A stretch of 64,000 nt of DNA from Podarcis erhardii (Eukaryota): NCBI GenBank assembly GCA_964252035.1, contig OZ176201.1; one strand, 5' to 3'. A program made the translations under genes and the position numbers. This document shows, piece by piece, positions 1 through 64,000 of this stretch; position 1 is the stretch's first letter, and each line of letters opens with the position of its first letter. The notes under the pieces are model-generated. The model made no database searches, had not been told where the DNA came from, and saw only the letters and a list, made by a program, of their open reading frames with translations.

Positions 1-823
1 GGGAGGTTGCAGGAAAGGCCCCTGTTCCAAGAAGCTAAGAATGATTGGGGGGTGTATTATGCACAGGGTTTCTTGCAGAGATTTAGGAAGTGATCAGGAT
101 CTTTACTGAAGTATTCCATTTTCCCTCTGTTTTCTCAGACTACCATCAAATTAAAGCTCTCTCCAGACAAAGTGCAGGCACCCCTTTCTTTGCCCTGTTT
201 GCCGTGACTTGGTATGCAATCCCTGCCAGCAGATACCTAAGTCTGCCAGTTGGTGTTCAAGAAGGCCCACTAAGCTGAATTCTGTCCCTAATCAACCCAC
301 TTTGCTCTTCTATCAGTGGCCAGAAGACTAGAAAGGAGTAGGGTTAGGGTTGATCAGTCTTAACATTTGCGTGGTCACTGACTGCCACACTCTGAAGGCA
401 GAGAAGCAATTTCCCATGTTCCTCTCTTTCCTCCACCCTTCCCCAAATGATTGATTATGTTGTGGAGCCAATAGGGCAGCTCCTTATTTTCCATAAACTT
501 TCCCCCATATTGATGTGCCTCTTTCTTTGGAATTTTAAAATACACTGCAGGGCCATTCTTCATTTCATCTGCCCGGGTCAAGATGTGAGTGTGATACCCA
601 CCCTTATAAAATTGATATATTTTTAATTTATATTTGTAACAAATGTATGTTTCTAGCTCTTGTGATTATGGAGTTTTGACTCTTCAGGATAAATGTGCTG
701 GTCCCAGAGAGAGAGAGAGAAAGCGCGCGTCCCTTAGGCTTTGAGCATAGGTCCACAGAAGGAGAGACAACCAATTGAAATAGCAGGGGATAGGAGTGTT
801 TAATTCTGGATACCTACACTGTA

Positions 824-1069
824 TACCTGCAGGAGCATCTCCACCCATTCAGCCTGGACACCAAGGTCCTCCTTTGAGGGTCTTCTGGTGGTTCCCTAAC
901 TCCCGAGAAGTGTAAAGAATTACAGAACTTTTAGAAGACATCTGAAGGCAGCCCTGTATCAGGAGGTTTTTAATGCTTCATGTTTTTATTATGTTTTTAA
1001 ATATGCTGTAAGCAGCCCAGAGTGGCTGGGGAAACCCAGCCAAATGGGCGTGGTATTATTATTATTATT
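824..1069 (+). mobile_element. L2 LINE 3' fragment with internal deletion, (ATT)n tail
   Basis: Resembles the squamate L2 3' end (tacctgcaggagcatctccaccc...agaagacatctgaaggcagccctg...cccagagtggctggggaaacccagcc) and ends in (ATT)n. Family assignment from recalled consensus. Confidence 0.7.
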
Positions 1070-1070
1070 C

Positions 1071-1310
1071 ACCAGGCAGAGGGCCTTCTCAGTAGTGGTA
1101 CCCTCCCTGTGGAACATCCTCCCATCAGATGTCAAATAGATAAATAACAACTTTCCGAAGACAAATGAAGAACAGCCCTGTATTGGGAAGTTTTTAATGT
1201 TTGGTTTTTGCTGTGCTTTTATTATGTTGGAAGTCTCCCAGAGTGGCTGGGGCAACCCAATCAGATGGACTGGGGTATAAATAATAAAGTTGTTGTTGTT
1301 ACTACTACTA
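1071..1310 (+). mobile_element. Second L2 LINE 3' fragment, directly tandem to the first
   Basis: accaggcagagggccttctcagtagtgg...cccagagtggctggggcaaccc...ggtataaataataaa followed by (GTT)n(ACT)n. Shares its 3' segment with 824-1069. Confidence 0.7.
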
Positions 1311-2790
1311 TGTTCAGTGCCCTCTGCCCTTCCTTTCTTAGCTTGTACCTTTCATGTGAAACCCAAACTAGATTATATGTTTACCATGTCGGGATGGAAG
1401 GATTAACCCCTGCTGCTATTCTTCTTTTTTTATGCTTGGGAGAGACAATCACATAGCAAACATTTCTAATTTGGGTCTTAGATATGCCCAGTGCAAAGTG
1501 GGGGGTGAATGGGCGGAGCGGGGCAGGGAAGCAGACAAGTGGGATGCAAAATCTCTGGGGTAGGGCCCTTGGTAGCATTTTGTCCATCAGCTTGCAAAGC
1601 CCTGGAAGAGCCAGCACTGCTACAAATGTAGAAGCTGCAGAGCTCCCTTGCTTTCCACGGTGTTTACCTAGACCATGTTGGCTTGCTGCCTTATTTGTTC
1701 CCTTCTAATTGAGCAAATGTGCTGTACGCATGGAAGCTAGGCCAGCATCGACTTTATTAGAGGAGAGCATCAATAAAAGGGCTGCACGTTAGGAGGCTCT
1801 GCACAAGCTCTGTCAGATGAGAGGAGTTTTAAAGTTGCACTTTATTCATGATGTTTTGATTTCTCTTGCTCTGGGGACACTGACTTTGATAGATTGCGAT
1901 GCAGCAGCAGAACAATATAATAATACACCGTAGCAACTGGCTTCCAAAGCAGAAGCTTGCCATGTGCCCTGCACCCGTTCGCCCCTGGTTTAGTTTATTA
2001 TGAAAATTAGGCTTAATTATTGACTGGAAAAGATGCTTTCCTTCTTCTTCTTCTTCTCCCCCCTTTATCTGGTTAAATTCGCTGTAGTGCTGATTGCACG
2101 CTGCAGCGGTAATAACTAGATCTGCTTTTGCTCGAGAATCACTCTTCTGGTTATGCTGGTTGGCGAGCAGTGCTGTACTGGCTGGTAAGCTGGTGTTATA
2201 TCAGAGGCTGCTTTGTTGAAAGCAGTGCCCTGGTACAATGCTACATAGCGAAGCAATTTCAGTAGCACTGTGTTATAGCTGTGACTGCAGTTTATCTTGA
2301 TTCTCTCTGGTGTTTATGGTGCTTACAGTCCACCTGGTCATCTGCACCATCCAGAGTCGCTGTATTAGAATTGCTTCTTGCAGAAAAAATATATAGTTGG
2401 CCTCTTTTTTTATAACCCATATGCAGAAAAAACGCAGTGTTCTCCAGATTGGCACAAATGAGCTTCCTTTGGGATTAGGACCCTGACCTCAGCCACTCCA
2501 GGGAACCAAGTAACTCCTTGACCTTCTCTTTTTAGGGAGCTCCAGCAATGGCTGCCAAAATACAGAGCTCTTCAAGGGGGCATCAGAAGAACTAGAGTAG
2601 AAACAACACTTCCACAGAGATTGAAATGTTCCGTAGGTGACTCACCACTTGACAAGCAACACTTCAAGCCAATTACAGTAGATGAAAGGGGCAGAGCAAT
2701 ATACTGGGTTTGCCAGGGACCTACATGTAAAGTCTAGTTTTGTAGGCCTGAATCAGATTCCTTTTCTCTTACATTTTTTTGTTTTCATTA

Positions 2791-3032
2791 CAGTGGTACT
2801 TCGGGTTAAGTACTTAATTCGTTCCGGAGGTCCGTTCTCAACCTGAAACTGTTCTTAACCTGAAGCACCACTTTAACTAATGGGGCTTCCTGCTGCCGCT
2901 GTGCCGCTGCTACACGATTTCTGTTCTCATCCTGAAGCAAAGTTCTTAACCCGAGGTACTATTTCTGAGTTAGCAGAGTCTGTAACCTGAAGCATATGTA
3001 ACCTGAAGCATATGTAACCCGAGGTACCACTG
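2791..3032. mobile_element. Tc1/mariner (Tigger-like) MITE
   Basis: TIRs cagtggtacttcgggtta / taacccgaggtaccactg, flanked by TA at 2789-2790 and 3033-3034. Subterminal gtaacctgaagcatat repeats. Confidence 0.9.
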
Positions 3033-3065
3033 TATTCCAAACCTGGCTCTACTCCCCCAATTCAA

Positions 3066-3845
3066 TATTTACTCCTTAGCTGCCTCTTTTCCTGAAGATA
3101 CCCTGCAAGGCAGCAGAAGTTTAGGAGAAGGAAAACTCTGATCCTAGATGGGCCCCATCTGCTCCTCATTTGTCCTCTACAGCAGGGGTCGGCAAGCTTT
3201 ACCGGACAATGGGCTGGTCCACATTCCATCTGTCGGAGGATGGGCCGGAGCATGTGTGCATGTGCACTCTTCTGGGTCAGAGAAGTGCACATGCGCACAC
3301 GCTATTTCCAGCGCTACTCCAACCTGGATGTGCACCGGAAATAGCATGTGTGTATGCACACGGGCGCGTCTCCATCCCGCACACATGCACACACACTTTT
3401 TCCAGCGCACATCCGGGTCGGAGGAGCATCAACCCAGAAGTCGGTCCCCACACCGCGTTGGTAAGAGTGGGCAGCAGGGGTTGACATGGGCTGATTAGAC
3501 GAGCCCCGTGGGCCGCTACCAGCCCATGGGCCTTAGGTTGCTGATCCCTGCTCTACAGCATGTGGAGTAACCACCTTCTTGACTGTTGGACCCACTATTG
3601 GTCTTGTCTGCTCATTCTGCCGGAGCCTGTTTTCTCATGCAGGGAAGTCCCTAACTCACTGAGGGTTTGAGACCCATTAACTACCCTCACCTGGTATAGC
3701 TGGCCAGTCGAAGCCATTCCTGGGGTGTGACTGCTGTTGCATGCTGACAGCCTCTAGGAGTCACAGGTGAGAGCTGAGTGCAGGGTGGGGACCACAGGTG
3801 GACAAATCACCCCAGAAGGAGCATTTCATGTCCCCCACCAGAGGT
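3066..3845 (-). mobile_element. RTE-clade LINE 5'-UTR-like fragment, interrupted by a hAT MITE
   Basis: Overlaps in sequence with the copy at 9985-10375 (tttactcc...gcaaggca...gaagtttagga...tcctagatggg...ctctacagcatgtg...aaccaccttcttgac). RTE assignment from recalled similarity to RTE 5' regions. Confidence 0.55.
3183..3550. mobile_element. hAT MITE nested in the RTE-like element
   Basis: TIRs caggggtcggcaa / ttgctgatccctg. Perfect 8-bp TSD ctctacag at 3175-3182 and 3551-3558. Confidence 0.9.
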
Positions 3846-5055
3846 ATTACCCATTTTCTAATTGTATTTGAAGCAGCTATTGAAGTTAGGGTTCTTGGGT
3901 CTGTTTTTGAGAAGTAGCTTGGTTGGTTTACTGGCTCCCTAGCACATATTCTCAGTTTCTTCTGTCGTTTCCTCCTCCCGTGTCTAGCTTTGCTGTTGAT
4001 CAGAAGTTTGTCCTTGCTCTGTTTGTTTGATTTATAGTGTACATAAAAGAGTCCTTTAAAAAATATATGTAATACAGTAATTGGGTCTGTGCTGCTTTCA
4101 GAGAAAGCAGACATCTGATCTGGAACATCCAAAGCACTGAGGGGCAGCAAGGCTGGGATGTGAGTCTCCGGATGAAGCCAGAGTCTCAGGAATAATGGAA
4201 TTGCACCTCACACGCAAGCTGTTGACCACAGTTGTTTCACTCTTCAAGATGCAGTGCTCAGTGAGTGCCGTGTGAAATATATAATTAATTTCAGTGATGA
4301 AAAGTGAACAGGGCTTTCTTCCATGCCCCTTATTTTCATTTTGTGGGAGGCAGCATTTTACAAACACATCAGCGATTCATTGTGCGAAATGTATATGGCT
4401 AGCACACTTTTCGCTTGCAAAATTCACTTTTTTCAGAAGTAAATTTTGGGACTCTTCCTTTCATTCTTATGTCCCAGGAAGGGGCATTTGTTTTGTTTCT
4501 TAATCAAACGATGGACTTTGGTGTTGACCAGGCTGCTTCTTCTGGCATCCTGTATATGGAGGAAGTGGGGGTAGCCAGTGAGGTTGGACTACAGATCCCA
4601 TCATCCCCTACTATTGGCCATGCTGGCCAGGATCATCTGGAGGACCACCATATCATCTGGGGGACACAGCATTATCCAGGCTACAGATAGACTTGGAGGT
4701 GCTTTTGTTCAGCAAAACCAATCTTAAAGTTTGGATGGGGCAGGGAGAGGCAAACTAGTGAAAATGTGAGATCTGAGGCTTGGCCTGTTTGCTGAAGGGA
4801 ACAAATGAATAAGGGGGACAGCATCTGAGGATGGGGGGGGAGGATGGACGAGAGGGATGCAACCATTGAGGAACAATTGCTTTTGTGGTTCCAGGAACAC
4901 TGGAGTGAAGGACAGAGTGGCTATACTGGGAATGGAGAGGAAGATGGAAAAAAATAATATCTCTCCATTCTATGATTATGGAACAACTTGTTTCTTCGGT
5001 CAATGTTGTAAGTTTAGGACATTTTATTTGAATTATTCAAAATACACCACCCCAC

Positions 5056-5068
5056 CACACACACACAC

Positions 5069-5121
<53 letters not shown>
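5056..5121. repeat. Compound (CA)n-(TA)n microsatellite
   Basis: About 8 CA units followed by about 25 TA units. Confidence 0.95.
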
Positions 5122-5124
<3 letters not shown>

Positions 5125-5588
5125 GATCAGGCACAAAGCAAACTAGTAGACTGCCTTGAACCATTTAATAGGACTATAGTAGCTGTTTTAAATGTTTGCT
5201 TGAGTGAAAAACAAACAAACATTGGAACACATTCTGCACCTGCAGAAGCATATGAGTGCACTTCAGAAATAACCCTGCAAAGGAGCACGTTACAACAGCC
5301 AATCCTGAAGGTCATAAAACCATGGCTGATGGTTCACTGACTTTCCAAAATATCTCTGTTCTTCTTATGCAGTGGGGATCATGCCTGCAGCATAGAGGAA
5401 ATGAAGGATCTGTGCACAGGATGCCAACTCAGTAGAAGATTAGGCTGTTGGTCTTAAGGGAAGAGATATGGATATCACTGGAGCTTGACTTGAACATGCC
5501 TACCAATTGATAGGAGACTCAGTCAAGAATACCAGTGTGGTTCTCAGTGACTGTGGCCACACATGCAAGTGCTACTGTTGCCTTATTG

Positions 5589-5712
5589 CAGGGGTGGGGA
5601 ACCTGTGGCCCTTTAGAAATTGTTGGAATCCAGTTCCCATCAGCCCCAGCCAGCATGGCCTATGGTCAGGGGTGATGAAACCTTTAGCCCAACAACATCT
5701 GCAGGGTTGCTT
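5589..5712. mobile_element. Degenerate hAT MITE (caggggtggggaacctg family)
   Basis: Left TIR caggggtggggaacctgtggccct and internal gttcccatcagccccagc. Right end decayed. Related copy at 53026-53145. Confidence 0.6.
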
Positions 5713-7180
5713 GGGAATCTCCCAATGGTGCACATGAACTCTCAGAAAAGAGCCATTGGCCATGAGCGAAAGAGTATTGCTTTCTTACAGGTGGTCAGTG
5801 TGTTGTAAGGGTTGTGGGTGGTTGTGCTGTGTGTAGCTTGAGTCCAGGTATAGCAAAAAAAAAGTCTATTAGAAATAATTGTGCTTGCAAAAAATGTTGA
5901 GACAAAGGGGCAATAGCCAAGCAACAACAAGCTGATCTGCTTTCCTGGCTTGTGCTTTGCTGGCCCAGTAGAGAGTGCACACGCCAGAGAGAGCAGGATA
6001 CATTATTTACAGAGAGGCACAGGGGGTCTCCAAGGAGGGGGGAATAGGAAAGCAAGTTGCTTATTAAACTGGTAAACTCATTAACCACTGAAAAATACAC
6101 TTTTATGGACACCTTAATGAACAAATGAAGAAGCTGGGGGATCTGTGGAGTTGGTCGGGGAGAGAATATGAAACTAGCTTAAGTCTAAACACCATGAGGC
6201 TCCAGGATTCCCTGCCCATCTTGATGGAGAAATCCGAAAGAGCTTCACAAAGACGTTGCAAGCAGAGCTGTGAGATATCCCATGCACCTGAGAGGGCTTA
6301 GCAAAGCAATCTTTATAAACCTGGGGAGGGATTTGGTCCTGAATCATTCTTCTAAAAACTCCGCAAGGGGTGTGTAGAATGCACAATGCTTGGGAGCCAA
6401 GTGAGGGAGTAGAGCTGAACAATGAAGGCAAAGGACATTATGAATAATAACAGTAATAATAATTTTTGTATTACAGTTGTGCCTGAAGAGCTCCCAGCTC
6501 TTTTAAACCATAACCTACACTGCAGTTTACACCGTGTGTTTGGGCCAGAGCATTGTTGAAAATATCATCTGCAGCATCCTGAATGCCCCGGGCGGGCAGC
6601 AGTGAATTTAAAAAGTGAATATAAAATATTAAACTGTGTGCATAAAATGGAAATAGCTTTGTAATGGATAAACCAGATAAATTTATTCCAGTGAATAAAT
6701 ACAAATTGGGTTCATCCTACATGCTGCACTGAAACGAGGCAGAAGGAGAGGGAGGAACTCTGAAGGTTTTGTAATTCTGCAACTGACGTTACTTGAGCAG
6801 AATGTTATGATTTCCTCAGAATTCTTGCAAAATTATTCCAGTGGAGCCACCTTTAGCCAAAATGGCTCCTCACCTTAGGAATTCCTTCCTTTAGCAAAAC
6901 TCCTTCAAACTCCAGAACAAGGTAAGTCAAAGTCTACAGTCAAAATTTTGCATCGGAACCAGATTTTAGTGTATTGGTGCAAAAATTGGCTGTTTCTATA
7001 GCAAGAAAAATTTTGCCTGTTAAAAATAGATTACATCTTGATGTGCTGTCATTGTATAAACCTGTGTTTATACAAATGGCATAATTGCTAGATTATTTTG
7101 GTTGATCTTAAAACCAGACAATGGAGCTTTAATACTCCCATGTGTGTAGTTCCCTGTGTTTGTACACAACTACACTAGAG

Positions 7181-7316
7181 CAGGCATAGGCAGACTTGAC
7201 CCTTCAGATGTTTTGGGACTACAGTTCCCATCATACCTGACCACTGGTCCTGTTAGCTAGGGATGATGGGAGTTGTAGTCCCAAAACATCTGGAGGGCCG
7301 AGTTTGCCTATGCCTG
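7181..7316. mobile_element. Palindromic hAT MITE
   Basis: TIRs caggcataggca / tgcctatgcctg. Internal inverted ggactacagttcccatca / tgatgggagttgtagtcc. Degenerate 8-bp TSD cactagag / ccgtagag. Confidence 0.9.
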
Positions 7317-8164
7317 CCGTAGAGCAACACAGGAGCCTCCCTAGACTTTTTGTCTCATTAAATAATCACCTGCCAAATCTACTAACTTCTCTTAGCATGT
7401 GATAAGCAATTTAAGTACCCAGACACTCATCATTGGGAAGAACCAACCTCATAAGGAGCATTAGCAGATCCATTCTCACCTGCTTCCCTTATTAAGACGT
7501 CAGTTGCATCTTTGCTGCTTCGGTGCTCCCTGCATTGTTGCCCATCATAAAGCAGTCTTTAATCAATCATCCCCAATTCCATGCAACTTCTGCGGCTACT
7601 ACTATGCAGACTTGGAAAACTGCCATAGCCATAGCTGCAAGACATGAAAATTTGTTAGGCATCTAAAGCAAAGGATCTCACACTGTGGGTGGGGCGGAGG
7701 CCCAGTTCGTGCGAAGAAAAGGTGATTGAAATAACTGAAACAAGCTGGTCCGAAGTTCTTCAGACAGACAGCAACAATAAAGCTATTACAGTACTTAGAT
7801 ATCAGAAACATTGCTTGCTCCCTTCATCTCAGGAGGTTTAGGCATTTAGCACCATCTGTCTGATCTTTGGCTCAGCGATTGAATCTAGCCATGTGGTTGG
7901 GGCTCAGCCTACCTCCTCGTTCCTAATGATATAAGCTCGCCATCTTATTAAAGTGTTTATAGACAAATGAGAGAGAATACTCCCGAGGCCTCTTGCCTGG
8001 AGGGTTATATGCTTCCTTCTGGTTAGGTAAAAAGCCCTGTAGGTCTTGTAGGGCATTTTACCTGTTTGTTTTTTAAAGCATTACTACCCACCCCATGACG
8101 TCCAAGGACAGCCTAGTACCTGAAATGCTAAATTAATAAATATCATCACACTTTCAACATATTT

Positions 8165-8272
8165 TTGAATCGTAGAATTTTACAGTGGGAAGGGAACTCC
8201 AAATGTCATCTAGTCCAACCCCCAGCAATGCAGGAATCTCAGCTCAAGCATCCAGGACAGATGACCATATGT
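8165..8272 (-). mobile_element. CR1 LINE 3' tail fragment
   Basis: Reverse complement of the attcctgcattgc...ttggactagatg...cttcc tail shared with other CR1 and SINE copies in the window. Confidence 0.65.
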
Positions 8273-9648
8273 ACTAGTGAACATGTGGAAGAGGCAGGAA
8301 TGAAAATACAGAGGTCAAGAGTGAAGGCAGTGGCTGAAGTCCCTGCTCCACATATTAAGGGTTTTCCTGGTATGAAAAAGGCCACTGTGATAAGTCTGTG
8401 GTTTAATCTTAATCTCGCCCACTGTTCCTAGCCCTGCCATCTGAGAACATTTATGTTTAAAATACCAAGGATTGAACCTAGGATGCATGCAAAGCGTTTG
8501 TTTCGCCACTGAACTGTGGCCATTCTCTTCTGTGATACATTAACAAATATGGGGTGATCCATGCATTTTCCATTATGGGTTATGAACTCCCAATTTTGTT
8601 CCACAGACCTGGTCATCAGAATCCTCCATAAGATCAGGGACAATAGTAACCTGCTCCGATTTCGGCTCTCGGAGTGGGGATTGTTCTGCTTCCAAGGTTC
8701 TCAGATGACCTTCAGAAGCATAGCATAATTGTGGGGGGTGATATCCTTACCCCTCCGCAGTGCCTAGGACAAGAAGGAAGTTGGGGCTTGACAGACTCAT
8801 CAGAGCAGTGGCTGGGATGCTTGCCATGGTGAGCAATGCAATTTGAACTGTGGACCTTTGCCCTCACTCCCTAGAATAGGGAAGCCACATATTTCCCAGT
8901 GGCCAGTCTAATTGCTCCCTTAATGGCCTGATGCCTGTTAGCATTAAAGAGGGTGCTGCTACCACTAATCACTCAAAGCAAACTTATTTTGGTACGCGTT
9001 GCCCCGGTTCATTGAAAAAGGCATTTTTGTTTCCCCTTATACTGATAAAACTTGCTTTGGGGTGAATGTATGTTTTCTTAATTTATAAATCTGTGGATTG
9101 CAGGTTCTCTTTATAAAAATCAGTAACCATATTTTGATGCTTCTGCTGTAGAAGGTTTTTTTTTTTTTTAAAGAAAAGAATCCCTGACATGGTTTTGCTT
9201 CTTTCTAAACTGCTGACGCAAATAACCCTATAAATTAGCAGATGGTGGCACAGGGAAATCTCTTGGCTTCTCTCTTTTTTCCATTTTTTAAACAGTTTGA
9301 TTTTTATAATAGGGGTTTTGGGTGGGAGCCAGAAATCCCTCAACTGGCAAAATGGAGTTAGTGCAAGGGGGAAGGGGGGGAGGAGGAGGGGAGAGGGGGC
9401 TAGATCCACGTTAGCTGGTGCATTGAAGATTTGTGCAGTACTTAGAATAATAAAATCACATTTGAAGGAGATCCTGTAGGACCTAAGGCTACAGAAATTT
9501 GAAAGGGAGGCATATGAAAGCCTTAAGCAAGGCACACTCCTACAGTCCATCAGGTGATGTGCGGGAGCTTATCTTCAACCCTGTCCCCACACCTTGCCTA
9601 CGAACCCTTATAGCTGTGATTCCTGCATTGCAGAGGGTTGGAACAGAT

Positions 9649-9780
9649 CAGTGTTTCCTAAACTTTGGTTTCTAGCTGTGGGTTGTTGTTTTTAACTACA
9701 ATTCCCATCATCCCTAGCTAGCAGGACCAGTGGTCAGGGATGATGGGAACTGTAGTCCGAAAACAGTTTGGAAAACACTG
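9649..9780. mobile_element. hAT MITE inserted into a CR1-type 3' tail
   Basis: TIRs cagtgtttcctaaac / gtttggaaaacactg. TSD gaacagat (9641-9648) / gactagat (9781-9788), splitting the ttcctgcattgcagagggttg-gactagatg tail. Confidence 0.85.
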
Positions 9781-9984
9781 GACTAGATGGCTGCCCAGCC
9801 TCTCTGCTTTGAACACTTTCAGAAAGGAAGAGCTTCCCCCTCCCTTGATAACAGGTTCCATTGTACAATTAAGAAATTTCTCCCTAGTACTAAAAACAAC
9901 AACAATGAACAACAAAGCCAAAATGTTGCTGTTGGCATCCATCTGTCTCAAGAGGCAGCGGAGTGTGCCTCCAAGGGTGAAATC

Positions 9985-10375
9985 AAACCGCATTGATTTT
10001 ACTGTGTTGGCAGAACTGAAGTGACCTCTCCAGGGCGCAAGCTTGGGCAGTGTATGTGGAGGTCCTGGGCTTCCCAGATGACAAGACTCCCCTCTCAGCC
10101 TCTCTGATGTAGTCCAAAGGAAAGCAGAGCAATACATTTGGCACCAGCTTGGCTGTAGGAGTTGCTGGAAGGAGACATGCAAGACACCATTCTACTGTTT
10201 TAGGGACTCCACTCGGGATCTGTGTAGAGTTTACTCCTTTCATCTCCCAAAGATGTCCTGCAAGGCAACGGAAGTTTAGGATCAAGAGTTTTCCTTCTCC
10301 TAGATGGGCTACCATTTGCCCTCTCATTTCCCTCTACAGCATGTGCAGAAACCACCTTCTTGACCATAGGACCCG
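9985..10375 (-). mobile_element. RTE-clade LINE 5'-UTR-like fragment (second copy)
   Basis: Alignable by eye to 3066-3182 joined to 3559-3590. Confidence 0.55.
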
Positions 10376-10379
10376 ATAT

Positions 10380-10529
10380 GTCAGCCTGGATAGCTCAGCT
10401 GGTTAGACCATGGTGCTAATCATGTCAAAGTTGCAGGTTTGATCCCTGAATGGGGCAACTGAATATTCCTTCATTGCAGGGGTTTGGACTAGATGATCCT
10501 CGGGATCCCTTCCCATTCTATGATTCTAT
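10380..10529 (+). mobile_element. SINE with tRNA-Ile(AAT)-derived head and CR1-derived tail
   Basis: Head gatagctcagctggttagaccatggtgctaatcatgtcaaagttgcaggtttgatccc resembles tRNA-Ile-AAT. Tail ttccttcattgcaggggtttggactagatgatcctc...ttctatgattctat. Confidence 0.8.
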
Positions 10530-10589
10530 AGTATGTGGTCTTGCCACACAAGAGATCAATCTTTGTCTGCTACTATGTCACAGTCATTC

Positions 10590-10790
10590 TGTTATTTGAA
10601 GAGCTATCAAGTCTGGCCACCCAGTCTTCTCTTCTCCAGGTTAGATACACTGCATGTCTTCCATACCTTTCTCCCTAAGGCTTTCTTTCCAGGACCCGGA
10701 CTATTTTTGTTGCCCTCATCTCATCCCATTTCGATTTGTCCGTATCTTCTTAATGTGTGGTAACCAGAACTAGACACAGTACTCCAGAAA
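10590..10790 (-). mobile_element. Old CR1 ORF2 fragment
   Basis: tgtggtaaccagaactagacacagtactccag is the reverse of the LEYCVQFW coding motif also seen at 53600-53630. Confidence 0.6.
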
Positions 10791-13259
10791 CTGATTACCT
10801 TTGTAACTCAGTTCACAGACAGTGGTAAGCTTGGATTAGATATGCATTAGGAGAAGCAGATTTTAAAAACAAAAATTAAAAAGATCCCTTGATTTAAAGG
10901 CATAGTCTACAGTTTGGCAATATAACTTTCAATTCTATTTAGTTTGAAGGACTCTGAGCTGGAGGCTTAAAGGCAGTGTTTATTGGCAAAGCCTAGAGTT
11001 GCTGTGCCTTTCTGGCCCTAGAGACTTGCTCAAAACTCTTTCACAGAGCAGTCTGCCTTGCACTCCATACCCTCTGCTTTGCAAAGGTTCTGTTGGCCCA
11101 GTGGTACTGGATATTGCAAAAATGCCCTGCAGTCTGGCTATATGTGTCTGTGTGTATAACTTTTTTTTTTACTTATTGCACCAACAAGGACAGATTGTTT
11201 ATAATCTGTCAAAAAGCGCTCCAGTTCCAGTCTGAATACTGTTTGTCTTAAGTGATCATTCAGGTTTTTTCCACACTAAAATTACCTGCCATGTAATCTT
11301 TTAATATTTCTTTAGCTTTAAACAGCAGTGCTTGACTGATGTGCAATTCAAAACCTTCCCTGCATTTTCAACTATAATTGATGCAATAAAACAGACTGCC
11401 TCGCGTGACTCTTTTTTAATTTGGGTGCATTTGTTGTTTTAGTTCTGTAGAACCAATCTGAATCCAGAGAATTTTTTCCCCCCTTTCAGTCTTAGGGACT
11501 CTCATTTCTCTCTGGTTTTCCTTATCTGTCACCCTATCTCATTGTGGATAAACATGGCTAATGAGAAGGATGGGACCCAAAATCCTACCCTGACAGCACC
11601 TTATATTTTCAATGGGGTTGTGATATCAAGCCTCTGTAAAGGGTATCGGCCTAAGCTCACCTAATGTAGGAAGGGTAGGGGCACAGTAGTAATCTAATGA
11701 TTCCTAATTCAACTCCTATGGGATTCTTCATGGCCAAACATACCAATATTATTAACCCACAGCAGCTTCTGATAGTCATCAGACAGATTTGTGCAAGTGG
11801 CTCAGGAACAAAGATTTCCTAGAGAGCATGTTCTTTCATAAGTTAACCAATGTTTGCTGGTTTGCTCAGAGGGAAGTTGACTGGCCAACTGCAAAACAAA
11901 GTCAGTGTAATGGCTTTGTGCTTTGCTGCCGCTTCACTCTTGAGTGTTTATATAAGATACAAGTGTTCATATAATTCATAAATGTTGATAAGCAATTGCA
12001 TTATCCTGCCAACGTGGGTGCTGGTTTACAATTCTGTAGTATTGCGTTGCAACTCTTTGCTGGTGTCTTCACAATAACCCACAGAAATAGATTAGAGGTT
12101 AGGCTGGGTGATGTGAGATTTGGCCAAGGTTCCGTGGCCATTAGGTTTAATGGCCACTAATTATGGTTTACCTGGAATTAGCATTGCAGGTATATGGGCA
12201 CTGAAAGGCCTGTCAATTTGGTGTACCTTATAATAGCAGTAGGCCACACGGGGATAGCTTACCTCTGCCAGTCTAAAAGACAGACGGGGACTAGGAGGAT
12301 CACTGTGAATAGCACAGCCCCAAACTATTATTCTGCCAAAGAAAAGACCTACAATAAAGGCTAGTTGGTGTCTTTCAGGCTGTCCACACCCCAGATTTAA
12401 CACTCAAGGTGGGAAAATTCCCATGGTAGAAGCTTCCATATAGGCATGCTCTTAGAAGAGATTATTTAGCTGGGGGCTTTGCAGGACAACTATGTCCTAT
12501 GTGATATTTGTATGCTTTACGTCCTCCATCTAGTAATTTCACCGATGGCCCTGTTTTGTCATGGGAGGCCTCTGTAGCTCCCAGTACTGTACCTGCCGCC
12601 CCAGAACCATGGTTTCCAAGGAAATAATCCCAATTCCCAGTGGCTGGATTAAATTAATGCTTGCTCAACAAAGTAAATCCCTAGCTCTGATCATGCCAAT
12701 GAAGCTGTGGGAGCCCAGGCAAACAGTCTAGTTGGTTTCACTCTTTAAGGGCAGAAATGTGGTCAAAAGCAGTAGGAAACAAGGGTGTATCAAGCCTGGA
12801 AGGAAAGATTTACAGGAAAGGGGAACAAAGACCTCACAGGGAAATCTCTGAGTGCACAGAGACAGCGGGGACAAGCAAAACCAAAGCTTTGAGGCTTTCC
12901 ATTTGGAATCAGCACATGACTTCCAGAAGCTGTTGCAGTGGAAGGTAGTGCACCTCTGGGGCAATAACCTAGATGCATTTTTATTCTGCAGCGTATTTGT
13001 TCCACATCCTATATCCACTTCAACCTAAGTAAAATAATTGCATTTGCTTTAATAAGTCTTAAAATTCTGCCAGTTAAGGTGGTTGGAGCGACTAATCCAG
13101 GGTGGCCCAACTTTCCATATCAATTGGGCCACGGGAGGACTTGGACACGGAACCACTCACTGCCACATTGCACGGGGCAGGGTTGGGAAGCAAGCCCCAA
13201 ATTTGATGCCCCCCCCATCCTCTTGTTGCCTTCCCAAAGCAGGCTAAGCGAGATACTGA

Positions 13260-13405
13260 GCTTTGGGAAGGAGTTATAAGGCTCTGGTAGAGTCCTAGAG
13301 CCATCCCACCTCCTTCCCAAAGCTGGGGAAGCGCTAGCTAGGCTTTGGGAGGTTGGTGGGATGACTCTAGGATCCTTTCAGAGCCCCCCACCTCCTTCCC
13401 AAAGC
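13260..13405. repeat. Two 64-bp hairpin units in inverted orientation
   Basis: 13260-13323 and 13342-13405 are each bounded by gctttggga(a)gg / ccttcccaaagc. Unit 2 approximates the reverse complement of unit 1. Confidence 0.75.
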
Positions 13406-13610
13406 CTTGCCTACCCATTTTTGGAAAGACAGCGTGAGGGCTGGGGGAGGGGCGTCAGATGTTGTCAAATGCTGTTGAGGGCCGCACACTGGAATTGGTT
13501 TACCTGCTCTATCCCTGCCTGCACACCCTGCAGGGTCTGGGTTTGGGGCAAACAATAAAGTCAAAAGTCTGGTGCCAGAAGAGGAGAACTCAAGCTTGCC
13601 TGTGCCAGTA

Positions 13611-13851
13611 CAGTGGTACCTCTAGTTACAAACTTAATTCATTCCAGAGGTCCGTTCTTAACCTGAAACTGTTCTTAACTAGAGGTGTGCTTTCGCTAAT
13701 GGGGCCTCTTGCTGCTACTGCACTGCTGGCACATGATTTCTGTTTTCATCCTGGGGTAAAGTTCTCAACTCGAGGTAACTCTTCCAGATTAGCGGAGTTT
13801 GTAACCTGAAGCATTTGTAACCTGAAGCATTTGTAACACGAGATACCACTG
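13611..13851. mobile_element. Tigger-like MITE (same family as 2791-3032)
   Basis: cagtggtacctctagtta ... taacacgagataccactg, TA on both sides. Confidence 0.9.
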
Positions 13852-15529
13852 TATTAGGAACAGCGGGGCTCTGCTGGAGCTGTGGGGTGTTGAAGGGTTT
13901 TTTTCTTCTTTACATAGAGGAATTTTGAGAGAGAGTTGTTAACAGTTCCTTTTGTCATTCCCTCCCCCCTTCCTTCAGCCCCTGGTAGTCTCTCAGCCCC
14001 AGCAATGCACATTTTGTCCCTGGTATACAATCCTAGCTTTATGCTTTGGTTTATCGCCATTTGCCAGAAAGCTGTAAAAATTTCCCCTTATTCCATTGGG
14101 GAAAGTTTTTGTATATCCCCCGAGTGCTGAGAATCCAAATACAAATGTATTCCTCTCGAAGTGCAGTCGTCAGAGAAAACCAAAGACCGTTTGTCAGGCC
14201 AACTTCAGAGGAGCTGCATGCATTCTGACAAACTGCAGAGGCTTATGTTTTATTCACCAGGCCTGAAAAATACCTTCCCGAATAAGGGGGCCCATAAATA
14301 AACCAGCATGATGAATATTACACAGAATAAGAAGTGATACAGTGGGAGCCCTTCTTCAGCACTGCACAATGGTCCTAGAGAAGGATGTGGCTTTTCTTGC
14401 ATCTAATTCTGCTTGATAAGGGAATAGGGGGAAATTTCCTAGAGAAATTCTTTTCTTCTAGGGAAATGGATGAGGCTGGGTATCACCATCTGTTGTGCTT
14501 TTGTTTGCCTATCATGTGCAAAAGATGATGTCATGTAATTTAAGATAAAAGTGACACACCCTAGTGTGGATTACTCACGTTGTGTACCTTCCATTGATTC
14601 CCCGTTTCCAGAGATGTAGAAGTAAGGGTGATGACATTGCTCACCATTTTTGCTATAAATTTGTGATTATATTTGAGGTGTCTCATGCATGCACATGGAG
14701 CTAGAAGAGAGCAGGAACTCCAAAGTGTAGGTAAGGGGACCAGTCTGGCAAATTGGGTGCTGAAAGCAGAATCCCAAAGGCTGAAATTGCCTGAATCGCT
14801 GTGCCTGCTTTGAAATAAAAATGATGCTACCTTGCGGTGGGGCAGCTGGCCATAGCAGAAGCTCCTACTTGTTTTCTTAAGTAAGAAACCATGTCACCAG
14901 AATGGTGTGAACCTTGTTTCTGACTCCATCACTCCCTTTTTTGAAGCATCCCACCTGACCCATGTCTGTACTCTGCTCCAAAGTATAGCTTGGAGTTCAT
15001 TGGTCTCTAATGCCTCTGTTAGTTAATAATTGAGGGGCTGTCTCTGCCTTGCAGTATATTTTCCAGTTGCCCTGCAGTAAATAATATGTCTAACTTTTTT
15101 AAAAAAATAATATTTATTGCTTTTAAATCTTACAAAAAAAAGAAGAAAAGAAGAAGAAAAGAAAAAAGAGGGGGGGAAAGGCAAAAGAAATAAAATACAA
15201 TACAATACAATATACAATGCACAACACAACATTAACACATTAAACTAAACATAAAAAAATTAAAAAACATACATCATACCGTTTCAATGCCCTATCTTTC
15301 ATTCCCTCGTTTCATCGACCTCCTCTCACCTCCCTTTTTGTATTCCACTTCTATTAATTATTTCAGCAATTCCTTTCCCTCTTTCTCTATTTTCTGTCAT
15401 ATAATTAACTTAACTTATTTTAACCTTATCTTCCATTAATACCATAATACTTATTTATACTTAACTCCTTATAACATTTCTACTAAAGCCATATAATTTC
15501 ATTCCAACATTTTTCTAACACTCATTAAT

Positions 15530-15648
15530 TTTACAATATTTCTATAAATAAACTTTAAACTTTTTCCAATCTTCTTCCACCGTCTCTTCTCCCTGTTCTC
15601 GGATTCTGCCAGTCCTTTCCGTCTATTCCATATGGTCCATCAACCTGG
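15530..15648 (-). pseudogene. Decayed C-terminal remnant of L1 ORF2
   Basis: Translates LMDHME*TERTGRIREQGEETVEEDWKKFKVYL*KYCK, homologous to ...MTGRIRDQRRETVEEDWKKFKIYLKNCCK at the end of the ORF in 26396-27487. Confidence 0.85.
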
Positions 15649-16356
15649 TGATCTTCTGTCCGAGGCTCTTAACTCTTTTCCAAGTCCCTTCTGCAGATCT
15701 TCTTCATATTTATATATGCACTTTACTTTGTCTTCTGTTGATCTTGTTCTTAATTTCCTTCCTTTGATGCTGAGGAGTAGATCTCGGGGAGGCTCCAACC
15801 TAGCAATATTTTTATTCTTTCTCGACAGGTGAGCCAAATCTCCATAGTTAGCACTAAAGTCCAAAAGATGTTTCAGGACGTGTTTCAAAATCCCTCCAAA
15901 ACTGAAAGTCCCCACAACTCCAATCTCCTTCTGGCCCAAGTCCAAATCCCAAAGGTCAGTACATCCCTGCATGAGGGAATCTATCCAACTTTCCTTCTCA
16001 AATCCAAGCAGGGTTCCAATCCTCAAAATTTGACTTTCTCTAAATTCAGTCATAGAAGGCAACAACTTATAGTCATCAAATTGCCTCTGTAAGACTGGGA
16101 ATCTCTCCACTTGTATTACTTTAGGTTCAACAACAACTTTTTCCCTTGCCTTCTCAACAATTTGCCATGTCAAAGTAGATTCCTGAAACAATTCCTGAAT
16201 AGTTTCTGTATAGATGTTCACTTTTTGTCCCAAATCAGTCACTTTTTGTCCCAAATTGTCAATTTTGATAGTCATTACATCCGTCTTCTTATGAAGCTGT
16301 TCCAATGAGGCACTTATCTTGCATAATGCAATCACCAAGGCTTCTTCTGTCAACAT
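15640..16356 (-). CDS. L1 ORF1p-like protein, 238 aa (coiled coil plus RRM-like region, short C-terminus)
   Basis: First ATG at 16356 (the ORF track starts at an upstream TTG). Heptad-rich N-terminus (ISASLEQLHKKTDVMTIKIDNLGQKVTDLGQKVNIY). DLAHLSRK...PPRDLLL resembles the ORF1 RRM D-AHR...PR-IIV motif. Family assignment is by motif recall. Confidence 0.7.
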   Translation of the reverse strand: MLTEEALVIALCKISASLEQLHKKTDVMTIKIDNLGQKVTDLGQKVNIYTETIQELFQESTLTWQIVEKAREKVVVEPKVIQVERFPVLQRQFDDYKLLPSMTEFRESQILRIGTLLGFEKESWIDSLMQGCTDLWDLDLGQKEIGVVGTFSFGGILKHVLKHLLDFSANYGDLAHLSRKNKNIARLEPPRDLLLSIKGRKLRTRSTEDKVKCIYKYEEDLQKGLGKELRASDRRSPG

Positions 16357-18262
16357 TCTTACCAATCCAAGGTCAATCCCTGGTTCTCACAGTTTTTTTT
16401 TATCTCTGCAGCTGGTAGTCCCCCCAGCTCCACTCCTGTAACAGTTTCAAAGGCTCCCTCTAGAGGGAAACAATTTCTATTTTTATCAGTCCTTTTAAAC
16501 ACAGTTCAAGCAATAAAATTAGTTTCAGTTTTCGGTTACTTTTACTCCTTTTTAAACGCAGAAGGAAACAATGGAAACAATATATTTCTCTTATTTAGCT
16601 ATCTGTCCACATACGTTTTATTCACAGTCAATGAACTTTCCCAAAACATCAGTCTTACTAGCAGCCCTTTTCCAGGTTCGAAGCGGTGGTAATTTATCTT
16701 TCTTCACTCTCTCTCCTGCAGGCTTACACGATCCAAAATTTCCCCCCTCTTCTCCTGCTTCCAAGGGGGGGTTTAATGATTTTAACCGATGGAGGTTTAA
16801 TCCTTTACCGAAGACTTTCCATGACTTTAGCTTGCAGCCTCTTTGCTTCAGTCTATTTACAAAAGGGGAAGGCGGACTTCCTGTTTTAAACCTCCCCGTT
16901 TCGGTGCCAAATTAAGACATTTAAAAATCCAATTTTCCGTTCTACTCACGGGTAGTTGTTTTAAGATCAAATTGTCCACAGGAAAAAGTCAGCACTCTCC
17001 GACAATAGCTATGCGGCTTCACTCCGTGAAAGAAGCAGTCAATTCGAAGCACCGTGCCACTCACCCCACGTCGCTCCGGATCCCTGAAACCGGGTTTCCC
17101 CGCGAGTAGGGGAGGCACAAAAGGTGCCAGCCGAATCCCACGTTCACAGGCTTCTCCCGCCTGTGATTTTTGGTGGGTCCCCGCCTTCGCCATGGCAGCC
17201 AGACCCTAATTTCCACGAAGCAAATTCCTCCCGATCAGAGGAATTCAGCCATTGCTGGAGGCGCCAACCCAGAAGTCTAATATGTCTAACTTTTGCCCAT
17301 TGTTTGTTCTTGAGCTCACATCTGCATTCACTGCTGTGGAATGGACACAGTTTTCTGAGCAAGCAAATGTTTGGGCAGATGTGTAACAGGGAGAACTGTA
17401 GAAGCATAGTCTGATAATGAAAAGAAATGTTCCGCCTTTTATCGTAAGCTACTAAACAAGCATTCACAGCTTGACTCGGCGGCCTGGGAAGATATAGCCT
17501 CCAATCTCATTTGCTACTGCCACTATTTCTTACAGAATGTGTAGCAGAAACCAGGCTGGCAAATTCTGGCATCTTTATGATTCAGTCTCTGCACAAAATG
17601 ATTCAGCCTACCTCCTTGCAGGTCCTTGCCTGGAATATCCAAGGCAGGAAATACTTTGGTTGAAAAGTATATGGTTTGCTATATTCGTAGCTATGGCTGC
17701 TTCAGATGCTGGACACACACGCACGAAAGGAAGCAAACAGCCTAACCCTTTGTATTCTTTGTTCAGTTGTATTAAATCACACTCTTGTTTTGACAAATCA
17801 TTAATTAGAAATCCCCCTTTCTACATTTTCGCCAAATGCAAAACAAAGTTCTTGAAAACATTCAAAATGACCTGCAAACATTCCCATTTCACCCCCTCCC
17901 AACATTACATTTTTAATAGCTTGAGATGAAATGAACTTTCCCACCACCTAAGTATTAAAGCTCAGAACTTAACAGCAGCAACAGTTGCAGGTCCAGGTCC
18001 ATTTTATTTTTTATTGCACCCTTTGCAATAAATAAATGTGGCTGGACTCATAATGGACTCTGGAAAGTGAGTTTTCATGCATGGGCTTATAAAAACTCTC
18101 TTGAATGGACTCCCTAGATTTGGAGCAGTGAGACTCTCACTTGCCTGGTTTTCAAACATGGTAAGACTGCAACAAGGCAAATGTGCTGGCTCCAGCAAGG
18201 AACTCACATCTGCTTTGCTCCCCCCCCCCCAGACTTTTTAGGTCACCATAGGACGGCAGCTA

Positions 18263-19031
18263 TGCAGATGACACAAGTTTCATGGCAGAAAGTGAGGAGG
18301 AATTAAAGAACCTCTTAATGAGAGTGAAAGAGGAGAGCGCAAAATATGGTCTGCAGCTCAACATCATAAAAATTAAGATCATGGCCACTAGTCCCATCAT
18401 CTCCTGGCAAATAGGAAGGAAAGAAATGGAGGCAGTGAGAGATTTTACTTTCTTGGGCTCCATGATCACTGCAGATGGTGACAGCAGTCATGAAATTAAA
18501 AGACGCCTGCTTTTTAGGATGACGAACCAAGACAGCATCTTTAAAAACAGAGACATCACCTTGCCAACAAAGGTCCATATAGTTAAAGCTATGGTTTTCC
18601 CAGTAGTGATGTATGGAAGTGAGAGCTGGACCATAAAGAAAGCTGATTGCCAAAGAATTGATGCTTTTGAATTATGGTGCTGGAGGAGACTCTTGAGAGT
18701 CCCATGGACTGCAAGAAGATCAAACCTATCCATTCTGAAGGAAATCAGCCCTAAGTGCTCACTGGAAGGACAGATCCTGAAGCTGAGGCTCCAATCCTTT
18801 GGCCACCTCACGAGAAAAGAAGACTCCCTAGAAAAGACCCCAATGTTGGGAAAGATGGAGGGCACAAGGAGAAGGGGACGACAGAGGATGAGATGGTTGG
18901 ACAGTATTCTCGAAGCTACTAACATGAGTTTGACCAAACTGTGGGAGGCAGTGGAAGACAGGAGTGCCTAGCGTGCTCTGGTCCATGGGGTCATGAAGAG
19001 TCAGACACGACTAAACGACTAAACAACAACA
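18263..19031 (+). mobile_element. 5'-truncated Bov-B (RTE) LINE
   Basis: Begins at the (Y)ADDT RT motif. Open frame to 18971 (MAESEEELKNLLMRVKEESAK...RGRQRMRWLD). Typical ...gacacgactaaacgactaaacaacaac tail. TSD aggac(g/a)gcagcta at 18250-18262 and 19032-19044. Confidence 0.95.
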
Positions 19032-20082
19032 AGGACAGCAGCTAAATCAAGCTGGTCCTAAAAGGAAAGACCATAACCATGATCCCTGGTTTGGACAGCA
19101 TTGTAAGCCAAACCTTGGCGTAACTGGCACACTGCACTGACCTGAAAAGCCCAGGGAGGAGCAAAGCAGCTATGGCTTCCTCCTCAGGAGCCACCACATT
19201 GGTGTGTTCATAGTAAAGCCATGGTTTGGCTTAGCATCATGTGCCAACACGGCCATTGTGTTGGGCCACCAGTGTGTAATACTTAGAGGTGTGGTGATCC
19301 TATATGTTAGACTAAATGTTCTCGATAAATGTATGCAAGTGCTAGACTTCATGGACTTCCTTCTCGGGCTCAAAAAGGAAAGTGCTGAGCACAAGCTCTC
19401 ACCTAACGGCATCACATGAGTCTGCTGCCAACTGTGCTCTCTTCATTGCAAGATCTCCACTCATTCCAGCCCTAGCCCATTAACAGCAGCTTCCCGGGTT
19501 GTGGAAGCCTGAGTAGGACTGTACCACCCACTCACCCACATTATTAAAACTCATCTCATGCTTCCTGAAATCCCCAAGTGTTTTATTAGAGGTTGGACTA
19601 AGTGGGACTTGTGAATTGTTTGGCTTGCTCAGATATAATGTTCTTACTTATTTTATACCTAATTAGATAACAAAGGACACAGCTATAACAATAATAATAT
19701 CTAGAATTTATATTCAGTGGTTTTGTTGTTGTGGTTCAAAGCATTTCACAGTAAGCCTTAAAATAATCCTGCAAATTAGGCCAATATTATTATTATCCCC
19801 ATATTGCAATGTATGCATGTGGGGCAGGGGAAGGAGCTGAGGCAGCTTTCCAGCAGCCACCTGGTATGAGTTAACAGCTTGGATAAGATTCGAACCAGTT
19901 CCTTCATGTATCACACTTTCAGCCACTGCTCCCCACTGTTTGTGCTGGTCTTTGCAGTTTAGCTTGGGGCAGGGGAATTGGCCTGTGTTCAGACACCAGC
20001 TTCCACCATTTACTGTGGGAGGTTGTGAGGGAAGAACAGGGAAGAGAAATAACCAAGCAGCATGGCCTGTTGGTTGCTACCA

Positions 20083-20083
<1 letters not shown>

Positions 20084-20118
<35 letters not shown>

Positions 20119-20130
20119 TTGTTGTTGTTG
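20084..20130. repeat. (TGC)n(TGT)n trinucleotide microsatellite
   Basis: Direct observation. Confidence 0.9.
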
Positions 20131-20682
20131 TAACAGTGGCATCCGTCTTGATCCTTCTAGATTGGGCTTAGCAAGGCACAGGTGAGCACAGTGGCTGTGT
20201 GAATTGTGCAGAGCAACCACTCCAACAAAACAGCGTGATGATCAAAAAGGTTATGATCAGAGTTTTGTTTTCCCCCGGCTGGAACTCAGCTCCAGCACCT
20301 CTCAGGGGGGTACCTGTCCCATTGCAACAAGGGAAGCGTTCATGGTGAGTTCTGGCACCTCTTTTTCTAGAAAAATAGCACTGGTTGTGATCTTGGTAAT
20401 TTGGAACTGTCCTTGGAATTTGAAAGAAGGCCTCAAGTAGGACAGGAGAGTCATGATAGGTCAGAACTGAAGTAGAGATGTGCAGGTTTGGGAGGTTATC
20501 AACACATGGGGAATATTCTGTATGTATATTTGGCCTTCGTGTGGATTTCAAACAGCCTTTGCCTGTGGCTGCATCTATAAAACCAAAATCTTAAGGGCCG
20601 GATTCAACTAACCCAGTTTGCTAATGTAAATCTGTGCTGTAGCACCTTCTAGCACAACAGAGCTCCCCTTCTCTCCTCCAGT

Positions 20683-20938
20683 GAGCCAGTGTGGTGTAGT
20701 GGTCAAGAGCGGTAGTCTCGTAATCTGGGGAACCGGGTTCGCGTCTCCGCTCCTCCACATGCAGCTGCTGGGTGACATTGGGCCAGTCACACTTCTTTGA
20801 AGTCTCTCAGCCCCACTCACCTCACAGAGTGTTTGTTGTGGGGGAGGAAGGGAAAGGAGAATGCTAGCCGCTTTGAGACTCCTGAAGGGGAGTGAAAGGC
20901 GGGATATCAAATCCAAACTCTTCTTCTTCTTCTTCTTC
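20683..20938 (+). mobile_element. Squam3-type (MIR/Ther1-derived) tRNA SINE, full length, young
   Basis: gagccagtgtggtgtagtgg A-box, ggttcgcgtc B-box variant, core ctcagccccactcacctcacag, (CTT)n tail, many intact CpGs. Name from recalled literature. Confidence 0.85.
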
Positions 20939-21635
20939 CTCCAACTCTCGCCCCTATCCCTGTGCCCACCTGAGCCTCCCTCAGATCTCGCTCTCAGTGG
21001 TTGGGAGAACCCCCAGATGGGATTCTGTGCATGATGGGAGGAGAGAGGAAATGGCTCCAGCACACTTGTGCTGATGGAATGAACTTCTTTGAACTTTACC
21101 TAAATATTTCCTTGAAACAGGGTGAGGGAGAAAAAACTAACCCCTTGCAAAAGTGAAGTTAGACCTCCAGGCACAAACAACACAACAGGCCGCTTCCTCC
21201 AGTGCAAGTTTCTCAAAGGCTGAGGGAAGGAAAATGTTGGGCCAGGTTTGCACTCCATCTGCCCAGGGCTCAGTATCTTCTGGATGAGCTCTCCACAAAG
21301 CTTACCCAGTGGGGTGGATGGGTGAGTGAGAGGAAAAAAACATTTCCCCCGTTTCAGTTCCACCATAAAGAAGTGAAAGTAGAGCAAGCTCATCTCAGTC
21401 CAGCCCAGTCCTCCTTGCAGCAGAGGAGACTAGGAGCCATGAAATATGAACACTTAGCATTTTATGACACCTTTTTAATTGCCGCATGACAGCCATAATC
21501 CACTGCTAAAAAATGCCAAACAGAAGTACAGGGAGTTGGCCATTTGTTATTCATTATGCCACGTTCCCCTCTTCAGAGGCTTGGACCTTCTGTAGCATGT
21601 GGAGGTGGAAGGAAATATCTCTGTTAGTGGCAGCA

Positions 21636-21677
21636 TGTGTGTGTGTGTGCGCGCGCGCATCAATGCACATATACATG

Positions 21678-21710
<33 letters not shown>
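21636..21710. repeat. Compound (TG)n(CG)n...(CA)n microsatellite
   Basis: Direct observation. Confidence 0.9.
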
Positions 21711-21713
<3 letters not shown>

Positions 21714-23869
21714 ATTCACTCTCTGGGTGTGTCTATTCCCCCCTTCGATCCCTAAAAAAAATCATTTTTAAGCACTCATGTATTCAATACCCATGTTTTC
21801 AAATACACAAATGATAAGAAATATGTACGGATACCCATATGCTGTATTGCCATTTACCATATTCCATAATTCTAGGGCTGTCCATATGTAACGTGACTAT
21901 AAGCTTTTAAGCAAGTCAAGAAAATTACTTTGCTTCCTCAAAATAATACAATCAATCTGTAGAACCTATTTCCTTGGACTAATATGTGAAATTGCAAGGG
22001 TGTAAAGAAGAGAAAAACTTACATTCATACAGTGCAACATCCCTGCAGCAGCCTGCATCAAAAGCAGGATCCCATTTGCTTATATCAACTGCTGTCTGTT
22101 GAGTTAACATCCGTGCTGCAGCCACTCATTTGCGGTCCCTGTCTGCTACAAAGCTCTCTCAACTTGGGGTGTGGCAGAACAGCTGCAAAGCTCTAGCAAG
22201 ACACTTAGCTGCAGCATGCAAAGTTTGTGGTCTTATGCTATTCTTTAAACACACTGAGGATGTCCACTGTAAAAGGATATTCTGGGTCAAGTACTAGTTG
22301 TGTGTGTGCGCGCGCACACACACACACACTCACACCCCTTGCCCTATACTGTTGCCAAGAGCATATTAAAAAAACATAATTGATTTTCTTTCTTGCCAGT
22401 TCTTAACCTGGACGTTGCAGTGGTGGCAGAAAAGACCTGATTAGAATCTTTCTGAAGAGGCCAGTGAGTTATAGTAATGGACACTCTTTGAGCTGTCTGT
22501 ATGGCTCATAAATCTATCCCGCTCTGAAAGTGCAGATGGTCCATAATCGTCCATCATCCCAGAGTTCAGCACTGGACAGCTCCTGGGTGGGTTTCTCCGG
22601 AGAGGCTGCCTTTTCTGCAAACTAAACGGAACTGCACCGCAGCAGTGCAGGGCTCTCTCTGTAATGGAGAGCGGGCGAGCAAGCAGGCCAGCCTTCAGCC
22701 ATGATTTAGAAGGGAATGTACAATAAATGTATTGGAGGCTGGAAGCAACCAGGGCTGTGTGGGAGAAAGGCAAGGGATCTAAAGACTGCAACTGTGCTTA
22801 CAGCAAATGAGCGAAGTCACCTGTTCAGGTCAAGGATGGCGTCACAGACTCTGTAGTGGAAAAGGAGACACCTGTTAGCTCTCCCTGTATAGGAAGCAGA
22901 TAGGAATTGGAGAGGGGAAACTGGTGATGATGGCCAGGCTTAAGTTATCCTTCTCTTGTTCTCCTCTGTAATAAGTTGCTGAAACAAAAACTTGTTTTAA
23001 CAATTGCACTGTCTTACATGGTCTTGAGAGGCAGGGAACAGCATTCGCACTTCATCCTTCCCCTGAGGAGCTTAAGGCAGTGTACAGTAGTTTTCCCCCA
23101 TGCTATACTCACAACAACCCTGTGAGGTAGGGCTGTTTGTGACCAAGCCTCTTGCCTACTCAAGATGCTTCTTGCAGGAAATAGCTATCAGAGTGGCAAG
23201 GACAAGAGCCCTTCACTTTGCACAGATACCAGACCCTGCCCGGTTCTGCGGTTCTAATCTGACTGCAATGCTATCCCTGCTAGGGAACTTCCCGGCCTCT
23301 TGCTAACATACAAAAACCAGGACCAAATAGCCTGACTGCTACTGAAGCGTGTGTGTGATGGAGGTTAAAATTGCTCCCACCATTCATTTGCCAGATGTCA
23401 ACTTGCATCAGGGCTGCCACTGGAGGCAGCATTGCATGGTCGGCAGGGAGACCAACACTGAACACGCTGCCCAGTTCACTCGGAGTCCTTATTTCCTAAC
23501 TTCTTAGCAGCATCCTTTTCTATAGCTGCTCTGGCAAGAGCTTAGAAGACTTTTGCAAAGCACTTAGCAGTCATGGGCCAGCTCTGTATGGTCCTGGGTC
23601 CAGTATGGATTGTCTCTGCACTTGTGGGTCTGGGGAGGAGCCTGCTGCTCCTGAATTGGCCTTATGAGAACTGCAGGTAGATCCCATCTAATGGTCACAT
23701 AAGTTTTCCTCCATTCTCCCTCCACAGCTCCTTGGACAGTTCACTCATTTCAATTTCAGAAATACTCTTTTGCATTCAAACAATCAGGTTCCCTATTAAG
23801 GCAGATTACAGCGGAAGAAGAGTTTTAGCCTAGCAAAGAGTGATAAAAATAAAACTAAGCTTTCTGTCC

Positions 23870-24070
23870 CATTGTTCCTCCAAGCTCAGAATAGATTATA
23901 TGGTTCTCCCCACCATCACCACCATTTATCTTCACAGGAACGCTGTGTGGTAGGTTACTTTGAGAGAGATTTATGCCACCAAGTGAACTAGTGAGCTTCG
24001 TAGTTGAGTGGGGATTTGAACCCAGGTTTCCCCAATCCATACTTGACACTCCAGCCAATCTACCACACTG
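23870..24070 (-). mobile_element. Old MIR/Squam3-like SINE
   Basis: gtgagcttcgtagttgagtggggatttgaacccagg...taccacactgg is the reverse of a tRNA-like head and core. Similar decayed copies near 19740-19930, 23040-23135, 24940-25065 and 62340-62520. Confidence 0.6.
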
Positions 24071-24457
24071 GTTTGTGCTGAACAGACCAGAGGGAAATGT
24101 GACCCAGACTACATTTTTATATAGACACCTGGGGTGGTGCTTCATTTCTAGGAGAATTGTACCAGGCTGCCTATATTAGCTTTTCAAGGGTTTCTTAATG
24201 ATTGTGACCAGTCAGGATTTGGAAGCTTCCTCTAGAGACATCCATGGATTGTATTAGCGCTTCTTGCCAATGCTTTTGTGGTGCTGTCTCATGCCTACAA
24301 TAAGCAAGATTTCCTCTGACTCACATTTGGATGTTGCTCCACAGCTGAGGTCGTGTTTGTCTAGGAAGGACCGAAATGTGCTTTTTACTACATTTTGTGG
24401 ACTGAGCTTAAGCCCCATCACCTCTTTGGGTCATTTCCATCTTTTCACATCTCTCTT

Positions 24458-24580
24458 CTAGAGCATAAGACTCTTAATCTCAGGGTCTTAGGTCCAAGCC
24501 CCACGTTGGGTGAAAGATTCCTGCATTGCAGGAGGTTGGACCAGATGATCCTCGTGGTCCCTTCCAACTCTACGATTCTT
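24458..24580 (+). mobile_element. SINE with tRNA-Lys(CTT)-derived head and CR1-derived tail
   Basis: tagagcataagactcttaatctcagggtc...agccccacgttggg followed by attcctgcattgcaggaggttggaccagatgatcctc...ccttccaactctacgattct. Confidence 0.85.
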
Positions 24581-24854
24581 CCACCCTTTTGTTCTCCGGC
24601 ACTTGTGTCATAGGTCTAGCTCAGGATGGGCAATGGAGGATGCATTGCTGCCATGTTTGCCTCTCCTTGAACCTCACTTAAGCCCTTTCCCCTTTGTCTG
24701 CTTTTTCTTGCCAGTTCTTGCAGGTCAAATTGAGGACTCCCTTGCTTCTCATCCTTGCAACTTGTGCTGCTTGCCACAGTGGCACCTTTGCATAAATTTT
24801 CTTCCTTACAATTATAGCCTGCCTTTCTAGCAACAAGGATCTCAAGGTGCCATA

Positions 24855-24890
24855 CACAAACACACACACACACACACACACACACGCACG

Positions 24891-24936
<46 letters not shown>
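24855..24936. repeat. Compound (CA)n/(CG)n microsatellite
   Basis: Direct observation. Confidence 0.9.
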
Positions 24937-24939
<3 letters not shown>

Positions 24940-25170
24940 CCCTTTATCCACACAACAACCCTTTGAGGTTAGACTGAGAGACTGTGACTGACCCAAGGTG
25001 AGCTTCATGGCTGGGTGGTGATTGAACCCTGGTCCAACATTCTAGCCACTATACCACATTGGCTATCCTTTAAATGCTTTAGGCTGCTGATCCTTTAAGC
25101 ATTGTTGTGCTCATTGAAGTTTGGGGTGTGACCTGCCCTACCCCACCTGATATGGGCAACAGGAGCTGGT

Positions 25171-25297
25171 AGAATCATAGAATTGTGTAGTTGGAAGGGA
25201 CCATGCAACTCCCTGCAATTCAGGAATTTTTTGCCCAGTGTGGGGCTCGAACCCACAGCCCTGAGATTAACAGCCTCATGCTCTACCAACTGAGCTA
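25171..25297 (-). mobile_element. tRNA-Lys/CR1-tail SINE
   Basis: Reverse complement of the same head (ggggctcgaaccca...ctgagattaa...catgctctaccaactgagcta) and tail. Confidence 0.8.
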
Positions 25298-25788
25298 ACT
25301 CCTGTTAGCATGCTAGTGTGGGTTTAATTGGCTTCAAGCTGTGGCAACTAGCTATGTAAGATGCTATGCACCCCTCAGGGACTTTAGAACCCAGACAGCC
25401 CCTGCTGTTCCCCAAAACTGGAGCAAGCCAGGTTTTACTTGCTGGCTTCCTGGATGTGAACTCCCTGCTCCCAGTTTTTTCCCCTTCCAAAGCACTAGTA
25501 GGCTTCTCGTAAAGCTTTAATTAGGTTGCCTCATTACCCACAGAGAGGAACCTTCCCCCAGTTGACCACTTCACATGTCCCCAGCTGTATGAGGTAGCAG
25601 GAAAATGACAGAGTTGTGCAGCAAAATGAGCATAACTGTAATGTTTGCACAATAAAGGAATGGGCCTACCCAAGGTGAGAAAACCACAAGAAAGTTTGGA
25701 GGAGTGGGGTGATGTGTTTTTGGGAAACAACCAGGGATAACCATTCTCCCTTTCCCAACAGTCCCCTCCCCCTTATGAGCTGGTATGT

Positions 25789-25856
25789 GAGAAGCTGGTA
25801 TGCATGTGTTGTTGTTGTTGTTAGGGAGTCCCAGTACCTTGAAGCTGGTATGCATG

Positions 25857-25904
<48 letters not shown>

Positions 25905-25935
25905 ATACCACCCTTCATCCATAGATCTCAGGGCA
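25789..25935. repeat. (GTT)n microsatellite with a duplicated gaagctggtatgcatgt flank and an L2-like tail on the minus strand
   Basis: gaagctggtatgcatgtgttgttg occurs twice (about 25790 and 25841). The long (GTT)n run is followed by tataccacccttcatcc. Confidence 0.65.
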
Positions 25936-25962
25936 GTTCCCAGTGTAAAAATACAAGAGCTT

Positions 25963-26083
25963 GCAGGATAGCTCAGTTGGTAGAACATGAGACTCTTAAT
26001 CTCAGAGTTGTGGGTTCAAGGCCCCACCTTTGGCCTGCATTGCAGTAGGTTGGACTAGATGACCCTCATGGTCACTTCCAGCT
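25963..26083 (+). mobile_element. tRNA-Lys/CR1-tail SINE
   Basis: gatagctcagttggtagaacatgagactcttaatctcag...cctgcattgcagtaggttggactagatgaccctc. Confidence 0.8.
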
Positions 26084-26395
26084 TGGGTCTGGTCTAGGGA
26101 ACCACCTGTCTTAATCTGGACGGAGCTTTGGTTTGTTGGCTCTCATCCAGTCCAGTATCAAGGCACATCCACTACGCCTGCAGATGTGAATAAGTAGAGC
26201 TGTGTGTCATCTTCATATTGCTACTGTGTTAGCTACTGGGCCAGTGGAGAGGATTTTGTGTGAGAGTTTTGCTCACCCCCACCAGTATTTCTGACAGACC
26301 TTCCTCAGCGTCTTTACACTCACCGTTGTCTTGCCCTGTGAGCTCCCATTTTGAACACAAGGCAATCCACACATTTGAGAGTTGTGAGTGAAAGA

Positions 26396-27703
26396 TGGCT
26401 ACTTCTTGAGAATACAGATATTCTGGATCTGGAAGGTTATGATAATAACTTTGGTTGGCATGCATATTTATGGTATGACAAGGTAAAGGTACATAGAAAC
26501 TTTAAAAACCATATTGTCAGGAAAGCACTGTATAATGTATGGAATCGATATAAAGATTTGTTAGAGAGTAAAACCCCCAGGTGGTTGTCACCAATGGAAG
26601 CCAAGGCGGTAAAAAGACTGAACATGGATTCAGATTGGCCAAAATATTGTGAAATTATAGAATATGATGGTGAAAAGTTAAAACTACAGAGTTTTGAGAA
26701 ATTGAAACCTAAAGTCCGAGACTGGTTACATTATTACCAGATTAATGAGACCTTTAAGCAGGACAGGAAACTAGGATTCCAGAAGGAGAGGTCAAAGTTA
26801 GAAACAGAATTGCTAGAACCCAATACTAAGAATTTGTCTAGAATGTATAATTTGCTGCTAAAATGGAACACACAGGATGAAACGGTTAAATCAGCCATGA
26901 TTAAGTGGGCACAAGATATTGGTCATGATATTATGTTTGCTGACTGGGAGCAGTTATGGACCACAGGTATTAAATTTACGGCATGTAGTGCCTTAAAAGA
27001 GAATATAATGAAAATGATCTATAGGTGGTACATGACCCCAGTCAAGCTTGCAAAGATATATCATTTGCCCAATAACAATTGTTGGAAGTGTAATGAATGC
27101 GAAGGAACTTTTTATCATCTTTGGTGGACCTGCCCGAAGATTAAGGCCTACTGGGAAATGATCTATAATGAAATTAAGAAAATCCTTAAGTGGACATTTG
27201 TAAAGAAACCGGAGGCTTTTCTCTTGGGCATGGTAGGCCAAATGGTTCCAAAGAAAGATAGAACATTTTTTATGTATGCAACAACAGCAGCAAGAATTCT
27301 TTTGGCAAAGTATTGGAAGACTAAAGAATTACCTACTCTGGAAGAATGGCAGACCAAGGTGACTGAATTTATGGGACTGGCAGAGATGACCGGCAGAATC
27401 CGTGACCAGAGGAGAGAGACAGTGGAAGAAGACTGGAAAAAATTCAAAATCTATCTTAAAAATTGTTGTAAAATTTCGGAATGTTAAGATGTCAAGGGAT
27501 TGGATATAAAGAATTACAGCTGTAAAAATTGAAACTTAAAAAACTTTAAAGAGAATTAAATATAAAAAGGGATGAAGGATTGCTAAAAAATTTTAAAACA
27601 AGGATGCAGTGAAGGGGAGGTTTGGGGAAGTCGTGTTATGTTTGTCTGTTTTTTGTTTATGTTGTAAAATTAATAAAAATTATTTTTTTTTTAAAAAAAA
27701 AAA
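26396..27703 (+). mobile_element. 5'-truncated L1 LINE (ORF2 C-terminal region, 3' UTR, tail)
   Basis: Uninterrupted frame to 27487 with the CCHC knuckle CWKCNECEGTFYHLWWTC. AATAAA at 27672, T10-A11 tail, 19-bp TSD gagagttgtgagtgaaaga at 26377-26395 and 27704-27722. Confidence 0.95.
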
Positions 27704-30276
27704 GAGAGTTGTGAGTGAAAGAGAGACAAATAGATGTATGATGTTTTTGCTGGAATGGGCAGGTAGGGGAAGGGAAGTTATCAGACTGGGAGGAAATGAA
27801 GTTAATCCAGCCACTGGGAACTGGGATGATTTCCATGGCAACATGACGGTTTTGGGGTATACGGGGACCCTGAGGTGCAGGAAAGGGCATCACGCAAGGG
27901 TCTCCCTCTTTGAAGAGTGACCTGGATTTTGAGTGCATAGCTTTGATGTGCTTGTAATGCCAGCAGGCTGGAATTGGTTAGGATTACCATTGAGCAGAGA
28001 ACTGGCGTGAGCAGAGCGAGGTGAGAACAGGGAGGGGGGCAGGTGGAGTCTTGACTGGAAGTTGAGGACACTGAAATCTATCAGTTGAGGGGAGACACTG
28101 ATGTTTGAAGAGCTCCCATGCAAACTGAATGGGCTTCTGGGAGCAATTCTGCATGAGAAGAATGTTCCCAGGCATCTTTCTTGTGCCAATATGCTGCTTA
28201 ACTTTGAAGTGCGCAATACGAGTGCAGTCATTATCATCCTGCAGGGTCACAGAATTACAGCATAATAATCCTATGCATGTTTTCTCAGAGGTAAATCCCA
28301 TTAAATTAAAAAAGGGCTTAAGAATCATATAAGCATGTACCCGGAAGCAATGGGATTTACTTATGAGTAGATGGGATTTACTTATGTGCACAGGATTCGC
28401 AGACCTTTTTCCAGTTCTTCTTATAGTGTATTCCTGTTGCTTTGAGTTCCCCTGGTCCTTGGTTTATTTGCTTTTTGAAGAAGATCACAGGCTTTGCACC
28501 TTTATCCATTTGACATAGTCTTTGGAACCCTGGGCTGTTTTACTCTGACGTTTCTAGGTGCCAAGTGCACAAATAGTCCAGCTTGTTCTGTGTTGCTAAG
28601 AGATGTGGTGCATTTCCACATGGGCAGAGCACCCTAAAGTTGAGTTCACTTCAAGTTCTCCACCCTTTCATAACACAGCACTGGATGTCCAGTTGTAATG
28701 AACTCAAGAAGAACTTCCTTGAAGGTAGGTGGGTTAAAAACAATAAAATAAGGGGGAAAGGTGGGGCAAATTGCACAGCAGAACAGAATAAAAAATACAT
28801 GCTTCTAGACTATATTTAACCCGTTGTCTCTGGTATAAGAGTCATTTTTCATAACCTATGGCATCTCCCTCACACTTGGCCCAAAATGGATGATATTGTT
28901 TTCCACTGTAACCTTTTTCTTTACAAGCTCAAACCTTCTAGCACATGCACACCCCCCCCTAAAACAGCCTGGGCTTCCCTAGGATGTTATCTTGTTTCCT
29001 TAGAGGATCTTTCACTCTCAACCTATTGAACTAGTCTTCTGCCAGCCTAAATAAAAAATCGTGTTTGTCCTCCTCTGCTATGCTATAGATGAGGCAGAGA
29101 CAGAATCTGGTTTTATGGATCAGTAGGAAGAACCTGAATTCCTGATCCCATATTGTTTGGGGGAAAACCGGAGGCATAGGAAGTTATACTAGCCCCTTCT
29201 TCCCAACTTTTTTTTGCTGGAGGCCTTTCTCCCAGATGCAGGAGATGCAGGCAGGTGCAGAAGGATGATCTGGTAACCAGGTATGTTGGAGCACAATGAA
29301 GCTCAAGCAACCTGAGTGTGAGTGCACTTCCCTGTATCCACCATACCTCTGATAGCCCTGCAGTTTGGCCGGTGTTGGAGCTTCAATGTGGCTTCTGTAA
29401 TAACTTTCCTCCATGCAAATTTTGTGTATGGCTGTCCACAGCGTCCCGTCTTCCTGTGGCATCGCTGGCTTGGAAGGCGTTCCTCACAGACCTGCGGGTA
29501 GCATGCAGAGCAAGTAATGGGTAATAGATAATAATTAATAGAGCACTAAGGTGGTGAGGTAGAGAAATAGAAAGATAATTTTCTTTATCCTTGGGGAGGC
29601 TATAGTTTGCACACTGCCCTTTTTAAAACTCTGTTTACAGCAGCCATTTGGGTTACACATCACTTTGTATAAAGCTCCCTTGGGGATATGTAATAATGGC
29701 TCTTTGATTAGTGGCTTTTTGGCTGCAGAGGGAGTAGCGAGGAGCTGCATCAGGGCTTTACTAGGCAACTTGAAGTGGGAGTAGGAGGCTGCTTTCAACC
29801 ATCCGTCTAGGCTCAACCTGCTTCATCCACCACTACTACCTGGCTGAGCAGCTTAGAGACTGATGCCACGGTCTCTATGTGCAGCCAACTGACTCAACCA
29901 GCAAAGAAACTGCTTCTTAATATGGGACCTACAATGCTTAATGTTTGTCGCCTGGGTTTTTATTTTAGCATGCTTGTTCAAATGCAGCACTGAGGGGTCT
30001 GGACATGGCTTCATTCTGCAACACCTCAGACTGTCCTACAGTTTGTAGGATAGCAAGGGAGGTGCTTGAATGGGCTGCAGGGGGGGGGGCAGTGAAGGTG
30101 GGGAGCAACTACATGTTGAGCCCAGTAATAGTGCTCATAGAAATTTGGAGCTAGACAGAGGTAGCAGGTATCTGACACCCTGTTACACGGTTGCTGTAAG
30201 GGTGAGCTCAATTCCTAGTGTTGGTGTTAATTGCTTCCACATTCAATAACCCCCCCCTTTTTTTTTTTTTGCAATA

Positions 30277-30504
30277 CAGTGGTATCTCCGGTTACGAACT
30301 TAATTCGTTCCGGAGGTCCGTTCTTAACCCGAAACCATTCTTAACCTAAGGCGCGCTTTCGCTAATGGGGCCTCCTGCTGCTGCGTGACTTCCTCTCGCA
30401 TCCCTGGGCAAAGTTCGCTACCGGGAGCACCTACTTCTGGGTTAGTGGAGCTCATTACTTGAAGTGTTCGTAAGGAGGACGGTACGTAACCAGAGGTTCC
30501 ACTG
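30277..30504. mobile_element. Tigger-like MITE
   Basis: cagtggtatctccggttacg ... cgtaaccagaggttccactg, TA on both sides. Confidence 0.85.
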
Positions 30505-30855
30505 TATCCACAAAAGCATCTTCTGGAAGGATAAACACCCACCAATTATTGTGTTTATGTGAATCTAATGCGCCATCGAATCTAATCCACACCTCAATTT
30601 TCAAAACCTTGAAACCAAAGAAGTATTTTCTGGTGAATGTAAAAGCACCTTCAGGTCTAATGCACACCCTAATTTATGCGATGTAATTTCGCCCAAAAAG
30701 ATGTGCATTACATTAGAGTAAATATGGTATTATGCAATGGTCGGAGGACCTCACCACATTTGCTACAGTTGATTTTTTTGTTTTTTTGTTATATAAATGC
30801 CAAGTCCATGTTTGGACACCTAGAGGGCTTATTTTGAACCTGTGTGTTTGATTTC

Positions 30856-31304
30856 TGTCAGGGAACTGCCATCAGAACAGGGGCGGGAAACAGAGGGGCA
30901 GTTGTGTTACAGGGAGCCTCTGAAAATCTTGCGAAGCAGTTCCTCTTCCGGGGAGGAGGAAAACCCAACTCCAGTGGGGAAGAGGTGAAAGGACCAGAGG
31001 ATGCTGGTAGGAGCCTCAACACCGCTCCTGGCAAAGCTGGCCAGAAGGGAAGCACGCCCATTCCGTCGCCCACCCTGCGCATAAGTCTAAAGCGCAAAGA
31101 GGGAAGGAAAAGGCTGGGCATAAAGAGACTTTTCTGCTGGGGGAGGTCCAGGAAACAAGCACTCCCGGATTCTGCTAGCGATTGAGGCAAACATGAATTT
31201 TGGGGTTCTGCACTGTAAATAGTTTTGCACCTAAATAAAACCTGTAAAAGACAGGTCAGAGTCCTGCCAGGTTACTCGTGAGCAACCACCTTTGCCATCT
31301 TACA
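30856..31304 (+). mobile_element. Solo LTR (Ty3/Gypsy-like)
   Basis: Starts TGT and ends ACA. Perfect 5-bp TSD atttc at 30851-30855 and 31305-31309. AATAAA near 31233. 449 bp, GC-rich. Confidence 0.85.
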
Positions 31305-31322
31305 ATTTCATTTCATCATCAC

Positions 31323-31460
31323 AGCTCAGTCAGTAGAGCATGAGACTTTTAATCTCATCATCATGGGCTTGAGCCCCATGTTGGGCAGAAGATTCCTGCA
31401 TTGCAAGGAATGGGGCTAGATGACTCCGGGGGTCCCTTCCAACTCCACAATTCTATGATT
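31323..31460 (+). mobile_element. tRNA-Lys/CR1-tail SINE
   Basis: agctcagtcagtagagcatgagacttttaatctc...attcctgcattgc...ccttccaactccacaattctatgatt. Confidence 0.8.
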
Positions 31461-31601
31461 TCACTTCATTGTTTCACCTGTATGCCAAAACCATGACATT
31501 TCCATAGCCAAAACCATGTGCAAGGCAACTTACAACATGAAAAAAAATAGAAAAGTGTTCATGAAGAACAAACAAAACACCAAAAAGTACACAACCAAAT
31601 C

Positions 31602-32070
31602 AAACAACAACAACAACAACAATAATAAATATTTATACCCCACCCTCCCCAGCCTCAGGACGGCTAACAACCAATAATAAAAACAAGTAGATTTATATAC
31701 AACTTAAAAAAGAAAATTAAAATACAACATTAAAACATTAAAATGCAGCCTCATCTCAGGAGGAGAAAGGAAAAAGAAAGAGGGGGAGGGAATCAAACTG
31801 ATTCCAAGCCAAAGGCCAGGCAGAACAACTCTGTCTTACAGGCCCTGCGGAAAGAAATCTTCTGCGGAAAGAAATCTTCTTCTGCAGGGCCCTGGTCTCA
31901 TGAGACAGAGCGTTTCACCAGGTCGGAGCCAGTGTTGAAAAGGCCCTGGCTCTGGTTGAGGCTAATCTAACCTCCTTAGGGCCCGGGACCACTAGGGTGT
32001 TGCTATTTATGGACCTTGAGGCTCTCCGTGGGGCATACCGGGAGAGGCGGTCCCGTAGGTATGAGGGTCC
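31602..32070 (-). mobile_element. L2 LINE 3' fragment (ORF2 end, UTR, simple-repeat tail)
   Basis: Minus strand translates GPSYLRDRLSRYAPRRASRS...RARAFSTLAPTW*N...ACKTELFCLAF. Contains a 17-bp internal tandem duplication of ctgcggaaagaaatctt. Confidence 0.85.
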
Positions 32071-32209
32071 TATAAATCACAATAAGATCTAAAATAAAGG
32101 TGGCAAAAAGTCTGCAAGGCAGGGAGCACGTTTTCCAGGACTCAGCAAAATTTAGTGGGAAGTACTGGTGGCAATTGTATTATCAACATGAGCTAACAGG
32201 ATGTATTGG

Positions 32210-32244
<35 letters not shown>

Positions 32245-32456
32245 CTGTCCTTTTTTTAAAAAAAACACTTTTTTATTTCTTAGTTATTTTTGGCACTTAA
32301 AAATAAATATTTATATATATAAAAAGAAACTTCTTTTGCATGCCAGCAAAGGGCATGATTAAGGGCTTGACTAGTTTGATTTCATTCATTCTTCTTAGAA
32401 CAGGAGCACATAATAAAACGTGAACCCTATACAGTACCTTTGCATATGTATATGTG

Positions 32457-32458
<2 letters not shown>

Positions 32459-32515
<57 letters not shown>
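32459..32515. repeat. (CT)n(CA)n microsatellite
   Basis: Direct observation. (TG)n arrays also at 32212-32242 and 39798-39832, and (TCC)n at 39326-39365. Confidence 0.9.
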
Positions 32516-32516
<1 letters not shown>

Positions 32517-33887
32517 AGCTAACAAACCCAAGCTGAAATTGATTATAAGATACTCATTTAACTCCCAACAGGTGGTGGGATACTGGGCTAGACAGATGAC
32601 TTCGTATCTGGGATTTTCTCATTCTAAGAGAAATGGAGTCGTGAAAGCCAACACAAACCAAGCCCCCTTGCTTAGCCCCACTGATAAGAGTATTTCCCCA
32701 GTTGGTCTATTCAGAAGAGCACTGCCACTCCTCTATTCCTGGTCTATCTGATATTTTTCTGCTAGTAGCAGGGGATATTTTTTTTTTTGCTACACCCCCA
32801 GTAGGCCCTTTGCGCCTGCGCTTCCCAAAGGATCATAAATTCCAAGCAGTGCAATCCTGCTATGTCAGCAAGTCTGAAAAATAAATTGATATTAAATGCA
32901 ACAAAAGTCTCCTCTAATTCACTGTGGTGCCTTCCCCAATCCCTCCACAAAGTAGTAACTGAAAAGGGAAAGAACGGAAAGTGTTTTAGCTTATGCCTGG
33001 AATAACTCCAGCCCTCCAAGTAAGGGAGGCTTGTTAATTAGGGATTACTTACAAATAACTGTGATTGCTGAGTCGCCTCTCTTTCTCCTGTGCAGGTACA
33101 TCAGCCAAAGCAGCACACCAAAGTTGTGCATAATGTAAACGTGTTCACATACAAATGATCTCCATCCTAGGACCACGTGTACACAAACTTCTATAGGGTG
33201 CTTCAGATGGGGGCTTAATTTGCAAACAGGTTTTTGGAATATCACATGTGGGTTGTTGGCATCAGAGTTCCCCCCCTGGAAGGGGTAAATACAGATTAAA
33301 TGGCGGGGGAAGAGTAGGATAGGGGCTGACATTTTTTTTCTGATGACATTGCGTCAATGCTGCAAAAAATATTTATTGCAGAAGGAGCATTGATCCCATA
33401 ATAAGCACCCATCTGGAAGCACCTATGGTTTCTCTCTCCATCTTTTGCACACAGACTCACACCGAAACTTGTTCTCATCCGCATAGAAAAGACAGTGGTC
33501 GTCATCCCATCATTTAACTAAAAAGAGAGTGAATATGGGCACCAGCTACTGTAGTATGAGCAACTTGTTGGTCTTCCCATACAGAAAAGTGTTCTATAGG
33601 ATGTAGCATAATACTTCAAGCTGTGCCACAAACAGTTGCCACTTTTCATACCTTACTCTAACTTTTGAAATACTTCAGATCCTCTAAAAATAAGCCTGCC
33701 ATGTTTAGGCAGTCGTCCAAACTTCAAAACTTTTGTTTATGCAGCCATGGCCCTTGTGGCCATCAGCTCCTACCCTCCCACTTGTTCTCTCTTTGTCCCA
33801 CTATGTGTTGACTTTGGTGCTAAGATCCTGGTGTGCCTTAAGCCAGAGTTCCCCATTACGTCTGAACCAGAGAACTGTATCTTAGTT

Positions 33888-34031
33888 CACATCTGCACCA
33901 TACATTTAAAGTACATGGGAACTGCTGCTCACCCCCTCACGGAGCTACAATTCCCAGCATACTTAACAAACTACAGTTCCCAATATGCTTTGAGTAAAAA
34001 CTGTGTGCTTTAAATGTTTGGTGTGGATGTG
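33888..34031. mobile_element. Palindromic non-autonomous DNA element
   Basis: About 28-bp terminal inverted repeats cacatctgcaccatacatttaaagtaca / tgtgctttaaatgtttggtgtggatgtg. Decayed relative near 48320-48480. Confidence 0.65.
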
Positions 34032-36124
34032 CTATGTCCCTAGAGTTCATTAAGAAACCTGGAAAATACGCCATGTTTTAGCATGGTGTTTGCTGGGTAT
34101 AGGAATGTTTGTCCTCAGTGTTGTTCCTCAGCTTCATAGTTACTATGCTTGAGATGGAATTAGAGCCTGTGAGCAATTGCAGAATTGATGAAGTGCTTCT
34201 TTGGAGAGTGTGAGTTTACTGAATCTTTGTTGTGACCATTAGAACCTAGGTTAGCATCAGTGGTGGTTTGTTTATACGAGTTACAATACCTTGGGTTCTT
34301 GCCTTCCATCCACCCCCCCTTTAATGTCTATAGCTTGTCGTGCCTCGTTGAAATCCTCTTTCTTCTGCCTGCTTGAGGCATATTGTAGTCCTGAGAGCAC
34401 AGGTTGGTTGGTTGATGAAGAGGTGACGTTAAGTAGTTGAATGGCCCTGACTTTTGCCTGATGGTAGACTAAATTCCCCTTTGTTCCCTTTCACCCCTGT
34501 GCTTCTTCGGTGTCCGAAGCGTGTTTATTTATTTAAATAGTTCTTGCCCTGCTATTCAACCACAAAAAGTGACTTGCAGATCAATGAAAACAAGACAGTC
34601 ACTGCCCTCAGGTGTACAAGCTAAAAAAAGACATTGCAGAAGAGAAAGGGAGGGAGGGGGAGAATAGATTGTGGGGAAGGAAGTGGAAATATACAACCAT
34701 GAGCATCAGATCTTAGTAACATGTTCTTCCAATGACCAGCTGGGATGGAAAGGCTTAAAAGAGGGGGGAATCAAAAATTGCTGGCATCTCAGTTGCTTGG
34801 ATGGGGTGGCCTGGCATCCCTCTTCTTCCCCCATCAGGTGTAATCTCGTGGAATGACTGTTCCAGGTGTAGGGAAGTTGAGGAGGAGGAGGAGGTCGTGG
34901 CACGATCTTCCTATATGCTGGGAATACATGAACTGCTGTGGCTTTATGTTTGCAGCCTGGTTTATATTAATGTCCCCACCCCTTAAAAATATGGTTAAAG
35001 GATTTTTTTGTGGCCAAGAACTGACCCTGACTGTTAGCATAGAGCAATTAACTGGGCAGTCTGTCCCCTAGATTATTGGGTGAACAGCCATCTTCCTTCT
35101 GTCACACAACTTGCAGCATGCATTTGTACCTTAACGCCACATCGACTTGATGGATTTAAATAAATAATTTGCTCGGAAAGATTGGGGCTTGAACTGGCAG
35201 TGAGGCTGCAAACCAGATCCCCAGCTCTAGACTGCTCTTGTCTGAGTGCTACCAGAGTTCTGTGATTTTCTTCTCTTAAAAGCAACTTTGGGGTAGGGAC
35301 AATTTGATTTGGAGCTGCCGTACATCAGAGACCTAACCCTTTTCACACTGCCTCACAAGCTCTGATTCAAATTGCCTCCCTCAAAGCAGCTTTTAGCTGC
35401 AGAGGGAGGAAACATGCAGACACACACTTGTGTGATCCTTGACAGGAGGCTAGTTAGACCTGCATAGATACAGACATATTATGCCACATGTCAGTGGAGA
35501 GGAAAACATCAACATATATGGGCCAGGGATTGATACCTTCATACCCAGAAATGGCATCTTTCAGTGCTCTAGATCCGATAATTTCCTCAGGTACAGTTTC
35601 TTCCACCTGAGTGCTACAGCAGTCCATCTTTCCAAATGTTGCAATGAGGAAAATGTCAGGACTGCTCCTTGGAGAGGAACAAAAGTAGGTAGCAGGTGCA
35701 CTGTGTGACAGGATGACTGGGGCGCTCAACGCTCATAGCCAAGCAGGGACAGCCCCTGGATGAGAAGGTGGCATTCCAAACAAAAGTGGGCATGTCCAGA
35801 GCTGGCAGCAGGCAGGGTCACCCCAACTCCCGCTCATATACATGTACCATAGAAACATACAATACACATTGCACATGTGTACACATGTACACATACAAAA
35901 CAGCATGCACACACAGAGCACTCACACATGCTCCAATGCAGACATACATGCACACATATGGCACACACACATCACACACCTACACCACAGGTACACGCAG
36001 AGCGTCAGCTAATGCGCTGATGGGCTGGAGACTTCCTCTTGGCCATCTCTTTGGCTCCCAATCTTTTCCTTCCCAGATATATTTCCTGCCCACACCAGTT
36101 CTCCATGCATTGAAAGGAGATTCC

Positions 36125-36332
36125 GACTAAACATTCGGAAAAACTTTCTGACAGTAAGAGCTGTTCAGCAGTGGAGCAGACTCCCACAAGAGATGGTGGG
36201 CTCTCCTTCCTTGGAGGTTTTTAAGCAGAGGTTGTGTGGCCATCTGTCATGGATGCTTTAGCTGAGATTCCTTCATTGCAGGGGCTGGGACTAGATGACC
36301 CTTGGGATTCCCTTCCAGGATTCTATTATTCC
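36125..36332 (+). mobile_element. CR1 LINE 3' end
   Basis: aaacattcggaaaaactttctgacagtaagagctgttc...ggaggtttttaagcagagg...attccttcattgcaggggctgggactagatgaccc. Confidence 0.85.
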
Positions 36333-37229
36333 TTTTGACAACCCTGCCCACATCCCCCTGAATTCTTACTTCTGCAAAAATTATCAAATTGGAATAATTG
36401 GAAGGAGTTCTGTAAAACTGCCTTAAATGCATTATGTTGTCTGATTATGTAGAATCTGACTGCTCCATTTGCAGAATGGTGAGGTTCATCTAGACGTCTC
36501 AGGGGTTCTGGCTAAGGGCCAGCTCATTAGTTGCAGCAGCCCCATGGAACAAAGACACCCTCCATGTGATGATGATTCCACACATAGGGGCCACTGGCCA
36601 TTTGCCACATAGGACATGCATTTATGGCAATGGCTTGTGCAGGTTGTATGTGATGGGGCTGGTCCGACTGATGAGCAGATACCACCACATCGAGGCATTT
36701 CTTCTACATGGCACCCCCTCACCCCCCCCCAAAGTGAGTGGATGCAACCAGGCAGCAAGGAAGGTTTATTTCATAGAGCGGGGAGCAATATGCATACACC
36801 CTCCTCTTTGTTTCCTCTGCTATAGCACTTAAGCTTTTGAGAGAGACGATCTTTGCAAAAGGTACTCAAATAGCTGTATAGTTTAATATCCTAGCCATCA
36901 GAGCTGACATTTATGTTGTTAATTTTAAAGCACTTTATTCCTCCCCTATTAAGTTAGCCTCGTTTTCAGAAAACCAAATAACTCTCTCTTTCTCGAGCTG
37001 CAGCCTAGTGTTTTTATTGCCATTGGATTTCTCCTCCCGCATGCACACACACTTACACACACACACTTGTATGTCCTCCCCAGCCCCCTTTTAATGGCGT
37101 CCAGGGGGAGAAGAATGCTGGGGAGAGAAGAGCAGATCCCACTGGACTTTCTCAGCAGAAAGTCACAGGACTTTGCCACAGTGAAGAGAATAGTACCTGC
37201 CCATCTGGGGAAAGGATGAAGAAGCTTGG

Positions 37230-37365
37230 GTTTGTTTCTCAAGCTTGGGCCCCAAGCTCTTGTTGCACTACAACTCCCATCATCCCTGACCGCTGATACT
37301 GCTAGCTAGGGGTTTAGGGGGTTGTAGTCCCACAACAACTGGGGACCCAAGCTTGAGAAACATTG
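37230..37365. mobile_element. Palindromic hAT MITE
   Basis: tgtttctcaagcttggg ... cccaagcttgagaaaca with internal actacaactcccatcatccc. Confidence 0.75.
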
Positions 37366-38959
37366 CCCCTAACTGCAGCCAATCAGTCAGCTGAACTGCC
37401 CTACTGCAACCATGTTGCCTTTTGAATCACTTTATTTCAAATGGCTGGGCTCTGACCACCACCTATTTGCTCACCTAATGTATTGGGTTGGGGTTCTAGA
37501 GGGGAGAGTTGCCGGTGGGTCTGTGGACCCCTCAGAACGCCTGGGCCATAGGCCACTGCCTCACCTGCCAGCCCCCCCCCCTAGCACTGAGCTTGATTCA
37601 GATGGACAGTCCATGCATGACACATTGGTAGCACCTGAATGACATGGAAAGCATGAGGGCTAAACCACTACCCTCTGACCATCCAAAGAAAATTTAGTCA
37701 CTGGGACAAAACCTCCACCTTGTAGGCCACTGTAGGAGACAGTGTGGGCCAGGGCAAAAAGTTCACAACATGGTGCTGAGCATTGAATTCAAGCTCCTTG
37801 TTCATTTCAGCTTTTATGTTGTTGTAGTTTTAAAAGCAGTGCTGTTGCTGTCATAACTATGCAGGTAGCTTTGAAAGATTGTAGGCAGTACCTGATGAAC
37901 TTGGATGCCAGTGAGGAAGTTGAGCGAGGCTTCCAGTCATTACAAGTTTTACTGCAGTCCATAATTCCCTTTCTCTCTTCCATCATGGCTGCCAGGAGCC
38001 GCATAAAAATTTGCTTCCTTTACATAGGTTTTACAGGTTATTTTTTTTCTTTGTGCAGAATGTGTGTCATTTTGCTATTTTTTTTCTTTTTTGTTTTGCA
38101 TGGCCCTGGTGTTCAGTGTTCCAAGTGATCCAACTTTTTAATGTTATTTTTTTATTCTCTGACCTACCGTAGAGGCTCTCGGATGCAATCTCTTGACATA
38201 TAATAGTGGCAAACTTTCAAAAAATGGCAAGAAATTTGCTTCTCGTACTCAGTCATCGGCCTGCTCCAAGTTTAATGCATTGGCTTTTCATGCTGGAGTC
38301 CTTCTGTAGACCCAGTTTGTTCCTTGTCAAGCTACCCCTTGGCAAAGACCCATTCTTCCTGTCAGTCTTGGTACCTGGAGTTGGATGCCCTCATTGAATT
38401 TCTTGTTCTATTGCAGATGTATGCTGCGTAGCCAGCCTCCAGGTAGGCTCACATGCCTATTTCTCCCTTCTGTAAGGTGTCTTCCATGATTGTCTCGCAG
38501 TTGGGGAATTGACATGCATCTGAATCTTGTGTGTGCTCAAACATCTCCAAACATCTTCAGGCAGCAAGGTTTCCAGAAGTGGGTTAGTCTGTGATCTAAA
38601 TAAGGGTTACATCATGCATAAGACCCAAGTGCAGACAAGTGTTTGCCAAGATGTAGCTGACAAAAATTCAGTTTACAGTAAAAAAAAAAAAAAAGTCATG
38701 TATTTGGTTGTGCAAATACACCGTTATTCATTTTATGCAGACAAAAAGAATTCCTGCCAAATGTCTGGCTTATGTTCAGCCTTTCTCACCACATCTCCCA
38801 GAATACATCAAGGATTGCCAAACTTTTTTTTTCTGTGCTACTTTTCCAAGTTCCAGGCTTCTTGCAATTTTCTCACCCTGGGGAACTAAAAGTTATCCCT
38901 CTTCACTATGCAACACGCCTTGTCCAGCCATAGCTAGAATTCGCCACATTCCCAGAGTC

Positions 38960-39325
38960 CTTTCCTGTGGGCATCTAAAATTCACCTAAACAACTTGTAT
39001 TCAGACATCTACTTGCAATAAGCACATACAGATGTACCACTCCAATTTCTCTCTCTAGTACATACCTTTCTAGCTGTAACTTCCTCCTATTTACCTGTAT
39101 AAACCCATTGGCCTATTGGACACACTTCCATGCAGAGCAGGCATATCCACCATATTCCTCAAACATTTGCCTTTTATAAATCCCATATCTAGGTGTTTTC
39201 AGCAACACCTGGGTCACTATCTGCCCAATACCTAGCAACACTATGTCTCCTAGCCTTCCATTTGCAATGACTGTTGTCAAACTGTGATAGAGCCAGACTG
39301 TCATTTCTACAAAACCTTCCCATAC
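38960..39325 (-). mobile_element. Old L1-like ORF2 3' fragment
   Basis: Minus strand reads KARRHSVARYWADSDP, resembling AARILLAKYWKTKELP of L1 ORF2, with many stops. Confidence 0.45.
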
Positions 39326-39792
39326 TCCTCCTCCTCCTCCTCCTCCTCCTCCTCCTCCTCCTCCTCTGCTGACTTTGTGCTTTCCTGGACAGGGACAAAA
39401 CACCCGATTGGGCCATCCTTATACCAGTGGTGCTTCCCGCTTTGGAGTGCACATACCTCCTCCCACGCTGCAACCTGTGAGCCCGGATTCTCATTGCCGT
39501 CTGGGGAGCACACCTGTTTGCAGCAAACACATGCAGTGATTTTTATGGCCCTGCTCTGAGCAGCTCTCAGCTGGGGCCAGGCCTGGGTTATTAGTTATTT
39601 TTAGCAATCAATGTTATTGACGCCATGCTCGCTGGAGGAAGCCACTGGAGGGCTGTTCTTCTAACTCATTACATTTAGAGCTGAACTATCCCCTTTTTAT
39701 ATAAATCCTGACACATCAAGATAAAATATGCTACTTTGCGGTAGTGCTATGGCTCTAGATGGGCGAGCTGTGCCCCACTGCCAGGGAATACT

Positions 39793-39836
<44 letters not shown>

Positions 39837-40980
39837 TGGGGCTTGCAGGATTGGCAAATGCACCGCAGCTCTAACTCTCTTCCTGTAATTTGCCTGCAGG
39901 TCATTTTTTTTTTCCACATTGTGCTTTTCATCCAGATATTCTGACACCAGAGGTGATGGGTCCTTTACTCTCACTGGTTGAAGAGTTAAAGAGTTTCTAC
40001 TTCTCACTTTGGAGAAGGAGGGGCAGCATCTAATGAACACCCAAGATTCCAACAAGGAAACCAGGGCTGAAATGAAAGGCAGGGCAGATATTGCTGCCAC
40101 CGCAGCCCCCATGCTCAATAGAAACCTAATCCTGGAGAGAAGTCGTCAATGTTAACCAACTTACCTCTCTGATCTGTGCAGCTCCAAGGGCAGATTGCAA
40201 TTATTGCTATGGAGGGAGAAGCTCATGTCACCACCCCAGGGAAATGTGACATTCCTTGCTGCTTCAACACCATTTTGCTCCCATGGTAGCCTATCCTGAA
40301 ACTGACAGTGCAGTACTGTCACAGCACAACGTGTGCAAGAGAGAAGTAGTTGTGAGTTAAGCCTGTGTGTCCTAAAAAAGAGGCCCGCCCCTGTGGATAA
40401 GAGTGGCAGCTGACATCAAATTATTATTTTATTTTATTTTTGCTTTGCCAAGAGGGACTGCTTAGGGAATCCAGCAGTCCTCAAACGCACAACAGTGATG
40501 GGAGATCAGGTGATGGCTGTGGAATGAATGATAAAGCAGTAATTTGAGACAACTTCAAAAATCACTTAGTCCATCTTCTTGCCCTGAGGCAGGTTTAATA
40601 AAATTTCAGACCATCCCTGAGCAATTATTAATCACACATACCCTGTCCCCCGAAAAACTTCCATTATTAAAAATACCACAACCTCTCTTGGGAATTTTCT
40701 TCCTCTGCTCAGCTATTCTTACAGGTTTGAATAATTGTTTCTAATAGTTAATTTTAACTTGCTTTTCTGTTACTTAGGGCAACGGATAGTCCTTTTGTTC
40801 AGGGACGACTATCAATTATGTTCCTGCTTCCAACAAGCCTCTGAAATTTGTTGTTTTATCTGTACCCATGAACAGTTCCTACTCTAGAAAACCATATGCA
40901 GATAGGTTGATGTATGTATTTACTTTCATTTCAGACATTTCTATCCCTCCTCTCCTTGTGCTTGAAGCAGTTTGAAACTA

Positions 40981-41215
40981 CAGTCATACCTCGGGTTGAA
41001 GTAGCTTTGGGATAAGTATTTCTGGGTTGTGCACTGCGGTGACTTCCTTCCGGGTTTCGCCGCTCGCACATGCGCAGATGGTCAAAATGACGTCACGCGC
41101 ATGCGCAGAAGCGGCAAATCACGACCCACGCAGACGTGCGGACACAGGTTGCATTCACTTCTGGATGCGAATGGGGCTCCGGAACGGATCCCTTTCGCAT
41201 CCAGAGGTACCACTG
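40981..41215. mobile_element. Tigger-like MITE, CpG-rich subfamily
   Basis: cagtcatacctcgggttg ... catccagaggtaccactg, TA on both sides. Confidence 0.85.
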
Positions 41216-42194
41216 TAAACATATCCTTTTTCTCTTAAGTCTTTGAAATTCTTTACCATCTGTCTTTCTCACCCCTGAAGCTCTTGGCAAATTAATGTTC
41301 CCAGCTCTGGCAAATTCCAAATGGAAGGTGTCTTTCAGCTCTGCAGCCAGATCACAGAGGATCTGTATGGCTAATCGCTGTGCACGTGCCAGGATACTAA
41401 GGAATAGTCCAGATTTGGAAAGATAATTAAAGTTTCTAGTTACATTTTTATGAGCCTGCACCAACACTCCCGACCGCACATGTTTGAATACTATATTTAA
41501 AATTCCTTGGCACTGGCTTCACTTTCCAGACACCTGGGATTTACCCAGTCCTTTTTTTGAAAACAGAGTGATAGAAAGACTGACCAGCTATTTTGAACCA
41601 GAATGCTTAGTTGATTTGCATTGCACACAGCTAGAGGAAACACTTTCCAGTGTTCTCTCTTCTGCGCTTGGGATTGAATGGTAGCAACCTTTTCATAATG
41701 CCCCCCCCCAACCTGTTCCTCTGCCTTAAAAAAGGACGTGTTTGTGTATGTGCTTCTCAGGATCCTCCAATCTGATAATCTGCACTGAGGCTGGATCCTC
41801 TGCTCCTAGCATTTTGAGAGATTAGCCTGTCGAGGCGAATGAAGTGAGCAACAGAGTTCAATCGTCAGGTGCTGCACACATTCACACATATGGATCAAAC
41901 ACACATGCTGTACACAGTCCTGGTGAGAGGACGGAATCATTCCAACTGGATTATTCACCCTTTTACCCATAATCCTCCTAGCCTGGGAAGTCAGGTGACT
42001 TCACAAGGCCCATCTGGTTCCACTTGGTGATCTAAAGCTCCCAAAACTGCTGTTTTTCCTTCATCTGGGAAAAGGCCATCTCTGCGTATCACCAAGCTAT
42101 CATCCTTCAGCCTGTCTGCATTTCTTTTTCTACTTTCTTTCCACAGGTGTTTTCCTGGACTCTCCTGGGTGGGCAACCTGAAGCAATCCAGATA

Positions 42195-42409
42195 AGGTCA
42201 TACCTCGGGTTACAGATTCTTCAGGTTACATTTTTTCAGGTTACGGACCCGCTGAAACCCGGAAGTACTGGAACAGGTTACTTCCAGGTTTCGGTGGTTG
42301 CGCATGCGCAGAGGCTCTGAATCGCAACCCATGCGTGCGCAGACGCGCCGCTGTGGGTTGTGAACGCTGCATCCTGCACAGAACACGTTCGCAACTCGAG
42401 CATCCACTG
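42195..42409. mobile_element. Tigger-like MITE, CpG-rich subfamily
   Basis: (a)ggtcatacctcgggttac ... gcaactcgagcatccactg, TA on both sides. Confidence 0.8.
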
Positions 42410-44370
42410 TATACTACACCAAACTAATGGCTCAGGCCATTTCAGCAAGGCTAGGGAAAGAGGAATGCCGGGATAGCAGATTTACAGGGCTGAGCGCAAT
42501 GCATAATGATTGCTACAGCCATGGTAACTGCAGCACAGTGGGGCTGCCTATATCTCCAAGGAAGGCAGTGCTGGAATTTTCTTATCTCCGCTGTTATTAC
42601 ATTACAAACTGGAGGGTCAGTATTTTTAAGCTGCAGGAGATGACGTATGCTTTGCATTCTTGAAGGAATTCTACACCTCTGGTGGTGATTCCCAGTGCAG
42701 CTGTCATGAGTCATCAACTTTCGCTTTCTGCACATTGCAGTATACTTTGTTTTTCCTACCAGAACCTTTGCTTTTAGAAATGTAAGAGGATATAGATAGG
42801 TGTGTGCATGTGCCCAATATGGACCAAAGCTATGCTACTGTTTGTGGGCAGGGGTGGGGGTGAGTTGGGGAGAAGAAAACTCTAGTATGCTGGTATTAAG
42901 GTAGCTGGCAGTAGCACTGCAGAAACAGGACAAGAGTAGATCACCAAATAAAAAGAGTCGGAACAACAGTGAAGTGCTGTTTCTGAAAAAAGAATAAACA
43001 CAATTTAGTGGCAGGGGCTGCTATTTAAATGCACTTATACTGTACATCCACAGTAGGGTTCCCCACCATCACCACCAAGGCGCTAAATAGAAGGAAACAG
43101 AACATATCCAGTAAAACAAACCTGATGCCAATTTGAAGCTGTATTGGGCTGAAATAGCTATGTCAATTTGCTCTTGTACTTCTTTACTCTGAGATGAAAT
43201 TAAGGCGCGGAGAGCAAAAATAAAAAATAAAAAGCAGCCCCTTCATTTCCCCCCACCCACTCCCTCTTTATAGCAATGCATCACTGAATCCCTTAAGGAT
43301 GAAAGATTTCTGCATGGAAGTTTTCTGTGCCTTTTATACATCCTCTGTGTCTTGGATCCTGCAGCACTTTCAGAATCCTCGCTCTCAGCCAAATCCCTGC
43401 ACACTCTGGGCTGTTGGGTTGGTTGTGTTGTGTGGTTTTTTTTAAGCTATTCCAATCAATTTTACAACAGATTTGTATTTCTGATAAAAGCCCTTTCCCA
43501 TCCCCAACTACTCCCACTCTGCCATGCCGTATGCCAGTAAGAGGTTGAGAATCCCCTGTTGATCTGTGCTCAGGGAACAAATAAAACCAGGAAGACAACA
43601 GTTGCAGATTGGTGTCTGGATTGGCAGGGTTTGTTTGCTTGCTTGTTTGTCTTGTTTGCTTTGCACAATCTGTTATAGATACTTTTCTCGCAAGGGGGGG
43701 CACAGCCTGAATCAAATTTTTTGGTCAGAAATTGTTTGTGCTTCGTTCCCTGGTATTCTCACAGAAGGCATCATTAGAGGTGCAAGCTTTTGCATAATGC
43801 TGGACATGAATGGTGCGTTTTCTCTCTCCCTAGTCACCGCTAGCAGAGACTTCTTTTTCTGTCTCTTAAATATGACATGTTTGCAGCAATACAGTCATTC
43901 ACCCAAATATTTTGCTAATTTCTTTTGCAAAACAGAAAGCAGAAAGAAACAAACAGAAGAAAAGTCTGCTTTACGATTGCATGTGAATACCCCCCCCCCT
44001 TCTACCCATTCTGCACATTTCATCAAATGTCTTGGGATTGGCATGTGTGCTTCAGTTTGGTCCTAAGGTAGCAGGTAAATTAAGCCTACAGGGAATTTCT
44101 ATGATAACACTTTTTTTTTTTTCTTTTAAAGTTTTGTGTGTGAAGAGCCTTTTTTTTTTTTTTTATAAAATAATAGAATCAGAAATGAAAATATATTTCA
44201 TTTTCCTAGAGGTTTGAAAAACTTCCCTTTCTATAAGATGCTTATGCTTCCTGCTAGTATGTCAGACTATTGTAATAAGCCATGCAATTCTTCATCTATT
44301 CATAAGTTAATCCCATTGAATTCTGTGAAGTTTCCTCTCGGGTAATTGGGTAAGAAGTGTAGCCTTAGAG

Positions 44371-44506
44371 CAGGCATGGCCAAACTTGGCCCTCCAGCTG
44401 TTTTGGGACTACAACTCCCATCATCCCTAGCTAACAGGACCCGTGGTCAGGGATGATGGGAATTGTAGTCCCAAAACCACTGGAGGGCCAAGTTTGGCCA
44501 TGCCTG
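44371..44506. mobile_element. Palindromic hAT MITE, young
   Basis: TIRs caggcatggccaaacttggccctccag / ctggagggccaagtttggccatgcctg. Perfect 8-bp TSD ccttagag at 44363-44370 and 44507-44514. Confidence 0.95.
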
Positions 44507-44680
44507 CCTTAGAGTGTATAAGGGAAATGAGTAAGAAAGTTCAAGCTCCTTGTTTTAGCCCAGAAAACGAAGGTCTATGTACATAGGGTGTCCTTATTTT
44601 CATTGGAGAAATGTTGGAGGGTATGGCGCATGCATATATGTTTGATTATGTTGACCTCTTAGCAACCTGTCCATATAGAG

Positions 44681-44817
44681 CAGGGGTAGCCAACATGGAA
44701 ACCTCCAGATGTTCTTGGACTACAACTCCCATCATCCCTGACCATTATCCACATTGGCTGGGGCTGATGAGAGTTGTAGTCTACAACACGTAGAGTGCAT
44801 AGCATTGACTGCCCCTG
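44681..44817. mobile_element. Degenerate palindromic hAT MITE
   Basis: caggggtagccaac ... ttgactgcccctg with an internal ggactacaactcccatca / gagagttgtagtc pair. Confidence 0.75.
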
Positions 44818-47242
44818 ATACAGGCACATGGTAAGTGGTGGTGATGCCAAAGATGAAGATCAAATTACTGAGTTCTGTTGGCTGCATGTAAATGAGATGG
44901 GCAACAAACCTGGGAGTATGGGGCCTAGAGTTTCTGCTCACAACAAGTTTCTTCTTGTAATAACTCCGTAAATCTCAGGTTCCTCCATGGGCTTTCCCAG
45001 CCATCACTTTTCTGCCAGAAATACTGTGATGTCAGTAGTCAGGGAGAGCAGGTGCTCGTGCATTTTTGTCACCCATATCTAGGTGTGATAAAAAATAACA
45101 GGCTACTAACATCTTGAGAATGGTGGCTTCCATTTCTAAAAGGAAATTCAATTGGAGAGAAGCAGAGAACTCAAGTGCCCCCCTGGCTGAAGGAAACCGT
45201 ATTTAGCCCTACTATAGCTTCTCAGATTTAACCAGGTTTCATTTCGTTCTCAAGCCTGTTTTTACAGCTATAATAAGGTCTAGAAACTTGATTAAAACTA
45301 AAAACTGAGATGCACAGGATGCTGAAGCTTGCACCAGGTACCTAATTTTGCTTTGTTTCCCTTGTGCAGAATCGTATAAGTGCACAGTTATAACAGGCAG
45401 GGGTTATGGATTTGAGATTAAAAGATGTCATTTCTAACTATGGTGTAGATTTATATTTCTTTGCTCATGTGTGTAAATATTATTAATCTACGTGATTTCA
45501 TAGAATTTCAGAATCAAATTTTTCTGGTTTAGAGTTTTGTATGCTTTCTTACTCTGCTCCCCACTAAAAACATACATGTAAGATTAAAAAATAAAAATAA
45601 AATCATTATTTGCATCTAGATACTTTTGAGGGTGTATTGCTTGCTGCCTCAAAATGTTGTAAAGGAAGTTCTACAAACTAGATTGTTTTTGGTCAGTCAC
45701 TGTGGAATGGCTCTTCCCTCACCTGTGGAGAAAATTACTGGAAATACTGTTGTTGTTTTGCTGGACTCCTCAGGGATCGCACTGTGGGGGAAAAAATCCC
45801 TTGCTGGCTGCCTTGCATCGTGCATTTTTATAATCTGCCTGTTTCTGAAATACGCATTCCTTAATATCATTTTTTCCCTAATCACTTTTGCCTTCTCAGC
45901 GCTTTCTGGAACTGTTTTACCAGTGCCAGACTCACAAGTCTATTAGCTGCAAAATGTTACGACTCGAGTCTTCTATGATACAGCTTTGCAGTATTCCAAA
46001 ACACATATTAGAGAAATACCTTTATTAGGACAACCAGAATTTTCACCCTGTGCAGTTTCCTTATATTGCTGAGTGCAGACCCAGAGCCAGTCTCTGAGGG
46101 AAACAGAACAATGAAGCTGATGAGAAATCTGGCACACGGGTCACATCAAGCCCAGAAAACAACCACACATACATACAGCCCTGCATGCTTTCCTTTTGCT
46201 GTGTACCGTAGCATATTTGTATGCATAGTAAGGTATCTCGGGCAAATGCACAAGGTCTGTATTCCCACCCACCCCCAATCAAAAGGAGTTATTGTGCAGC
46301 CATTGGTCTGATGGTAGGCACACTGCAAGGAGTGTGTTGGGGAATAGAGATCTCTATTCACTTTTAGGGGAAGAGGCACAGCTCCTGTTCCTTCACGGAT
46401 ACAATTGCAAATGGCACTAAAATCACAGCCCCCCACTTGTCAACACCTCTCGTAGATAGAGTGATGATGAAGAGGCCCTGCCCTCAGAGTAGACAGCCAC
46501 ACCGACCTTATTGAGGATCCTAATCAATTTACCCCCATCCCCATCCACTGCCACACCCCGTGTGATTAATTGAGTTGTTATTACCCATTGATTTTCTCAC
46601 CCCACCCCTTTTCCCTGAGGTGGAGCAGCAGCAAGAAGATCTATGGAGCATCAGGGGCTGCTGCTTGCAGAATAACTTACTCCTCGTTGCCAGGGTGCAG
46701 AAGTCCTGCACTTTTTGCCAGTCCTGGGCATCTTGCGTGCAAAAGCAGAAGTCGCATTCAATGGCTCAGAGGACAGTTTCAACAAGATCCTGGCGATTCC
46801 ATGGTTTAGCTGTACTAGCATGTGCTCATCTCATAGACCACCAGGGAGCCCAGCACAGCTGTAACATTGCCCGTAGCAGGCAAGCACCGTAGCCTTGGAA
46901 TGTGACCCGTTTAATCTCTGCTGATAACTTTTTGGTGCTGTTTTCTTTTAGCTTTCCTGGATGGCTTTATGTCGCTCTTCTGAAGTGCATTGTTTTAATG
47001 TTTTCGTTTTGCGGTAGTTTCGCTATCATTTTAATTCTTCGTTAAGGCGCCCTGGAGAACTTGCTGAAGGGCAGGGGATGAATCCCTTAAATAATGATCA
47101 CCAAAGAATTTCTCCCAACCCACCCAAGTTATCACACCCTTTATGTTGGAGTTACAGATAGGTAGCCGTGTTGGTCTGCCATAGTCAAAACAAAAAAAAT
47201 TCCTTCCAGTAGCACCTTAAAGACCAACTAAGTCAGTTCTTG

Positions 47243-47280
47243 GTATGAGCTTTCGTGTGCATGCACACTTCTTCAGATAC
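47243..47280 (-). ncRNA. Mirror-image minimal hammerhead ribozyme motif
   Basis: Exact reverse complement of 48094-48131. Confidence 0.75.
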
Positions 47281-47691
47281 ACTGAAACAGAAGTTTCCAG
47301 ACCCTTCTATATAGTGAGAAGGTGGGGAGGGGTATTACTCAGAAGGGTGGTGGGAATGGGTGATTGGCAGATAGCTGTGATGAGCCTGTTGACGACTCTT
47401 AACGACTGCAATAGGTCTTACAGGAGGAAGCAAGGGGTGAAAAGGTGAAAAATGGCTTTGTCACGTATAATGAGATAAGAATCCAAGGTCTTTGTTCAGG
47501 CCAGGTTTCTCCATGGTTTTAAGTTTGGTGATAAGTTATAATTCAGCAGCTTCTCTTTCCAGTCTATTTCTGAAATTTCTTTGTAGTAAAACAGCTACTT
47601 TGAGATCTTGTATAGAATGTCCTGGGAGATTGAAGTGTTCTCCTACTGGTTTCTCTGACTTGTGATTCCTGATGTCCGATTTAAATCGCAT

Positions 47692-47913
47692 AAATCGGAC
47701 ATCAGGAATCACAAGACAGAGAAACCAGTAGGAGAACACTTCAATCTCCCAGGACATTCTATACAAGATCTCAAAGTAGCTGTTTTACTACAAAGGAATT
47801 TCAGAAATAGACTGGAAAGAGAAGCTGCTGAATTACAACTTATCACCAAACTTAAAACCATGGAGAAACCTGGCCTGAACAAAGACCTTGGATTCTTATC
47901 TCATTATACGTGA
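47692..47913 (+). pseudogene. C-terminal fragment of a PLE GIY-YIG endonuclease (mirrored at 47461-47682 on minus)
   Basis: KSDIRNHKTEKPVGEHFNLPGHSIQDLKVAVL...REAAELQLITKLKTMEKPGLNKDLGFLSHYT, with H-S-I-R, HF and GLN motifs typical of Penelope-like GIY-YIG domains. Confidence 0.85.
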
Positions 47914-48093
47914 CAAAGCCATTTTTCACCTTTTCACCCCTTGCTTCCTCCTGTAAGACCTATTGCAGTCGTTAAGAGTCGTCAACAGGCTCATCACAGC
48001 TATCTGCCAATCACCCATTCCTACCACCCTTCTGAGTAATACCCCTCCCCACCTTCTCACTATATAGAAGGGTCTGGAAACTTCTGTTTCAGT

Positions 48094-48131
48094 GTATCTG
48101 AAGAAGTGTGCATGCACACGAAAGCTCATAC
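48094..48131 (+). ncRNA. Minimal type I hammerhead ribozyme motif
   Basis: Reads gtat CTGAAGA a gtgtgcatgcacac GAAA gc TC atac. Stem I GUAU/AUAC, core CUGAAGA, palindromic stem II, GAAA, self-complementary AGCU stem III, predicted cleavage after C48127. Confidence 0.75.
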
Positions 48132-49423
48132 CAAGAACTGACTTAGTTGGTCTTTAAGGTGCTACTGGAAGGAATTCCTTTCTGTTGGAGTCCTTGCAAT
48201 CTCAAGCGCGCGCGCACACACACACGATAGTTTTCAGGCTACCCCACCTCATTTTTCATCCTGTCTTGAACTTATTCCCAATAGTGCCCCTGTCTCAAGT
48301 GGGGATACTCTAAGCATGCAAAAAGAGGGCAGATCCATACCATACATTTAAAGCTTATCGAATACACATTTAAATCACATGACTTCCCCCAATGAATCAT
48401 GGGTCCTGTAGTGTGTAGCTCTATGAGAGGGGAACACAAGAGGTGCTTTAAAAGTGCTTTAGAGGTAGTGTGTGGGTCTCAGTATAGTGAATCGAATCCT
48501 CCGAGGTTAAACAAGTTCTTTTCAACAGCCCCAATCCTTTTCCAGTGTTCCCTAGCAGAAGAAATGGAAAGTGTGAGGTGAGATGAGGTGAACGACTAGG
48601 TGGGGCTCCTTTTCTTTCCATTTCAAGTGCTGAGCCGATAGATGAACCCCTCGAAGGGCCTATATGGACTTTCTCTTCTCATTAAGCCTCCAGTCAGAAA
48701 AAAGCTTTGGCGTCAGTGTCAGAATCTGGGCAGTACATCAGGTTTCCCTCCCCAGCTCTGGGCTCACCGGATTTTTACTCCTACTCTGTCAAATGAATAT
48801 CACCTGGTTTCTGTCTTGCCTTGACAGCTGAATAGATTCTGAATGTGTGGGCAGAGTGCAGTGCAGGATTGGGTGCCAGGTTTATATCCAGCAGAGAAAA
48901 ACTCATCTGAGGAATGAACCTCTAACTACGTACCCACACACAGGTGTCTTCTCCACCACATGTTTGTGTGTGTGCTCACACTCGCACACACATAGAATTG
49001 ATGTGCCAGTTTCAAGCCGCATCCGGTCAAAGGATCAAAGTTTTGACCAGTTTTCTGGGTTGCAGCCTGTGTATCTTGCAGTTTTAGTGTGCGTTTCCTT
49101 TCTTTTCTAGAACGATCCTATTCTATGTGCAAACTAACTTCCTCTCTGGTGCTCTACCCCTCTTTACCTGACTTAGGAATGATTGTGTTTCCTCTTTGGC
49201 AGGGTACAAAACCATGTAACGCCAGTGACTTCCATAGTACTTTGAGGAAGATTCTCATGAAAATGTTCTTGCCAGTCAACGCCAAGTGTTTTCCCCTTGG
49301 TTTAGTTTATTAAAGAGAGGTCTGTGTTTTCAACAGTACTTTCAAGACCTAACATTTGTTACCCTTAGAAAAGCTTTCACTGTCCTTCATTTCCAAACAA
49401 TGTCTTCCGGGAGGGAAAGTATA

Positions 49424-49665
49424 CAGTGGTACCTCTAGTTAAGAACTTAATTCGTTCTGGAGGTCCGTTATTAACCTGAAATTGTTCTTAACCTGAAGCA
49501 CCACTTTAGCTAATGGGGCCTCCCATTGCCGCCACGCCGCCGGAGCATGATTTCTATTCTCATCCTGAAGCAAAGTTCTTAGCCCAAGGTACTATTTCTG
49601 GGTTAGCGGAGTCTGTAACCTGAAGTGGCTGTAACCTGGAGTGTATGTAACTCGAGGTACCACTG
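49424..49665. mobile_element. Tigger-like MITE
   Basis: cagtggtacctctagttaag ... taactcgaggtaccactg, TA on both sides. Confidence 0.9.
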
Positions 49666-49669
49666 TAAA

Positions 49670-49825
49670 GGGATTTTCTATGCACAGCTGACAGGTGCTT
49701 GCGTCCTTGGGAAGGTGGAAGATGCCATGCGTTACCTTTTGCATTGTCCCTTGCATAGAGATCTCAGAACTCATTTTTTGGCAGACTTTATGAGACTTAA
49801 GAGCTGGTGGGACCCTGACTGATAT
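49670..49825 (+). mobile_element. Old LINE ORF2 C-terminal CCHC-like fragment
   Basis: Translates CVLGKVEDAMRYLLHCPLHRDLR, resembling a non-LTR zinc-knuckle region. Clade uncertain. Confidence 0.4.
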
Positions 49826-49940
49826 CATTTGCAAGGTGGCCACCTGTGCAGTAGCAGCTCAAAAAAATCATGGTAACTTCCTAAAGATTTCCATCATGGA
49901 CTGCAGATAGGACCATCTAAAATAGTATCTTGCTCTATAT

Positions 49941-50089
49941 CATATAATCATGGAGTTGGAAGGGACCCTGAGGATCATCTAGTCCAATGCCCTGCCATGC
50001 AGGAATATGCAGTTGTCCCATATGGGGATCAAACCTGCAACCTTGGCATTGTCAGCACTACGCTCTAACCAACGGAGCCATCCAGGCTG
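49941..50089 (-). mobile_element. tRNA-Ile/CR1-tail SINE
   Basis: Reverse complement of the family at 10380-10529 (ggggatcaaacctgcaaccttggcattgtcagcactacgctctaaccaac...atccaggctg). Confidence 0.8.
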
Positions 50090-51170
50090 TTGTTGTTAAT
50101 CTTTGTTTGTATTGATTATTATTAGTGTTGTATATTATCAGTGCTATGTTTTGTCCTGGCTTCTCTGGTGTCTGTCCTAGCAGGAGACCCTATCTGCTGC
50201 TAATTTGTGGCTGTAAGTATCTGTACTGCTGCTATGTTTTTAAATAGCCATTGCGCCACACACAAATAAAATTGATCTATTCTATAATGCCAGTAAGGAG
50301 TGGTAGGTCGAGGGTGAGCCTCTGAAAGTGAGTTAAAGGACATATGGTATTGTGAGATTCATGGATGTCTTGTCCCATGAGCATGATTGCAGTGGATTAG
50401 GGATCAGTGAAATCCAGGGTCCTGTTCTGTAGCCTTTTCACACTTTGGTAAGGACTTATAAGTTTTGTATTTTATGTTTTACTCTGTTTGCTAATGTTGG
50501 TTCTTTCTTACCTCACCCTTAAATGCCATGCTGGGTGGTGGTTGTTTTACTTCTTAAGCAATATGAACCCTAAGGACCATTCTGTTTTAAAGGCTTGTTG
50601 AACCTGCATGAACTGGCAAACCACTAGGTGCCATGATTCTATTAATAATTCTAAATATTTCTGACAAATCTGAAAAAATCCAGCGTTTTCTCAGGCACTG
50701 GTATGAGGAATCTGAAACAGAGCTGATGTTTGCATGCACACTTGAACGAGTGCCTAGAATTAAGGACTTGGTGACCATCTCAAGCCTGCTTTCTCCTTGG
50801 ATTAATTTTATGGCGTACAGGGCTGGAACACTAGAAACTTGTGATGCATTCTTCTTTCCTTGAAAATGTGCCCCCGCAATCTGAAATTGTTTCCTGTGAC
50901 TTAAGCTAAAAATATTGCTTTCTGCTAATGAAGCCTACAGTGCTCAGAGGGAACAATTGGGTTTGTAGCGCTTCAGAACTGTGGTTTCATATAATATGCA
51001 ATTTTGTTCAATGAGGAAATCCCCAAGAAAGCCACAGAGAAAAGGCTAGCTCCTCTCAGAGGAGCTAACCCATAAAATACGAGGGGGTCATTTCTGGTAA
51101 CACATATGCCAGTATCACAGTGGACTTTCAGTGGCTTGGTTCTGAAAGAAGTATTCTTAGAAATAATAAT

Positions 51171-51277
51171 ATATAGAATTGTAGAATTGTAGAGTTGGAA
51201 GGGACCACGAGAGTCATCTTGTCCAACATCCTGCAATACAGGAATCCTTTACTCACAACCCTGAGATCCAGAGCCTT
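51171..51277 (-). mobile_element. Truncated tRNA-Lys/CR1-tail SINE
   Basis: tagaattgtagagttggaagggaccac...caggaatc...cacaaccctgaga. Confidence 0.65.
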
Positions 51278-51464
51278 ACGTAACAAAAGATGGAGTTTGG
51301 AGTGCTGTGCTCAGTGTCTTAGCCAGCCAGCCTTGCCGTCTTTCAGAATTCTACATTCCATTTTACCCCCACCCACTCACCACAATCTGCCAGTAGTCTG
51401 AAACCACTGAGCATGTTTAGAATTCATTGGACTGTTTTTGCATTGTCCCTGCCCCCACAAAACA

Positions 51465-51662
51465 CAGTGGTACCTCGGGTTACAGACGCTTCAGGTTACA
51501 GACTCCACTAAGCCAGAAATTGTACCTCGGATTAAGAACTTTGCTTCAGGATGACAACAGAAATCGCACGGCGGCAGTGGGAGGCCCCATTAGCTAAAGT
51601 GGTACCTCAGGTTAAGAACGGACCTCCAAAACGAATTAAGTTCTTTACCTGAGGTACCACTG
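51465..51662. mobile_element. Tigger-like MITE, internally deleted, reverse orientation
   Basis: cagtggtacctcgggttac ... ttacctgaggtaccactg followed by TA. Confidence 0.85.
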
Positions 51663-53025
51663 TATAGTTTTTGTGATTTTTCAAGAGCCTGCTAGTAATT
51701 TCCTCTTGTGTGTGGTCTGTGGTGCCGTTTGGACTACATAAGAGTCCATACTCACCTCTGAACTTTAATAACAGGTGGAATAGCAATATATACTTAAGGT
51801 CCGATCTGTGCCCTCTCGCTTTGCTCACGGTGAGTCATGCTCAGTGCTCTTGCAAACACCACAAGAACTCTCCCTGCAAGCTACTGATTGCGGGAGGAAT
51901 TTCAGCAGTGGAGGAACTTGCTCATCCCCATAGCGTTTATGTGGCTCTTTCAAAGCATTCGGAATACTTGTACATTATCTCAGTAATGCTTATGACTCCA
52001 AAAAAATAGGTGAACATTACCACCCCTGTCAGAGAGTGAGGCAAGACAAGGGAAAAGCTTCCACCTTCAGCCACTGCAAGACACCACCAAGCATCTTCAT
52101 CCATTGTGGAGACCAACATGCATTAGAAAAGAAAGTGAGCTTGCAAAACTCATGCAAATATATCAGGTGCCTGTAAGGGTTTTTTGCTTTTTTTAAAGGA
52201 TTAACCCTGCAGGACAACATTTACCTTTTATAGGTATCCACTTCTATATCTATATCTCTGTCTATATCTATATATATATATATATAAAACACTGTCTACC
52301 AGCATATGTCTCATTAGATCAAAATGAGGTCCTTGCCAACAGAATTCTTCAAGGATTTGATCTATAATTAATGTAATATGCAAACTTTGAAAATTATAAT
52401 ACAAATTGAAGCACATATCCATCCTTAGTGCGATTCTTTGTTACACAAAACCATTTCTGTCTGGCTAACCTTTTTGCTACATCATCCATTCATTTGTCCG
52501 CCCTCCCCCTTTTTCAAATTCTAAAAATGGCATGCAGGCAGTATGAAATTTATTAGGCTCTTTAACAAGAAACTAATAAATTGCCCATGGCCAGAACTTG
52601 CCAGACTTTTATCTCTCCAAGCTAGCTAGTGGATCGGAGGGTGTTGGCTGTTTCCCGGCATCTGCTTAGCTTTGCTATATAAGGCATCCTGCCACTCTTG
52701 ATAGTTCAAATGTTAAGGGATTTTTCCTCCTCTGAAGACCTGTTCTCCTGACCTTCTCCATGGCAGCTGTAGCCCGTGGCATCTACAGTTTCCATCTACC
52801 TCCATGATGACTTCCAGGCACATCAGCCTGCAGTGATGTGTTGCATGCTGCTACCTCGCACTCAGCTGGGCTTAGCAAACACAGAGGTGTACCAAAAGCT
52901 GGTGTGTGAGCTTAGCACGTGGATGAATCATGCACACGACCACCTGATGTGTCCGGAAGATAGCAAAGGCTGAAAACTGCAGCTGTCAAGAACTGGGCGG
53001 TGGGCCCTGAGGCTTGTGACCACAG

Positions 53026-53145
53026 CAAGGATGCAGAACTTGTGACCACCAGATGCCATCAGCCCCAGCAAGCCTGGCCAGCGAGCAAGAGAGATAGAAG
53101 CTGTAGTCCAACAACATCTGGAGTGCCGCAGGTTCCCCATCCCTT
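53026..53145. mobile_element. Degenerate hAT MITE
   Basis: Right end caacatctggagtgccgcaggttccccatccct. Related to 5589-5712. Confidence 0.6.
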
Positions 53146-53166
53146 CTCCAGCAGCCTGTGCACTGA

Positions 53167-53706
53167 ATCATAGAATCATAGAATTGTAGAGTTGGAACAA
53201 TACAGAAATCTCAACTGAAGCATCCATGGCTGATGGGCTTCCAGCCTCTGCTTAAAAACCTCCAGTGAAGAAAAGTCCATCACCTTCCAAGGGAGTCTAT
53301 TACTTTGCCGAACAGCTCTTACTGTCAGAAACCTTTTCCTGATGTTTAATCGGAATCTCCTTTCTTTCCACTTGAATCCATTGGTTCAAGTCCTACTCTC
53401 TGGAGCAGGAGAAAACAAGCTTGCTCCATCCTCCATGTGACAGCCCTGGAGAGGTTTGAAGATGGCTATCGTATCTCCCCTCTGTCTCCTCTTTTCCAGG
53501 CTAAACATACCCAGCTCTCTCAACTGCTCCCCATAAGAGTTGTTTTCCAGACCCTTGATCCTCTGCACGTTCCAGCTTGTCAATATCCTCCTTAAATTGT
53601 GGTGCCCAGAACTGGACACAGTACTCTAGGTGTGGTCTGACCAAGGCAGAATAGAGTGGGACTATTACTTCCCTTGATCTGGAAATGGTACTTCTGTTGA
53701 TGCAGT
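53167..53706 (-). mobile_element. CR1 LINE 3' fragment (ORF2 end plus tail)
   Basis: Minus strand SREVIVPLYSALVRPHLEYCVQFWAPQFKEDIDKLER and ELGMFSLEKRR. Ends in the (ttctatga)n tail. Confidence 0.95.
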
Positions 53707-55354
53707 GAGCCATGCCTGTTGCACAAACACTCTTGTTAATTAGGTGAGCTAGTTAAGAGCGGGGCCACTCAACAATGCCACCATCCTCTCAAACACATCG
53801 TCCTGCTGTGCCCAGAGGACTGGTGTAGCGCACTGATCACCCTTGATTCTCATGAGCTAAGCACCTCTCCTTCCGACCATGCAGTGGGCATATTTGAGGG
53901 CCTCGCTTTTTATTGGGCACTTCAGATACTTCTCTGAGGCACGGATGGTGCATTGGGGTGAGCTTGGGGTGTGCGCGCAAAGGAAGGATGGGAGCTCTGA
54001 CAGACACCTTGATTGATTGAAGCGGTTACTTAGAGGCTCTCTCTTGTGTATGATGGATATTTCTCTTTCTTAGAAGAGGGGAGAAAGATGACACATGATT
54101 CCCCCAGCTCTTTCCTCTAGCGGCACTTGTGCGATTTACATTAAGGCCTATAACCGGGGTTGGAGTAAATGGAGCAGGTTTGCAATTAGTTTTCAAAGTA
54201 CTTATCTCATTAAAGTAAATGAATTATTGATTTAGTGACACTCATGCTTTTAGTGAGCGGCACAGAGCCATCACTGCTCTGTTCTCCAGCTCGGCGAGCC
54301 AACGGCCAGCCCCAGCAAACTTGCTTTGTGTGTGGTTTTTCCCCTTTCCCCCTTTTTTCTTTCCACCCCCTTCCTCCCCACCCTCAATTTCTAATATTTC
54401 CTGGTTCTTATTTAGCTTTGTAATTGAAGTGGATCCATGTCAGAAGGGAGCGGTGTGAGGATTGGAAGCCTCCGAGATTAGCTTTAAAGGGAATCATTGG
54501 AGAAGCGGCCGAAGGAAGGAAGCCCCATTATCTGAGTAGGGCACTTTGTTCTATTTGGGAGCAAGTCCCAGTTGCCCAGTGTGTCAGAGAGCAGCCTCTG
54601 CCAGGGACAACTGCAGCAATTCTGCCTGGCTCTCTCTGCCAGCCTTTTCCTGGAGTGCCTGCAACAGCGACAGTAGTCTGCCCATTTGGGGAGAAGAACC
54701 CAAGGGCAGAGGAAAGGTCCGTGCCTGTCGATTCTGCAAGGGCATTTGCTGGGTGGCACGGTACTGGCACAGGCATGGGGTCATGACCCCAGAGAGATGG
54801 TTTAGCATGTCATTTTCTTGGCTTTCCCTTCTTGCCTGCACCCATTCCAGGACTTTGCGGGTGAGGAATCCAAGCCTGAGAATTGAAATTTGCATAGAGG
54901 AGCCTAGACGAAAGGTTACAGAACTACCAGGGCTAAGCCAAGTGCTTCTAGTTCAGGACGTTGCTGTGGCATCAAGAGGCAGCTTTCTCTTGCCCAGATA
55001 TTAGATGCTGCATTAATAGCAAGGGAATGCTCCAAATATCTCCATCCATCCTGTGTCCTTTCCACTGCCCCCACAACTCTGGCCACCCTGCCTGTAATGT
55101 CTGGAGTGAGGAACAGTGTTTTTACGAAGCCACCATCATTCTGGGGTGCGCTAGAATGTGATGCCAACACATGAAGGAGAAAATCCATTTATTTGGGCCT
55201 GGCTGGTTTGACTGCTTTGCCATGCTAGCTCCCCATCTGTACCCTTGAAAGCGAAGTATTGGCAGGTGGTTTTATGTTCATATTAGCCTTGCAAGCTTAT
55301 TCACTGGGGTTTTTTCTGAAATAACTGGTGTCCAACGTATGTGCACGTTCCTAC

Positions 55355-55575
55355 ACAGTGCTGCTGGATCAGACCAAAGGTTCATCTTGCCCAGCATTCT
55401 AGCAGCATCTAGCCAGATGCCCCTGGAAAACCCACAAGCAGCCATTGGAGCCAGGTGGCAGAACCTTGCATGAGTTCACTGATGTGAAGAAGAACTTTCC
55501 TCTATCTGCCTTTAGTCTGCTGCCAGTAAACTGCAGTGGGTGACTCCAGATTATAATGTTATGAAAGACAAAGAT
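55355..55575 (-). mobile_element. Old CR1 3' fragment
   Basis: gctgctggatcagaccaaagg...cccagcatt and gtgaagaagaactttcct resemble a CR1 3' end in reverse. Confidence 0.5.
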
Positions 55576-56273
55576 ATCCTCTACTTTCCCCTTTTTTTGG
55601 AGAGGAGGCCGCTTCTGCTTTCTGTGAAACTGGTGACCTTTCAGAAATGTGTACCTCAAATCTCCAAAACTCAAGGCAGCTTCCTACAGAAAATAAGCAA
55701 GAAGAAGTTAATACGCACCATACAATCAACAATAGAAGCAATGCAAGAACGCAGTGCCCCCACCACCCTGCCAGTGTCCGCAAGCCTTTCAGAAGGGAAG
55801 GGTTTTGCATCCTCTCTGAACAAATAAACGACGAACCTCAGTAGAGAGGCTGGAAAAAAGGCCTTACATCTTCCCCACAGATTCCACACCTCATGTGGTC
55901 TGGACGCAGAGGCCACACAGAGGTTGCCCTGCAGAACACAAAACAGTCTCTGAGGTCTGCTGGTTGCAAGCCAGAAAGGGCTCTAAAGGGTTACAGCCAG
56001 CAAATGAATGGGATACCTGTGCAAGAAAAAAAACAATTGCAGTGTATGATGACAATCCCGCTTCCTCGCCCTCCATCGCAAGGTGGCTGCTGGCCAAAGT
56101 ACCCTACCAGGACAAGCTGGGCTAGTGTACTAATTATTACTACATTTATGACCACATGGTCCCTGGGCAGGATATATATGTGGGAGGGGCATTCTAAAAT
56201 TCACATAATTCATACCGAAACATTGAACACCATTCCGTGGAAGGAGTTGACCCCTTTCAGTTCAGACTACTTA

Positions 56274-56534
56274 TCGTGTTTTTCGCTCTATAAGATGCAC
56301 CAGACCACAAGACGCACCTAGTTTTTGGAGGAGGAAAACAAGAAAAAAAAAATATTCTGAATCTCAAAAGCCAGAACAGCAAGAGGGATCGCTGCGCAGT
56401 GAAAGCAGCAATCCCTCTTGCTGTTCTGGCTTCTGTGATAGCTGTGCAGCCTGCATTCGCCCCATAAGACACACACACATTTCCCCTTACTTTTTAAGAG
56501 GGAAAAGGTGAGTCTTATAGAACAAAAAATACGC
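56274..56534. mobile_element. Tc1/mariner (Tc2/Tigger-like) MITE with an internal hairpin
   Basis: TIRs cgtgtttttcgctctataaga / tcttatagaacaaaaaatacg, TA on the left. Internal 27-bp inverted repeat at 56369-56431. Confidence 0.8.
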
Positions 56535-56880
56535 CAATTGTGCCTTCAAGGCCTGGAGAAAGAGGTGCCTTTTGACCTGCCAATGGAAAGCAAATAATGT
56601 AGGTCCAAGAAGCACCTCAGAGTGGAGGCCATTCCTTCTTCCTCACCACGGAGAAGACCCCTTAATGTGCCCCACCACCCCATCACTAGGGTAAGGTAGT
56701 GCAAGTAGGGCCTCTCCTGCTGGCTTTAATCCACTGGATTTTCTCCTCCCTACGTGTCATGCACAACTAGCGTGAAGAGCAATGTTTGCCTATGTTGCCT
56801 GTGCAGAGCCCTCACCCCAGCGGTTCTCTGATTAGCTGCTGGAAACATGGCCCCCTTTCCCTGTGCAAAAGCTCTTCTCA

Positions 56881-57090
56881 TTTAATTAAAAGTGTTGACA
56901 TTGGGACCAGCCAACCCACCCACCTGAGAATGCGCCGATAAATTAAACATTACGCTTTTAATGGCCCATAAAGAAACTCTCCACTGTTGCTTGTGCATGG
57001 AGAGGGACAGAAAATAGGGAAGAGGTAGGGGGCAGGTTATATAGCCAGATAATCTGAGCTAATGAATTTAATTAAACAGCAACATTAATT
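56881..57090. promoter_or_regulatory. Candidate homeodomain-rich enhancer
   Basis: Three TAATTA palindromes (56884, 56940, 57069), further TAAT cores and CCCATAAA in 210 bp of unique sequence. Conservation not testable here. Confidence 0.3.
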
Positions 57091-57570
57091 TTGGAGTCGC
57101 AAAGGAGGAGGAGACAGGATGTGGGACATAACAGGAGTACTTGAAAAGCCTAATAGAGAGGGAGGGGAATGGGGAAGTGGACATAGTTTACTTGGAGGGT
57201 CTTTGGTTCACTCAAAGCTGCTGCCCATGCGGTGATGATGGTACATATTTATATAGAGATATATATGTGCTGTGTTTTTAAAATATTTGTTGTTTTGTGG
57301 AATGTTCTAAGTGTCTGAGTGCACAGCTGGAGTGGACAGGCAAAGTAGAAATTACTGAAATAAATAAAGCTCTAATGTTGCCCCCTGCTAGGCACAGTAG
57401 CAGCCAGTGTGGAACCATTGAGTTGCTTCAATATACCTGGACAGGATGGGGCGGGGAGGAGTGGCAGGGAGGTCAGGGCTCCATTGGCGCACTGGCGGAA
57501 CAAATCCAGCCTAGGAAAATGCCTTTGCAGGTAAGGATGGTCCAGTGTATAGGAATTTTTAAATCTGGAG

Positions 57571-57852
57571 CAGGGGTGGCTAACCTGTTCCCCACTTCTA
57601 GATCTAGATCAGCAACCCTTTTCAGCTTGGGGCCGGTCCACCGTCCCTCAGACCATGTGGTGGGCCAGGCTATATTGGGGGGGGGGGAATGAACGAATTC
57701 CTATGCCCCACAGATAACCCAGAGATGCATTTTAAATAAAAGCACACATTCTACTCATGTAAAAACACGCTGATTCCCGGACCGTCCGCGGGTCAGATTG
57801 GGAAGGCAATTGGGCCGCATCCGGCCCACAGGCCTTAGGATGCCTACCCCTG
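57571..57852. mobile_element. hAT MITE with a composite left end
   Basis: caggggtggctaacct ... aggatgcctacccctg. TSD atctggag (57563-57570) / atctagag (57853-57860). Confidence 0.8.
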
Positions 57853-59817
57853 ATCTAGAGGCTTGAATTTGGTACTAAACCCTGCCATGGATTGTCCCCT
57901 GTGACCATGGTCAAATCCTCTACATGGGTTTTGCCACTTGGGAAAGTTATAAAGTGTACCTATGTCTTCCTTGGAAATATTTTGATTTAAAAGAGACAAG
58001 CAGACTGATAACCTGGTGTTGCTTGGGAATTCAAAGGAACAACAACAACAAAAAGAATCAGTGCAGTTTTGAAATCAGTGGTTAAAATCGGCACCGTTTA
58101 GAAAGGTTCATCTGGATTCGAAACGGCACCCAAACATAGACAAAAACCTCCTTGATCTCAGGAACCATCATGCAAACTTTGCAAAATTTTAAGAAGTGCC
58201 CAAATGCATAGTTAACAACTTTCCGCAATATATAGCAAACAAGAATGAAATATTAGAAATAACAAAGAATCTGGAAGAGAGAGGGTATACTAAAGGATAA
58301 GGAGAAATCACTTTGTAGTAATAATAATAATATTAAAAAAAACTTGTGCTAAATAAGACTGGTCTTCAGGTGCTTCTCTCACCTCCTATCTTGCATGAAG
58401 TTTGTTGTGTGTATCCTATCTACAACTTTGCATGCTCAAGAAGCACCAATAACCAGCAGTCTTCTCACCATGATCCTCTTTATCTGGGTGGCCTTTTCCA
58501 TCTCCAAACTGCCCTTTCTCCCAACCCGAGTAAAAGCACTGGCTAATTTCAAAGGAAAGAATTAGCTAGGAATCACAAGGGAGGGAGTGCTCAGGACCTT
58601 GGGTGGAGACCCCGTCAGTAGCTGACACCGTTCATCACTGACTGCTGTCCTGTGGCAGGAGTAAGATATTTAATTTCTTGCTCTGATTATAAGCAGCAAT
58701 GTGTGTGACACTGAACTGTATTGCATTAGCTGCCTGCAATTGTCCAGCAAATTTCCTTTTTCTTTGTTGATTCCGCTGTCATGGATGTTGCAGATACTGT
58801 AGTTGTTGTTGATTTTGGGTTGTTGTTTTCTACTCTCTTAATCCCTGCCTTACTTGATTGTGCAAGAGTGAACTGGAACTCTGTGCTGCACAAAATTCTG
58901 CCTGCTCACATGATGATGTAGTACTTAGTCGCACTCTACCCCTCACACGAGCTAACCTGGCTGCTAAGATTTTTGAAGGATGGCTGGCCACTGAGTGTGC
59001 AAAGGTACCTGCCTTGGTAGACGTGAGGATTTGATAATAAATTGTTATTGGCACTGCCATCTCACCCCCTTCTATTATTTATTTCCCTAGGGTCTTGTCA
59101 ATATGTCTGGGTCCCTAAACACTCCACTGCCAGGATTCGCTTATGGGAGTGCAGGGAGATGACTGATCTCAGCACACACACCCATGGGATAGATCTGAGA
59201 CCTGCATCTCAGCCACAGGGGGCCCAGGGTCTTCATTTAGCAAGTGGGTTTTTTGGGGTTTTTTGCAGAATGAGGGCAGCACAGAGTTTCTTTGTAGTGG
59301 CCATGTTACTGCCAGGCTGAGTTGCAGAGGAGAGCTTTCTGGGCGATTTCCAGGGAAGCCACAGTGATGGGGGCGGATATTATCACGGCATTAATGGAAG
59401 CGAGCCCCGGCCTAATGAGCTGTGATTCTCCCTGAATTGGGTTCACAGAGGCAGGAATTTCCATAATTGATCTCCATACCGTATGTCACACAGTCAGAGC
59501 ACCCAGGAATCCTTAAAAGGTGGCGTTGGCTATGAGTGCAAGGAGCGGGCAAGAGTCAGAACTTATCCTCAGCAACAATTTACAAAGAGGACCTTCTCCC
59601 AAAGCAACTGTGGTTCTGAGGAAGCAAAACTCCAGAGCTCAGTAGCAGATGCAAAGGATTTGTTGCTCCAGTAAAGCCTGTTCATATGTTTGTGCTTCAG
59701 CTGGGAGCACATCTCTTCCAAAAACTAATCCATTCGCTTAATTTGTACTTGTATCTCCCTTTGGTACAGAGGTGTTCACAGAGTTGCACGGATTGCAAGA
59801 AGCAGAAAACTAGAGGG

Positions 59818-60016
59818 CAGGACTGGCCCACCCATGAGGCATATTGAGGCAATTGCCTCAGACAGCAGGAAACACAGGGGCAGCAGATCCCGATGTAGCT
59901 CTTCATTCCCCCCTTGTTCCTAATGTAGATCTTCACTCACCCTTTCTTCCCTAGAAGGCAGGGGAACGCCATTTTGTGGTTCACCTCAGGTACCGAAATG
60001 TCTTGGGCCGGCCCTG
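59818..60016. mobile_element. Probable hAT (Tip100-like) MITE
   Basis: caggactggccca ... tgggccggccctg terminal inverted repeats. No TSD recognisable. Confidence 0.55.
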
Positions 60017-60324
60017 CCTGAGATGCACAGAGCACTTTGTTAGCATTCCTCAGTCAAGATGCTTAACTTCTATGCCTTCCTGTAGATCTGAAGTTCCCTT
60101 ATTGCCCCCGGCCTTGCATCCCACCCAAATAACTGTAATGACTGATTTCAACTAGAAAATAGCCTTTTGACAAGAATCATCATTTACGTATGGCATGCCT
60201 GAGTTGTTGAAGAGAGGGAATTGGGGTCATTGGAAGCAGCAATGCACAGTCATGGCCTCAAGATGGCTTGGGACTGCTTATGGTCGTGAGGATATTAGCA
60301 CATGGGAAACTTGAGCCTTTAACA

Positions 60325-60470
60325 CAGTGTTTCCCAAACTTGGGATTCCAGCTGTGGTTTTTTTTGTTTTTTTGGGGGGGGGGTTTGTACTACAGTTCCC
60401 ATCATCCCTGACCACTGGTTCTGCTAGCTAGGGATGATGGGAGTTGTAGTCCAAAAACAGCTGGAGACTG
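60325..60470. mobile_element. Palindromic hAT MITE with a deleted right TIR segment
   Basis: Left TIR cagtgtttcccaaac, right end reduced to ggagactg. Perfect 8-bp TSD ctttaaca at 60317-60324 and 60471-60478. Confidence 0.85.
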
Positions 60471-63400
60471 CTTTAACATAAAAGAACAAAACAAAGCATT
60501 GCATCTTCTGGGTAAGTAAACGACCTACCACAGCTTAGCTTTGCAGCAGTGTGGTTGTGAAATTAAATGGCTCCTCTGAGCTCATTCAGGAAAAAAATGT
60601 AGGATCATGCATTTGTAATAAAGAGGTTTAAACCAGAACACGGCAGGCTTCATTCAGTGCCCTCTGACCAGCAGCTGGCTCCTTGGTTGACTTGTACAAA
60701 CAGGAGCATGGATCATATTGCCGCTCTGTTTCTGAAGCCTGGGCAGGTTTCCGGAATCTCCTAGGAAGATAATAACGCATGTTCGGAAAGAATGTTGCCA
60801 GTCAGCAAGCAAATGGCATCGACCGTGGGTGTGTTAGCCATAACAATAATTGATTTCAATTCTTCCTTCTCTTCCCTTTCTTAGAGAGCCCAAAGTGACT
60901 GAGCACCACGGGGGAAGCTTGGCTGATTCCAAAGGTAACACAAGAACTTCCTTTCCTTGACACAGAAGCCTGGGGGTGGGGGGAGAAGGAGAGGCTGTTG
61001 AGGGGAGGCCCCCTCTTCACCCAAGTGTGAGTCTAGGGACCACTTTGGTTTGCTCAGGCATAATTCACTTAGGAAAGGCATAAGATGACAAGATCATTGT
61101 TCTCTAGCAGATGCACACAGGAGAAAGGTCCACGTAGGTTCATATTTAATCTCAAAAGAGAAGAGCGTTTGGTCAGCTGCCATCTGCTGAATCTGCTAAA
61201 TCTTATCTACAGTGCTAGTATCCCAGAGCCTGGAAGTGAAGCTAACACTTGGTAATGTTGTGGTGGTAGTAAATTAATGATGATAATTGATCATCGTTGT
61301 CTTCGTCGTCATCATTGCTTCCAGATGACTTGTTCATTGAGCATTCATCCTGCTTTGCTTATTTGTAGGGAGATTAGAAAATGTCGGCTGTTTTTTGAGC
61401 ATTTACTTGAGTTGGTTTGCAGCGAGGTTAAAAGCAAGTGTCATCCCACATTTTCCAGTACACTTTCCCATCACTTTCCTTACCACAAAAAGTCAGATTT
61501 TTTTGGGATGTGAGTTCGTTGCACGAGAGTTCCTACTTAACTATAAATGTGCAAACTGAATATGCTGGTGTGTGGTTGAGTCCCACCCAAATTAGTGACA
61601 GTCTGGAAACACCTATTAATAATAATTGATGTAAGGTAGACCTGTGTTATTAGGCATACTTGAATCACAAATGAGGACTGAGGAATGGCTATCTGAAGTC
61701 ACCTAAGTGAGTTCATGACTGAGGTGAGGTTTGACTCATGGGCTTCCTGGCTCATAGCTTACAAATGTACATAGCTACAATGCCAGATCAGTCTTTGGAA
61801 AATGAGGAGGGATTAAACTCACTCAATATTTTGGCTGGTACTTTAAGATAAATGACGAATGAGTTGTGCTAGCACCATGGGGCTTTCCCCTCTCTTCTCC
61901 TCACTCCCACATGCCTCCCACATTCCCCAAAACAACTTGGTGGGGGTCAGGAGACACACACACACACACACACCCCCGAGGAAGGAGAGGGGAGATGGTT
62001 CCATCTGACAAGCAGAAATTCTTGTGCTGACAGAACCATCTCCTAAGCTCCAATTTGAATTCCACAGTACATGTTTTGAAATGTTTTGTGAAATGGATTT
62101 GTATTCTTAAATGTTGTAGCCGCTTTGTGGTGGATTTCTTCAAAAAGCAATGTATAAATCTCACAAACAAACAGATAACGGCTCAGGATCATAGGCTGCC
62201 CACCACTTCATTACAGTGATAGGCATCCCCAAGATCAACCAGAGTGGTAGAGATGAGCTGTGTGGCTTTACTTTTGCTTTGTTTTAAAGTGGATAGTTGA
62301 GAATTAGGATGATGGTGATGATTATTATATTACTTCTGTATAATTATTTCACTAATTCTACAACCACCCAATAGGGTAGGCTAGGATTGTTCTTATTACT
62401 ACTACTATATAAGCTCTTGGGAGAGGTTGAGAATAACAGCCTGTCCAAGGTCACCTAATGTATTCATGGCAGAGGCAAGATTTCTACTAGAGCAAGCATT
62501 GCCAGCTTGGTGCCCTCTTGGCACTCTCAGCTCCCATCAGCCCCAGCCAATGTTCCGGAATGACGAGTACAGTGGTTCAAAATCTGAATGGCACCACTAC
62601 TCCCCAGTTCCCAATCCATACTCTGATGCCGCACAGTTACACAAGGCAGCTGTGTAAGTCCTTCTCCTTCTCCCAGTCATGTAAAACGTCAGACGCAGTA
62701 TTCTTGCACTCTGAATTTCCTCACCCAAGCTCTAAGGCATTGGCAAATGTTTACAAGGCGCGCACTTACCACGGAGCCTGCAGCACACCCTAGCCTTGTT
62801 CTCCTAGAGGTGCCAGAACTGAGTTCTAGTGGGTTCCAGTTGCAAAAAAGCCCTGGCCCTCAGCATCTCCACAACTGTACCAGAGCTCCTTCTTACAGTC
62901 ACATAACCACCCCAACATGAACAGCAGAGCCCTGTGGGAGGTTAACTCTGGGGCAATGTACCCTGGAGAAGCTGAGGAGTTTGCTTGAGGTCTGTAGCAA
63001 AACTCGATTCATTTGCTAGTTTAGTGTGAGCTTCTCGCCTGATCTTTTGATTGGCACCATTCAGGGTCGTTAACCAAGATGACAGTCCAGCCTGGTGCCA
63101 AACAGGTGTGTGTGATTTCCTAGTGTGTTAATTGCAGATGGATTGTGTGTGTTCATGTTGGACAAAGTCATTTATCACCGTGCCACGTTCTTGCTGGAGT
63201 TATTCATGCCCCAAAAAGTACACAGCCTGAGAAGCCTGTGCCCAAGGATGGGGAACAGGGGCAAGAGGCACACACCTGCCACAGAGTCTCAGGCTTTGGT
63301 GTCACTGGGACAGTCATCACTGAGCAGTCAAGGTCTTGGCTTGTAAGCACCCAGCTGTCAGTAACTGCCCTGCCTTCCATGCAGAACACCAGCATCCTTC

Positions 63401-64000
63401 TGACATTGTAGCTGATGGAGGGGTTAATGTCAGCCCCTGATCCGTAATTTAGGAAGGGCAAGAATAGCTATTCACTGTGCTGAACTCTGGAGAATTGCAC
63501 ACTGGGGTATAATCCAATAATGTAAAACAGCAGCTGTGCCATAGACCAATCAAATCATTGTATGAATTAACGGAGAAGCAAATCAAAGGCTACGCAGCAG
63601 AGCACTTGGCTTGATGATTGTATTCCCGAAAGGACCAGGCCCTCTCCCCCTTGGAGAGATTTGAAGGGGGAAGTGGGGTTTAACAGGTGCAAGTCCCCCA
63701 TTGCCATCATGCTATGTTGGGGGGGGGGGCAGAGCTGTGCCAATGGGATATGTGAAATCTTAAAGGGATAGAAGCCCCTGCCCTTTTTTAGAGTCTCACC
63801 CTCCTCTCTGAAGTGCACAGTTCAAGTCCTCTTCACATGTGCATATAAGAGGCGGGGGGGGGGGCCTTCACTCCTCCTGGGCTTGGCAGGAGCAGCAGAA
63901 ATTCAGCACAGTTGAGCGGGACATTGTGTATGCTATTGAGAAAATCAGGTGGGGCTTCATTCACTTAAGGCATTTTGTACCATTTCTGGGGCGTGTATAC

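What the first reader, a model, noticed from the sequence alone, without database searches (positions are those of the whole stretch)
15095..17277. Full-length ORF1-only L1 derivative (half-L1 architecture) in a lizard genome
Seen in sequence: a ~2.18-kb minus-strand unit between 13-17-bp TSDs. It has an L1-type 5' end (gacttctgggttggcgcc), a ~0.9-kb 5' UTR, one intact 238-aa ORF, ~35 decayed codons of the ORF2 C-terminus, a 3' UTR, AATAAA and a tail. No endonuclease or RT coding sequence is present. Established knowledge: ORF1-only HAL1 elements are described mainly from mammals and are mobilised in trans by L1 ORF2p. Inference: the ORF1-like frame is open while the adjacent ORF2 remnant has two in-frame stops. 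This suggests a non-autonomous family that retrotransposes as a unit under selection to supply its own ORF1p, arising independently in squamates. I am not aware of a described lacertid family, but cannot search.
Basis: partly seen in the sequence, partly recalled or inferred. Interest (0 to 1): 0.85.

Follow-up and report, generated by a model that had tools for sequence, protein, structure and literature searches.

The report
Lizard half-L1 retroposon, shrunken ORF1
This is a young, complete copy of an abundant lizard jumping gene that is a cut-down LINE-1: it keeps the LINE-1 promoter end, a shrunken first gene and the tail, has lost the copying enzyme, and so presumably borrows that enzyme from full LINE-1 elements, as "half-L1" elements do in mammals.

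Summary
Window 15099-17277 (minus strand) is a 2,179-bp retroposed unit between perfect 17-bp target duplications. Two related lizards have the exact empty site.

It consists of:
- a 921-nt L1 5' UTR,
- a 238-aa ORF,
- about 44 decayed codons of the ORF2 C-terminus with two stops,
- a 3' UTR, AATAAA and a very short A tail.

It belongs to a family. Thousands of contigs in three organisms match it. A second complete copy in Podarcis lilfordi has its own duplication and the same ends. Five diverged lineages share the ORF1-end/ORF2-tip junction.

The ORF derives from L1 ORF1. It matches lizard ORF1 proteins at E 1e-26, and their RRM-CTD profile matches solved LINE-1 ORF1p at E 3e-6. It lacks the N-terminal tail and about 42 residues of the RRM, and it has no Pfam match.

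Only its coiled coil is confidently predicted, as a helix and as a trimer. The frame stays open across lineages that differ by 35-50% in nucleotides. The post-helix half shows no constraint on its amino acids, unlike full-length ORF1 tested the same way.

The scan noted this kind before on other pieces of this genome (s1-220626, s1-263167 and others). I class it as a squamate HAL1-like family, a new variant of a known kind.

The parts
17278..17294 (-). 5' target-site duplication (17 nt, AAAAGTTAGACATATTA)
   Evidence: Read directly. The empty-site joint 15081->17278 with 17 shared letters is seen in runs X2 and X6.
16357..17277 (-). L1-type 5' UTR (921 nt), starting GACTTCTGGG
   Evidence: Element positions 3-617 are 75% identical to L007 7058-7676. 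That stretch lies directly upstream of ORF1 and an EN/RT ORF2 in a P. lilfordi L1. The same 5' terminus occurs in copy L002. This region has high contig depth.
15640..16356 (-). mini-ORF1: 238-aa ORF derived from L1 ORF1 (stop codon included)
   Evidence: ORF list. phmmer gives E 1e-26 to 356-aa lizard ORF1 proteins. hhalign of the mini profile against the full-length RRM-CTD profile gives prob 97.4, E 1e-11. There is no Pfam match.
16129..16347 (-). coiled-coil part of the mini-ORF1 (aa 4-76)
   Evidence: AF2 with a 29-row alignment gives a helix over aa 4-76 at pLDDT 88-97. The homotrimer model of aa 1-80 scores 0.75 against a best control of 0.01, with in-register heptad contacts.
15889..15894 (-). 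site of the ~42-residue RRM deletion (between aa 155 and 156, ...FSFGG | ILKHV...)
   Evidence: Alignments to full-length ORF1 proteins. By alignment to solved LINE-1 ORF1p, the missing stretch corresponds to RRM beta3-alpha2-beta4.
15659..15666 (-). core (GCCTCGGA) of a ~14-nt block that is invariant at nucleotide level in all mini elements, just before the stop
   Evidence: It occurs once per mini element, always at the same place. It is absent from the four full-length or derivative L1 loci and from the rest of the window.
15518..15649 (-). decayed remnant of the last ~44 codons of L1 ORF2 (two in-frame stops), in a different frame from the ORF. The ORF's TGA lies in this ORF2-derived sequence.
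   Evidence: blastn shows 76% identity to the window's own L1 fragment at 27370-27486. tblastx and tblastn match ORF2 C-terminal aa 325-378. Junction alignment.
15099..15517 (-). 3' UTR with AATAAA (15113-15118), a T run and a 2-6 nt A tail
   Evidence: Read directly. The 3' end matches the L1 fragment at 27649-27698, L001 11695-12154 at 83% and L002.
15082..15098 (-). 3' target-site duplication (17 nt)

Best explanation
This is a recently inserted, complete copy of a high-copy, non-autonomous LINE-1 derivative of lacertid lizards. It has half-L1 (HAL1-like) architecture.

Shown:
- The unit is an L1 5' UTR, a shortened ORF1, the last ~44 codons of ORF2, the 3' UTR and the tail.
- It inserted as one piece with a 17-bp duplication.
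- Other copies and diverged subfamilies share the same termini and the same internal junction.
- The short ORFs fall on one side of a well-supported branch, apart from the full-length L1 ORF1 proteins.

Inferred:
- The L1-type 5' UTR drives transcription.
- The shared L1 3' end lets ORF2p of autonomous L1s copy the RNA in trans by target-primed reverse transcription. The duplications start with AAA(A), as at L1 endonuclease sites.
- The encoded protein is a reduced ORF1p. A trimerising coiled coil is retained, half of the RRM is deleted, and the RRM and CTD remnants have drifted.
- Selection on the source copies keeps the frame open and, weakly, preserves the coiled coil. It does not preserve the sequence of the C-terminal half.
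- The most likely role of the protein is to assemble on its own RNA, or to co-assemble through the coiled coil with L1 ORF1p. Either would give the RNA access to L1 particles and ORF2p.
For: Anatomy:
- Anatomy and duplication.
- The empty site with 17 shared letters is seen in contigs of organisms B and C, whose flanks differ by about 2.5-3%. A filled 5' junction is seen in organism A with 1 mismatch.

Family:
- About 16,000, 17,000 and 5,000 contigs at 85-100% identity cover the whole element in three organisms, while the flanks are single copy.
- A second complete copy, L002 3086-5249, has its own 16-nt duplication and the same ends.
- The junction is shared by the window element, L002, L003, L004 and L005.
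- An ML tree separates the 5 short ORFs from 12 full-length ORF1 proteins with 100/100 support.

L1 origin:
- The 5' UTR matches a P. lilfordi L1 that has ORF1, Exo_endo_phos (4e-14) and RVT_1 (4e-39).
- The ORF2 tip and 3' UTR match L1 copies.

ORF1 origin:
- phmmer E 1e-26 and hhalign E 1e-11.
- The full-length profile hits PDB LINE-1 ORF1P chains 2ykp, 2yko and 2ldy at E 3e-6.

Coiled coil:
- The AF2 helix has pLDDT 88-97.
- The trimer model scores 0.75 against a best control of 0.01. The mark was reached by 21 of 30 solved same-chain pairs and 0 of 23 single chains. The partner's pLDDT is 83 and the runs agree in at least 96% of contacts. The calibration used two copies rather than three, and the pass may reflect memory of solved coiled coils.

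Frame maintenance:
- In a DNA-only alignment, 7 of 7 ORF indels are multiples of three, against 6 of 31 in the UTRs (Fisher 1.4e-4).
- A neutral simulation gives P(no stop) of 0.002-0.015 per lineage.
Against: - Pfam finds no Transposase_22 in this ORF. The profile of short ORFs alone finds no solved ORF1p.
- Outside the helix, the AF2 model is below pLDDT 60 and has no strands.
- In-frame pN/pS among the short ORFs (median 0.73) equals that of shifted frames (0.70 and 0.86), and the three codon positions differ equally.
- Full-length ORF1 pairs of like divergence give 0.31-0.41 against 0.9-1.5, with the third position most changed. The protein sequence of the C-terminal half is therefore not visibly constrained.
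- The ORF (63-68% identity) is less conserved than the 5' UTR (75-77%) between the two complete copies.
- All short ORFs compared were found because they are open, which biases the frame argument.
- One lineage (L006) has an early stop.
- A non-coding L1 parasite noted elsewhere in this genome (s1-259098, not checked here) suggests no ORF is needed for mobilisation.
- Mobilisation in trans and expression are not shown. Run X15 is only guessed to be RNA.
Confidence: 0.85

Rival explanations
1. The family is real, but the ORF is a neutral relic. On this view the element spreads as a non-coding L1 parasite through its 5' and 3' ends alone. Open frames are seen only because copies are young and because gene callers report only open ones.
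For: - There is no amino-acid-level constraint after the helix, and codon positions differ equally.
- The ORF is less conserved than the UTRs.
- AF2 confidence is low beyond residue 76.
- L006 has an early stop.
- Among close copies, the differences are 0 synonymous and 1-3 non-synonymous.
- A 1,675-bp non-coding L1 parasite was noted elsewhere in this genome (not checked).
Against: - Five lineages that differ by 33-55% in ORF nucleotides all read through to the same ...RASDxRSPG stop at the junction.
- 7 of 7 ORF indels are multiples of three, against 6 of 31 in the UTRs. About 15 indels, and 4-6 new stops per lineage, are expected at neutral rates.
- The second codon position changes least in the helix part in most pairs.
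- The heptad pattern still gives a confident trimer model.
Confidence: 0.2
2. It is a one-off product at this locus: either a full-length L1 that lost ORF2 by deletion after insertion, or a single chimeric retrocopy made by template switching.
For: Before the searches, only the window's own anatomy was known. Another, different deletion derivative exists in L001.
Against: - The empty site in two organisms removes exactly the 2,179-bp unit plus one duplication.
- The same architecture, termini and junction occur in L002 with its own duplication, and in L003-L005.
- Thousands of matching contigs cover the ORF part.
Confidence: 0.02
3. The short ORFs arose several times from different L1 subfamilies by parallel deletions and do not form one long-lived lineage.
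For: In each segment, this copy is as close to some full-length-type ORF1 sequences (P0003 62% in the helix, P0006 56% in the C-terminal part) as to the other short ORFs at 29-50%. Mammalian HAL1 arose repeatedly (PMC5753468).
Against: - All short ORFs share the same ~42-residue gap, the same junction, and the invariant GCCTCGGA block, which is absent from the L1 loci.
- The tree, built without the gap columns, puts them on one side of a 100/100 branch. Long branches and relaxed constraint could inflate that support.
Confidence: 0.1

Closest known systems
Mammalian HAL1 (half-L1) elements (Smit 1999; Bao and Jurka 2010, as cited in PMC5753468 and PMC4161310)
   Same: Both are non-autonomous L1 derivatives that keep the L1 5' region, encode only an ORF1-derived protein and keep an L1 3' end. 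Both form families and are thought to rely on L1 ORF2p in trans.
   Different: This element derives from a squamate L1 lineage, so it has an independent origin. Its ORF1 is cut down: no N-terminal tail, and half of the RRM deleted. It has no Pfam match and no detectable amino-acid constraint after the coiled coil. From my own memory of Bao and Jurka (the paper is not held), mammalian HAL1 keeps a complete, conserved ORF1p.
L1 ORF1p (coiled coil, RRM, CTD; solved as 2ykp/2yko/2ldy)
   Same: The lizard full-length ORF1 profile matches it over RRM and CTD at E 3e-6. The mini-ORF is homologous to those lizard proteins and keeps a predicted trimeric coiled coil.
   Different: About 42 residues of the RRM (beta3-alpha2-beta4) are absent. 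Conserved RRM and CTD residues are replaced, for example NLRIRAVPE and FRWEFPQGLSF. The fold beyond the helix is not predicted with confidence.
Other copies noted by this scan in the same genome (s1-220626, s1-263167, s1-220650, s1-254812, s1-254825)
   Same: They are described as 1.9-2.3-kb ORF1-only L1 derivatives, with ORF1 joined to the last ~45 codons of ORF2.
   Different: s1-263167 could not show that other copies share the structure. Here that is shown with an empty site, a second complete copy and five lineages.
SINEs and other non-coding parasites that carry a LINE 3' end
   Same: They borrow the LINE reverse transcriptase through a shared 3' end.
   Different: This element keeps the Pol II-type L1 5' UTR and an open, frame-maintained ORF.

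Membership tests
HAL1-type (half-L1) non-autonomous L1 derivative | 5' region and 5' terminus shared with an autonomous L1 | tested here: met
   Element positions 3-617 are 75% identical to L007 7058-7676, directly upstream of ORF1 (P0026) and an ORF2 with Exo_endo_phos and RVT_1.
HAL1-type (half-L1) non-autonomous L1 derivative | Only an ORF1-derived ORF; no endonuclease or reverse transcriptase | tested here: met
   The 238-aa ORF is the only ORF of 130 aa or more in the element. ORF2 similarity is limited to the last ~44-54 codons.
HAL1-type (half-L1) non-autonomous L1 derivative | L1 3' end (3' UTR, polyadenylation signal, A tail) and target-site duplication | tested here: met
   The A tail is very short, as in the L1 fragment at 27649-27698 and in L002.
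HAL1-type (half-L1) non-autonomous L1 derivative | A family: several copies with the same internal junction and different insertion sites | tested here: met
   Empty site in two organisms and thousands of contigs. L002 has its own duplication. The junction is shared in five lineages.
HAL1-type (half-L1) non-autonomous L1 derivative | Mobilised in trans by L1 ORF2p | not testable with these tools
   Only indirect evidence: the shared L1 3' end, 16-17-nt duplications starting AAA(A), and no RT of its own.
HAL1-type (half-L1) non-autonomous L1 derivative | ORF1 kept by selection | tested here: inconclusive
   The frame is maintained: 7 of 7 against 6 of 31 indels are multiples of three, and the simulation supports this. 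There is no amino-acid-level signal after the helix, unlike the full-length ORF1 controls.
L1 ORF1p (Pfam Transposase_22 and relatives; coiled coil + RRM + CTD) | Match to the Pfam family models | tested here: not met
   There is no hit even at E 10. The full-length lizard ORF1 proteins also fail, so this test is insensitive for this lineage.
L1 ORF1p (Pfam Transposase_22 and relatives; coiled coil + RRM + CTD) | Homology to the ORF1 of autonomous L1s and, through them, to solved LINE-1 ORF1p | tested here: met
   phmmer 1e-26, hhalign 1e-11, and the full-length profile against 2ykp/2yko/2ldy at E 3e-6. The profile of short ORFs alone has no PDB hit.
L1 ORF1p (Pfam Transposase_22 and relatives; coiled coil + RRM + CTD) | Trimerising coiled coil | tested here: met
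   This is a prediction only. The helix over aa 4-76 has pLDDT 88-97. The trimer scores 0.75 against a best control of 0.01, with the caveats given by the tool.
L1 ORF1p (Pfam Transposase_22 and relatives; coiled coil + RRM + CTD) | Complete RRM | tested here: not met
   A ~42-residue gap covers beta3-alpha2-beta4 in all short ORFs.
L1 ORF1p (Pfam Transposase_22 and relatives; coiled coil + RRM + CTD) | Folded CTD | tested here: inconclusive
   The region aligns with the CTD, but its conserved residues are replaced and pLDDT is below 50.
L1 clade of LINEs (source element) | APE endonuclease + RT ORF2 with a Cys-rich C-terminus, ORF1 of the coiled coil-RRM-CTD type, and an A tail | tested here: met
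   I made no RT phylogeny, so placement within the clade is not tested.

The most novel reading that the evidence does not exclude
The shrunken ORF1 protein may be kept as a bare trimerisation module. It would co-assemble with the ORF1p of active L1s and so smuggle the parasite's RNA into L1 particles, or poison those particles. It would evolve fast in a conflict with L1 or with host factors. That would explain an open frame, a retained coiled coil and a freely drifting remainder. Under this reading the family is a protein-level parasite of L1, not just a borrower of its enzyme.
Probability: 0.2. Interest if true: 0.75.

Novelty: new variant of a known kind. Interest (0 to 1): 0.5.

Why it matters
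Half-L1 elements are described from mammals. A squamate counterpart that is abundant, recently active and independently derived would show that the ORF1-only way of parasitising L1 recurs outside mammals.

The lizard form is also a natural deletion experiment. The coiled coil and an open frame persist, while half of the RRM is gone and the rest drifts. This bears on which part of ORF1p a non-autonomous RNA needs to be copied by L1 ORF2p. The many young copies and the insertion differences between close species make that question testable. For genome annotation, these copies should not be called as host genes, as has happened in Podarcis assemblies.

Tried and rejected
Searches with the single ORF gave nothing:
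- Pfam
- PDB by sequence
- the word-indexed protein search
- the ESM Atlas
- AF2 without an alignment: pLDDT 40, useless

Other searches:
- The last word-indexed search, with short ORFs only, added one protein, P0036.
- The profile of short ORFs against PDB found no ORF1p.
- I did not run fold search. Only one long helix of the model is confident, and matches to a lone helix are meaningless.

Selection tests that were uninformative:
- Four near-identical copies differ by 1-3 changes, all non-synonymous.
- At the ten best-supported sites where this copy departs from the family majority, 4 changes are synonymous and 6 are not.
- Classical dN/dS between subfamilies (0.4-0.7) looked like constraint. 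I rejected it as evidence after the shifted-frame control gave the same values.

Rejected explanations: a post-insertion deletion and a single template-switch chimera.

Also tried:
- tblastx suggested that ORF2 similarity extends about 12 codons into the ORF. I judged this a spurious extension, because full-length ORF1 (P0006) carries the same ...ELRALDRRSP... end.
- Bao and Jurka 2010 is not held.
- Run X15 is only guessed to be RNA, so I make no claim of expression.
- The source organisms of the Logan contigs could not be named.

There are no N in the window. Solved human LINE-1 ORF1p chains appear only as rows of a tool result and were not taken further.
Full report
**Observation**

On the minus strand the window holds a 2,179-bp unit, 15099-17277. 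It lies between two perfect 17-nt copies of AAAAGTTAGACATATTA, at 17278-17294 and 15082-15098. Its parts are:
- a start reading GACTTCTGGGTTGGCGCC,
- 921 nt before the first ATG of a 238-aa ORF (16356-15640),
- a stretch like the end of L1 ORF2,
- a 3' UTR,
- AATAAA at 15113-15118,
- a T run and only a few A.

There are no N in the window.

**The insertion is real and young**

Logan contigs of four public runs were laid on 14500-17900.
- In organisms B and C, one contig each (1,229 and 2,843 nt) joins 15081 directly to 17278, with 17 letters that fit either side. This is the empty target site.
- The flanks of those contigs differ from the window by about 2.5-3%.
- In organism A, a contig with one mismatch runs from the right flank 29 nt into the element. 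The site is therefore filled there.
- The unit went in as one piece after these lineages separated, or it is still polymorphic.

**It is a family**

In the same laying, about 16,000 contigs (A), 17,000 (B) and 5,000 (C) at 85-100% identity cover every part of the element. In A, about 2,400 of them are at least 99% alike. The flanks have the depth of single-copy DNA.

Summed depth over the ORF part is about a thousand times the flank depth. The tool warns that this figure is not a copy number, so I read it only as "high copy".

The 3' part is deepest, as expected if it is shared with 5'-truncated L1 copies. One such fragment lies in the window at 26351-27698. It has an open 378-aa ORF2 C-terminus, 76% identity to the element's ORF2 remnant, and the same kind of 3' end.

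**Relatives elsewhere**

An exhaustive phmmer search found 16 proteins. They are of two kinds:
- proteins of 340-370 aa from Podarcis and from unnamed Logan contigs;
- short ones of 174-215 aa that end, like ours, in ...RASDxRSPG.

The contig of one short protein (P0007, Podarcis lilfordi) holds a second complete element at L002 3086-5249. It is 70-77% identical in the UTRs. It has the same first bases, the same last bases (GCAATAAATAGTATTTTTTAAAAAA) and its own 16-nt duplication, AAATCTATGGCGTGTG.

An alignment across the stop codon shows that the window element, L002, L003, L004 and L005 share one junction. The ORF1 end is followed at once by the ORF2 tip, and the stop codon lies in ORF2-derived sequence read out of frame.

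A block around GCCTCGGA is invariant at nucleotide level in all of these elements. It is absent from the L1 loci.

**Origin from L1**

The contig of P0026 (P. lilfordi) carries a near full-length element:
- a 5' UTR 75% identical to element positions 3-617,
- ORF1 of 370 aa,
- ORF2 with Exo_endo_phos (4e-14) and RVT_1 (3.9e-39),
- an ORF2 end 87% identical to our remnant.

Pfam recognises none of the lizard ORF1 proteins, long or short. A profile of the RRM-CTD part of 14 full-length proteins does match the solved LINE-1 ORF1P chains 2ykp, 2yko and 2ldy at E 3e-6, over both domains.

The profile of short ORFs matches that full-length profile with probability 97.4% and E 1e-11. The alignment has a gap of about 42 residues between ...AFRLG and IFKDIPK.... 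By alignment to the solved protein, the gap covers beta3, alpha2 and beta4 of the RRM.

The short ORFs also lack the basic N-terminal tail and the C-terminal tail.

A maximum-likelihood tree was built only from columns present in our ORF. It puts the five short ORFs on one side of a branch with 100/100 support, against twelve full-length proteins. Our copy sits on a short branch and the others on long ones. Long branches and relaxed constraint could inflate this support. Together with the shared gap, junction and block, though, a single origin is the simplest reading.

**What the protein is**

With a 29-row alignment, AF2 predicts a helix over residues 4-76 at pLDDT 88-97. Nothing confident follows, and there are no strands.

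A model of three copies of residues 1-80 scored 0.75 in all three runs, against a best control of 0.01. Contacts are in register at heptad spacing. The tool's caveats are:
- the mark was reached by 21 of 30 solved same-chain pairs and 0 of 23 single chains;
- the partner's pLDDT is 83 and the runs agree in at least 96% of contacts;
- the calibration used two copies, not three;
- a pass may reflect memory of solved coiled coils.

The full-length profile also matches trimeric adhesin coiled coils. I conclude that the coiled coil is retained and the nucleic-acid-binding half is crippled.

**Selection**

Classical pairwise dN/dS between subfamilies is 0.4-0.7. A control with the same alignments read in shifted frames gives the same values: medians of 0.73 in frame against 0.70 and 0.86. 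The three codon positions differ equally.

The method does have power at this divergence. Three full-length ORF1 genes at 33-43% nucleotide difference give 0.31-0.41 in frame against 0.9-1.5 shifted, with the third position most changed.

Split by region, the post-helix half of the short ORFs shows no constraint at all. In the helix, the second codon position changes least in most pairs, which is a weak sign that helix character is kept.

The frame itself is maintained. In a DNA-only alignment of the two complete copies:
- all 7 indels in the ORF are multiples of three, against 6 of 31 in the UTRs (Fisher 1.4e-4);
- about 15 indels would be expected in the ORF at the UTR rate;
- a neutral simulation gives 4-6 new stops per lineage, with P(no stop) of 0.002-0.015.

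These ORFs were found because they are open, so the argument rests on a further step. Source copies of five lineages that differ by a third to a half of their nucleotides could not all have stayed open by chance. One lineage (L006) does carry an early stop.

The ORF is less conserved than the 5' UTR, at 63-68% against 75-77%. Either the UTRs carry constrained signals or the protein evolves fast.

**Mechanism**

Shown: the architecture, the unit insertion, the family, the L1 and ORF1 ancestry, and the maintained frame.

Inferred:
- transcription from the L1-type 5' UTR;
- copying in trans by L1 ORF2p through the shared 3' end, with duplications that begin AAA(A) as at L1 endonuclease sites;
- a protein that acts mainly through its coiled coil, either on its own RNA or by joining L1 ORF1p trimers.

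The main rival holds that the ORF is a relic and the element spreads as a non-coding parasite. I give it about 0.2. A one-off deletion or chimera is excluded.

**Comparison and novelty**

The closest known kind is mammalian HAL1, a non-autonomous L1 derivative that encodes only ORF1p and arose several times in mammals (PMC5753468; also PMC4161310 and PMC8535693). The key paper, Bao and Jurka 2010, is not held.

No held paper links HAL1 with a lizard element. Repbase and Dfam could not be consulted.

The lizard family has the same architecture. It differs in its independent squamate origin and in its reduced, fast-drifting ORF1.

The scan has noted the same kind on other pieces of this genome: s1-220626, s1-263167, s1-220650, s1-254812 and s1-254825. 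I could not compare those sequences.

**Verdict**

This is a real, young member of a high-copy squamate half-L1 family and a new variant of a known kind. It is of moderate interest. Its main open question is what a coiled-coil-only ORF1 remnant does.

Noticed in passing
window 26351-27698 (+): A 5'-truncated L1 copy. It has an open 378-aa ORF2 C-terminus (Cys-rich CWKC...HLWWTC motif), AATAAA, and a run of T followed by a run of A. It served as the in-window comparator for the element's ORF2 remnant and tail.
   Followed up: partly
P0004 and P0028 (Podarcis muralis proteins; no locus fetched): These proteins are annotated TRIM39-like. They have RING and B-box domains and a coiled coil, followed by a full lizard L1 ORF1p RRM-CTD part. 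This is either a gene-model artefact or a TRIM-ORF1p fusion, which would be of interest as a possible restriction factor.
   Followed up: no
L001 7182-12154 (Podarcis raffonei, CM049768.1): A different L1 deletion derivative. The ORF1 N-terminal half is fused to a post-RT piece of ORF2, which is then joined to the last ~46 codons of ORF2 and the 3' UTR. It is annotated as a host protein, P0003. This shows that internal deletions recur in this L1 lineage.
   Followed up: partly
window 15655-15670 (-) and the same place in L002-L006, L008-L010: A ~14-nt block (TTAAGRGCCTCGGAC) is invariant, third codon positions included, in lineages that otherwise differ by 35-50%. It may be a signal at the RNA level and not a protein constraint.
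   Followed up: partly
window 15099-15118 (-), window 27670-27698 (+), L002 5225-5249: This L1 lineage ends in AATAAA, a short spacer, a run of 6-10 T and then only a few A. The T run could pair with the A tail. I did not examine this.
   Followed up: no
alignment A2 (full-length lizard ORF1 proteins), profile positions about 51-146: The coiled coil of the lizard ORF1 proteins matches trimeric autotransporter adhesin fragments (2wpq at E 7e-7) through repeated N-T-x-x-I type motifs. This is consistent with a trimeric coiled coil.
   Followed up: no
run X15 (organism I), contigs on 15366-17277: A small run guessed to be RNA holds contigs of the family. One is an 835-nt contig that spans the 3' UTR, the junction and part of the ORF. 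Another is a 1,553-nt contig that ends at the element's 5' terminus with unrelated sequence beyond. This does not show transcription.
   Followed up: no
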